Positions 1-64,000 of a stretch of DNA of 64,000 nt are shown here, piece after piece (position 1 is the stretch's first letter; every line of letters begins with the position of its first letter). The stretch lies in the NCBI GenBank assembly GCA_951406725.2, contig OX597817.1:132618001-132682000 (forward strand). Reading direction: 5' to 3'. Position numbers and translations under genes: made by a program. This stretch comes from Octopus vulgaris. Its lineage: Eukaryota. The notes beneath the pieces were generated by a model. The model made no database searches. It was given only the letters and a program-made list of their open reading frames with translations, and had not been told where the DNA came from.

Positions 1-14
1 TGATATAGTCATAA

Positions 15-130
15 CCGAGGTTGACTTTGCCTTTCACCATATAGAGATCGATAAAAATAAGTACCAGTTGAATACTGAGTTCGACTTAATCTACTTGAAA
101 TTACTGCTCCGGTCTCCAAATCAGAAACTA
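15..130 (+). mobile_element. SINE family B fragment (Meta-domain-like core)
   Basis: CCGAGGTTGACTTTGCCTTTCA...GATAAAAATAAGTACCAGTTG matches copies at 21775-22540, 43050-43520 and 49213-49400. Confidence 0.75.
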
Positions 131-217
131 TTATTTATAGTGTCTTTACCTCGAGACACGCCATTAAACTGATTTTAAAAAAATATATTCTCATAGAATC
201 TCACATGATTAGAATAA

Positions 218-322
218 GGCGTGGCTGTGTGGTAATAAGTTTGCTTCCCAGCCACATGGTTCCGGGTTCAGTCCCAAAGTCTTGTGATTGGATTTAATAC
301 ATAGAAACTGAAAGATGCACGT

Positions 323-359
<37 letters not shown>

Positions 360-865
360 TTGGTATTATGGAAAAGTGTCGTAAGTGCAAAACGTTGCTT
401 TTTCAGAAAACGAAAAAAGGATTTCACCTTTCTATAGCAAAACCGTTGTAATACACTTTGACGATTTTTGATATCTTGGCATCTAAAGCAGGTGGAGATA
501 CGATAGTTTGACCAAAAGAACTGGCTATTGGAAGCAAAAATAAATATTGAAGAAAACGCATTTGGCCTAATTCGGACATACGACAGTTTAACATAATAGC
601 AACAATATGTATATAATATATATGTGTGTATGTGTATGAGAGAGAGAGTATGCTTTTGTGCCTGTGTTTGTCTCCCACCACTGCTTCATGACTGTTGGTG
701 TGTTTATGCCCCTGTAACTTAGCGGTTCGCTAAAAGAGGTTGATAAAAGAAATACCAGATTTCGAAAATAAGCACCCGTGTCGATTCGTTGTATTAAAAT
801 TCCTTAAGGCGGCGTCCCCAGCATGGTCGCAATCCAATGATTGAAACAAGCAAAAGATAAAAGAA
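218..865 (+). mobile_element. SINE family A (tRNA-Gly-like head, internal (TA)n), interrupted by a 245-bp insert
   Basis: Head GGCGTGGCTGTGTGGTAATAAGTTTGCTTCCCAGCCACATGGTTCCGGGTTCAGTCCC; tail CAGCATGGTCGCAATCCAATGATTGAAACAAG-(AAAAGAT)n; more than 12 copies in the window. Confidence 0.85.
359..603. mobile_element. Short element with ~33-bp inverted ends inserted in the SINE's (TA)n
   Basis: GTTGGTATTATGGAAAAGTGTCGTAAGTGCAAA versus reverse complement of TTCGGACATACGACAGTTTAACATAATAGCAAC; internal AATAAA. Confidence 0.6.
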
Positions 866-1236
866 TTGCGATATATTCACTTCGTAAAACAGATTAAACA
901 GACATGCGTTTATAGATCTGAAGTTGAACTTAGCAACTCTGCCAAACCCATTTTAGCGAACCACTTTCACACGAAACATGTGTCTATGTTGAAATAATTG
1001 ATTTGTACAGCAGATGTCATTTAAATAATTTGAAAGAAAAACATGGCGGTCTTTGTGATGTGAGGTTAAACATGTTTCCTTTTGAACAGAATTGTCCAGT
1101 TCGATTAACGATTCAATTTCTTTCAAATAATCGTTTATACATATTCGTACATAAATATGTGTGTGTGCGTGTGTGTATGAATATATGTGTGTATGCATAT
1201 GTATGAGTGTGTGTGTGTTCTTATAATATATCTATC

Positions 1237-1279
<43 letters not shown>

Positions 1280-1619
1280 AATATATATATATATATATTT
1301 TTATATATGTACATCGATATAATCAAATATTCATGAAATACATATATGCACGCACACACAGGATGTCCCCCACACCCATACATCATTCCCATATTCCACA
1401 CACGCGCATACATAGAGTTACTGTAACATGAGTAAGGTATATCAATAACTAGCTTTATGACCCGTCGTTGCCGGGTCATAGTGCTAGTGCATGTATATAT
1501 GTGTATATATATGTGTACATATTACATGTACATCTATATATATACAGCTACACATAAAATACAAAATACAAAGTTATATCTTGATATCGCTAGTGATAAC
1601 AATACTCAAAATATATAAC

Positions 1620-2180
1620 AGACTGGAATTGTAGGCTCGTCTCTTGCAATTTCGATCAATTGTATCTTGTCCTCCCTCGTGTTTAGAAGTGTGGCTACAA
1701 TCCAGCCTACCTCTACTTCTGGGGAGAGATTTAATTTTTTATCCGGGACGTCCTATGTCCCAGATATAAAGGTAAAAATAAAATATTTCCAATTTGCAAG
1801 GTTTGAGTCGAGTACTCCCTTGCACGCTCCGTTGACTCGAACCTTGCTTCTATTGCGGCGAATTTACCGCCTCTGGTTAGATATCTTTCATAGTCGCACC
1901 AAGAACTTTTCGATGGTGCTTTCCTCCAGGTGTTCAATTTTTCTTTTCTCTACATTTTATATTTTATAGACAATAGTCTTTTCTTTAATTTAATTTTTTA
2001 TTTCGTTTGTTGGTGTTATCCTAGATTCACTGTCGTTGTCGGTGATCAGTCCGAAATAGGTTTGTATTTCTTCCATTTTAATTTTAATGAGTTCGCGTCC
2101 GCCGACGGCTGCAGCGAAATTCATTTTTGGACTTTCTTCTATCGAAGGCATTCTAACAAAAATGCTTCCGTGCAAACGGT
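1620..2180 (-). pseudogene. Degenerate non-LTR retrotransposon ORF1 (gag-like, Tx1/L1-type) fragment
   Basis: Broken reading MNFAAAVGG...ARFESTERAREYSTQTLQIGNILFLPLYLGHRTSRIK...SPEVEVGWIVA; frameshifts and stops. Confidence 0.45.
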
Positions 2181-2441
2181 GAAAATATTGTCAATTTCCC
2201 CAAACAGGGACACAATTCAATTTTTAAACAATGACCAAAGCCCCTTCTCCCAAAGGGGGAGGGGTTACAATTTACAATTATTTAACAAATGCAACACAAC
2301 AACGTTTCCCTTACGAGGAACCATCAAACGTGATAACAATAGTTAAACAGTAATAATAATAACAGTACTCAGTAGAAGCGCTGTTCGAGAAAACAGACAT
2401 TACATACAGCCAAACTTCATATAGGTACTTAATGCTAGCTA

Positions 2442-3112
2442 ATTAGCAGATAATCTAATGTAAAAGCCGTGGTAAAGGGTATTGCACACCTCTATCTGGA
2501 CTATTCCATTTCTGCACGCTAATTTTATTTTTAATTTATTCCCATTCATGTGAAATCACTTATTCAAGTTCAAGTCATTGATGCAATTTTATACCAATTG
2601 CTATTTTTACTTTTGTTATGTTACGATTATATTATACTTTAGTTTGATTTTAATTACTACTTACTACATATAATTCAATTGTTATTATTATCTCTAATTT
2701 TTATAGTTAAAGTGAAAGTATCTGACATAAAATAGAGAAATGTTTTTGTTTCACTTTTAACACGTAATACTGAAATAGTGGAGAAGATATGATATTGCTA
2801 TGGGCTCGCCCTAGGCAAGAAGTTGAACATTTTTTTGCCCATGAAACTACATGGACCCTAAGTAAGGCATGTGTAAAACTTGAATGAAATTGGTTGTGTA
2901 GTTCTCAAGTTTTAGGGAATCGTAGTAGAGAGATATGATATTGCTGTGGGCTCGCCCTAGGCAAAAAGTTAAAAAAGTTTTTGCCGATGACACTCCCCGG
3001 ACACTAAGTAAGGCATGTGTAAAATTTGAATGAGATTGGTTGTGTAGTTCTCAAGTTTTAGGGAAACACACAGACAGACAGACACACATTCTCAGTTTTA
3101 TATATAGAGAGA
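2442..3112 (+). mobile_element. Helitron/Helentron-like non-autonomous element with internal 146-bp tandem duplication
   Basis: Units begin AGATATGATATTGC at 2785 and 2931; ends ACACACAGACAGACAGACACACATTCTCAGTTTTATATATAGAG; left boundary uncertain. Confidence 0.55.
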
Positions 3113-3282
3113 GATGTAGTGCTATCACTACTTTGTATAGAACTCAATACGTGGATGGAGGGGATAAATATATATCTATTCTTTCAAAGTCGACTGTCTA
3201 ATCTGAGTTTCACGGTCAGTCGGACAGCTCAAGGCTGCTCTAAACAGCCTATCTAGGGTGAAATATCAACTTCCATATTATC

Positions 3283-3331
3283 TATTTATCTATCTATCTA
3301 CCTACCTACCTACCTACCTACCTATCTATCA

Positions 3332-3419
<88 letters not shown>

Positions 3420-3612
3420 GCGTAATTGTATGTATGTATGTATGTATGTATGTATATGTATATGTATTTCTATCTATGAATTTGTGTACACACACACATA
3501 TATATATGTATGTATATATGCATGTATGTATGTATGTATGTATGTATGTATGTATGTATGTATGTATGTATGTATGTATGTATGTATATATTTATATATG
3601 TGTGTGTGTGTG
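3283..3612. repeat. Compound microsatellite (TCTA)n/(CCTA)n/(TATG)n/(TG)n
   Basis: Direct reading. Confidence 0.95.
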
Positions 3613-3614
3613 TA

Positions 3615-3923
3615 TTGGTAAAAACGGTAAGATAACAAAAGAACGAAAGAGACCTCAATATTATGTAAATAGAAGAATTTATCTGTAAATGTAATATGTG
3701 ACAATTATTCGGTAGCCAAGATAAAACTCTGAGTTTTGGATCCGAGGTGGAAATCCACACCGCCATCTCTTCAGTTATCGGGCCATCGGTTTTTTTATTT
3801 CCGATGGCCGGATAACTTTTTGCTTAGGGCGAGCCTACATAATGGTGGTGTGGATTTCGACCTCGGATCCAAAACTCAGAGTTTTATCTTGGCTACCGAA
3901 TAATTGTCACATATTACATTTAC

Positions 3924-3928
<5 letters not shown>
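3615..3928 (-). mobile_element. Foldback Penelope-like element with 87-bp inverted arms and hammerhead-like motif
   Basis: Arms 3680-3766 and 3842-3928 differ at 2 positions; inner inverted repeat 3774-3789/3801-3816; minus strand GATAA-CTGAAGA...AAAAC-TCAGA-GTT-TTATC. Confidence 0.75.
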
Positions 3929-3980
<52 letters not shown>

Positions 3981-3982
<2 letters not shown>

Positions 3983-4291
3983 TTCAGCAAAATTTAGATT
4001 CAAGTGAATATCGTACTTAAGTTAGATGCACCAGAATTTTGTATGGTGTTATCCATATAAATCCCTGGGGTGGTTATAATCAAAATAAGCAATAAGCAAC
4101 ACGAATAACTTCGGTAATTTGGTACGATCATTTCACGCTACATCATTTTATTAAATGTTGTAAGTATTACAACAGTTCTAAAATGCTGAGCACTCATAAG
4201 CTATTAATAGAGGTTTTCCATTAATACATAACTTTCATATCAATTAATAACATTATAGAGAAGGTAGATATATAGACAAAGATGTGGATTT

Positions 4292-4295
<4 letters not shown>
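3981..4295 (-). mobile_element. (TA)n-flanked element with degenerate hammerhead
   Basis: Minus 4203-4121: CTTATGA-GTGCTCAGCATTTT...AAAATGATGTAGCGT-GAAA-TGATCG-TA; (TA)n on both sides. Confidence 0.5.
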
Positions 4296-4333
<38 letters not shown>

Positions 4334-4334
<1 letters not shown>

Positions 4335-4480
4335 CGGGAAGGTTTATGAAAATAAACAAAAGACGAAGGCAGGTGGAGTACAAACAAACAAATGTATTAG
4401 TATGGCGCTCAGGAATAGAAATAGTAGTCTTTTACGTTTCGAGCCTACGCTCTTCGACAGAAAGATACACAGAAAAGAAA
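4334..4480 (-). mobile_element. ~150-200 bp microsatellite-inserted family C, copy 1 (minimal hammerhead-like)
   Basis: Minus 4465-4428 TCTTT-CTGTCGA-A-GAGC-GTAG-GCTC-GAAA-CG-TA-AAAGA; homologues at 28772, 41024, 41640, 62717. Confidence 0.75.
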
Positions 4481-4925
4481 CGTGTGTGTGTGTGTGTATG
4501 TGTGTGTGTGTAAGTATGTATGTATCAATTTGTTAAGCTATTAAGGTATGTTTCTCAACATGAAACTAAAAACCAATGGTAGCCTTAATATAGAGTTAAA
4601 GAAAAATTCTATCCACCAATGCGTGTTGTTGAAAACTTATTCTCCTTGTTCGACATTTTACGTACAAACACTTTAATTTATAAACACACACATGCATATA
4701 TGAACATATGTACATACATACGTACATGCATACATATATATTATATCATATAACTTGATACTGTGTGCCTAAGATCCTCGTTGTCAGGCCGCTGGTATTT
4801 ATCGAGTGTTAAACAACTTCGATATGCAAATTAGGGACTCCTTCATAGAGTGACTGCTGCATTCGTTGCGTATATAAACTGATTGGCTGTTTGCTTTTCC
4901 TGGAGACTGTCAGAATGATATGGAC

Positions 4926-4968
4926 GCCTCCCATGAGAACCCAATAAGGTTCGAAAATCGATTAAGGT
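4926..4968 (+). ncRNA. Degenerate minimal hammerhead ribozyme motif
   Basis: GCCT-CCCATGA-GAACC-CAATAA-GGTTC-GAAA-ATCGAT-TA-AGGT; perfect stem II, palindromic stem III, two core mutations. Confidence 0.6.
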
Positions 4969-5046
4969 TGTTCATCGCTTTTTTTCCAGTCTGCCGAGAA
5001 ATGACTGAAATTTGCCATGTTTATAATTATACCATATGTTACATAC

Positions 5047-5084
<38 letters not shown>

Positions 5085-5354
5085 TCTTTTACTAGTTTGG
5101 TCCAGAGTCTGGTGTCATTCTGGAGTACCGCTTTTCAATGTTTTGGGGTCACTCTTCGAAAAATATTAGCGATCGGATGTTCACGTTTGAACTTTTCATC
5201 ACGTATTAAAAATAGAAACGTTCTTCCATTGATTCTCATTATTCTGCGTAGACCAGATGAATTGTTATTCTGTATGGAATAATACCATTCGAGTGAAATT
5301 CTTCAAGTAAAAAATGTTTTTCAAACAACCTCAAGTGTGGATATGTGGTAGGCA

Positions 5355-5925
5355 CAGGCATGGCTGTGTGGTTTAGAAGCTTGCTTGGCAACAGTGCGGT
5401 TACGAGTTCAGTCCTGTTGTGTAGCGCCTTCTTTCTGTGTCTTCTACAGGGTGCTCAAAAAGTCTCTCTGCATTGAGTCTCAGCCTAGAAAGTGCTCACA
5501 CGGAAGTAAAAAAGCAATTAAATTTTATGCATTGAAAATGAAGGACGTCACTTTCAACACCTCTTGTAAAGTCTAATATATCTTTTTGTAGTCTTATACC
5601 AACCTATAAATATTTATTTTGCAATGAAATAATGCGAAGAGACTTTTTGAACACACTGTATCATAGCTGTGAGATGACCCATGCCTTGTGAGTGAATTCG
5701 GTGGACGAAATGTGTGTGTGTGTGGTAGTCCCCTCAATATCGCTTGACAACCGACCAACCGATGGTGGTGTGTTAACGTCCCTGTAACTTAGCTGTTCTG
5801 CAAAAGAGGCCGACAGAGTAAGTATTAGGTTTACAAAGAATAAATCCTGGGGGAGAATCGTTCGACTAAACGCGGTGATCAAGCAAGGCCACAGTCAAAT
5901 GACTGAAACAAACAAAAGAATAAAA
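5355..5925 (+). mobile_element. SINE family A copy interrupted by a MITE
   Basis: Head GGCATGGCTGTGTGGTTTAGAAGCTTGCTT; tail GTCAAATGACTGAAACAAACAAAAGAATAAAA. Confidence 0.8.
5447..5658. mobile_element. Tc1/mariner-type MITE
   Basis: TIRs CAGGGTGCTCAAAAAGTCTCT / AGAGACTTTTTGAACACACTG; TA on both flanks. Confidence 0.85.
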
Positions 5926-6534
5926 AATAGAACCAGTTTATTGGAGATAAATTCTCACAACGAAATGATATGTGGATCCGCAAGGGTCATACGACCCTTG
6001 GTTCAGAACCACTCAGCGAAGCCCTTTAAAGCGGTGTCCCAGCATGGATGTAGTCCAGTGAATGAAATAAGAAAAAGAAATTATCCGTAACTGCATAAAA
6101 TCTTTCAAACTAGACCTCCCACGTTATACTTATCCCAGCGACTTGATATGAAATACATCCGATGTTAAGGCAGGTTCGAATGAACAAAGTTGAATTTTAA
6201 AAGTTTATTATTTCAGCTTCGCTTCTTTAAACTTGACAGATGAACTTGTCTACAATAACGACAGACAGGTTTGCTAGATTGCGATCTGGCCTCCTCCTTC
6301 CTTCTCTCTAGATCAATTCGCAGTTTACCCACCCCACGCACGTTTTAATTTTTACCTTTTTATCTTTTTTTACTTAATCTTTCGTTATTTAACTTTCAAT
6401 GTAAATACATCCCCAAATCAAATTTCTCTTTCTCTCTCTCCTTCTAGCCCCCCTCACTCTCTTTCTGTTTACATTTATTCCTTTATTACCGGTTTCCTAA
6501 ACTTGCTTCCCCTCACACCACAATTTAAAGGCAA

Positions 6535-6646
6535 AAATACACATACATGCAAATACATACACACACACATACATACATATATATATATGTATGTATATAT
6601 ATATTTCTATATATATATATATATAGATAGATAGACAGATAGATAT

Positions 6647-6745
<99 letters not shown>

Positions 6746-7104
6746 TAGATATACACTGAAGCAAGCATACATATATGTATGTATACATCTATCAGAGCTT
6801 TTGTGTGTAACATACAAGTGTGTATTACATGTATCATATATATAACTACATAAGTTGTATATATAGCATATTTTAAGACATTCATACATATACACACACA
6901 TATATATACACACACACACATATATATGTAAACATTACATATAACAGATATATAAATACATACGTATGTATGTGTATATATACCCACACACTTGAGCACG
7001 CATAGAAATTTATACATACATATACATAGATAAAGATATAAGTAAGTATATATATGTATATATATATATACATATATATACATACATGTACATACAATAT
7101 ATAA

Positions 7105-7149
<45 letters not shown>

Positions 7150-7545
7150 AATATATACATACATATACATACAATATATGTAAATATATATATATACATA
7201 CATACATATATATATATATACATATATATACGTGGATACATTTAACTTTCGCTTACTCCCCCCCCCCCATATATTTATATGTATAATGTGCAATTGTCAC
7301 ACGCTCTTTTGATTCCAGTGCCAAGTTTATTTATCCGTATTGCAAAAATATATTAAAACAGTATAAAACCGACACACAGACACACACGCACACGCACATA
7401 CAGACACACATACATATCATAAATATGAAATATATATATATGTATGTATGTATGCATGTATGTATGAATGTATGTATGTATGTATGTATGTATGTATGTA
7501 TGTATGTATGTATGTATGTATGTATGTATGTATGTATGCATATAC
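6535..7545. repeat. Compound microsatellite field (AGAT)n/(TA)n/(TATG)n
   Basis: Direct reading. Confidence 0.95.
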
Positions 7546-7780
7546 GATGCGTCATTGTCACACGCTCTTTGATTTTAATACCAAATTTTATTTATCCTTC
7601 TTTCAAAAATATATTAAAAGACTATATAAAAATATATTATAATCTCGCACGAAATTGAAATATATACGAATACTTTATTGACATTCATATTTTCTAAAAC
7701 AAAAGGAAAATAGAAAGAAAAAAAAGGACTTTATACTATTTTCTTATTTAATAAAGAAATATATAAAGAACGACAGGGAA

Positions 7781-8532
<752 letters not shown>

Positions 8533-9012
8533 CTGCAAAAAAGAACATTTCTGACTTTTGCCTCTTGCCTCCGTCTTTTACATTTCCTGGCAATTAGTAT
8601 CTTCTGCATATTTATTGTCTTCCCATTTTTCAATTTCTTTGTTTTTCTGGAGATTGGTGATGGTGGTGGTGGTGGTATGGAGTGGCATTTTGGTGTAAGT
8701 GTTGTGCTATTCTTTCGGTTAGCAGCGTTCTTTCTTTGAGTCTTTCTTTCTTTCTTCATTTCCGTTTATTCTATGCATTAAAATAATAATGAGCTCTTTT
8801 ACGCCATGTTGAAATCTGAGACATGGACACGATTTTTGATGGACGTCTCGGTCACTGCGATCACCTTGCCAATCACATAGACACACAGACACACAGACAG
8901 ACAGGCAGGCACACAGACAGACAAATAGATAGGTGGATAGTGAATAGATAGACAGACAAATAGATAGATGGATAGATAGATTGATATATAGATAGATAGA
9001 TAGGTAGGTAGG

Positions 9013-9108
<96 letters not shown>

Positions 9109-9133
9109 CAGACGGATACATACATACATACAT

Positions 9134-9174
<41 letters not shown>

Positions 9175-9252
9175 TATACATGCATAACTGGATGGGTAGA
9201 GAGACAGATTCACTAACTGACAGAAAAAAGACGCAAAGAGACAGATTAATAT

Positions 9253-9546
9253 ATATGTTTCTTTATTAGCCACACAGGGCTGCACACAGATAGAACAAAT
9301 TACAAGGTAGAGCTTTTCTTTTGGGGGTAAAAAAAGGAGAGTGGTGGTTTTCGATCAAAAGGGATCGTAAAAGGAAGGAAAAAGGACAAAAAAATGGGAG
9401 GGGTTAAAAAAAGGGGGGGGAGAAAAAAAAAAATGAATAATAGGGATCGTTATCACAGAAATGTCAATATGAAGTGTAAAGGGGAGGACAGGTGAGGTTT
9501 ACCCGTGGAAAGAAAAGCCTACGGAAAAGGCCACGGTAACCTCGGT
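9253..9546 (-). mobile_element. LINE (L1/Tx1-like) 3' UTR fragment within (TAGA)n
   Basis: Minus strand ends CAGCCCTGTGTGGCTAATAAAGAAACATA; pyrimidine-rich body; clade assignment is inferred. Confidence 0.5.
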
Positions 9547-9662
9547 CTAGATAGATCGATCGATAGATAGATAGATTGACAGACAGGCAGGCAGACAAAC
9601 AAACAGAGAAAGAGATAAATAGGTAGGTAGATAGATAGATAGATATATAGATAGATAGATAT

Positions 9663-9712
<50 letters not shown>

Positions 9713-9754
9713 TGACAGACAGGCAGGCAGACAAACAAACAGACAAAGAGATAA

Positions 9755-9815
<61 letters not shown>

Positions 9816-10189
9816 CATACATACATACATACATACATACATACATACATACATACATACATACGTACATGCATGCTTAATTGGATGGTTAAACAGACAG
9901 ACTCACTAACTGACAAAGAAACACCCAAAGAAACTGATATACATACAGACAGACCGAGAAATAAATAGATAAGTAGATAAAGTTGGTGAGAGAGGAATTA
10001 ATCGACTAAAATGAATCCCTTACATTCATAAAAAGACAACATGAGAAATGAAAAGGAATGGATAAGTGTGTGTATATGTGGGGGGAGGCATGCGTAGAAG
10101 GAAATAGCGAGAAAGAGAGAGAAAAGAAAAGAGTGCCGAATAATAGAGATGAATATTAGGGAGTCGGGTTTTGAAGGCAACTTCGAATG

Positions 10190-10360
10190 TTGCACAATGT
10201 TACGTCCCAGCAACTTAGCGGTACGACAAAAGTGACCTCTAGCGTTTAGTACTAGGCCGACAAAGAATAAGTTCTGGGGTCGATTTGTTCTATTATAGGT
10301 GGTGCTCTTGCATCGCCGCAATCAAATGACTTAAACAAATAAAAGAATAAAAGAATAAAA
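10190..10360 (+). mobile_element. SINE family A 3' half
   Basis: AACTTAGCGG...GAATAAGTTCTGGGGTCGATTTGTTC...CAAATGACTTAAACAAATAAAAGAATAAAAG. Confidence 0.75.
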
Positions 10361-10501
10361 CAACTTCATAGGTGAGATGAGGAATTATGCACATTATTTA
10401 CGTTATTTACATTTGACGGATATTTGTCCTTAACTTGCTTGTTGTTAACACAACTTTTCGGCTGATATACCCCCCCAGCCGAGTTCGATTCCAGGCAGTG
10501 A

Positions 10502-10661
<160 letters not shown>

Positions 10662-10749
10662 AAGAAGAAGAAGAAGAAGAAGATGAAGAAGAAGAAGAAG
10701 AAGAAGAAGAAGAAGAAGAAGAAGAGGAGGTGGAGGAGGAAGAAGAAGA

Positions 10750-11258
10750 AGATGGTATAGGCACACACCAGAAAAGGTCGCAGAAAACGAGAAAGCAACC
10801 ATACTCTGGGATATGCCAATACACACAGATAGAGTAATTAAGGCCAACAGACCAGATATAGTTGTCAGAGATCATGAAGAAAAGTATGCTTTCTAATTGA
10901 TGTATCAATACCAGAAGATGACAACGTGTCTCTAAAAGAAATGAAGAAACTTTCAAAATACAAAGACCTGGAAATAGAGGTAACCAGAATGTGGAATCTA
11001 AAAACAGAAACAATCCCTATCATAGTAGGTGCATTAGGCATGATAAAAAAATATTCAGACAAATACATAACAAAAACACCAGGACTTATGAACACATATA
11101 ACATACAGAAAATTGCACTACTAGGCACTGCACACATCCTACGCAGAACACTTTCCATACAGTAACCATAAGAGCATCACAACAAATCACAGCACGTACC
11201 AAAGGCACACAGAGCTGCGCTCGGTAGTGAAGTGAAAGCTATAAAAATAAAACTACTG

Positions 11259-11259
<1 letters not shown>
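10750..11259 (+). mobile_element. 5'-truncated R4/Dong-clade LINE (restriction-like endonuclease C-terminus and 3' UTR)
   Basis: RWYRHTPEKVAENEKATILWDMPIHTDRVIKANRPDIVV, one frameshift, then CFLIDVSIPEDDNVSLKEMKKLSKYKDLEIEVTRMW...IPIIVGALG; PD-(D/E)xK RLE; ends in (TAA)n. Confidence 0.9.
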
Positions 11260-11352
<93 letters not shown>

Positions 11353-11403
11353 CCATTGAAAAAATACCTTAGGAATGAGAACCCGGGTTCGAAATTTCCT
11401 TAA

Positions 11404-11449
11404 GACACCTGATGAAGGCTGGAGGGTATATCAGCCAAAACGTTGTGTT
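11404..11449 (+). ncRNA. Minimal type-I hammerhead (G12A in this copy)
   Basis: GACAC-CTGATGA-A-GGCTG-loop-CAGCC-AAAA-CG-TT-GTGTT; the inverted copy at 10447-10480 retains CAGCC-GAAA. Confidence 0.8.
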
Positions 11450-12631
11450 AACAACAAACAAGAAGAGGGCAAATATCCGTCAAATGTAAATAATGTAAAT
11501 AATGAACGATATTTTCATCATTGGTGCTTATACAAAGTGATGAAATGAATGCTAATATTTGGAAGAAAAACTTTTATTGCCTTTAAGTAAATAGAGTAAA
11601 TTTCTCATTTTGTAGAACTACTATCACTTATTTCCTATCCTCTTCCTCCTACCATCAAGCTTAGAAAGTGCACTCATGCTGCACCTCTTACTTTAACTCA
11701 CCCCTTTTCTACTTTGTATTTTCTTGGGAAAAATATCATCGTCAGTAGAGCGGATTTTTCAAAGTAAATTACAGATAATTAATGACTAACCTTGGAATTT
11801 AAATTCACGAAACCTATTCTCGGTCTTAATATAAACCAATTCTTCAACAAATTGCGCTACTGTGAGAATCAGTGGTGTTGTGTTCGATAGTCAACGTTGC
11901 ACGTTAAGTTCGTTTTTTTATTGAGAAATGCAATAAGTTTTAGGCTCTTAAAGATTCTGCTCATCTCATAGATATCGTAGCAAATTGCTGTCATAGATTG
12001 AAAAGTGTGAAAAATTATCTTCACATTATTGACAAGCATGAAAGCAAATGATTAGAGGATATAGAAGCACATTTAAATAGTTTCACTCTATATAGTGTCA
12101 CCATGAAAGATTCTTTATATAACAGTATCATCTATTTATTTTTGGAAACGCTGTGGCAGAGGCGGACCTGAATATCTGATCGCTTCTATTTTCGTCATCG
12201 GATAACGTCATCTCCTCTCTTTAGACAATATATGTTCATAGCACACATAATTCACCATTGCAAGTGGGCGTTGAGACACCGAGGTGTTTTCTCCTGGTTG
12301 TGCGTCTCATCAGGGAATGCTACCCGCTACACCGATGAGTATGACAAAGCACAAGCTCTTTGGATTGGTGCTTTTACTGCGTGCAGTCCTTGAATTATTT
12401 TCTGTTTAGCAAGCTTTGGCATGCATCAATTAATAGATTGCTTTCTGATTTCTATAAACTCCAGACCGTTCCCTTGCGAGATCCATCGGTCCGGTGACAC
12501 ACATACATACACACATGTACGTACACATACAGATTCAATGTAGATTCATCTCTAAAAACTATCTATAATTCACCCATCACTAATAAAAATTTATCTAATT
12601 CACAGATGTCTGACGAATACAAATGTGTAAT

Positions 12632-12830
12632 GCGAGCTGGCAGAATCGTTAGCACTCCAGGCAAATGCACAGCGGCATTTCGTCCGTCTCGGCGCTCAGA
12701 GTTTAAATTCTGCCAAGCTTTTTATCCTTTCGAGGTCGATAAAGTAAGTGCCAGCAGAACACTGATGTCGATCTAATCGACTTTGCCCTCACCTAACTCG
12801 CCGGCGTTCTTTGCGAAAATTTGAACCTAT
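12632..12830 (+). mobile_element. SINE family B copy
   Basis: GCGAGCTGGCAGAATCGTTAGCAC...ATCCTTTCGAGGTCGATAAAGTAAGTGCCAG. Confidence 0.8.
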
Positions 12831-12939
12831 CATACATATATATGATATTAGTTTGTATCAATAAAAAACGCATCTAAAAGGTATTTAGCTATCCACTAAT
12901 CCCGTCATATTTCTTTCAATCCCAATATATTACATTTCT

Positions 12940-13130
12940 GAAACACAAAAAGCACAAAATCGTACAATTCTGTATCATCCATTCAAGTTTTTATTCACGA
13001 CACCTCAGGAATTTGGCCTTAATGTACAGTTTCTCCAAAATACACAATGATCCCTATTTTATTCTACGAGCTTTTATTCAGTATTACTTTGATAAGGGGC
13101 CTTTGCAGATAATTTATTCTGATTAAAAAT
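12940..13130 (-). pseudogene. Possible Penelope GIY-YIG C-terminal relic
   Basis: Minus translation SLCILEKLYI...KLE...C resembles the CxLCxxEKxxI...LNKRxE motif; adjacent opposite-strand hammerhead motif. Confidence 0.35.
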
Positions 13131-13175
13131 ATCTGGAAGAAATGTGGCTACATTTCACAATAAGCATTGCTTGTA

Positions 13176-13216
13176 TGGACTGATGAAAGTCCTAATATAG
13201 GTTGAAAGCTTCGGAA
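13176..13216 (+). ncRNA. Hammerhead core motif (degenerate stems)
   Basis: CTGATGA-AAGTCCTAATATAGGTT-GAAA-GCT-TC; stem I not well supported. Confidence 0.4.
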
Positions 13217-14237
13217 ATTTGTTTTCTATAACGGTGGATTAGTCGGTCATTGATGTACTTAAAGAACATCTTAGAAAAACTCACACTGCATCTTTTGGCA
13301 TGGAAACCTGGCTAACTCTCCAGCCTGGAAAAACAATAATTTTCTAATAGATCTTCATTAATATGGACTATGTATCACTTGTCCCGTCTTTATTTTGATG
13401 AAATAGAAGTTCGTCGGATATTATACAAGCTCTGCCAGTAGGATATGTCTAGAATAATAGTGAGGATAGAAGTAGATTTAAAGAAAATGAAATTAAATAG
13501 ATGACATTCCGAGTCAGATGCCTTCCTCGTGAACTCCAACCCGCCATCAATAAATAGAATTCAACTCAAAAATAAAATTGAAAATATGTGACGCTATCTT
13601 TTGTTACAAAACGCAGAGCGTTCTCTCTTCGTGGCCCCTCAAGATTTATGCAATATTCATCTTGTTTTACGTGTATTTTTTTTCTTTTTCTAAATATGTC
13701 TTAAACCAGTTAGAGTAAAATAAACGGCTTACAGTATTTATTTATTGTTGAAGAAGACGAATGAGTAATTAAAGTTGATGTTACGCCCCAGCTATCGACT
13801 ATACACAAATACAACATCGACTGTACATAAACACCGCATCAAGAATTCAAATGAGACAAGAAAATGACAGAAGACAATGTTTGTATAAAGTGTTCAGATT
13901 CTATTCTACACCATCGTCTCCGACTCGCTTCCTTTCTCTATTTAGTTATCACTTCTGTATCTATTTATCTACATACGTCTGTCGCAATATGTGCTTCTCA
14001 CTTTAGTATGGTTTGTTTTCTGCTTTGTTAGGAATTATTCAAATATTATGCCCATATACAATCAGGTCCTCTCCCTTTGCTCGTCTGCTGTTTAATATGT
14101 TTTGTTTTCTCGTCTTAAGATACTCAATCGGAGACAAAGACAGAAGAGATAAAGTAACACATAACCTCATCGTCACATATATACAAATTGCCTCGTCAAC
14201 AGAAATAAACACTTAGAGCCGTATACATACATCAAGA

Positions 14238-14288
<51 letters not shown>

Positions 14289-14437
14289 ACACACTCATAC
14301 GTACATGCACATCGACGCATATCATTGCTCATACTTACAGCTATATGCATAGAAACACAACCTTGTAAAAGCGCTTCATTGACAAACACATAAACACGCA
14401 TATTGTATCAAGCAGGCACACACACTCACACACACAC

Positions 14438-14511
<74 letters not shown>

Positions 14512-14854
14512 ACAGATTGTGTATTGTCCTTCTCTACACAAAGAACAGAAAAACAAAATCCAAACAAACAACAGTAAAATATTTCCCGATTGACAAATAG
14601 AATTTCAAAGATGGCTGTTGTCCAATTCTGAATGTCATAATGTCATAAGTTGTAGGTGCTTAGCAGAACAGCCACTGCCATATTTTGGTAAATATTGCAA
14701 GGCATTAAGTCCCCACAAGAAGTAAGGTTTGAGTTATGAATATTAAGGAATGATTCCCATATACGTTTAAAGACAGACACGACACCCATTCATTATCCAT
14801 CACCAGTTCCCATTGATGACGGCTTCGTTTTGATTTCAATATATTCTTTTATTC

Positions 14855-15243
14855 TTATATTCTTTTATTTGTTTCAATCATTTGACTGCGACCATGTTGG
14901 AGCAGCGCCTATTGTCGAGCAAATCGACCCCAGAACTTATTCTTTGTAGGCACAGTACTTATCCTAGTGGTCTCTTTTGTCGAACAGCTAAGTTACAGGG
15001 ACGTAAACACACCAACATTGGTTGTCAAGCGATGGTGGGAGACAAACACAGACACACAAACATATATATACATATATATATATACAATGGGCTTCTTTCA
15101 GTTCCGTCTACTAAATCCACTCACAAGGCTTTGGTTGGCTCGAGACTATAGTAAAAGACACTTGCCTAAGGTACCACGCAGTGGGACTGAACCCGGAACC
15201 ATGTGGTTGGCAAGCAAGCTACTTACCACGCACAGCCACTCCT
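14855..15243 (-). mobile_element. SINE family A, near full length
   Basis: Reverse complement of head (GGAGTGGCTGTGCGTGGTAAGTAGCTTGCTTGCCAACCACATGGTTCCGGGTTCAGTCCC) and tail. Confidence 0.9.
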
Positions 15244-15288
15244 GACTAAAATTGATTTATTATAGTTATACCATGTTAGCAAAAAGTA

Positions 15289-16107
15289 TATGAAGTCAGA
15301 TAAAAAAATCTCGGGACTGTTGCTATGGTAACGGAGCTAAAGTATACAGAGTGAAGCCACTTCGCACAGATTGATCTCGAACTCTGTCACGCGTGCGCAC
15401 TTAGTTATAACGTTCTCGCTCACTTCCGTTGTTATTAGTAGTGCTTGGAAGTAAAGAGTGTAGAGTGTGGTCGCTTCGAAAAGAAGTTCAGGTTTCAGCT
15501 GCGCTGGATCTTCTTAATTGTCGTCCACGAAGACGATAACATCTTGAAAACGGTCATAATGGGTGCCAAATCGTGGGTTATGACCCCGAAATCGAGGCTT
15601 GGAAGTAATCCCACTTGAAAGGAACCAGATTTCAAGACATCGAAGAAATCCAAGAGAATGAGGCAGCTACTCCGAAAAATAAGGGTTCCAGAAAAGCTTC
15701 CATGAATGGAAACAAGGCTGGTTAATGTGTGTGACTTCGGAAAGGGACTACAATAATCCCACGACTACCTCGTTGGTGCTCCGTTCCAAAACCTCCCACA
15801 TAAATAACTAAAATCTTTAAAAATATTAATACCTATCGTCCGCAGAAACCCGCGATATACTGAGGAGTCCGAGATATAAATTTACATACATTAGCTAGGA
15901 AAATCCGCGATAGACTGAGTGCGCAATAGGTGAACCGCGATGAACCGAGTGCGCGATAGGTGAACAGCGGTATGGCGAGGGATTACTGTACATCGAATGA
16001 ATGCCAAATTGATATGTGTTTTAGTCTACCAAAGTTATCAGTCATATGACAGACTCTAATTGTTCCTTTCTCCAGAGAAGCAAGTTTTATTCCAAGACAG
16101 CCTGTAT
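15289..16107 (+). mobile_element. Internally deleted mariner element
   Basis: Relic peptides GYDPE, LKGTRFQDIEEIQEN, FQKSFHEWKQGWLMCVTSERDY|IE*; right end approximate. Confidence 0.75.
15751..15988. mobile_element. Tigger/pogo-type MITE nested in the mariner
   Basis: Ends CAATAATCCCACG / CGAGGGATTACTG, TA duplication; removal restores GAC TAC ATC GAA TGA. Confidence 0.8.
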
Positions 16108-16519
16108 GCCTGACGTCTGATAATATCCTCTTGTCTATTAAACAACGATAACAAAGAGATTAATAAATATACCATAAAAAACGTGTGCTTTTACAAGGAA
16201 CCAATTATAATATTCTCGATGTTTGGTTGTATTTAACTGGTAATTATGATGAGTACTAAATTAACTGACAGGAATATTGTTTTAATAGGAAACCATGTCT
16301 ACCAGAAGTAACTTCGGTCTAAACTTATAGAATCTTCTCCTTTAAAAACAAATGATTTTTTATTTTATTTCATTTTTATTTCACTTTAATGTCCAATTCA
16401 AGTTTATTTATTTATTATTTATTACTTTATGTATTATTATTTTACATTTATTTTTCCTTCTGTCTCTTGAGACTATAAAAATACCAATAACTCCGTTTGT
16501 TGCAGAGAGGGAGACATTA

Positions 16520-17486
16520 ACATTGGTGGTGGTAAAAGCTGTTGGTAATCGTGGTATGTGTGGACGTGGTGATGACGGGGGGGGGTAGTGTGACAGTAAT
16601 GTTGGTAGTAGTAGTAGTAGTGGTGTTGATGGTGGTGGTTGTGGTGGTGTTGGTGGTGCTGGTGGAAGTACCATGATGACAGTGGTGTGGTGGCGGTGGT
16701 GTTATTGGTGGTCGTAGTAATGACGTTGATGGTGGTGATGCTATTTAGAATCAATAGGGCTGGAGGGTGATGACGGCGGAGGTGGTGGTGGTGGTGGTAG
16801 TAATGATGTTGATGGTAGAGGTGATATTTGTAATCAATGGGCTGGAGGTGGTAGTAGAGGTGATGGTGGCGGTAGTACCATGATGATAGTGATTTAGTGG
16901 TGGTGGTGGTGCTGGGGATGATAATGGCGCAGGCAGTAGTGGATGGTGTTGCCAGAGTCAAAGGATTTTGTTGTTCAGGATGGTGGAGGTGGTAATGGTG
17001 ACGGGTAGAGCGATGAAACTGTTGACGCTTGATGATGGGGGTGATGGTGGTTGTAGTGGTGGTGGTGGTGGTGGTGGTTGTGGTGGTGGTGGTGGTGGTT
17101 GTAATGGTGGTACTAATGATGACGCTGATTTGTCGATGGTGGTTCTGTTGACAATGGTGCTATTGTTGTTGGTGATGGTGGTGGTGGCGACGGTGGTATT
17201 CAAGTTGAAAGTGGTGCTGCTGAATGTGGTGATGATGGTGGCGAAGTTGATGCCAGTGGGGTCGGGTGGGGACATTGTTGTTTTGAAGGTGGTGGTGGTG
17301 GTGGTGGTGGTGGTGGTGGTACTAGTGTTGATGGTGAGACTGATGTTCACAATGAGGATGCTGATCGTCGGGCTCATGTTGACAGTGATGATGCTGATGG
17401 TGATACAGGATTCTGTGGTGCTCTAATTTTTTTATTAGTGGAACTACTCATCATAGCTTTGTGAGCAGCAGCAGTAGCAGCAGCAT

Positions 17487-17553
<67 letters not shown>

Positions 17554-17590
17554 GGTGGTGGTGGTGGTGGTGATACTAGCAGCAGCAGCT
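16520..17590. repeat. Degenerate (GGT)n/(GAT)n/(AGT)n low-complexity tract
   Basis: Direct reading. Confidence 0.9.
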
Positions 17591-17718
17591 ATTTGTAGTG
17601 AGGATAATGCTGAGCGGGTGGGATCTGGTTTCAGGCCCCAATCCGGTACAATAAACCACCCACATACATTTCATATATACATTCCCACTTTACAAACACA
17701 GAAAAAACACACTCACAA

Positions 17719-17788
<70 letters not shown>

Positions 17789-18120
17789 GCATACATATAT
17801 ACATATGATTATAAGCGTATAATTATATATATATAACTATAAATACAGACACGCACACACACAGACACAAACATATGCATGCATACACATACACTAAGAA
17901 GAACAGTGTATGTGTATCTGTGTGTGTTCAGGTATATATGTATACATACGCACATGCACATACACAGGCATATACACACATATATACAACCCTGCATACA
18001 TACGGACGCGCATACTGTGTACGTACAAAGAAATCATGACTAAATATGTGCAGACATTCTAAAGAATTATCCATCGTTTATACGTTTGGGTAGAATCTGG
18101 TTATGATTATTATTATTTTA

Positions 18121-18174
<54 letters not shown>

Positions 18175-18198
18175 ATTATCATCATCATCATCATCACC

Positions 18199-18230
<32 letters not shown>

Positions 18231-19735
18231 TATTATTATGTTTGTAATTTTACTGATTTTTTTCCCTTCCTACATCTGTCTTCTTCTTCTTCTTCTTCTT
18301 CTTCTTCTTCTTCTTCTTCTTCTTCTTCTTCTTCTTCTTCTTCTTCTTCTTCTTCTTCTTCAGTCTCTATCACACCCGTTGTCTTTCTTTTTCTCTCTCT
18401 TCTCTTATTGCTTTCTCTTCCTTGATTCGATAAAATGCTTCTATATTCATATGCTATGGCGAAAAAACACTATTTTCTTTGTTTTTCACAAATCAAATCA
18501 AATGTTCAATGTTGTGTGAAAACTGGCCACGAAAAAATGAACACAACAAACAATACAACAACCACAACAACAACAACAACACACAAAATTATTAATAAAT
18601 AAACAGAAAAGATAAAATATAAAAAAAAAACGAAACGAAAATATATATATAAATATAAATAAATATAAATATATAAAATCAGTTTGAGTCATGCGACTGG
18701 ATGTCATATTTTTTTCTTGTTTTGTTTAGCTTTTGTAAATATTTTATTTATATTTTCTTATTTTTGTTGATATTTTTAAAGAACCTATATGATTTATGTC
18801 AGGGGAAATAAATTATATCATTGATTAACATTGGTTATTGGTAAATTTACTGCGAATCTGAGACGTAGAGGAGCATCAAAAGTAATAAAGCAAAGCTAAT
18901 AGCCGCTGCCATGTATAAATGAAAGTGTAAAACGAAAAAAGAAAGAAAGAAAGAAAGACAGAAAGAATGAAAGATTAAATTGGAGAGATAAAATTAATAA
19001 AACAGCCAAGAAAAAAAGGAAAGAATTGGCAGAAAAAAACGGCAAAGAATAAAAATATATGAACAAAGAACGCCATTCATATCTTTTGACTCGGCACAAA
19101 CTCAATTTGTTTAAAGGACAGTAAGTGATGACTTAGACATAATCGACCTCAGTATATTACCAGTACGTTTTTATTGATCCTTGGGTAGGATAGGGTGGGG
19201 CTGAAGGTGTGCTGGGGTAGGGTGGAACGAGAAAAAGCGGTGATGAAAAGTAACGTTGACCCCCCACCCCACCATCCCGAGAGAGGAAAAAGGGGAATTC
19301 AAATAGGTATCTGTATGTATGTATGTATGTATGCATGCATGTATGTATGTATGTATGTATGTATGTATGCATGTATGTATGTATGTATGTATGTATGTAT
19401 GTATGTATGTATGAATGTATGTATGCATGCATGTATGTATGTATGTATGTATGTATGCATGTATGTGCGTATGTATGTATAAATATATCTGTACGTCTTT
19501 ACATGTACATGTATATATGTAAATATATATATAAAGAGAGTGAGAAAGAGAAAGAAAGGGAGGGAACGGAGAAAAATAAATACATATATATCCATTGATT
19601 TACTTCTCTCATCACCTCCTCCCCCCTCTCTCTCCCTTTATACAATATAAATATACATACACTTATTCATATCACAAAATATTAAAGTATATAATTTTTA
19701 CGTGTTTGTGAGTGAGTGTGTGTATGCATCCATGT

Positions 19736-19792
<57 letters not shown>

Positions 19793-19957
19793 AACATGGA
19801 TGCATATATATGTATATGTATATACATATGTATGTATATATTTATATATATATGCATATATATATGTATGTATGTATGTATGCATGTATGTATATATAAC
19901 ATGGATGCATATATATAAATGTATATGTATATATATATGTACATATATATTTATATG

Positions 19958-19991
<34 letters not shown>

Positions 19992-20003
19992 TGTATACAT
20001 AAA

Positions 20004-20049
<46 letters not shown>

Positions 20050-20226
20050 TTTGATAACTAACAAAACAAATATGTATGAATGTATACACCCACCCATGTG
20101 TATGTATATAGATAGGTCATATATCTAACAGACCGTTCTAACATTGCTGTCATCAAACTCTACCAAAATCAAAGCGAAGAATGAAATTATGAAATAATAG
20201 GTTTGGCATCTTGGCATAAAAATAAA

Positions 20227-20307
20227 GAGGAAGTAAAGTCTATTATGGTTGCTATGGGAACGATTTAATCCAGATGTCCCTATAGTTAGCGCAGTCAATG
20301 ACGTCAT
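20227..20307. promoter_or_regulatory. Candidate cis-regulatory cluster: ETS, RFX X-box, palindromic CRE
   Basis: GAGGAAGT at 20227, GTTGCTATGGGAAC at 20248-20261, ATGACGTCAT at 20298-20307 in unique sequence. Confidence 0.35.
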
Positions 20308-21344
20308 CATATCTAAAATGATGCTGAAAGGCGGGGATGCTCACAGACATTTCACAGAAACATCACAGATTTTACACTGTATATTACGGATCAGCATATT
20401 CACAACGAATAAATGTAATGAAAGTGCTTTTTCGTGGTTCCTATACCTTCTAGAAATAGAAATAGCAGCCAAATCGCTTTTAGTTTATATTCTACCATCT
20501 GAAAAATGGAGGAGGTTCTATTAGAAAATGTGTTATCAATATATATGATGAATGAAAGTAGGACTAGATTGTTATGCTTGGAACTTATGGTTTTCTGCAC
20601 ACACACCAGGCAATCATTCGGTATCTCTCAAACACTTCCAAATTCACGGTAGTGTTGGATAAAGGTGTTCATTTTTTGTGCCCAAATTCCAGTGGGTGTG
20701 AAAATTAAATATGTCATACAACAATATCTGAAAACAAACAACTAAAATAGCCGTGTTTCCATAGTAATGGATTTTGTCAAGCAATTGGTTGATGTAGGAT
20801 GTCTTTCGATTTCCAACATCGTCTTCAAGGAATCAATTCCAGACACTTGTTGCCTAGCATTGTAATAACACTAGCAGGGTCAACAGAAGAACACTCTGCA
20901 ATGTGTTTGGGATCGTTGTCACTGACTTAGCAATAACATAGTAAGACTAAATGTGTTACGCTGTCTCGTGGTTAAGTGAAGGGAGATGCAAAGAGAAAGA
21001 GAAACGGAGAGAGAGGGAGAGGGAGAGAAAGAAAGAGAGAGGAGAGTGTTAATAGTGAGATGTAGGAAAATGAGATTGCTATTATGTTACGAATAATTAG
21101 TTGAAAGAAGACGTCGAGAGTGTGTGTGAGTGTGAGAGAGAGAGCGAGAAAGAACGAGAGACAGTGAGATTGAGAGCGAGAAAGAGAGATAGATAGAGAG
21201 AGAGAGAAAGCGATTAAGAGTGAGAGATAGCGAGATAGAGATCGAGAGAGAGAATGAGAGAGAGTGTAGGTGGGTTTATTAAAATGGACGTGAGGGTGGA
21301 GAACGTTATAATAATTAACACGGTTTCTTTTAGGTGTAACGTGA

Positions 21345-21670
21345 AAAATGGAGCACTGCGTCGGTTACGACGACGAGGGATCACAGCTGATACGATCAAT
21401 GGAACACCTTGCTCGTGAAATTAACGCGCAAGTGGTTGAGCTTTCCACAGACACGTGTACCCTTAACGTAGTTCTCGCGGAGAGTCAACGTGACACAGAT
21501 TGTGACGAGGCTTGCCCTTTGATATACAGGTACAACTCCTTTTTGCCAGCTGAGTGAACTGGAGCGACGTGAAATAAAGTGTCTTGTTCAAGAACACAAC
21601 ACGTTGCCGGGAATTGAACTCACGAACATACGATCGTGAGCCGAATGCCCTAACCACTAAGCCACGCACC
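21345..21670 (-). mobile_element. tRNA-derived SINE family D (CORE/V-like central domain)
   Basis: Minus: GTGGCTTAGTGGTTAGGGCATTCGG...GAGTTCAATTCCCGG (A/B boxes)...GTGTTCTTGAACAAGACACTTTATTTCAC; relatives at 39230-39430 and 61620-61870. Confidence 0.85.
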
Positions 21671-21774
21671 ATTCCATTGTACCATTCCATTGTACAGTTT
21701 TCAAAATATCCGTGGAATTCCCACGAGTACTGCTTGCAGTTCATTATTTTGAAAAGAATATAAGATACTTTAAA

Positions 21775-22540
21775 AGGCGACGAGCTGGCAGAAACGTTAG
21801 CACGTCGGGTGAAATGCTTAGCGCTATTTCGTCTGTCTTTACGTTCTGAGTTCAAATTCCGCCAAGGTCGACTTTGCCTTTCATCTTTTCGAGGTCGATA
21901 CATTAAGTACCAGTTGTGTACTGGCGTTGATGTAATCGACTGGCTCCCTTCCCCAAAATTTCAGGCCTTGTGCCTAGAGTAGAAAAGCATATTTCTAAGG
22001 CGGCTAGCTGGCAGAAACGTTGGCACGCCGGGCGAAATGCGTAGCCGTATTTCGTCTGCCGTTACGTTCAGAGTTCAAATTCCGCCGAGGTCGACTTTGC
22101 CTTTCAACCTTTCGGGGTTGATTAAATGATTACCAGTTACGCACTGGGCTCGACGTAATTAACTTAATCCCTTTGTCTGTCCTTGTTTGTTCACTTTATG
22201 TTTAGCCCCTTGTGGGCAGTAAAGAAATAAGTATTTCGTCTGCCGTCACGTTCTGACTTCAAATTCCGGCGAGGCCTTTCCTCCTTTCGGTGGGTCGATA
22301 AATTAAGTACCCACTCCCACAAAACTTGTGTCTACAGTTGAAAATAATATAGGATACTTTAAGGCGGCGAGCTAGCAGAGTTTGTAGCTCACCCGACAAA
22401 ATGCACAACGGATTTCTCGCGGATCAATTCCGCCGAGGTCCACATTGCCTTGTCTTCTTTCGTGGTCGACAAAATATGTATCAGTTGAGGTTTGGGGTCG
22501 ATGTAAGCGACTAGAACCCCACGTGCTTATTGTGGAAAGG
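21775..22540 (+). mobile_element. Head-to-tail array of four SINE family B copies
   Basis: Heads GGCG(A/G)C(G/T)AGCT(G/A)GCAGA at ~21776, ~21999 and ~22363; headless copy at ~22232; core GTCGACTTTGCCTTTCA. Confidence 0.88.
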
Positions 22541-22618
22541 TTTACAGGATACTTCGTAAAAGATTTCTCCTACTTGATTATTGACTTCAATGTAAAGTAG
22601 CTAGCTAGAAAATCTGAG

Positions 22619-22766
22619 AAGTAATGTTACTCGCCACATCAATACGGCTATTTCGGGAGCAGATTACATCGATGACCAGCTGGAGGAAGATTCTCCTGGG
22701 TCAAAAACGGTGCTAACGTCGATTCCTACGGAACGTCCATATTGATGTGGCGATTAACATGACTTA
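22619..22766. mobile_element. Small foldback element with 26-bp inverted ends
   Basis: AAGTAATGTTACTCGCCACATCAATA / TATTGATGTGGCGATTAACATGACTT; internal GATGACCAG...CTGGGTC-AAAA hairpin. Confidence 0.6.
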
Positions 22767-22965
22767 AATGTAGTTTGTTGGAAGGAGTCCATACCTTTCA
22801 AATTTTCGGTTATTTATATAACTGGGGGGAAGTAGACTCTATTATCTGTTTCCAATATTCATTCTCTTGTGATGCCGGATACGTCTTATGAACTCAATGC
22901 TTGAAATATTTAGCAAAAGTAGACAATATATGACCATAACTGAAGGAAAATGGGTGAGGCAGGCC

Positions 22966-23079
22966 CAGGCATGGCTGCGTGGTAAGAAGCTTGCTTCCCA
23001 ACAGAATACTTCGTGGCACCTTGAGCAATAGTCTTCTACTATAGCCTCAGGTCTGCCAAAGCCTCGTGGGAGGATTTGG

Positions 23080-23080
<1 letters not shown>
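22966..23080 (+). mobile_element. SINE family A 5' part
   Basis: GGCATGGCTGCGTGGTAAGAAGCTTGCTTCCCAAC...TCTTCTACTATAGCCTC. Confidence 0.8.
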
Positions 23081-23151
<71 letters not shown>

Positions 23152-23219
23152 TATGAATGTATGTATGTGTGCATGTATATTCGATGGTATTCCTTCAGAA
23201 TATATATCTATATATTTTC

Positions 23220-23463
23220 TTATTCTTTTACTTGTATCAGTCATTTGACTGCGGCCATGCTGGAGCATCGCGTTTAGTCGAACAAATCGACCCCAGGACT
23301 TATGCTTTGTAAACGTAGTACTTATTCTATCAGACTCTTTTGCCGAACTGCTTAGTTACGGGTACGTAAACACACTAGCATCGGTTGTTAAGTGATGTTG
23401 GGAGTACAAACACAGACTCACAAACATACAGGCGCGCGCGCACACACACATACACACACAGAA

Positions 23464-23527
<64 letters not shown>

Positions 23528-23661
23528 GGTGGGCTTCTTTCAGTTTCCCTCAACCAAATCTACTGACAAGGCATTGGTCAGCTCGTGGCTATAGTAGAAG
23601 AGTATAGGTGCCACGCTGTGGGACTGAACCCGGAACCATATGATTGATAAGCAAGCTACTT
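23220..23661 (-). mobile_element. SINE family A lacking the first ~15 nt
   Basis: Tail TATTCTTTTACTTGTATCAGTCATTTGACTGCGGCC; head stops at GCAAGCTACTT. Confidence 0.88.
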
Positions 23662-24092
23662 TATTTCATAAAATCATAGACAGTACAAAGAGTGTGTAGC
23701 TTTGCGGGCTGGACAAAAACATTAATGAATGAAAATGAAATAGAATGAATAAATGAGAGACGAAACCCAACACCCGCCGATTGGATTTTTCTCGAAAACA
23801 TTTAATTTAAAAAAAAATCAATATGAGGTTTCAAACCTCTTACAAGAAGGAAACACTAAAACCTCTTATTTAACATGTTTCTTTTTTAACACACAATTGA
23901 GGTTATAAACCACTACAAATAATACAATAAGATGAGGTTTCAAACCCTATAACGGGGGTCTTTCACCTCCTACTCTTCGATATATCCATCGATATATTCA
24001 TCATTATCTTCAATGCCTCTTGAGTTCCTGTATCCCACCATTTCCCATGCCTCACTCATGTAGGACATGTAAGTCGTGTAAGGGCCACCCGG

Positions 24093-24977
24093 TCATATGC
24101 GACACTCCTCCCCAAATCCTTTAAGCCTTTGCCACAAGGGAAACCTTATGACCTCCACAGCTATCTGCGAAGGCCATTCGGGAACATGTGTGAAGGGCAT
24201 ATCTACTTTCTCTTTATGTTCTACTATTTTTCCCACCTCACCGCCTTTATAGTAAAAGATAATTAATTGATCATCTTTAAGGGTGGAGGTGGTTTCTTCC
24301 ACCGTGGGTGGCACAACGTCGGGACATGCAGACGGCACATCATCTCCCCGCTGAGATGACCCGTTCTTCTTCTTTCTTTTGTTTCTTTTCTTCCTGACTT
24401 CGGGAGAGTGGAGCTCTTCCGCTTTGTCCGGAGACTCTCCCCCGCCTCCCGAAGCCTTAGGTACCTTCGGCGGGCAACTATTGCTGCCCGCCTTCTTCCT
24501 TTTTAATCCTTTTTGAGTTGAGGCGGCTGAAGCCTCCTCGACCACATCCACCTCTCCCTTTGACCGGGTAGGGGAGGTGGCATCTAGTGACTGTTCCAGG
24601 ACCTTACCATGGTCCTGGGGGCAGTTCCTTTTAATGTGGCCTGGCTGCAGGCACGAGTGACACTTGGGGGGACGTCCCTCAAGTATCACCGGATACCTGC
24701 AACCAGCCATTTTCAAGAAATCTGGAGAAACCAGATCTGTTGCGGCCGATGGAATCCACAGGGTCAAAATCGCTTTTGACCCTTCCCAATCGACCGCCGG
24801 CAATACCCTTACATTTAAGACCCTGGGCCCGCCATCCCCCAGTTGTGGAACGCAAACAGGGCATAGTGAGACACTGTGACCATCCACTGCATCTCGACTT
24901 AGCTCTAGTCTTGACTTCGTCCTGCCACTGGAATCAGATAGGAAGGGAGAGAGAATAAGGCAGTTAACGTTGCACAA
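24093..24977 (-). CDS. Gag-like ORF1 of a non-LTR retroelement (CCHC zinc knuckle); probably pseudogenic
   Basis: YPVILEGRPPKCHSCLQPGHIKRNCP (CX2CX4HX4C); GC-richer island ~23970-25260; frame stays open 40 more codons after TGA to 23970; true start uncertain. Confidence 0.75.
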   Translation of the reverse strand: MCNVNCLILSPFLSDSSGRTKSRLELSRDAVDGHSVSLCPVCVPQLGDGGPRVLNVRVLPAVDWEGSKAILTLWIPSAATDLVSPDFLKMAGCRYPVILEGRPPKCHSCLQPGHIKRNCPQDHGKVLEQSLDATSPTRSKGEVDVVEEASAASTQKGLKRKKAGSNSCPPKVPKASGGGGESPDKAEELHSPEVRKKRNKRKKKNGSSQRGDDVPSACPDVVPPTVEETTSTLKDDQLIIFYYKGGEVGKIVEHKEKVDMPFTHVPEWPSQIAVEVIRFPLWQRLKGFGEECRI

Positions 24978-25948
24978 GTCTGCATCACTTCAATTCATGT
25001 CACACGCAAATTAAGATATCAAGAAATCTCAGAGCCTGCTTCAAGTCTTGTGGCGATGATCGAATTGTCCCAAGCCTGCACACAAGTGTTCCAGGGCATG
25101 GTGTCGTTCCCCACTGACCGAAACACCAGTGGAGTCCGGTAGACCCTTGGGTGTCTGAGCAGCTCACTCTAAGATTGTTCTGCGCACCTCCATGGCTCGA
25201 AGATGGGGCTAGAAAAGCTGCTTCATCTCACCGTGGCTTACATACCGTGGCAGGCGGGGATTCTAAATAATAGGGCCTCGATTCGAAACCTGACAGTTGT
25301 TTTTAGCTGGTCATGTGATTAGAAGTGGCAAAACAGCCAAAACAATCGCCACCCTTAACCATCTATTTAATAAGAAAACATTTTTTATTGTAGAATAACA
25401 ATGAGAATAAACGAAAACCATTTGAAAAGTAATAAAGGAGAGTATTGGAGGTGTAATGAGTGGAATAAAATATCAATAATGTTTGATAAATGTGGGAGCA
25501 AGGTTTCAATTAATAATTTTTACATGAAAATCATTGATACTCTAGTAAATAAGATACACTTAAAATGGCGGGTGGGGCTACGGAGGGAGACTGTATTTGT
25601 ATGTAAATCTGTATGTAGGCACACGCACACACGTATATGTAGTCTCCAACTAACACACTTATATACGAGTGTATGTATGTGTGTGTGTATATGTCTATGT
25701 ATTATATGTCTATTTATTGTCTGTTTATGTTTGTGTGTGCGCGTGCATCTATATACTCATACGAAAGACTCGTCCCAAATATAAACAAATATATATATAA
25801 TTATTTCAATCATACACACACACACACACACATGCATGTAAAGAATAAAAAGATTTGAATTGTACAACAATGCACTATATATACATGTATATATACACAC
25901 ATTCGTATATCTTGTAATGTGATGACTGAGAAATCTGTGTATATATGC

Positions 25949-25991
<43 letters not shown>

Positions 25992-26070
25992 CATGTATGT
26001 ATGTATGTATGTATGTCTATATATAAAAATTTATTATATATTATATATCTATATATATATGTATGTCTAA

Positions 26071-26127
<57 letters not shown>

Positions 26128-27130
26128 AATGTAGGTATGTATATGCGTGTATATGCATTATATGTAGTGTGTAACAAGGAGAACGTGAGAGAGCCAGAGC
26201 GAGAGAGAGAGAGAAGGGGGGGGAGATTAATGATGAGAATTGAAAGAAGTTCTCAGTTTAAGAATCGTTAATAATCTGTCAAAACTTAATGAATGGACGT
26301 CGTGTTTAAGTATCAAACACAGATCAAATCTCTCTCTGCCTTAACTCCTTTTTAATCTTTCATTCTTGTTGTTGCGTTGGTTTTTGTTGCTGTTGTTGTT
26401 GTTATCATTGTAAAGATAGAAATGGCTTTTCTGTAATTCATTCTTTATTCTAGTCATCTACCTTATATATTCTGCAGTTTACAATTACTTGCATTTTCAG
26501 ACTGTATGCATGTATGCGTGTATGTGTGTGTATGTATGTGTGTATATATGAACGTGTGTATGTATGTGTCTATATATGTATTATGTATGTCTGTATGTGT
26601 GTATCTGCGTATGTATGTATATATATATATATGTGTGTGTGCGTGTGTGTGTGTATGTATGTGAGTGTATGATGTATGTATGTGTGTGTCCTTATGTGTG
26701 TGAATGTATATGTATATATAAATAGAGAGAGAGAGAGAGGCAGAGAGAAAGTGAGAGAGAGAGATTAATAGATAGACATAGAGTGAATACACACGCATGC
26801 ATATACATGTTTATGTATATATGTACAAATGTGTGTATGTGTGTGTAGATATGTATGAATGTAGGCTTATACATGTGTATGAGTACACATATGTATCGGT
26901 TTGAGTGTGTACATGCATTCGTGTCTCTATGATACTAAATGTATACAATGTGTATATGCACGCATGTATATATGCATACTGTACATATAGCACGTATGTA
27001 TGTCACCACATGTATTTTTTGCTACACGTACGGACAAGTATGTTTAAGTATATATGTGTATGCCAACGCGCATACGCGTGTCTATGCATACATTGTATGT
27101 GTGTCTATTAACACACACACACATACAATG

Positions 27131-27173
<43 letters not shown>

Positions 27174-27672
27174 TTTATTAAGTTTTTATATAATATACAT
27201 TCCGCCATTTTTTCAGTTATTGTTTTTTTATTTGTTTTATTGTTGTAATATTTGTTTTATAGTTTTAAAAAGTGTATTTTTGCAAATTCTCTTTACTTTT
27301 TTCCATTTTATTTAATTTTTCTTTCCTTTTTTTTTTGTCTTTTAGTTTTTAATCTTTACCAAGTGTCTACGATTCTTCCTGCATTCTGACAAAGTGGTTC
27401 AAACAGTCACAGATAAAATGTATTTATCTTCAAACAAGTATGGATATAGGACAGCCATCGCCATTTTCTTTTTGAGTTATTTTCGATTTTTGCTTTAAAA
27501 AAAAAATGGAAACGTCCACCTCCACCACCAACCCCATCAACGCTACCACACTATTAGCAACGCAGCAACAACAATAAAAAACAACAAATTGTGTAACAAT
27601 AACGAAAACATTTCTCATATAAAAAGTAGTCAGAAAATCTTTTGTAAGTTCTTATCTTTATAGATTAGAAGA

Positions 27673-27756
<84 letters not shown>

Positions 27757-27880
27757 CATTATTATTATTATTATCATTATTATTATTATTTCACCATCCT
27801 TGTGGCAAATAAAGAACTCTTCTTCTCTCCCTCCTCCTCCTTCTGTTTTTATATATTCATGTATATATATATGTGTGTAA

Positions 27881-27932
<52 letters not shown>

Positions 27933-28176
27933 GTGCATGTGTGAGTGCGTATGTGTGTCTGTGTGTGTACGTCTGTGTGTGTATTTACATCTTATTTTAT
28001 TTCATTGACTTTCAAATGCACTTCTATACGTGGAAGAGACAATATACTTGTATATACATACTCGATAGTCACAATATACACATCCGCATGTACACACACA
28101 CACACATACACAAAAACAAACACACACGCACATACATACATACATACATACATACATACATACATACATACATACA

Positions 28177-28207
<31 letters not shown>

Positions 28208-28635
28208 GTGAAGTAATACACTCTGGTAAACATTTGACTCTTGGAATTATCCTCTCCTCTCTTTCCCTCTCTCCCTCGCTTCACCCCTCTCTCCCCCTCT
28301 CTCTCTCTCTCTTTCTCTCTCATTGACACAACATCAACCGTCTTATTTACCTCTGTATATAACTATTGTTACACATATATACTCACACGTATTTATAAAA
28401 CGCCATATTCCCGTTACTTTCCTTCAAATATATTTTCGCCACCCCATCACCCACTCTCTATCTCAACTTTATTCAAAATTCTTCCGACATTTACAAATGT
28501 ATTCCTTGTTTCGCTTCTGCCTTCTCTGCTTTCATTCCTATATTTTTTTTCATTCTTTCTTTGCTATTACTGTTGTTTCTTTTCATTATCTTAGCATCTC
28601 GATCGTTGTATGAGTTTTGTTTCACTTACAATTTC

Positions 28636-28679
<44 letters not shown>

Positions 28680-28771
28680 TATATTATTATATTATATATA
28701 TATATATATATATCAATACATATATATATATACAAATATATACATACACATATATACATATGTATATAAAT

Positions 28772-28830
28772 AGATGTATTAGTTTAACGCTCGGGAAGTG
28801 AAAAAGTCTTTAACGGTTCGAGCCTACGCT
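28772..28830 (-). mobile_element. Family C fragment
   Basis: TGTATTAGTTTAACGCTCGGGAAGTGAAAAAGTCTTTAACGGTTCGAGCCTACGCT. Confidence 0.7.
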
Positions 28831-29388
28831 GTATGTATGTATATAAATACATACATACGTATATACATACATATATATATATATTGATATATATAAATAC
28901 ACACACACACACACATATATACATACATATATAGTGTTATATAAGTACATACATATACATATAAATATATATACATATATATTATGTTTCATTATATTAT
29001 ATTTATATATGTATACTATAATGTTATATTATAATTTATACATATGTATATATACATATACACATGTTACACATAATTACACATACATATATGTTACTTC
29101 ATATATATGTATGCGCGTATGTAAGCATGCATGTAAGTACAAGTATGTGCATACGTGCGTGTGCGTGTGGGTGCACTTGTCAGTGTGTGCGTGCGCACGC
29201 GCTTTATTCACTTTACATTTCAATTCAGTTTTGCTATATTTCCTCGCATTTATCTCATGAACCTTCACCTTTGCTGAGATCCTACATTTTGACTCCCCTT
29301 TGCATATTTCGCTGATTTATTCAACTTTTATTTCCGAATATTCATCATAGCTTTTCTTCTTTCATCTCGTCATATATATATATATATG

Positions 29389-29465
<77 letters not shown>

Positions 29466-29896
29466 ATACATGTATATATATATATATGTATATATATGTA
29501 TATGTATATATATATATGTATATATATAGATGTATATATATATATATACACGGACATATATATATATACATATGTATGTATGCATGTAAGTATGTGTATG
29601 TGGACGGATGGGTGTATATTATTTCTTTATTCTCTCGCTGTCTCTGTTCATCTCAATAATTTTAACTGTCACTTTGTATATCCTCTATCTTTTTGTCTCT
29701 GACGCCCTTACTCCCACCCCTTCCCCCTTTTCCTTGGCCTATATATGTGTGTGTGTGTGTGCGTGTGAGTATGTGTGTGTGTGTGCATATATATATTTAC
29801 ACACACATATATACACACACACACACACACACTTATACAGAAAGACACACACGCACTCACTTATACATAAAATACACACACACATACATATATATG

Positions 29897-29985
<89 letters not shown>

Positions 29986-30359
29986 GCACAAGCCCACACA
30001 TGTATAAATAAATGATCTGCTTGCGTTTCTCTTATCCATCCATATATCTGTTTGTATATCTCCATCATAACGTGTCATTCTAATGTCTGTTTTTTCTACG
30101 TATTTTTGTTTATATTTAATTGTCTCTTCTTTTTAGTTCTTTTCTTTTATGTTGGCCTTCTTACTTTTTATTCGCTTCAAATAATGTTCCCCGACTTTTA
30201 TGATAAATCTCTTTAATGCCTTCATCAACATCATCATCATATGGAAGTATTAAGTACCAGCGTCATACTGAGGTCAATTCCTTTCTACAATATTCGTCTA
30301 GTTGTGCTGATATTCGAATCCATCTACTTTATCTCCACCTTTGTCACCATTGCTGCAGC

Positions 30360-30411
<52 letters not shown>

Positions 30412-31228
30412 CAATGGAGGATGAGGAGAATGGTGATGTCGGTTTGTTTGTTTTTATTATTGCTATTGTTGCACCGCATAACAATGTTGCTTTTGTTACT
30501 TTTTATGGTTGTGTTGTTGTTGTTGTTGTTGTTGTTGTTTTTGTTGTTATTGTTACTGTTGTGTTGGTCCTATTGGTGTTGGTGTTGGTGCTGGCAGTAG
30601 CGATACTTCTCGTAGGGATGTGGTGGAGGTGATGAGGGTACTGCTATTGTTATCGGTGATGATGATGATGATGATGATGATGACGACGGCGACGACGATG
30701 ATGATGAAGATGAAGATGACAGTGATGATGGTGATGATGATGATGATGGTGATGGCGAGGGTGATGGTGATGATGATGATAGTAATGATTTTACAGCAAT
30801 TTTATAGTAATGGCTATAACTGTAGCTGTATTCCTTTCTATTTATCTCACCATTCTCTCCCCCCACCCACCGTCAGCACCCGCCATTTTACTATCTCCAT
30901 CATTATGACGTTCCGTATAACCTTTTTAATGTTTTAGTTTTTCTTCCCTTCATCTGTCTTCCGTCTTTTATTTTATTTATTTATTTTCTTTGTTGTATCG
31001 TCTTGTCACAATTCAATGGCGAATTTCGTACAATGAAGTTGATGTGGTAAGAATAAAAAAAGAGAGAGAAAAAAATATATACACTCCCACCAAATGGTGG
31101 ACGGGAGCAATAGAACCATATACACAACAACAGCAACAACAACAAATTCACAAACAACAATAATTACTGCAATTCAGATAATACGAAATAAAATAAAGCA
31201 AAATCTATTAGAAATATAATAAAAAAAC

Positions 31229-31245
31229 ATGGCTGCCACTGAGTG
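31229..31245 (+). CDS. Candidate first coding micro-exon (MAATE-W/C) of an unidentified gene
   Basis: AAAAAAAC-ATGG context then GCTGCCACTGAGTG|GTAAGT donor, after an A-rich unique leader; no downstream exon identified. Confidence 0.3.
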
Positions 31246-31638
31246 GTAAGTACGGCAATTAGTTTTAAGAAAGTAGGGAGTTCAGGGCCTTGTTCTTAAA
31301 ACTGAACACCCTAGAGGTCGCAATGCGACTTCATCATCGTCACAGCTGTCGTGGCAGACGTTAGAGAAAAACGAGGGAGAGATGGGGAGGCGGCGGTGGT
31401 GTTGGTGCATTAATGCATTTTGTTATTAATACAGTTTTGTCGTTTATTGCATGTAATGTTTTAGATTCCTTTATGGTCTTATGATCTCTAAACTCGCTTA
31501 GATATCTTTATCAAAGATATTTTCTATCTCTGCTTTAGACCTTGCTTCAAATTCGTCACCGTCATCTTCATCAACAAGAAATACAAGAACAAAAATTAAG
31601 ATACATATAAATATACATATGCATATATACATACAAGC

Positions 31639-31680
<42 letters not shown>

Positions 31681-31717
31681 TCACAAACACTCACACACGC
31701 ACTTTATATATATATGG

Positions 31718-31752
<35 letters not shown>

Positions 31753-31762
31753 CATGTAGGTA

Positions 31763-31793
<31 letters not shown>

Positions 31794-32452
31794 ATACACA
31801 TAAATATATATATATATTTACATACATGTGTTTACATAGATACACATACATATATATACACACATACATATACACGTGTGTGTATGTGTATGTGTGTATA
31901 CATATATAACGCTATCTCAATTCTCAGCTTGAACCTCAATCGTTTCCACCCACGACCACCCACACCAAAATGAAAATTAACATTTACTATCGGCTGCACT
32001 TTAACAGTATAACATAACAAGTTATATCACTGTTATTATCTATTCGGGATAACAAAAGCATAAAACACACACACACACACACATACGCATTAAATATACA
32101 CATACTCAAACATTAATCTTTTTATTGTGATTATGAATATTTTTTCATTCAACAGCTATTAATATTGTTGTTTTCTTAAACATGACATTTAAATGTTTTT
32201 TTGTTAGACAAGTATGTATATTTTGAATGAATGTGCGTGCGTTTGTGTGTGTATGTTTATATGTGTGAGTGAGTGTGTGTATGTGTGTTGCGCAAAGAAG
32301 GTATGTAAATGATTCTGAGGTGTTGTACTTATATACAAGGAGACACTGATATATAATATCTCGCACCCGGATATAAACACACAGCGAAACATATTGGGAT
32401 GAACGCACACATACACATATCGAGAAAATATTTTAACCCTTCCACAGAAATA

Positions 32453-32556
<104 letters not shown>

Positions 32557-32569
32557 TATGTATATATGA

Positions 32570-32890
32570 TGAAATATTTTCTAACTCTGGCACGTGACCA
32601 GCAATTTTGAAAAGAGAGATTAGTTGATTTCACCTACCCTAGTAGTTCTACTACATCGTCCCTGAGAGGCTGAAATTCGGTCTGGGCCAAATTTGAACCC
32701 AATATCAAAAGACCCGAAAGAAATGCCGCTTACCACTTTGTCTGACGCATTAACGATTCTGCTAAGAAGCTTGCTTCCCAACCACGTGGTCCCGGGTTCA
32801 GTCCCCCTGCTTAACACCTTGAGCAAGGGTCTTCTTCTATAGCCTCGGGCCGACCAAAGCCTAGTGAAAGAAGCTTGTCGTATATATATA

Positions 32891-32934
<44 letters not shown>

Positions 32935-33130
32935 TGTTTGTCTTTGTTTGTTCCCCCACCACTGCTTGACAACCGATGTTGGTATGTTTACGTCTCCATA
33001 ACCTAGCAGTTCGGCGAAACAGGGCAATAGAATAAGTACGAGACTTACAAAGAACAAGTCGATTTATTCGACTAAAGGTTGTGCTCCAACATGGCCGCTG
33101 TCCAATGACTAAAACAAATAAAAGAAAAGA
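32570..33130. mobile_element. Degenerate family B SINE (minus) abutting family A SINE (plus, 32763-33130)
   Basis: TAACGATTCTGCTA followed directly by AGAAGCTTGCTTCCCAACCACGTGGTCCCGGGTTCAGTCCC. Confidence 0.78.
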
Positions 33131-33144
33131 ATGAAATAAAAGAT

Positions 33145-33190
<46 letters not shown>

Positions 33191-33292
33191 TATATATGTA
33201 TATATATAATTACATACATTCATACATACACAATCACACACACACACTTACACATTGTTATATATGTATATGTGTGTGTATACATATACATA

Positions 33293-33448
<156 letters not shown>

Positions 33449-33551
33449 ACATACATACATTCATACAAACAATCACACGCACACTTATATACATGGTTAT
33501 ATATGTATATATGTGTGTGTATGTATATATGTGTGTGTATGTATATATGTA

Positions 33552-33605
<54 letters not shown>

Positions 33606-33719
33606 GGTCCCGGGTTGAGTCGGGGTTAACCACAGTAAATAAGGTACTCAATACATATATTGAGTAATGATTTCTTTTGAATGAAACAGTTCTAGTCCTG
33701 TAGAAGCTCCTTCTATATA

Positions 33720-33769
<50 letters not shown>

Positions 33770-33770
<1 letters not shown>

Positions 33771-34171
33771 GTGAAATAGAAAGATGAATAATCTTGTAGC
33801 AGATTAATCAAAAGTTTAACCGATACCTTGGTAGCAAAAATCACAGCAGAAGACAGCACGGTTGGAGGTACAACCATATGGTGTTGCAACCGTGCGTTGG
33901 TGCGGATAATTGAATTTTAATATTATTGGTGAATTGAAGAAATGGGCCATGGGCTCTTAGGAGCCTAGTTCGATTTGTTTTGCTCCGCCTCTGTTCTGTT
34001 TTTGTTTTTTCCCAACGGATTTCCTATTTCTTCCTGAAGAGAAAGACACAATATGGTCTCATTATTCAATCGGATTTTGGTAAATTGTGCCTTTCGAAAC
34101 ACGTGTAGAATGAAATAAAACGATTTCTGTGCAATCTTCGTTCAGCTCCATTTCTTCAATTCACCAGTAAC
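33770..34171 (+). mobile_element. (TA)n-inserted Penelope-like element with inverted 27-bp end copy
   Basis: ATTATTGGTGAATTGAAGAAATGG at 33922 versus CCATTTCTTCAATTCACCAGTAAC ending 34171; hammerhead then AATAAA. Confidence 0.75.
34027..34115 (+). ncRNA. Intact-core type-I hammerhead ribozyme
   Basis: TTC-CTGAAGA-GAAAGACACAAT...ATTGTGCCTTTC-GAAA-CACGTG-TA-GAA; predicted GUA cleavage after 34107. Confidence 0.85.
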
Positions 34172-35235
34172 ATATATATATATATATATACGCACACTTG
34201 TACTCACTCACATGCCTACATATATGATTATCTGTGTTTCATGCTTAATGTAGAAACGCCGTAAAATATCAAATTTACTCTAGCAATTGTCTAGAGATTA
34301 ACACTTACGGACGTTCTGTAATAAAAAAATCTCATTATTCATTAGAAGCAGACGAAAGTCATCGAGCAGTGATTGTCGAGAACGCTAGAAGTGTTTTTCT
34401 GCTCGTTGAGTGTCGTAGCAAGTAGCAAATACTTACAGCCAATAGATTTCCCAAGCTCACCATTTTGCTATGACTTTAGAAGCCATTCTGCTTTTTTTTT
34501 GTTTTTTTTATTTGTGAAGATCTCATGATCCTGGCACCTGTTTGCGACGCATGGCTTTTTGAGATCGAATTTCGATCAGAGCATTCAACCAGCCTACTTT
34601 TTTCACCTGTGGCATCTTTTATTTCCATATTTATTATTTGTTTATTGTCAGGGTTGGCGGGATAGGGGCAATGACAATCTTCTGGGTCTTCAAACCTGGT
34701 GGATGATGGGAGAAGGAAAATGTTCTTGAATCGAATATCTGAACTGAATACTTGCGATAGGTTTGGCTCCCTCAAAAGCACCCTCAAATCTTCCAAAATG
34801 GCGTTACGATGAAGGTCTCTACTTCAATGGCTTCTATCATGGTTCTACGCTGTTCGTTTCTAGAAAATGCTTGAATAATTTGCTCATATCTTACAAAGGT
34901 ATATGGCATTAGAGGACGAAGAATTCAACATTTTTACGACCATATATGAATATTCTTAATGAAACCACATACAGTGATGTAGGGGAAAAATTTCAGCTAA
35001 AGTAATTTTTTTGACTCAGCGCATAAAATACAGACGTAAATTGTGCAATTAGAAACAAATCACAATCTGCGAAATTAATCACAAAAGTGAATATGAGAGG
35101 GTTAGTTCTAACAAAGCAGAATATAAGTACCTGAGAGAATAAAGTTATATTTGTAATTCCGGCAAAAATATTCTTAAAGGACACGGTGCAATTAAATATG
35201 TGAATACAATTGATTATAGAAAAATACGTTACTAT

Positions 35236-35280
<45 letters not shown>

Positions 35281-35740
35281 GTTTAGCGTCCGCTTTCCAT
35301 GCTAGCATGGGTTGGACAGTTCAACTGGAGTCTGGGAAGCCAGAAGGCTGCACCAGGCCCAATCTGATCTGGCAATGTTTCTAAAGCTGGATGCCCTTCC
35401 TAACGCCAACTACTCCGTGAGTGTAGTGGCTGCTTTTTACGTGCCACCGACACAGGTGCCAGACGAGTCTGGCAAACGGCCACGAACGGATGGTACTTTT
35501 TACGTGCCACCGGCACGAGGCCAGTCGGGGCGGCGCTGGCAACGGCCACGTTCGGATGGTTCTCTTACGTTCCACCGGCACTAGTATCACAGCTGTAATT
35601 TCCATTGATGTTGATCGATTTCGATTCTCACTTGCCTCAACAGGTCTTCACAAGTAGAGTTTTGTGTCCCAAGAAGGAAAGGTATGCATAAGTGGACTGA
35701 CTACATCCCATGTAGAGGCCACGGGTTATGGTCTCACAGT
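35236..35740 (-). mobile_element. SINE family E with (GAT)n tail (RTE-type 3' end)
   Basis: Minus GTTGGCGTTAGGAAGGGCATCCAG domain, tail GGACGCTAAAC-(GAT)n; internal triplicated TTACGT(G/T)CCACCG. Confidence 0.75.
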
Positions 35741-35864
35741 AATGTAATACACTGAAATATGAACCTAAAAGTTTTGATTATAGGATTGCTCGATAAAGGT
35801 AGGCCTAGGGTTAAAGAGCAACAACATTAATCATATGATTTTACACAAAACCATTGCTTCTGCT

Positions 35865-35896
<32 letters not shown>

Positions 35897-36507
35897 TGCT
35901 GCTTCCGTTGCTGTTGTTTCTGTTGTTAATACTATCATTATTGTTGTTCTTTGGCCTTAAGTTATTCCTGATTAAGGGCACCTGTGATCAAAAGCATTTC
36001 ACAAATTCCATCAGTTGTTTCCACATTATATATCCAAACTCATTATCTAGTATAACCCTCCGTTTTTAAGGGGATGGGTTACGGTATGAGGAAGATTCTG
36101 GCTAGCATTTCTATCAGGTTGATTGACTGCATATCGGTTCCATTGTTGGCACCAAATTCAATGTCTCGGATGCTTTAGGGAAAATATTTGTTGAAGTCAT
36201 TTTATTTTTCTGAAAGCAATTAAGAGTTGCATGTCTGCCAATATCAACACTTGTTTCAATGTAGCAATTATTTATGGATATACGGTAAATGAAATGAAAT
36301 TTGGAAGAACTTATATTAATTTCTGATTTGATTATAGTATAATTGGCCAAAGTTTAATCTTATATCTTGATGAACTTTAGTTATAGAATTCATTGATAGT
36401 TAATTAATACATAATAATGATTAAAATATAGACAAAATATTGTTCATTTTTTTTACCTTACAGCTGTTTAATATGTCATACGTAACGTCTTTGTTTTCAA
36501 CACGCGC

Positions 36508-36540
<33 letters not shown>

Positions 36541-36604
36541 GACAGAGACAGAGAACAAAAAATGAGTAGGGATTAACGGTTCAACACGTTGAAATATATA
36601 TATA

Positions 36605-36865
36605 TATAAAATAGTGTACCTTTAAACTCAAAAGAAACTAACTTTAACAGGTAATTTTACACGCTAGAAGAAGCAGTCAAAACGCCAAAACCGATTTCGA
36701 AGGGAATGAAAAATAAAAACATTTACCATGTTATTTTTTTACGGTTATACCTAGGTTTCGAATATTTTTAGCAAATTTTTGGGTCGATTTGACTGCTTCT
36801 TCTAGCGTGTAAAATTAACTGTTAAAGGTAGTTTCTCTTGAGTTTAAATGTGCACTAATTTTATA
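36605..36865. mobile_element. Foldback/MITE with ~80-bp inverted arms
   Basis: 36605-36684 versus 36785-36865, sharing AATTTTACACGCTAGAAGAAGCAGTCAAA. Confidence 0.8.
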
Positions 36866-36956
36866 TTGAGAATATGTTATCTATTGACTTTTTATACTTG
36901 CTAGGCCACTGGTAGTGACATATCTAAAAATATTCGCTCTACCCTATATATTTTAC

Positions 36957-37040
<84 letters not shown>

Positions 37041-37469
37041 GTGATCCAGTACCTTGCACTACAGCAATCCCTATGGAAAGCCATGTTTCCATGGTTTGAA
37101 ACAGTCGGTAATCTTCATACAGTTAGTTCTTAATATATCTTGTAAAAGAACACTTTATGTCTCTAAATTTCGCATACAGGAGCGTCCCCTTATTTTTGAC
37201 TTCTCACACTGCAATGACCAAGTGTGTGTGTGGGAGGGGGTTGAGCGTGCGCGTGTGTGCGCGTGCATCTGTATGTATGTATTCATTTTATATGATATAC
37301 TAATACTCACAGCATCTATAATGATTCTGTTCTCCCTCGTATAATTGAATCACTGATGAACAAGTGTGTGTGTGTCAATATATGTACGTAAATACACGCA
37401 CACATACATACGTATATTTATGTGTGTATATATATACATAAGCACACATATATACATATACGTGCACAC

Positions 37470-37533
<64 letters not shown>

Positions 37534-37851
37534 GCATGTATCTATGTGTATATACGTATATATATACACATACATATATATATATGCATATATATATATA
37601 TACACACATACATACATACATATATATATGTATGTATCTATGTGTATATACATATATATATATATATGTACGTATGCATGTATATATATATATGTGTGTG
37701 TGTGTGTGTATATATATAAATATGTATGTATGTATGCATGTATGCATGTGCCTAGTGTGATAATACGACTATCTGAAAATGAAGCTGTATTTGCATCATT
37801 CAATAGAAGTTACAATGGTGATGATGATGATGATAGTGATGATGATGATGG

Positions 37852-37889
<38 letters not shown>

Positions 37890-38399
37890 TCGTCGACGAC
37901 GACGAAGGCGTTTAAGTGTTAAGTGTGCGAAGTGGTTGGAGAAAGCACTCGGCCTCTCGGAATCATATTCACAACTGACAGTTAACTAATTGAAAAAACG
38001 TCAACTGAGATGTTTCTGGTTGTGTTATAAATGTGGTTCGACTGGACCCGACCACCTAAGATCAAGCATTCCACCGTGATTGGGAAAGCCGATAGCCACT
38101 TGCTCTGTCTCCTCTGGCGCTTTCTATTGGACTCGAACATGGTCAAAAGTTTACCGAATCAGCATCGACACAAACACATACACATTTTCAAACGCACACA
38201 ACGCAAATACACACACACACACACAAACATATACACATACACACGCGTTCGCATCCACAGAAACATACGTGTGTATACTGACAATGACACGCAGACGCAC
38301 AAACATCCACATCCACAAGCATACAAACAAACAGAGTCATGCATGTATATACACACATAAATATGGATACATACATCAACACACACACTCACTCAGAAA

Positions 38400-38452
<53 letters not shown>

Positions 38453-38913
38453 ACTCACACTCACACATACACATACACACACACATTTACGTACACGCAC
38501 GCATATATATATATATATACACACACACAGACATAGAAACAATTATATGAATACTCACACCCTACCACTGTCTCTCCTCCTCATTATTTGTCTTTTCCTT
38601 TTCCCCCTCACTTTCTCTCTTCCCCCCTCTCTCTCTCATTCTTTTGTGCTTTCATTCTTTCCTAGACTTACTCTTTCACTTCTAATCCCTGTCTGTTTCT
38701 TTTTCTCTCTATATATTATTCTCTCCTTCTCTACCCTCCACCCATTACCGTATCGCTCCTATATCTTTCACTATATTTTCTACGCCATCTTTTTTTTCCA
38801 CAACTACACATAAAGCAATAACAGAGGCTCATAGATGCACGCACACTTGTACATATCTACAAAAGTATATACATGACGGTACTGAAACATATTTGCACAC
38901 ACACTGTCGTGTG

Positions 38914-38960
<47 letters not shown>

Positions 38961-38999
38961 CTGTATGTGTGTGTGTGTGTGAATGTATGTATGTGTGTG

Positions 39000-39205
39000 T
39001 CTGTGGATGTGTTTGTGTGTCTGTCTTAGTCCCCCAACCTCGCTTGACAACCGATGTTGGTGTGTTTACGTCCTCATAACCTAGCAGTTCGGCAAAAGAG
39101 ACCAATAGAATAAGTACTAGGCTTGCAAAGAATACGTCCCGGAGTCGATTTACTCGAGTAAAGGCGGCGTTCCAGCATGGCCGCAGTCAAATGACTGAAA
39201 GAAAA
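39000..39205 (+). mobile_element. SINE family A 3' half
   Basis: GCTTGACAACCGATGTTGGTGTGTTTACGTCC...CAGCATGGCCGCAGTCAAATGACTGAAA. Confidence 0.85.
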
Positions 39206-39229
39206 GGTTCTTCAAGGCTAGATTCTATG

Positions 39230-39430
39230 GTGTATATACTAACCCCACCCAACTCCACCAGTTCTGGACAAGATGCCAGTCCGGCCCAGAATTAGTCATT
39301 TCTGTCAGCTGAGCGGGCTGGAACGACGTGAGATTAAGTACCTTGCTAAAGGACACAACCAATCGTCCGGCCCAAGAATTAAAACCATCTTACGATCATG
39401 AAGGCAACACACAAAACCACGCGGGCGCGC
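39230..39430 (-). mobile_element. SINE family D-related copy
   Basis: CAGCTGAGCGGGCTGGAACGACGTGAGATTAAGTACCTTGCTAAAGGACACAAC. Confidence 0.65.
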
Positions 39431-39594
39431 ACATGCTTGGAAATATACGCACAAACATTCTTTTATTCTTTTATATGTTTCAGTAATTTGATTGCCGTCA
39501 GCCTGGAGCACCACCTTTTAATCGAAGAGATCGAGTGGGGACAGACACAGACACAGACACACTCACATAAACACACACACACACACACAACTTC

Positions 39595-40090
39595 CCAAAC
39601 CTACCCCTTCCCTCCTTCAAACGAACCCACAACCTACATGACCACCTGTTCCACAGTTTCTTCCCTAACCTCACCTCCCAACCTAGCTCGTTCCCCTGCT
39701 CCCGCCCTTGCTGTCACACTTGCCTCTACCTCTCCAACACCACCATCCTCACAGGCACCACTCATCGTCCCTATCACATCACTGATTCCTTTACCTGCAC
39801 TTCTAGCAACGTCATTTATTGCATTTCCTGCTCTTTCTGCCCTTCTCTGTACATCGGTCAAACGGGACGTCGCTTGGGCTGACTGGTTCGCGGAGCATCT
39901 CCGAGACATTAGAATCTGCAATGACATCCCGGTCTTGCACCATTTCCACTCTACCGGTCATTCATTACAACACTTGTCTGTGTCCAGATTGTCTTTGCAC
40001 AGGAGCCGTCCGGACTTCCGCCTTCGCCGTGAACAAGATTTAATCTCTCTTCGCTCACTTCCTCCACATGGGTTCAACTCCCCTTCTCTC
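39595..40090 (+). pseudogene. Penelope-like element GIY-YIG endonuclease (Neptune-like), frameshifted
   Basis: PLPSFKRTHNLHDHL...PCSRPCCHTC...FTCTSSNVIYCISCSFCPSLYIGQTGRRL, frameshift, ADWFAEHLRDI...HFHSTGHS...REQDLI...PHGFN. Confidence 0.9.
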
Positions 40091-40389
40091 CTCCCTTCAT
40101 CTGAAACCCACTCCCTCTCGTCACTCCTGCCCACTTTTTCTCTTCTTCTCATTCTTTGCAACCCTCTCCCTCTGTGTTCTTATTAACTGACTTTCTCTTT
40201 CCATTCATAACTGTCTGCCTGTCAATTACTTTCTCCCTCTCTCTTTTCCCCCTCTCTCTATTTCATCCTCTCTCTCTTCCTCTATTACTTCGCCTTTGAA
40301 CCGTTTATACCAACGCGTATATTCAAACAACAAACACTTTCCTTTCAAGTTTAACTTTCGCTTACTCTAGCGCATTTACCCACTTCAAT

Positions 40390-40425
<36 letters not shown>

Positions 40426-40605
40426 CCCCACCACCAAGACCAACTTCCCTAAAAATGTATTACATTGTAAAACATGTCTCCAATCCTCCATGCACAACCC
40501 TCACCCTACTTCTCCCGCACAGAAACACCTTCCATTCCCCACCCCACATTTATCTCTTCATTCGTTCACCTCAATTTTCATCGCCTATCTTTTTACTCAT
40601 TCTCC

Positions 40606-40679
<74 letters not shown>

Positions 40680-40724
40680 ATCTATTTATGTCTGTATGTC
40701 TGTATGTATAATCTGTCCTTGAAC

Positions 40725-40915
40725 ACGGGTAATATTGACTGCGAGCTCGAACTTTAGGCCAGTTAAACCCTCAGCGAAGTGACTATGGTTTAACGGGCTG
40801 AAACTTCAAAGTCGCTATTCTAGAACATTACCGTAGAAGAAAAATAAATTTGCACTCAACAAAGTATTCATATTAATACAGAATTGTTTTTATTATAACT
40901 GAATGTAAAAACAAA
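40725..40915 (+). mobile_element. Probable pLTR/3' end of the Neptune-like element with degenerate hammerhead
   Basis: CTGCGAG...GCCAGTTAAACC/GGTTTAACGGGC stem-TGAAAC...GTC; AATAAA; ends at (TA)n. Confidence 0.45.
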
Positions 40916-40936
40916 CATATATACATATATATATAC

Positions 40937-40980
<44 letters not shown>

Positions 40981-40983
40981 ACG

Positions 40984-41023
<40 letters not shown>

Positions 41024-41024
<1 letters not shown>

Positions 41025-41190
41025 TTGAAATTTACAGAATAACAAAAAATGAAGACAAGTATATAAAAAATAAACAGCTATATTAGTTTAACGCTCGGGA
41101 AGACGTTTCGAGCCTACGCTCTTCAATGGAAAGGAACACGAGAAAATAAACAGAGAGAGAATAAAAAACTTTTGGAGCCAGCGGTCAAAT
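41024..41190 (-). mobile_element. Family C copy
   Basis: TATTAGTTTAACGCTCGGGA...ACGTTTCGAGCCTACGCTCTTCAATGGAAAGGAACAC. Confidence 0.75.
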
Positions 41191-41359
41191 ATGAAGAGAG
41201 AGGGGGCGGATAAAAACCATTTATGTAGTGCTTTCATCTCTTTGAGAAATTCGAATCCCTCGAAGAGCGAAAAGCGCTAGATAGATGTTTTATACTCAAA
41301 TCCTTTTTCTTCTTTATATACATATATATATTGAATAATAATATAAATATAATTATAAT

Positions 41360-41630
41360 TAAGTGTATTGGAGAGGTACCACCATGCTACATATCGAAGT
41401 CAAAACTGATTCTAAAACCACATCATGTATTCATATAAGACAGGTGAAAAGATATACGAACAAAGAAATTAGCAAAAGATTAATAGTTATTCCCAGATCG
41501 ACGGTTTCTAGCTTTGTAATAAAATACTTCGTCTTCATCAGCAGAGATATACCAAGATTAGTACTATCGGTTTTTTTCCGGGCTGGCCCCTTGATATCAT
41601 CGTTATTTTAAATAATGGTCTTATCCTCTT
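41360..41630 (-). mobile_element. AT-tract-flanked element with hammerhead core
   Basis: Minus 41541-41497: CTGATGA-AGAC...GCTA-GAAA-CC-GTC. Confidence 0.45.
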
Positions 41631-41639
41631 TATATATAT

Positions 41640-41848
41640 AGTTGGAATTTACAAAAAAAAAAAAAAAAAGACGAAGACGGGTGTGTAAACAACAAACAGA
41701 TCTGTTAGTTTATCGCTCGGGTAGTGAGAAAGTCTTTTACGTTTCAAGCCTACACTTTTCAGCAGAAAGGAACACAGAAATAAACAAGGAGAGAAAATAG
41801 AAAAAGGTATAGTGGCTAGCGATCAGTCATGGCGAATGCCGGACAGGC

Positions 41849-41849
<1 letters not shown>
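41640..41849 (-). mobile_element. Family C copy between (TA)n tracts
   Basis: Minus CCTTT-CTGCTGA-A-AAGT-GTAG-GCTT-GAAA-CG-TA-AAAGA. Confidence 0.78.
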
Positions 41850-41891
<42 letters not shown>

Positions 41892-42240
41892 CTTGATGCA
41901 CACTCTAACCTTTCTGTCCCATCCCTTTCATTCATTCTTTGATTTCCTTTTCCTCTACTTAACTTGCCTCTTCCTCTCTCATTCTTCATCTCTCTCCCCT
42001 CTCATTCTTCATGGTTTCCTCCAACCATTCCCCTATATATATATCCTGTTTTTGTTATAATATAGCGACTGATATTCTCCTGTCTCTATTACTTTGTTGT
42101 TTAATAAAATGTCCAGTTCCTTTGTTTGTGTCTATGTTTTCGTTTCTCATTGTGTTCGACGTCATTTTGGTGTCCTGTACTCGTATATATATGTATGTAT
42201 ATACGTACATATATGTTTATATATATGCATATGTTTTATT

Positions 42241-42282
<42 letters not shown>

Positions 42283-42289
42283 TTATTTT

Positions 42290-42520
42290 TAAACCACGTA
42301 TTTATTCTATCGTTCTGTTTCGCCGAACCATTATGTTACGAGGAGGTAAATAAACCAACTACGGTTGTCAAGTCGTTGTGGTGGACCGACACAGGCACAA
42401 GCAAACACACACACACGCACATATTTATGATGGCTTCTTTCAATTTCAATCCCCTACTCAGAAGCCTTTGGTCGGCGTTTGGCTGTAACAGAAGAAACTT
42501 GCCCAAGGTGTCACGCACTG
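42290..42520 (-). mobile_element. SINE family A, degenerate
   Basis: TTATTCTATCGTTCTGTTTCGCCGAAC...ACTTGCCCAAGGTGTCACGC. Confidence 0.7.
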
Positions 42521-43049
42521 GTTAGATTTATGTCCATTTATGCATAAAAACAATTTGCGATTAATCTGCTTGACTACTTAATAATTTTTTAATGACGTAC
42601 ATGTTTAATTAATGTTTTAGAAGTAAAAATTTGATAGTGACTTCAAGCTACAGTTTCATCAGAGAGGATGACGAAAGCAAACAAACTGACACCTGAACAT
42701 TTTCTTTCTAAAACTTTAACAAGCACACACACACGCGCGCGCGCAGCACATGCTCGAGTGCGTGCGTGTATGTCGAGCTCTTTTGTATATCTCTCTACGT
42801 GTTTGTTTATACATCTCTTTCCATTTATATATGAGTGTGTGTGTGTGTGTGTGTGTGTGTTAGCATGTGTGCGTGCAGAGGCCGCGTGTGTATATGCCTG
42901 TGTGTGTGTGTGGTCGAATTGGTAAACGCGTCAGATCATCAGTCTTGTTGCCCTGCTGCGTCTGTTTTGATTCCACACAATCCGAGTTTCCATCCTAACA
43001 CAAGTCACCAACAAAAGACAGTTCATTCTGCATCCATCACACTACCGAC

Positions 43050-43520
43050 AAAATGCTTAGCGGTATTTTGCCCGTCGTTCTGATCTGAGTTCAAATTCCA
43101 TCGAGGTCGACTTTGCCTTTCATCTTTTAGGGGTCGATAAATTAAGTACCAGTGAAACACTGGGGTCAATATAATCGAATGGCCCACTCCCCCAAAATTT
43201 CAGGCCTCCTGCCTATAGTAGAAAGGATTATTATTGTTAGCACGCAGAGCGAAATGCTTAGCGGTATTTCATCTGTCACTATATTGTGAGATCAAATTCC
43301 GCCGAGGATGGCTTTGCCTTTCTTCTTTTCGGTGTTGATAAAGTAAGTACCTTCCCCAAATTTCAGACCTTGGGCCTTTAGTAGTAAGTATTATTATGAA
43401 GGCACCGAACTGGCAGAATCATTAGCCTGCAGTGAAAAATGCTTGTGGGTATTTCGTCCGTCTTTACGCTCTGAGTTTAAAATTCCGTCGAGGTCGACTT
43501 CGCCTTTCTTCCTTTCTGAG
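43050..43520 (+). mobile_element. Tandem array of three SINE family B copies
   Basis: Repeated AAATGCTT(AGC/GTG)GGTATTT...AAATTCC..CGAGG...GCCTTTC units separated by (ATT)n. Confidence 0.85.
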
Positions 43521-43674
43521 TAGAAGAGAGTGAAAAATTTCAGGACTTCATGCCTATTCTAGGCATGACTGCCTTACCGCTTCACCAAAATCGCTAGCCA
43601 AGTGCCGAAATTTGAGATTATTATTTTTATTAATAATATTATAATTGAAAACATTTTGATTGGGTTTAATGCAA

Positions 43675-43729
<55 letters not shown>

Positions 43730-44559
43730 CTTTTATTGTATAGCCGAAGGGCGTTCTGTTGTATGTGTACAATTCTAGCTTTCTCCTTTTAGTTTCTGTT
43801 CCTATTTTCGTTCTTGTATACATTCGTTTGCCGTTCCCAGAGGCTTGATGCTTTTACCTTAAGGCCCTGGAACCTGCCGAATTATAGTAGTCTAGGAGAT
43901 AAGGGGTACGAAACAAAAGGACTTTCCGGACTACGACTAATGGGAAAATCGGCTGCGAATGATCCGTGTGTCTTGTTTTCGTCCGGTTTTCGTCTATTTT
44001 TCCGATTGTTATGTGTTGTTCGTTTCCGTTTGTTGGCGTATATACATGTACATGTACTCACACGCGCACAAATGTGTGTGTGTGTGCAATCATTTGCGGC
44101 GGAATCAGTATTAGTACCAAATTGGAATCTTTATATCCAACTTAACGGATATATCTTCTTAGAGCGTTGACTTCTGGGGTTTTGATCTTGCGACGCCCTC
44201 TCACGTTGAACCCAGCAGTATTTAGTGTTCTCATATGATATGAGAAGTTGGATATGAATGTGTGTGTAACAGTGGTCTCAATGCATACCGGCTCTTATCT
44301 TTTCCCTTGTCTACAACATATGTGTGGAGAGGAGAAACTTGCTTCCTAGATGAGGACTCTGTGTGTGTGTGTTAAGGATGGGGGTTAATGCACCCTCACA
44401 CATTCTACATCATATCATGAAAAGCTAAGCATATACTTTAACCAGGTATCGTTCTTTTTCTTGTTTTTTTGTGTGTGTCTTCGTGTTTCTCTCGGAGTCC
44501 ATTTTTTCTTTTATTCGCTGCACAATTCATTCTGCACGACTTTTAAGTTAATTTACTTT

Positions 44560-45757
44560 TGTGTCCATGCCTAACTTAACAGCACCACCTGATAAGACAA
44601 GTCTTGTTGTGGTATCTTGGCCCATTCATGTAGGGTGGGTGGCGGGGTTGTTGAGTGAGTTGTATCCTGGTTGAGGTGGCTTACCTGGTATCCCTTGAAG
44701 AAGTTTGTTTCGTATGAAGGTGATGAAATTTTTTCTTCGTTGCTTTCTTTGTAGACAGCATTAAACCGAGCAGGGCTTGCAGAGGAAAAGAAATTGTGTT
44801 GCAGTGAATTTCCGTGTTGTGAGACTGAATTGTGTAGGAGCACGAATGGCACTTGAGCCCAACCTTCGAGGAATTCTCAGACTAATATTAAGGTCGTTTG
44901 GACAATGTTGGTGATATATATTCTCCACATTGTGTAGACTATGTAGTGATCACAGCAGCGCTTAAGAGAATAAAAATTCAATGTTTTAAAGCGATCCAAA
45001 TAATCAAAAGCAGTCATGTCTTTAATTCATTTAGTGAAGGCTCTCTGGGGTGACTCAGTTTTTCTAATACTTTGCTTTGAGTGGGGAGACCACAGTGGGG
45101 AAGTTGTATTCTAAGTGTGGCTGTACAAGGAGGAGAAGCGGTTCAATGATGACATCCTGCTCTTCGGACTTGAAAGTTTTGAGGATTCAGGAGCTTATCC
45201 AGCGAGGCATATAGAATTGATTTCTGATGTGAGATCTCTGTCAATCTTAAGTACCTGATAGTTACTCGGAAAGAAGAGAATATGGTTGTTTCAGCGCAAT
45301 CTTTCTTCCAATGTGCATGAGTTAACCCCTCATTTAACTGCGTTTTGCTTTTGCCTGCCCATTGGCTTGCAGCATACAGATCAGACTGGAGTTCAGATCG
45401 GTCTTCTCCGTTAATAGTTTTCTTGCAGTTTGCAGTCATCTGCGAATATTGTTACGTTCCTGTGTTTGATGTCGCTTGAGATGTCTTTTATATAGACTAT
45501 AAAGAGAAGCGGTTCCAAAACAGTACCCTGAGGGACACCACTGGACACATTTGCTGGGCTTCATTGGATTCCACCGACCACATGTGTCCAGTTCATCCGG
45601 AAATATTTAATCCAGTGTAGCAGTTTCGCACACAATACAATATTTGACAATTTTGACGGAAGGACATTGTGACCGATTTTGTCGAACGCTGTGCTGAAAT
45701 CAAGATGTATGACAATCCGAGTTCGGTGCTTATAGATCTGGATAACTATGTCTATAA
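44560..45757 (-). pseudogene. CR1/L2-group LINE ORF2 (RT and C-terminus), degenerate
   Basis: LDFSTAFDKIGH...LLHWIKYF; PQGTVLEPLLFIVYIKDI...IFADDCKL; C-terminal NFFSSASPARFNA. Confidence 0.88.
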
Positions 45758-45823
<66 letters not shown>

Positions 45824-46362
45824 ACACACACATACACACACACACACACACATGTTTATGTTTATAAACAACTTACATATAAGTGTTGTGAGACAAATAC
45901 TTTTATACATAGATACGTGTATGCATATATATATATATGTATTTATGCATGTACGTATACACATGTGCGTGGGAATATCTTGGGCAGTTGTTGCTGTCGA
46001 CGTTATATCTTACTATCAATACTAGCTTGTTCTTTTTTTTTTTTCTTTTATTAAATGCAAAGCAGGGTGAAAACAGAAAGCAAGTCAAAAAGATAACGTA
46101 TCTATTGGAGATTTGGTTTGCTGAACGATACGACTGTATCGATAGATGTTTCTAGTTGTTTAGTAAAGATAAGAAGTAATATTAATCTGTTAGCTTCACC
46201 TGAACCCTGACCTAACATCTTCATTAATTCTCAATGTCAGAAAATAGGAAACGGATGATAGTGACACCGGAAAACCTTTTCACGCAAAACCAAGGAAATA
46301 GAAAAGAGAACAGAACGATATTTATGCATTTTATAAAATAGTATATATACATAACATATATC

Positions 46363-46474
<112 letters not shown>

Positions 46475-46571
46475 ATATATGTATTGTATGTATATATGTA
46501 TATACGGGTGTATATAACTGCGCGTGTGTGTATATGTATGTGTATGAACGTATGTACATATATAAATACGC

Positions 46572-46625
<54 letters not shown>

Positions 46626-46724
46626 GTGTGTGTATTTATACTTACATATGAACATGTATACACACACACATATATATATACATACATTTTATATATGTAT
46701 GTATGTGTGTGTACGTTTATTCTG

Positions 46725-47150
46725 TTATTCTTCTACTTATTTCAGTCATTTGACTCTGGCCATGTTGGAGCACCGACTTTAGTCGAATAAATCTACACCT
46801 GGACATATTTTTGTAAGTCCAGTACTTATTCTATAGGTCTATTTTGCCGATCTGCTAAGTTACGGGGGCGTAAACACAACATCGGTTGTCAAGGGATGGT
46901 GGGTGAGACAAACACAGACACACAAATACATGCACACATACATATATACATAAATACATACATATACACACGCATATATATACATACGCAACGGGCTTCT
47001 TTTCAGTTTCCCTCTATCAAATCCACTCAAAAGCTTTTGGTCGGCCCGAGGCTATATTAGAAGACACCTACCCAAGGTGCCACGCAATGAGACTGAACTC
47101 AGAACCATGTGGTTGGGAAGCAAGCTTCTTACCACACAGGCACGCCTGCG
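46725..47150 (-). mobile_element. SINE family A, full length
   Basis: Head reverse complement of CAAGCTTCTTACCACACAGGCACGCC; tail TTTCAGTCATTTGACTCTGGCC. Confidence 0.9.
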
Positions 47151-47169
47151 CCCCTCTCTCTCAATATGT

Positions 47170-47223
<54 letters not shown>

Positions 47224-47246
47224 GTGTGTGTGTATATATATATATA

Positions 47247-48003
47247 TGAGAGGTATTAGTATCAAGGAGACCCAAGGTGGCAGGTAACACGTATTTATTA
47301 CTTAAAATTCTTATCTTTCCTACCTCTCCGCTACTCCTCTCCCATCCTTCATATCTTGACCACCAACTAACACACCTTTTTTCGTTTTTACACTTTCTTT
47401 TCACTCTTTCTTTTTCCTAATTTTCTCTTCTTTTTTCTACATTTTCTGTTCTTGTTTTTATTCTCTCTTCCTCTTTCTTTACTTCTTTTTTCTCACCTTT
47501 TCCTTTTGACCTCTCTCCTCATTTTAACATACACATCTCTTCTCCCCTCTCTATCCACTTACTACTAATACTACATTCCCAAATTTTCATTCACACCACA
47601 AACCCCTTTTGAATGAACAGCACCTGGAATCTACGTCTACACACTTTCCATTTGTGATGACAAAATATGAACTTCTATTAGAATTTACATACCACAGACA
47701 GGAAACATTTCCACCGCTTCTACACAGTACTTTCTTTGAATAATGGAAGTGCAACTATAAGATATTTATATATTTTTTATTTTCATTTCTACATTCATTC
47801 TCCTATTTTCCCTCTATACACCTTATTCGCTTTTCCAAAATAATTCCTTATATTGAACTCTAATATTTCCTTCTATTTAGCCATCTCACATCGTCTCTGA
47901 TGAAGGGATATCCCTAATGTCCCAGAAACAGCTTAAGACTAACTCTCCGTTTACGAATGTCCTGAAAATTCCACAGCCTTGGCTTTGTTGTTTCAGTTTA
48001 TTT
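47247..48003 (+). mobile_element. Family F microsatellite-inserted element with hammerhead near the 3' end
   Basis: Starts TGAGAGGTATTAGTATC..GACCCAA (shared with 52302 minus); GTCT-CTGATGA-AGGGATA...TGTCCCA-GAAA-CAGCT-TA-AGAC at 47893-47939. Confidence 0.75.
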
Positions 48004-48024
48004 GACACACACACACACACACAC

Positions 48025-48125
<101 letters not shown>

Positions 48126-48260
48126 TACTTGCATAGCAAGTAATTTGAATTTGATCTGAGATCGTGTGCTGAAACGAAAACGATTGCAGCGTGGAAGGTG
48201 TTTGTAAGCCATTTAAGAAACACAAAAAGCCCTTCGATTCACTTCAACATTTAAGTTTAA

Positions 48261-48311
48261 TTTGTCAAAATATTTTCGTCGCTTTAAGACCGCGACCTGT
48301 TCACTAACAAA
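48261..48311 (-). ncRNA. Hammerhead-like motif with G3-C8 swapped core
   Basis: TTTGTTA-GTGAACA-G-GTCGC-loop-GCGAC-GAAA-ATAT-TT-TGACAAA; stems I and II fully paired. Confidence 0.6.
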
Positions 48312-48329
48312 AATCCGTGCTGCATCTGC

Positions 48330-48890
48330 AACCCCACCAAGCTTGCTTGGTGAGGAGGGTGTCTATTGGACACCCTGCGGGATGAAAAACAAAACCCATC
48401 AAAGGGCGGAGGAACTCTTAAGAGTCAACGGCCATCCAATAAATGGGGTTTTTTTTCTTAATGCTTAAGGCTGTATCATTCTCGGGGACATAGAAATAAT
48501 CGTGCTGAATACCCGATCGCGCGGTTAAACCATTGGGAGTGAAGGACTCCTAGCCTTAGGAGTAGGTAACTCAGGTATCTGGGATAACTCCAACACAAAA
48601 CCTGCGGTTACCGATGATGTTGACTTGTTCTTCTTTTCGGATTATAGCTGCTGTTGCTTAGTGAGTGGGATTGACTCAGTGCACAGCCTTTCCTCACTTA
48701 AAAAAAAATCTTCTTCCACAAGCATTGCACGATAACAACATTGTTCATGATTGTTGATGGTGTTGTGAGTCTCAACTGAATGGCTGGCTGTAGCCTTAAA
48801 AAGCAAATAAAAGTCACATTCGATCACAGCACCAATAACAGTTAAGCTTCGTGCAATGGCCATACTCGATAACGAGGGGACAGCCATCAT
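48330..48890 (+). mobile_element. Probable RTE-derived non-autonomous retroelement
   Basis: GC-richer non-coding body with hairpin GGGTGTCTATTGGACACCC, ends GGACAGCCATCAT-(GTAT)n; family assignment inferred. Confidence 0.4.
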
Positions 48891-49009
48891 GTATGTATGT
48901 AGGTATGTATGTGAATGTGTGTTTCACTGTGTTGTTTATATACATTTCTGTTTATCTATGTGAACATGTGTATTTCTACATGTGCCTATATTTAATTTCG
49001 GGTGAAAGA

Positions 49010-49400
49010 GTCATTCGACTAAATAGACCCCAGAGTACTTATTTTACCGGCCGTGTAAGGCTGAAATCCAAGGCTGATGATGTCGGGATTTAAATTCAGA
49101 TCATAAAGATGGACGAAATGCCACTAATCATCCTCCCTGGCGCGCTACCGATTCTGCCAGCTTACCGCCTCATTCATTTATCGATCAATATTTTCCTCTG
49201 TATAGAACGTGTGCTGGCAGAATCGTTAGCACACGCTTAGCAGCATTTCATCCGTTTTTTCGTCCTGAGTTCAAATTCCACCGAGCGTGACTTTGCCTTT
49301 CATCCCTTCAGAGTCGAAAAAATAAGTACCAGTTGAGTATCGATGTAACTGACTCATCCCTTTCCCTTGAACTTACTGGCCTTGTGCCAAAATTTGAAAC
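49010..49400. mobile_element. Two family B SINEs head-to-head (minus 49010-49170, plus 49213-49400)
   Basis: GCTACCGATTCTGCCAGC versus GCTGGCAGAATCGTTAGC. Confidence 0.8.
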
Positions 49401-49566
49401 CTTTATTGCTCTCTGCTGATGAGTATAATAGTGGAATGGCGGTGCCACAGCATGGCCGCAGCTCTGAGCTGAAACTAGAGACAAAAAAAGTCGTGCTGGT
49501 CATTCATATGGACACATGACAAATCGATAGTAGAGCCACACACACACACACATATATATTATATTT

Positions 49567-49778
49567 TTTTATTCTTTTATTTGTTTCAGTCATTTGACTG
49601 CGGCCATGCTTGAACTCCGATTTTGATCGAACAAATCGACCCCAGGACTTATTCCTTGTAAGCCTAGTGCTTATTCTATTGGTCTCTTTTGCCGAACTGA
49701 TAAGTTACGAGGACGTAAACACACCAACATCGGTCATCGGTTGTCAAGCGATGGTATGAGGATAAACACAAACACGCA

Positions 49779-49813
<35 letters not shown>

Positions 49814-49930
49814 GACGGGTTTCTTTCAGTTTCCGGCTACAAAATCCACACATAAGGCTTTGGCGGTCTGAGATTATAGTAGAAGACACCTTCCCAAGGT
49901 GCCACGCATTGGGACTGAACTCGGAACCAT
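49567..49930 (-). mobile_element. SINE family A
   Basis: TTGTTTCAGTCATTTGACTGCGGCCATGCT...GGGACTGAACTCGGAACCAT. Confidence 0.88.
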
Positions 49931-49955
49931 ATATATAAATACATACATACATATA

Positions 49956-50888
49956 CCGTAAATCCTCGAGTATACCCCGCCCTTGAGTATAATACGCAGG
50001 GGAATTTTAGGTGGCTGTACCTCCGAAAAACCTAAACCTTGTGTATAACACGCACCCCTTCTCTAATTTGAGGTCTATATAATATCCTTGGTTTGTAAAA
50101 ATGTATACGGTAACGTCCTTTATTATTGCCTTCTTGCCTTCTTTATCTTTAGTATCTGTTTAATTACATCTCTATTTCTTCTTCGTAACCTGACATTGCT
50201 TTCGTCAACATCAGGTTTTTTTCCGGCGGTCCTATTACCATGCTCTTTAGCATATGATATAACTTCAAGTTTAAATGTAACTGGATAAGATCTAGGAAGC
50301 ATTTTATGGGCAAGTAATGTATAAAATGTTTTACCGGAGATTAATGTACAGGTTTAAGTCTCGCTTATAAAAAAAACTTTTGTAAAGACCCACAGTAGTT
50401 CAAACATTTAAGACTGGTATTTAAGTAAGTATCTATTGTTTGCCACGGTAATGATGCAAACTGCCAATACAAACAGCAGAAAGAACTATTCAGCGCTAAA
50501 CTATTAAGCACAATTCGTGTGTAATTAAGCCAGCAGCACCTAGTCGAACAAACACTTCCGCGCATGTGTAATACAATAATAGTGATGTTCTTAACTGATA
50601 TATGGGAATGTAAATATGTTTGCAAATTGTTTTCGTTACATTCTGTGTTCTGAATACTTTTATTTTAATAAATGATGCTTACTGACTTCATTGCTTTCAG
50701 GTTTAGCTTAAGGTATTTTCGCGCCAAACATCACAAAATGCGTCTGAATAAACATTGCCGGAGAGCAAATAGAGACTCGGACATTGCTTAGAGAATATTT
50801 TTTATTTTAACCTCGTATATAGTACGCACTAGGGACTTGACTTTTAAGTTTTGGGGGGAAAATGCGGATTATACTCGAGGATTTACGG
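49956..50888 (-). mobile_element. Non-autonomous pogo element with Brinker-type DNA-binding domain remnant
   Basis: Perfect 19-bp TIR CCGTAAATCCTCGAGTATA, TA flanks; minus from 50302 MLPRSYPVTFKLEVISYAKEHGNRTAGKKPDVDESNVRL. Confidence 0.9.
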
Positions 50889-51118
50889 TATATATATATC
50901 AGATATAAGTTAGAGGTAATGTAACCTTCTAAAAGGTAGATGCATCCAGAGGCACTCCTTGTAATTATCTCAGTATGGTCTTTGTTATAAGGTATACGCT
51001 AGTGAGTAATTTAAAAGGTAAACCGCAGTTTAATGTATATAAAGACGATGGATGAAATGCCACCAAGCCTTCTGCCCGGCGCGCTACCGATTCTACCAGC
51101 TCACCGCCTCATTCAATA

Positions 51119-51571
51119 GAGAAATAAATAACAAGGAGAAGGGGATCTTTAGTGTTATAAAGCCATTATTTAAGTAAGATGAGAGTATGTTAGAGCAAGT
51201 TTACTTTTGCTACCATATATCAGGCTGGGGTAAATATGTATTTACCTCGTTGCAATTGATAGACTTCATCAGAAAGACTAAAAGGCAAAGATAAACAAAA
51301 GGATAATAGAGAGAAAGAAAGCGTGAGGAAAAAAAAACAGGAAAAAGGAAATGTTCAATAATTCGATAGTCTTACATTTTAGTTAGGTTCAAAGTTCAAT
51401 AAATCAGCTGTAGGATAGATGAGAAGAGAGTTATTTGAAGGCAAATACATATTTACCCCAGCCTGATATATGGTAACTGCTGTAAACTTACGCTAACCTA
51501 ATCACATATTAATTAATTAAATAATGGCTTTATAACACTAAAGATCCCCTTCTCATCGTTATTTATTTCTC
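51119..51571 (-). mobile_element. Foldback element with ~130-bp inverted arms and CTGATGA core remnant
   Basis: 51119-51247 versus 51439-51571 (TACCATATATCAGGCTGGGGTAAATATGTATTT and GGGGATCTTTAGTGTTATAAAGCCATTATTT shared); minus CTGATGAAG at 51272. Confidence 0.75.
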
Positions 51572-51575
51572 CAGG

Positions 51576-51607
<32 letters not shown>

Positions 51608-51610
<3 letters not shown>

Positions 51611-51996
51611 TGAGAAGGCAAATCACAGTGACGTTTTTGTGTGCACAGTTTGTGACAGAACATGTCCGTTTTTGCTGGCCTTAAATCTCATCTGCGAACC
51701 CATGGAAAACGAACCTCCACCAATTATTCCGCCTATGTGTCTGTGCACACCTTTGAATGCAATGTATGCCAGAAGGTTTGCAAATCCAACGGAGGCCTCA
51801 AAAGACATTTTAAGATCTACAAAGATCAGAACTTCACTGCAGCTTTTGGTGGTCCAAATCGGACTTGCAATCTATGTGGGTCTCTTTTCAAAACATTGTC
51901 TGGTTTAAAAAGCCACATAAGATGCCACAATGGTTCTAAGATGTAGGTACAGGAGGAGGTCAAACTCTGCAGAAGGAGTACACAACCACCACCATA
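51608..51996 (+). pseudogene. RTE-type LINE 3' end with three C2H2-like fingers
   Basis: CTVCDRTC..AGLKSHLRTH (frameshift), CNVCQKVCKSNGGLKRH, CNLCGSLFKTLSGLKSHIRCH; short 3' UTR; embedded in (TA)n; no TGEKP linkers. Confidence 0.6.
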
Positions 51997-52007
51997 TTTA
52001 TATATAT

Positions 52008-52297
52008 GTTAAATATAATGATATAACAAGGCCAAGGCGTTTTAATATTTCTAGGACATCTATAAAGAGAAAGATAGTCTTACAACTGATTCGGGGATGT
52101 AAAAGATATCCCATAATCAGAGACGATATCACATCATCTCTTATCGCGTTGTTATATCATTTTATTTAACAGATACACATACACGTCTCGCATTGGCCTC
52201 CTCACTCACACTATCATTGAACAGGGAGTCTAATAGCGGTCCTTCCGTAGCACTTAGAGAGCCTTACCTTCCTTTTGGGTCTTCTGGATACCAAAAC

Positions 52298-52302
<5 letters not shown>
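52008..52302 (-). mobile_element. Family F copy (shorter) with degenerate hammerhead
   Basis: Minus 52124-52077 GTCT-CTGATTA-TGGGAT...ATCCCC-GAAT-CAGTTG-TA-AGAC. Confidence 0.72.
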
Positions 52303-52353
<51 letters not shown>

Positions 52354-52371
52354 TATGTGTGTGTGTGTGTG

Positions 52372-52447
<76 letters not shown>

Positions 52448-52874
52448 CATACATATATATACATATATGTATATATATACATACACACACACGCACATAT
52501 ATATATATATGTTATAAGGTATGCTTAAATATGCAAGGGAATAAAAAAATAACCACGATAAAGAGATTTTCAATGGAAATATTTTTAACCATCTGCGTTG
52601 CGTGTTCAAATAAATATTTTGAGGAATATTATGAAAGAATATCTAGTGATCACGTGGGTGGTAAATGTTTTGTTTGTCTGAAAATAGTGGTATTCTGGAT
52701 TGTATGGGAAAATTGGCTAATGGGTTTTTAATCACTAGGTGTGCTAATGGTGGCGGTGGAGGTGAGTTGTTTTAATTATAATGTCGAAGCTTCAGTGGAA
52801 ATTTAGAGGATGCTGTTTTGTAGGACTTTCAATTCATGGAACTCGGTTTCTTCATAAATAGTTGGGGGTAGAGG

Positions 52875-52916
<42 letters not shown>

Positions 52917-53054
52917 TGTTTGTGTGCGTGTGCTTATGTATATATTTTACATAGATATTTATATACATATACATGTTTATATACACACATACATATACAT
53001 ATATATACATACATACACACACACACACAAACACACAAACACACACATGCACAC

Positions 53055-53215
53055 TCGACGTCCGTTGTCAAACTTTCCCTCAAACCAAATTGACCCACAA
53101 GACGTTGGTTGGCCCGGGGCTATTCTACAATTCATTTGCCCATGGTGAAGTACAGTGGGACTGAACCCCTATCCTTGTGGCTGTAAATGAACCTTCTTAA
53201 CTACACAACCACGCG
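53055..53215 (-). mobile_element. SINE family A 5' half, degenerate
   Basis: GTTGGTTGGCCCGGGGCTAT...CAGTGGGACTGAACCC. Confidence 0.65.
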
Positions 53216-53261
53216 TACATATGTGAATGTGTGTGTGTGCGTGCGGGGGGATGTGCGTGTT

Positions 53262-53299
<38 letters not shown>

Positions 53300-53869
53300 C
53301 GAGATAGAGAGAGAGAGAGAGAGAGAGAGTGAGAGAGAGAGTGAGAGAGAGAGAGCGTGCTTTTTCACACATATCCAACTTTGAATGGAAGAAATCTGTT
53401 CAGATATCTAACTCGTGTAATGAGTTTGGGGTTCATTGTTTGATTTAAAATATTGACTAAAACGTGATTTATTTTTTCACAGACCTGTAATGCCAATATA
53501 TAAACTTCATTGTTACTGAGCACAAGAGAGGCATTGTCCGTTAATGTGTTACTTAACATATTGTTTTCTGAATTGCTTTTGTCATTATCTGTGTCATTTC
53601 AATGATATATGAAATTTTTTTCCGCTTCTGATTCTTTCCGTTAATCACACGCCCCATACGATGTGATTCGAAACATATCCGAACCATATTTCTGCCTACG
53701 TGTCTATACATATGTAATATGTATCTGTATGTGCCATCATACAGACAGACACACAATGAATTTATACATACAAACATATTTATCAACCCAAAATTTCAAG
53801 CGCATTGTGACCAGCGGTATATAACAAGATCTGACGGCTCTGGTTGATACAGGGAAACTGCAATATATA

Positions 53870-55077
53870 CAGGGATTGGACAAAATAAGGAAACACTTAG
53901 CATCATAGCATCATAATCTTGAAATATCTATAAAACCGTTAAAAGCTTGTTATTTTTGTTTTTTTAATTTATTATTAGTGTTGCTTAATATGTTTTGCTA
54001 AAATTGCTATTTCTTTTCAGATATCATCAGAAAAAGGTAATTAAAATGCATTAAAATGACAGATCTATCGGATTTTCAAAAATGTCAAATTGTTGGTGTT
54101 CGTCTGGCAGACGCTAGCGTAAGGAAAACAACCGAAATGTTTGGTGTATCAAGAAGTAGTCTCGAAAGTAATGAGAGCCTTTGAGAATGAGGGAAAAAAA
54201 TCTCCTCGTCGAAACAAAACTCCGGAAGAAAACCAAAAGTTTCAGATAAGAGCAGTCGACTCTTACGCGAATTGTTAGAGAAGATCACAAAAGTACAGTT
54301 TCCCCAAATTACTGCAGAGCTTAATGACCACCTTGAGAACTCAGTTTCCACAAACACTGTTCGCCGGGAGCTGCACAAAGCAGGATTTCACGGGAGGGTT
54401 ACAATCAGAAATTTACTACTTTCAAAAACAAATGTTGCAATCTACAGAATTGGTCCCTAGAGCAGTAGAAGAATGTCATATTCTCGGACGAATCATCCTT
54501 TATCTTATTTCCGACCACTGGCCGGGAAAACATGTGGAGTCAGCCAAAAGAAGCATTTGACCCAGATTGCTTTCTTCCAACTGTTAAACATGGAGGAGGA
54601 TCTGTGATGATCTGGGGGGAGGGGGCTATATCTTGGAAATCCGCCGGTCCAGCGGTTTCCCTTCATGGCAGAATTAATAGTCAAGACTATTTAAGCATTT
54701 TAGGATCAAATTCATCCTATGGTTGCGGAACTGTTTCCGAGGGAAAATGCAATCTTTCAGGATGATAATGCACCAATTCACACAGCTAAAGTTGTTACTG
54801 AATGGCACGAAGAACATTCTAGTGAAGTTGAACATCTTATCTGGTCACCAAAGTCCCCAGATCTCAATATTATTAAATATTCTTGGTGCATTTTAGAAAA
54901 ACAAGTAAGGAGTCGATATCCCCCACCATCATCACAACAAGAACTGGAGACTGCTTTAGCTGAAGAATGGACAAAAATTCCTTTGGAAACAATTCAAACT
55001 TTGTACGAGTCCATACCTCGTAGAATTCAAGCTGTTTGAAATTTTATGGTGTTTCCATTTATTTTGTCCAACCCTTG
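53870..55077 (+). mobile_element. Tc1-like transposon, near full length, inactive
   Basis: TIRs CAGGGATTGGACAAAATAAGGAAACAC / GTGTTTCCATTTATTTTGTCCAACCCTTG; TA flanks. Confidence 0.93.
54056..55039 (+). pseudogene. Tc1 DDE transposase, multiple frameshifts
   Basis: MTDLSDFQKCQIVG...; VIFSDESSF; TVKHGGGSVMIWG; FQDDNAPIH; SPDLNII. Confidence 0.92.
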
Positions 55078-55263
55078 TATATATCGTTGAATGCTCGAAA
55101 TGTGGAGTAGATAGACAGCCGACAACTGATGAAAGGTCCTTTTTCTGTGTTAACCTGTCCTGTTTTCCATTTTTTCTCTATGTTCATGTATTTCACTCGT
55201 TTATTATGTATTTATGTCACGTTGGTGACGTCCTTTACCCATATATGCATGTATATGTATATA

Positions 55264-55315
<52 letters not shown>

Positions 55316-55419
55316 CACTTCAGTTGAATAAAGTTATAAGATCTGATTTTCATGTTTTTTATTATTGCATGTCATCAATAATCGAATTTCGTTACTGTCT
55401 ATATTTCTTTTTGACAGAT

Positions 55420-55490
<71 letters not shown>

Positions 55491-56084
55491 AAAATATGGG
55501 TGGGGTTAGTTCGCAGGTGATCTCAAAGATTAGGAACGCAAGGTAAGCACTGTAGGTCTCCAAGGTTGCAGCCGAGACGGTAGTTATGGAGCCATTCCGA
55601 TGCAGCGGGTGTATAATTGTTAAAGAGAACAACAAGCGTTAATGCAAGGCAAATATCTCAAGTCGTATACATTATTATTACTGGAAAAAAATTCAGCCGT
55701 TTCTGGGATGTCCCTGAGTATCGGACATTCTGTCATCAGAAACAAATAGAGTGAAATAGGGAAAATGAGAATGGTCTATATTAATGAGATGACGATATAA
55801 AGGAAGGAATAAGGAGATGAAAAGAGAGAAGAAAAATGAAGCATAAAAGTTCATAGTTCAACTTTCCGATGTTGAAGAAACGAGCATAAGTCCTTAGGTG
55901 CAATCCTGCATCGATCCACGTTGGTTAAAATCCTGATATAGTAAACATCCAGAGAAAAAGATGCGAGCATATCAGCGTGTAAATCCTGTGCATGCAAAAA
56001 TGATGTTTTATACGATTTTGTGTCAGACAAGTCTTGAGGGCGCTTTGTAATGGACTACACAGACGGAAAAGAAGGGGCCTAGAA

Positions 56085-56420
56085 TTTGAAAATTTGAAGA
56101 TTGACAGAAAGCTTAAAGGACTGAATTATCATAGAGCAGAGGAAAACAAGACGATGGTAGTGAGTTCTAAAAAGCAGCAGTTTGAGAAAAGAAGTTATTA
56201 GAATAAAAGTACTCATGACTAACAGGAGACTCAATGGAGCAACGTCGTATCTGCGAAGAGAAGCGAGCTTGTATTTGTAAAGAGAAGCGAGTGACACGTT
56301 TAATAAGACTAATGTAGAAGGTGGGTGGCCAGAAAGTTCATCGGAAAACTTACTGTGGAAATAATTATAGAAAAGACACAACAAACATATATTTTGACGG
56401 TGAACCAATTGCTCCAGTAA
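56085..56420 (-). pseudogene. CR1/Jockey-group LINE ORF2 C-terminal relic
   Basis: LCLFYNYFHSKFSDEL and, in other frames, NNFFSQT / NSLPSSCFP. Confidence 0.55.
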
Positions 56421-56981
56421 TAGGACTCAACCGGTTTAACAACTCTACCATATTATTATGCAAAAAATAAGCATAGAGTACAGAGAAAACTGCTTAACAG
56501 TTGTTTGGCCGTGGAATTGCAATCGATAATGTGTGTAAAATGCATAATTTTACAATTATTTAACTTTGAGAATTGCTTGAGAAAAGATTTAGCAATCGGA
56601 TGGAGTTTTAAATGACAACGATAGCATTTACAATGATAGAAATAAAAATAGGAATGTTGTCATCACCGAAATCAACTTTACCTTCCATCTTTGCAGAATC
56701 GATAAAAGATATATCAGTCCTGGGTGATGGATTGGTGGAACTGTAAGAATTTCGAACTGGTTGCTTTGCAGTATTTGTTCAGGATTTTTGCCGTATATGT
56801 TCAAATCCTTCCGTAGTCAACTTACGTGGTAGACTTAATCCGTCACCCTGTTTAACACCAGCTGGTGTATGAGGCATTTTGGAGCAGCCGATTGGGCGCC
56901 ATCTCTTTGGCGTCGCTCTTTCCACTCTGACTTATTTGACATCAGAAACTATAGTGATTCTTTTAATGTTTTTCTTTCATT

Positions 56982-57039
<58 letters not shown>

Positions 57040-57129
57040 CTCTGTCTGTTTCTCTCTCTGTTTATGTGTGTGAGCATATAGTTATGTTTGCATGTCTGTA
57101 TAATGTTTCCTTCTCTTCCTCTCTTCTAA

Positions 57130-57201
<72 letters not shown>

Positions 57202-57211
57202 ACTATCTATT

Positions 57212-57244
<33 letters not shown>

Positions 57245-57987
57245 GTATGTGTATATTTCTGCGTGTGTGTGTGTTTGCTTCCGTTGCCAAAAAGTACCGT
57301 CTCTAAAAGCGAAAAATTCCCAGTCTCCAAACGATCCACACCACCTGATCAATTTAGCAGGATTCCCTCAGTTGCACGCATTCGGGCAATGTGTCTAGAT
57401 AATTAACGTAGTTATTGATCACGTGGTTATCATCATTGTAAGGAATGAACGGATAATATCAGAAATTTTGAAAGACGGTGATGGTTAACATCATAAACAT
57501 GGTGAAGACAAAGAAAAATTAATTAACTTCATTCCGTTATAACGAAACCATCTAAAACGCTTCGGAGAAACGTTCATCATCAAATAGCAAGGAAAATAGA
57601 GAGATAAATGAATGCTGTCATTTTGGTAGTAGTTAAATAAACGTGTGAGATGAAATTATCGTATCCAGAGATTGAAACATTGTTTATAGTGACAAACTAT
57701 CGAGATATTAGCTGTTGCTATACAACACATTTTCTATCAATACAGTATTGATTTCTAGTATTGATTATATTTGATCTGTAGCATACTAGCAGTCTTACAA
57801 ATAAACATTAAATGATGGAATGAATTATATAAATTACATTCTAACATTATTATTCATGTTAGCTTTAATTCCTATATTAAGAAACAATAATTAGTATTAA
57901 TGTTCGAGTTGATATTATTTTTTAAGTTTTTTCTGATATTAGAAGTCACATAATATTTTCAGTATGTGTGTAAATACAGACAAACAC

Positions 57988-58018
<31 letters not shown>

Positions 58019-58434
58019 CATATATACACATATATACATACATATATATGTATATTATGTGTATATGTGTGTGTATATATGTATATATGCATATATATAT
58101 ATGAATAAATATAAATATATATATATATATAGTTTAGAAAAACCGAATCGAGTAATGAAATCACTGCAATGTGTTCATGATGGAGGTCGGTCAAACTGAA
58201 ATCTTTTGAAGCTCAGAAATTATTTGTTTTTGAATTAATAACCAAAAATTCTATGGCAGCCATACTTCCATCATCATAACATCAACTTCGACACGATGGC
58301 TTTGTCACCATCAGCCTTTGCAAAATCAGTCTATGCTACCTTAACCTTTACCTCCATTTTTGTTTTATATCTCCATTACATACTGACTCACACACACACA
58401 CACACACACACATGCATACACATACACACACAAA

Positions 58435-58476
<42 letters not shown>

Positions 58477-58494
58477 CATATACACACGCACAAA

Positions 58495-58600
<106 letters not shown>

Positions 58601-58729
58601 ACTTATATTACATAGGAGGGGATGCTGTTTTCTAAAAAATAATTCATTTATTGAATCAATTATGATCATTATTCATTTATTTAGTTTTTATATCTTGTTA
58701 TTTTTTCAATATTGTTATTTTATCGTCGG

Positions 58730-58764
<35 letters not shown>

Positions 58765-59271
58765 GTTATGCCAGCATCGTTAGTGTTTGATCATCATCAT
58801 CTTTATCATCATTAAAGCACCAGGCACCATCGTTAAACTCGTCACCATCATTACTTTCGTCTTTCCTCCTCCTCCTCCTCATTTTCATCGTTGTCGTCGT
58901 CATCATGCCCAGCTGCAGCAGCATACTTATAATCATCATCGTCATCATCATATTCGTCGTCGTCGTCAAAACCGTCATCACCGTTATCATCGACGGTATC
59001 ATTATCAACATCGTCGTGATCGTCATTATCATGTATTTGTCGTTGCCACCATCACCATCGCCAGCACCAACATCATCATCATCATCATCATCATCATCAT
59101 TGATACCGTCATCGTCCCATTCGACGTCGTCATCGTCGTCGTTCTCATAATTATTTCCGTCATTTATTTATTTATTTTGCCCCTGTACTACAGAAACAAA
59201 TCATAATCGTCCATATTATTGTTGCTTTCGTTCAGAGATTCTCCTGCTTCTGTTGTTGTTGTTGATGTTGA

Positions 59272-59312
<41 letters not shown>

Positions 59313-59959
59313 ATGTTGTTGTTGTTGTTGCTCTCGTCGTCGTTGTTATAGTTGATGCTGCCGTTCTCGTCGGTCGATGAATTCAGACAATATTCTTTTT
59401 TACTCTTTTTCCGCCATATTTATTGTTTAAATATTTATTTTATTTGTTTTGACTTGTTTCTTTTTGTTTATATCTTTATCTTTATTCCATTGCATTATTC
59501 CATCTCCGACCGCTTGAAATATGGATACATGCGCAGGAAAGAAAAAAACATATATGCATGCATATAAAAAAACCATATAGGACTATCTAAAGTTTCCAGA
59601 CAGAGCTGTTTTAGCTTGAATACAAGACAGAGGAATATTTCTACTTCGGCTTCCATTAAAGTTGGAAACGAGCTTCAAAGGTCAGCCGCAAAAATATTGG
59701 CTGCATTTTGTTCATTCATCTAACCGAATCATAAATCTGCAACTATCTATAATTGAAATATTTCTGTAGCGTCAAACGGAAGGCTGAAAAAAAACATGAA
59801 ACGAAGAAACAGACAATCTCAAAGACACACGAATACAGAGAAGTGCGCCAATATAAACCCACACACATACACCCAAACGCATAAACGCAATCACATACAG
59901 ATCATATACATATATACATCATTTATACATATACATATATAGATGTACATATATGGATG

Positions 59960-60024
<65 letters not shown>

Positions 60025-60247
60025 GTATGTCTGTATATGCATATATACAGATTTACTTATACATGTATATAAATACAAATATATACAATTTGGATTTGGA
60101 AGATATATCTGCATATATACATATGAGTTCTCATTGCCACGCACATATGTGTCTGAGTTTATGACCATATTTATGAGGTACGCATAAATACATACATGCA
60201 CATATATTTATATGTGTGTGTGCATGTGTGGGAGTGTATATTTAAAA

Positions 60248-60286
<39 letters not shown>

Positions 60287-60356
60287 CACACATATATATG
60301 TATATATATATACACACATACACATATTTTCACACATGCGTGCTTACACTTTTCCA

Positions 60357-60413
<57 letters not shown>

Positions 60414-61619
60414 ACACACACACATATATATGCACGTATATGCATATATACACATACCTATACATATATATGAATGCATGCATTATGTATATATGCATAT
60501 ATTTACATATACACATTCAGGTATGCATGTATGTAAGTATCTGCTGTGTATAGCTACAGATTCCACAACATAGTATATGTAAGAAGTCACGGACGAACAC
60601 AGACATAAATACAGGATTAGACTAACATACACTTCTGTGTTTTGGACAAAATGAAAATATAAACAAATGTACTTATGTGTTTGATACAAACTATAAATAA
60701 TAAAATCTTGAAAAACATATACAGCACATAAATACAGATATAGAGACATGGGGAGAGAGACCGAGAGAAAGAGAGACACACAGACAGAGACAGACAGACA
60801 GAGTAATATAATTCAATATATATATATACATGCGTATGTATGCGAATTTCACTAAATGTTAATAGATACTTACATATACATACATATGTTTATATACATA
60901 ATACATGCATAGATATGTATGTATATATATATATATATATATATATAAAGCAAAATAGAGTCAACAGACGATAATATGTCGTGGTTCAGAGAGACATATA
61001 CAGAAGGACGCTGAATTACTTTGAAGCTTATAAAATCTCTAAATCTATTATATCGTTGTTATTCGGTTAAAAATGTAACTCAGAGTCACAAAGTATTATT
61101 ACAAATTTAATATATTTTACTGTATGATATCAAATTATGTACTCAATGTGTTAAAGCTTTTTTCCTCCAGTGAAATTCTCGGATAGTTCCACATGGATAT
61201 CTTTTATACATGTCTGTCTGTATATATATATATATATATATATACGCATAACGTTATTTTTATGACTGTGTATGCATGAGCGTGTATATATATAAATGTA
61301 TATAGATATGTGTGTGGGAGTGTCTGTATATATGTGCGTATATATTTATATATTAGTGTGTGTGTCCATGTATATGGATATCGTTAAATTTATCATTACA
61401 CGATGAATGAAGCATTTGCTTGAGGGTTATTCAACCTAGCTTGTTTTATATATGTGTTCATATATATATATATATATTGAGAGAGAGAGAGAGAGAGAAA
61501 GACAGACAGATAGATAGATACATACATACATACATACATGCTTACATGCATACACATAGAAACACGTATACATATATATATATATATACATACACACCTA
61601 AATACTTACCTATAAAGTC

Positions 61620-61870
61620 CGCACAAGGTTTATGGAAGACCAGCAGCCACATATGCATAGCAACCTCCACTCTCAACGGCACTGATGCTATCCAAGGGAA
61701 AGGCAAAGGCCGATACAGCTTGGCACCAATGACGTTGCAACTTGATTGAAATGGAGCAACGTGAAATAAAGTGTCTTACTCAAGAACACAGCACACAGCC
61801 CGATCCGGGAATCGTACTCACTACCTCATGATTGTATGTCCGATGTTCTAACCACTGATTAATTCACCTT
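61620..61870 (-). mobile_element. SINE family D-related copy
   Basis: TGGAGCAACGTGAAATAAAGTGTCTTACTCAAGAACACA...GGGAATCGTACTC...CTAACCACTGA. Confidence 0.75.
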
Positions 61871-61888
61871 CTCCCCGCCACACATATA

Positions 61889-61953
<65 letters not shown>

Positions 61954-61955
<2 letters not shown>

Positions 61956-62187
61956 TCTCTTTTACTCTTTTACTCTTTTACTTGTTTCAGTCATTTGACT
62001 GCGGCCATGCTGGTGCACCGCCTTTAGTCGAGCAAATCGACCCCGGGACTTATTCTTTGTAAGCCCAGTACTTATTCTATCAGTCTCTTTTGCCGAACCG
62101 CTAAGTGACGGAGACGGGGACGTAAGCGCACCAGCATCGGTTGTCAAGCAATGCTAGGGGGACAAACACAGACACACAAACACACGC

Positions 62188-62256
<69 letters not shown>

Positions 62257-62392
62257 CATATATACGACAGGCTTCTTTCAGCTTCCGTCTACCAAATCCA
62301 CTCATAAGGCATTGGTCGGACCGGGGCTATAGCAGAAGACACTTGCCCAAGATGCCACGTAGTGGGACTGAACCCGGAACTATGTGGTTGGT
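61954..62392 (-). mobile_element. SINE family A, well preserved
   Basis: (TACTCTTT)n tail, body and GTGGGACTGAACCCGGAAC head portion. Confidence 0.9.
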
Positions 62393-62563
62393 TATATAAT
62401 ATGAGGGAATATTATTCCAAACTTACAGGGAAAAATTTTTGCACATTACTTAATCATCGTTATATGTTTTATCTTATATATAAACTTTCTATAATATGTA
62501 ATTTTTCTAAATGGTATAATTTAATTTTTCTTAATTGAATTGATAAATGGCGGCTTTTTTCTA

Positions 62564-62608
<45 letters not shown>

Positions 62609-62683
62609 TATATATAGATGGATAGATAGATAGATAAATACACACACACACATATATATATACATATATATATATATATCTAC

Positions 62684-62716
<33 letters not shown>

Positions 62717-62866
62717 ATTTGTAGAAAAACAAAAGACGAAGACAGGTGTATGAACAGTAAGCAGGTGTATTAGTTTGACGCTCAGGAACAATGGAAGAAG
62801 TCTTTTCCGTTTCGAGCCTACGCTCGTCAGAAAGGAACACGATGAATTAAACAGAGAGAGGATGAA
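62717..62866 (-). mobile_element. Family C copy
   Basis: Minus CCTTT-CTGACGA-GCGTAGGCTC-GAAA-CGGA-AAAGA at 62835-62801. Confidence 0.78.
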
Positions 62867-63062
62867 AATATATATACATACATACACAAACTTGATATTA
62901 AGTAGCAAAATATTGCCAAGCAAAGTGCTCCATAAATATTTCTATAAACTATTAATTATTAGCCATCGGGTTATGATACTAAGATTACAGCAGTTAAATA
63001 ATATACAGGATGAGATAACTTCCTATATGCGCGCATGTGTCTGTGTGTGTATGTGTATGTCT

Positions 63063-63806
63063 GTGGATTCCTTGTATGCTGAAGATAGACTCCAAGTCGT
63101 CCTACAACGAAAAATGTGTTCTCAAATTAGCAGAGTGCTAGTTGTTTGCAAGCAAGACAAATGAAAGGTAAATAAAAAAAGCAGTTAATTCTATACTTCG
63201 AACTTTCGCCATAAATATTTAAGTAATTATCCGTGGCTCCTCAGTGAAATCGACACATAATAATCGATGTAGATACCAATCGCCTCCCTGAGAGGATACA
63301 TGCGTATAGAGTTCCACTATCATACATTGCAATTCCGATTCAAATGTCTTCAACTAGCGCGCCAAGCCAGAAAAAGAAAACCCGCAGTAAATAAAATTCA
63401 GCAGTGAATTAACTGATCAGGGAACAAAGATATTGAAAACTTAAATGATAAGGCGTGAAATTAACTTTTTTATTTATTTCTTCTTATTATTTTTTTTCTT
63501 CGTAGTTTCAGCTCAGAGCTGTGGCCATGCTAGTGCACCGCCGTTTTGCTACCCTGTTCATACTGAGAGCCTTGGCCAGCATACGTAAAAAACGCCCGAG
63601 AACTGCAAATTATGTTCAAATATATAAATAAAAGGAAAAGCCACTTAGTCGTTTGCTCACGAAAACTGTCTTTCTCAAATTAGCAGTGCGCTACATGTTT
63701 GCGTGCAAGACAAATGAAAGCAGTTTGGTGTCTATCTTCAGCATACAAGGAATCCACTTAGTGGCTTTTCCCCTTATATATTTGAATATAATTTGCAGTC
63801 CTCGGA
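63063..63806. repeat. Composite direct plus inverted repeat structure
   Basis: 63063-63094 inverted at 63725-63757; 63119-63166 direct at 63672-63720; 63596-63650 inverted at ~63760-63806. Confidence 0.75.
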
Positions 63807-63872
63807 TGTTTATATGAGTGTGTATGTATACATGTACATATACATACATATATACATCTATATACATACATA

Positions 63873-63959
<87 letters not shown>

Positions 63960-64000
63960 CCTTTTGATATATATACATATATATATAGAGAGTTAAGATT

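Follow-up and report, generated by a model that had tools for sequence, protein, structure and literature searches.

Whether the hammerhead-like motif at this octopus locus is a genuine ribozyme, where it came from, and whether it would cut RNA in its present setting are the questions taken up here. The analysis covered 64,000 nucleotides of the Octopus vulgaris genome (the window). Our data make it fairly probable, taken as a whole, that the motif has the complete sequence of a type I hammerhead and lies in a (TA)n-flanked insert that likely represents the 3' end of a Penelope-like retrotransposon (PLE); the ribozyme is predicted to cut only as a dimer, is likely silent, and is single-copy here.

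We read the + strand directly and paired it base by base (Table 1). All core nucleotides were present, as the earlier note had claimed, and the motif (34025-34119) showed the arrangement that defines type I (CUGANGA / GAAA / UH, three helices, helix I open). Positions follow the usual hammerhead numbering. By its sequence, the motif is a genuine type I hammerhead with a complete core. Stem II joins 34041-34052 to 34084-34095 through 11 pairs and one A·C mismatch (34046/34090), is closed by G10.1-C11.1, and carries a 31-nt loop (34053-34083), which agrees with the long, once-mismatched stem and large loop reported earlier. We observed no extra base between A9 and G10.1. The palindromic stem III (34099-34106, perfect over all 8 nt), the GUA site at 34107 and the AATAAA 7 nt further on (34114-34119) were likewise borne out, and the cut would fall at 34107/34108. 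The description of stem I as short was wrong. It begins at 34025 and has 3 pairs, a bulged U (34111) and then 6 pairs (34025-34030 with 34112-34117), taking in four of the six bases of AATAAA (34114-34117). The only unusual trait of the motif is its 55-nt arm II, above the 26-nt limit of the published descriptor.

Table 1. Coordinates of the ribozyme, the insert and other features of the window (strand as + or -, a dot where no strand applies).
Feature	Position	Strand	Basis or remark
First catalytic box, C3-A9	34034-34040	+	read from sequence; scans
Stem I 5' strand, 9 nt	34025-34033	+	partners 34108-34110 and 34112-34117
Arm II, 55 nt	34041-34095	+	mean pair probability 0.95 (95-nt fragment)
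GAAA box (G12-A15.1)	34096-34099	+	sequence
Stem III, 8-nt palindrome	34099-34106	+	sequence, base-by-base pairing
U16.1 and A17 (end of GUA site)	34106 and 34107	+	sequence
Stem I 3' strand plus AATAAA	34108-34119	+	bulged U34111; AATAAA = 34114-34119
Upstream U-rich segment, inferred 3' UTR of the element	33946-34024	+	predicted pairing with core and stem II 5' strand
Insert carrying the ribozyme, inferred non-coding PLE relic	33768-34173	+	(TA)n both sides
Left (TA)n tract, inferred target	33714-33767	.	sequence
Right (TA)n tract, inferred target	34172-34190	.	sequence
Inverted repeat, left arm, 26 nt	33920-33945	-	24/26 match, E 4e-05
Inverted repeat, right arm, end of ribozyme copy, runs into (TA)n	34148-34173	+	
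Left segment, 152 nt with hairpins	33768-33919	.	fold z -2.45, 3/200
Decayed minimal hammerhead-like repeats, five	4354-4470, 28768-28830, 41025-41168, 41657-41780, 62727-62840	-	
Zinc-knuckle frame, 298 aa	24096-24989	-	Pfam
C2H2 finger fragment	51656-51943	+	Pfam
Broken Tc1 transposase	54191-55036	+	Pfam
Dispersed repeat copies	5739-5927, 14839-15202, 23200-23425, 32935-33147, 39011-39204, 46716-46926, 49552-49930, 61948-62181		window

The window was compared with 400 block-wise dinucleotide shuffles of itself, searched on both strands with thresholds fixed after the motif was seen. A loose match arose in 21/400 shuffles and a stem II of at least 8 pairs in 2/400. Neither a stem II of at least 11 pairs nor one of at least 8 pairs with a palindrome of at least 6 was reached in any shuffle (0/400 each). 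In the real window the motif was the sole loose match, and it ranked first among four in a relaxed scan. It is thus the best preserved hammerhead in the 64 kb by both scans, in keeping with the earlier note's description of it as the best intact one. Some measures would fit a chance assembly of common short words: CTGANGA alone was near chance level in the window (26 vs 23.2), the stability of the 106-nt region was ordinary compared to its own shuffles (z 0.23, 107/200), and Rfam returned no hammerhead. The stem II that the shuffles did not reproduce argues against chance, as do the dimer fold and the insert layout described below, which lay outside the search criteria, and such an assembly is extremely improbable. 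Arm II by itself was borderline stable (z -1.96, 11/200). Rfam gave no hammerhead match at the gathering score across the whole 64-kb window, and none at E values up to 10 in 33770-34170, where one chance match appeared. In an E-value run over 30000-38000, no hammerhead was among the 150 of 168 matches listed, nearly all of which were microsatellite-driven. The enlarged arm II may explain the Rfam miss.

We then set the motif beside published hammerheads. The strict minimal descriptor allows a helix II of 3-7 pairs, a loop II of 3-10 nt, no helix III insert, and an arm II of 26 nt at most (PMC4209133). The motif lies outside it on helix and loop size and on stem III (11 pairs, 31-nt loop, 8-nt palindrome), and also lacks the expected extra base between 9 and 10.1, as do some Hydra and metazoan rows. 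Given the 26-nt ceiling, the present motif would escape the descriptor. By eye, the extra base after A9 was missing from 10/26 rows of the Hydra clade (PMC8557442) compared to 2/56 rows of the metazoan alignment (PMC4209133). Arm II exceeded 23 nt in no row of that metazoan alignment and was 26 nt or less in the Hydra rows. The metazoan PLE minimal hammerheads and their short-palindrome variants share with our motif the core, G10.1-C11.1, an enlarged helix II and a palindromic helix III, together with U-rich upstream and AU-rich downstream flanks and mostly single, dispersed copies (PMC4209133). Compared to this minimal type, the octopus motif has no post-A9 base, an oversized helix and loop II, and a stem I that reaches 9 pairs. 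A precedent for the long arm is PLE-X1_sMoe of spike moss (File S2, PMC8557442), whose arm II is ~54 nt with a 9-pair stem and a 35-nt loop, although this element is from a plant, lacks the endonuclease and targets rDNA. A literature search for Penelope, hammerhead and AATAAA found no paper combining them. The term 'long stem II' occurred in none of the papers listed, and the supplements of Lunse et al., on dimer cleavage, and of a bioRxiv preprint may hold similar long-arm variants. Among the papers listed for octopus hammerheads, none described PLE hammerheads of octopus in its main text, though File S2 of PMC8557442 gives one for Hydra-1_Obim.

The 406-bp insert that carries the motif provides the evidence on origin. 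We observed that the left arm of its inverted repeat, read on the - strand, extends 152 nt further, up to the left (TA)n tract. The insert can thus be read as a direct copy beside an inverted truncated copy, with a sharp junction at 33945/33946. Such a layout and insertion at (TA)n have both been described for PLEs (PMC8557442), which account for 6.83% of the O. vulgaris genome, in 190 families (PMC13282606). The one-sided extension beyond the direct copy is 152 nt, far longer than the 30-40-nt tail at one end described for PLEs (PMC8557442), which counts against this reading. The best reading of this left segment is that it continues the inverted copy. The (TA)n target is that of the Hydra clade, is common to Naiads and hence is non-diagnostic, and the window is AT-rich and dense in microsatellites.

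No second copy of the insert or of the motif was found within the 64-kb window, and no homologue in bacterial or archaeal genomes (one gapped exact pattern), plasmids or phages. A Pfam scan of the insert frames gave no match, and no coding remnant of a reverse transcriptase (RT) or GIY-YIG domain was found. One insert frame (33770-33916, -) had 2 weak multi-stretch matches among 1.84 billion proteins (E 3e-06 and 7e-05). The absence of a PLE ORF is as expected for a short truncated copy. Because the defining ORF is missing from the insert and no homologue was found in the collections searched, we infer the PLE origin from layout, target and ribozyme shape.

The layout could have arisen by twin priming, a generally known idea. 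Reverse transcription would have been primed from (TA)n at two RNA sites, giving a short direct copy (33946-34173) fused to one in inverse orientation (33945-33768), with point changes piling up after insertion. PAc, a Poseidon element of Anolis carolinensis, shows two reverse-transcription start sites with extension of both strands, to which we liken the present insert, and, as here, its ribozyme lies slightly upstream of the copy's 3' end and its targets are AT-rich (PMC11167929). The PAc ribozyme is without stem III and overlaps the ORF start (PMC11167929); here the loop II ATG (34053) opens only 21 codons, which stop at the TAA inside AATAAA.

The same segments also admit an internally deleted non-autonomous PLE. 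Its 5' UTR would be 33768-33945, running in the same sense as the ribozyme up to an ATG (33942-33944), with the element's 3' end fused to it. Inspection by eye showed several short, weak colinear blocks common to 33768-33945 (+) and the first 172 nt of Hydra-1_Obim, and the distances from 5' boundary to ATG are close (172 vs 174 nt). This match requires one indel of about 23 nt and another of about 30 nt, however, and its best block has a hand score of about 22, near the shuffle mean (23.8) of a similar alignment test. A deleted 5' UTR would also leave the 26-nt inverted repeat unexplained, and the frame from the ATG ends after 8 codons. We hold this alternative to be unlikely.

Two further candidates, a lone monomer of a non-LTR retrozyme (small tandem repeats that give rise to circular RNA) and a Naiad 3' end, appear quite unlikely even together. 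Non-LTR retrozymes are short non-coding repeats of animals that carry a type I hammerhead, and a PLE origin has been proposed for them (PMC7229834; bioRxiv 10.64898/2026.07.22.740005). The size (about 230-400 nt) and low GC content suit their monomers (PMC7229834), and solo monomers exist (bioRxiv 10.64898/2026.07.22.740005). These sources describe tandem arrays, canonical helix sizes and loop contacts, whereas the insert is single and partly inverted, and we found neither a tandem unit nor a tandem repeat at the locus. The canonical form has a 6-pair stem I, a 4-pair stem II and loop contacts (PMC4209133). As for Naiads, those of octopus insert at (TA)n, and in eight Naiads the two halves of the core are separated by 35-50 nt (PMC8557442). 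By eye, though, the published 3' ends of Naiad_Obim, Naiad_Ovul and Naiad_Omin are unlike the insert (PMC8557442). Exact motif searches of the supplement of that paper were empty, with the proviso that line breaks in it could conceal matches.

With the PLE reading preferred, the likeliest parent is a member of the Hydra clade (Hydra-1_Crog, Penelope-17_HM, Penelope-1_SK, Hydra-1_Obim; PMC8557442), of a family other than the published Hydra-1_Obim. Hydra-clade ribozymes are type I, lie near the 3' end with a U-rich region upstream, share the (TA)n target and an AC...GU stem III of 3-4 pairs, and often have no extra base after A9 (PMC8557442). Hydra-1_Crog has a bulged stem I too, and Penelope-13_HM an inverted truncated copy (PMC8557442). 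The octopus insert differs in having a 55-nt arm II compared to 26 nt or less, in being without an ORF, and in a stem III of 8 nt without a central loop compared to 9-10 nt (PMC8557442). By eye, the published Hydra-1_Obim ribozyme is unlike the motif outside the core (PMC8557442). The hammerhead of Drosophila willistoni has the identical 8-nt palindrome geometry and A17 (PMC4209133). Because the stem III span differs from the Hydra rows and the 8-nt geometry is shared with D. willistoni, the clade assignment is tentative.

We assessed activity by folding models, whose output is an equilibrium prediction that omits the non-standard pairs of the core, tertiary contacts and co-transcriptional folding. 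In a monomer, stem III was predicted as a 2-pair hairpin at +2.4 kcal/mol, compared to -10.3 kcal/mol for the self-duplex. For a pair of 34024-34118 RNAs, the structure of lowest energy was a classical double hammerhead (-44.7 kcal/mol) with both cores unpaired. The two-copy ensemble reached -46.8 compared to 2 x -18.0 for the monomers, with an intermolecular probability of 0.97 for stem III and 0.74 for stem I. The motif thus combines a short palindromic helix III predicted to pair between two copies with the G10.1-C11.1 pair and the enlarged helix II of the dimer type. PLE hammerheads are type I, have a short palindromic stem III and act as dimers (PMC4209133; review PMC6765202), and single minimal motifs were uncut in vitro as monomers and weakly cut as dimers (PMC4209133).

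Longer RNAs behaved differently in the models. The probability of an active-like monomer fold was about 0.02-0.03 at 95 nt, 5e-4 at 141 nt, 2e-7 at 228 nt and 2e-6 at 406 nt, and that of the dimer stem I was 0.01 or less once the RNA was at least 141 nt long. Flanks, notably the upstream U-rich tract, were predicted to pair with the core, which would cost the longer RNAs their active fold. These predictions suggest that cleavage would occur only in a dimer of two molecules. The palindromes of two RNA copies would form an 8-pair stem III, the copies would swap stem I strands, and both cores would then be open for cutting after A34107. In the parent element, tandem copies within one transcript may have supplied the partner, so that dimer cutting in such transcripts is what we infer, perhaps with help from the element's protein, as is reported for anole PAc. 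Cleavage of PAc required protein, and RNA-seq ends at its cut site were absent (PMC11167929). At the present locus the ribozyme is likely silent, a prediction that is soft because of what the models ignore.

The earlier note had proposed that the motif could cleave a host intron. This was unsupported: neither a host gene nor a transcription strand was found, the motif is single-copy, and misfolding is predicted in its flanks. Pfam searches of 170 complexity-filtered frames and extra ones across the window gave only transposon-type domains and one C2H2 fragment above the cut-off; the matches were a zinc knuckle, two Tc1 transposase domains and the C2H2 piece. The C2H2 fragment lies 17 kb from the motif, may be host-derived, and appears frameshifted. 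A first exon scan of the window gave nothing, and a looser one gave 52 candidates with no recognisable chain among the 17 listed. A crude splice scan proposed 14 candidate exons on the + strand and 19 on the - strand, 33 in all, again with no recognisable chain. The motif could still lie within an intron of a large gene. To the right of the insert, about 1 kb of non-repetitive DNA (34190-35238) holds a 115-aa frame (34479-34823, -), which had no Pfam match and no Atlas match. No splice donor was found in the insert. The first AG past the U-rich tract (34038-34039) lies within the first catalytic box, has a weak splice-acceptor score and sits 14 nt before the ATG at 34053; splicing there would delete most of the box. 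The Penelope element of Drosophila virilis has an intron whose end falls at helix I (PMC4209133).

The AATAAA is a putative poly(A) signal downstream of the cut, and cleavage would detach it from the upstream RNA. Cleavage and polyadenylation of that RNA would therefore be mutually exclusive. A ribozyme used by the host in an intron or 3' UTR, either cutting the + transcript or competing with polyadenylation at AATAAA, might be read from the overlap of the extended stem I with AATAAA and from a core that is intact whereas the window's other hammerhead-like motifs are damaged. We judge such use very unlikely. Window scans found no host gene, the motif is a single copy with a dimer-type stem III, misfolding is predicted in context, and the insert shows signs of decay (2/26 arm differences and one stem II mismatch). 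By a count by eye, AAUAAA is also found in the 3' flank of 9/56 published metazoan motifs (PMC4209133). AATAAA is present in 1/26 Hydra rows (PMC8557442), and 1.2% of window positions have an AATAAA starting 10 nt away or less.

Overall, the motif is a well-preserved representative of a known, abundant ribozyme kind. Animal genomes contain PLE hammerheads by the thousand (PMC4209133), and the best reading is of limited import because both they and PLEs are already known to be abundant. The 55-nt arm II shows that published descriptors overlook such motifs. With its 9-pair stem I and 8-nt palindrome, the motif is well suited to testing dimer cleavage and competition with polyadenylation. A bolder proposal is that octopus PLE families carry long-arm hammerheads invisible to standard descriptors, in which the folded stem I masks AATAAA, so that dimer cutting and polyadenylation would be alternative fates of the element RNA, a ribozyme/poly(A) switch. 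We regard this as rather doubtful. If it were true, cephalopod PLE hammerheads would be undercounted, some published 'half-core' cases would be real ribozymes, and the role of PLE hammerheads would become directly testable.

Several other hammerhead-like motifs occur in the window. A second long-arm motif (63175-63250, -; first box 63238-63244) has intact boxes, a 34-nt arm II, a GUA site, a stem III one change short of a 10-nt palindrome, and a damaged stem I. A 62-nt block of it recurs in an inverted-repeat unit at 63560-63830. The two long-arm hammerheads (34025-34119 and 63175-63250) did not align beyond chance, with 85/300 shuffles scoring equally well. A minimal hammerhead at 11409 (+), whose GAAA box has become AAAA, has an inverted copy at 10392-10481. 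This hammerhead-bearing unit (10392-10481 / 11416-11503) has the same direct-plus-inverted layout as the main insert. Between its two copies (10392-11504 of the window) lies a retroelement endonuclease fragment (10878-11162), itself between (AAT)n tracts, whose best named match is an Octopus bimaculoides protein (86%).

Every copy in the family of five decayed repeats (Table 1) has an altered or damaged first box. Position 6 is not A in at least 2 of them, possibly a family-level variant. Two related, decayed hammerhead-like motifs at 47897 (+) and about 52120 (-) match at 75% over 117 nt. The (TA)n run of the main insert holds another short insert (33603-33713), which has a perfect hairpin followed by GAAA, a near-palindrome and GUA, and is without the first catalytic box; it is possibly another PLE 3' piece. 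A frameshifted fragment at 39571-40200 (+) presumably resembles a PLE GIY-YIG endonuclease. Our searches with this fragment (39.6-40.1 kb) returned no relative and no Pfam match, and no hammerhead was found 3' of it. The dispersed repeat copies of the window belong to a high-copy repeat of 200-380 nt, about 80% alike, which is probably a SINE.
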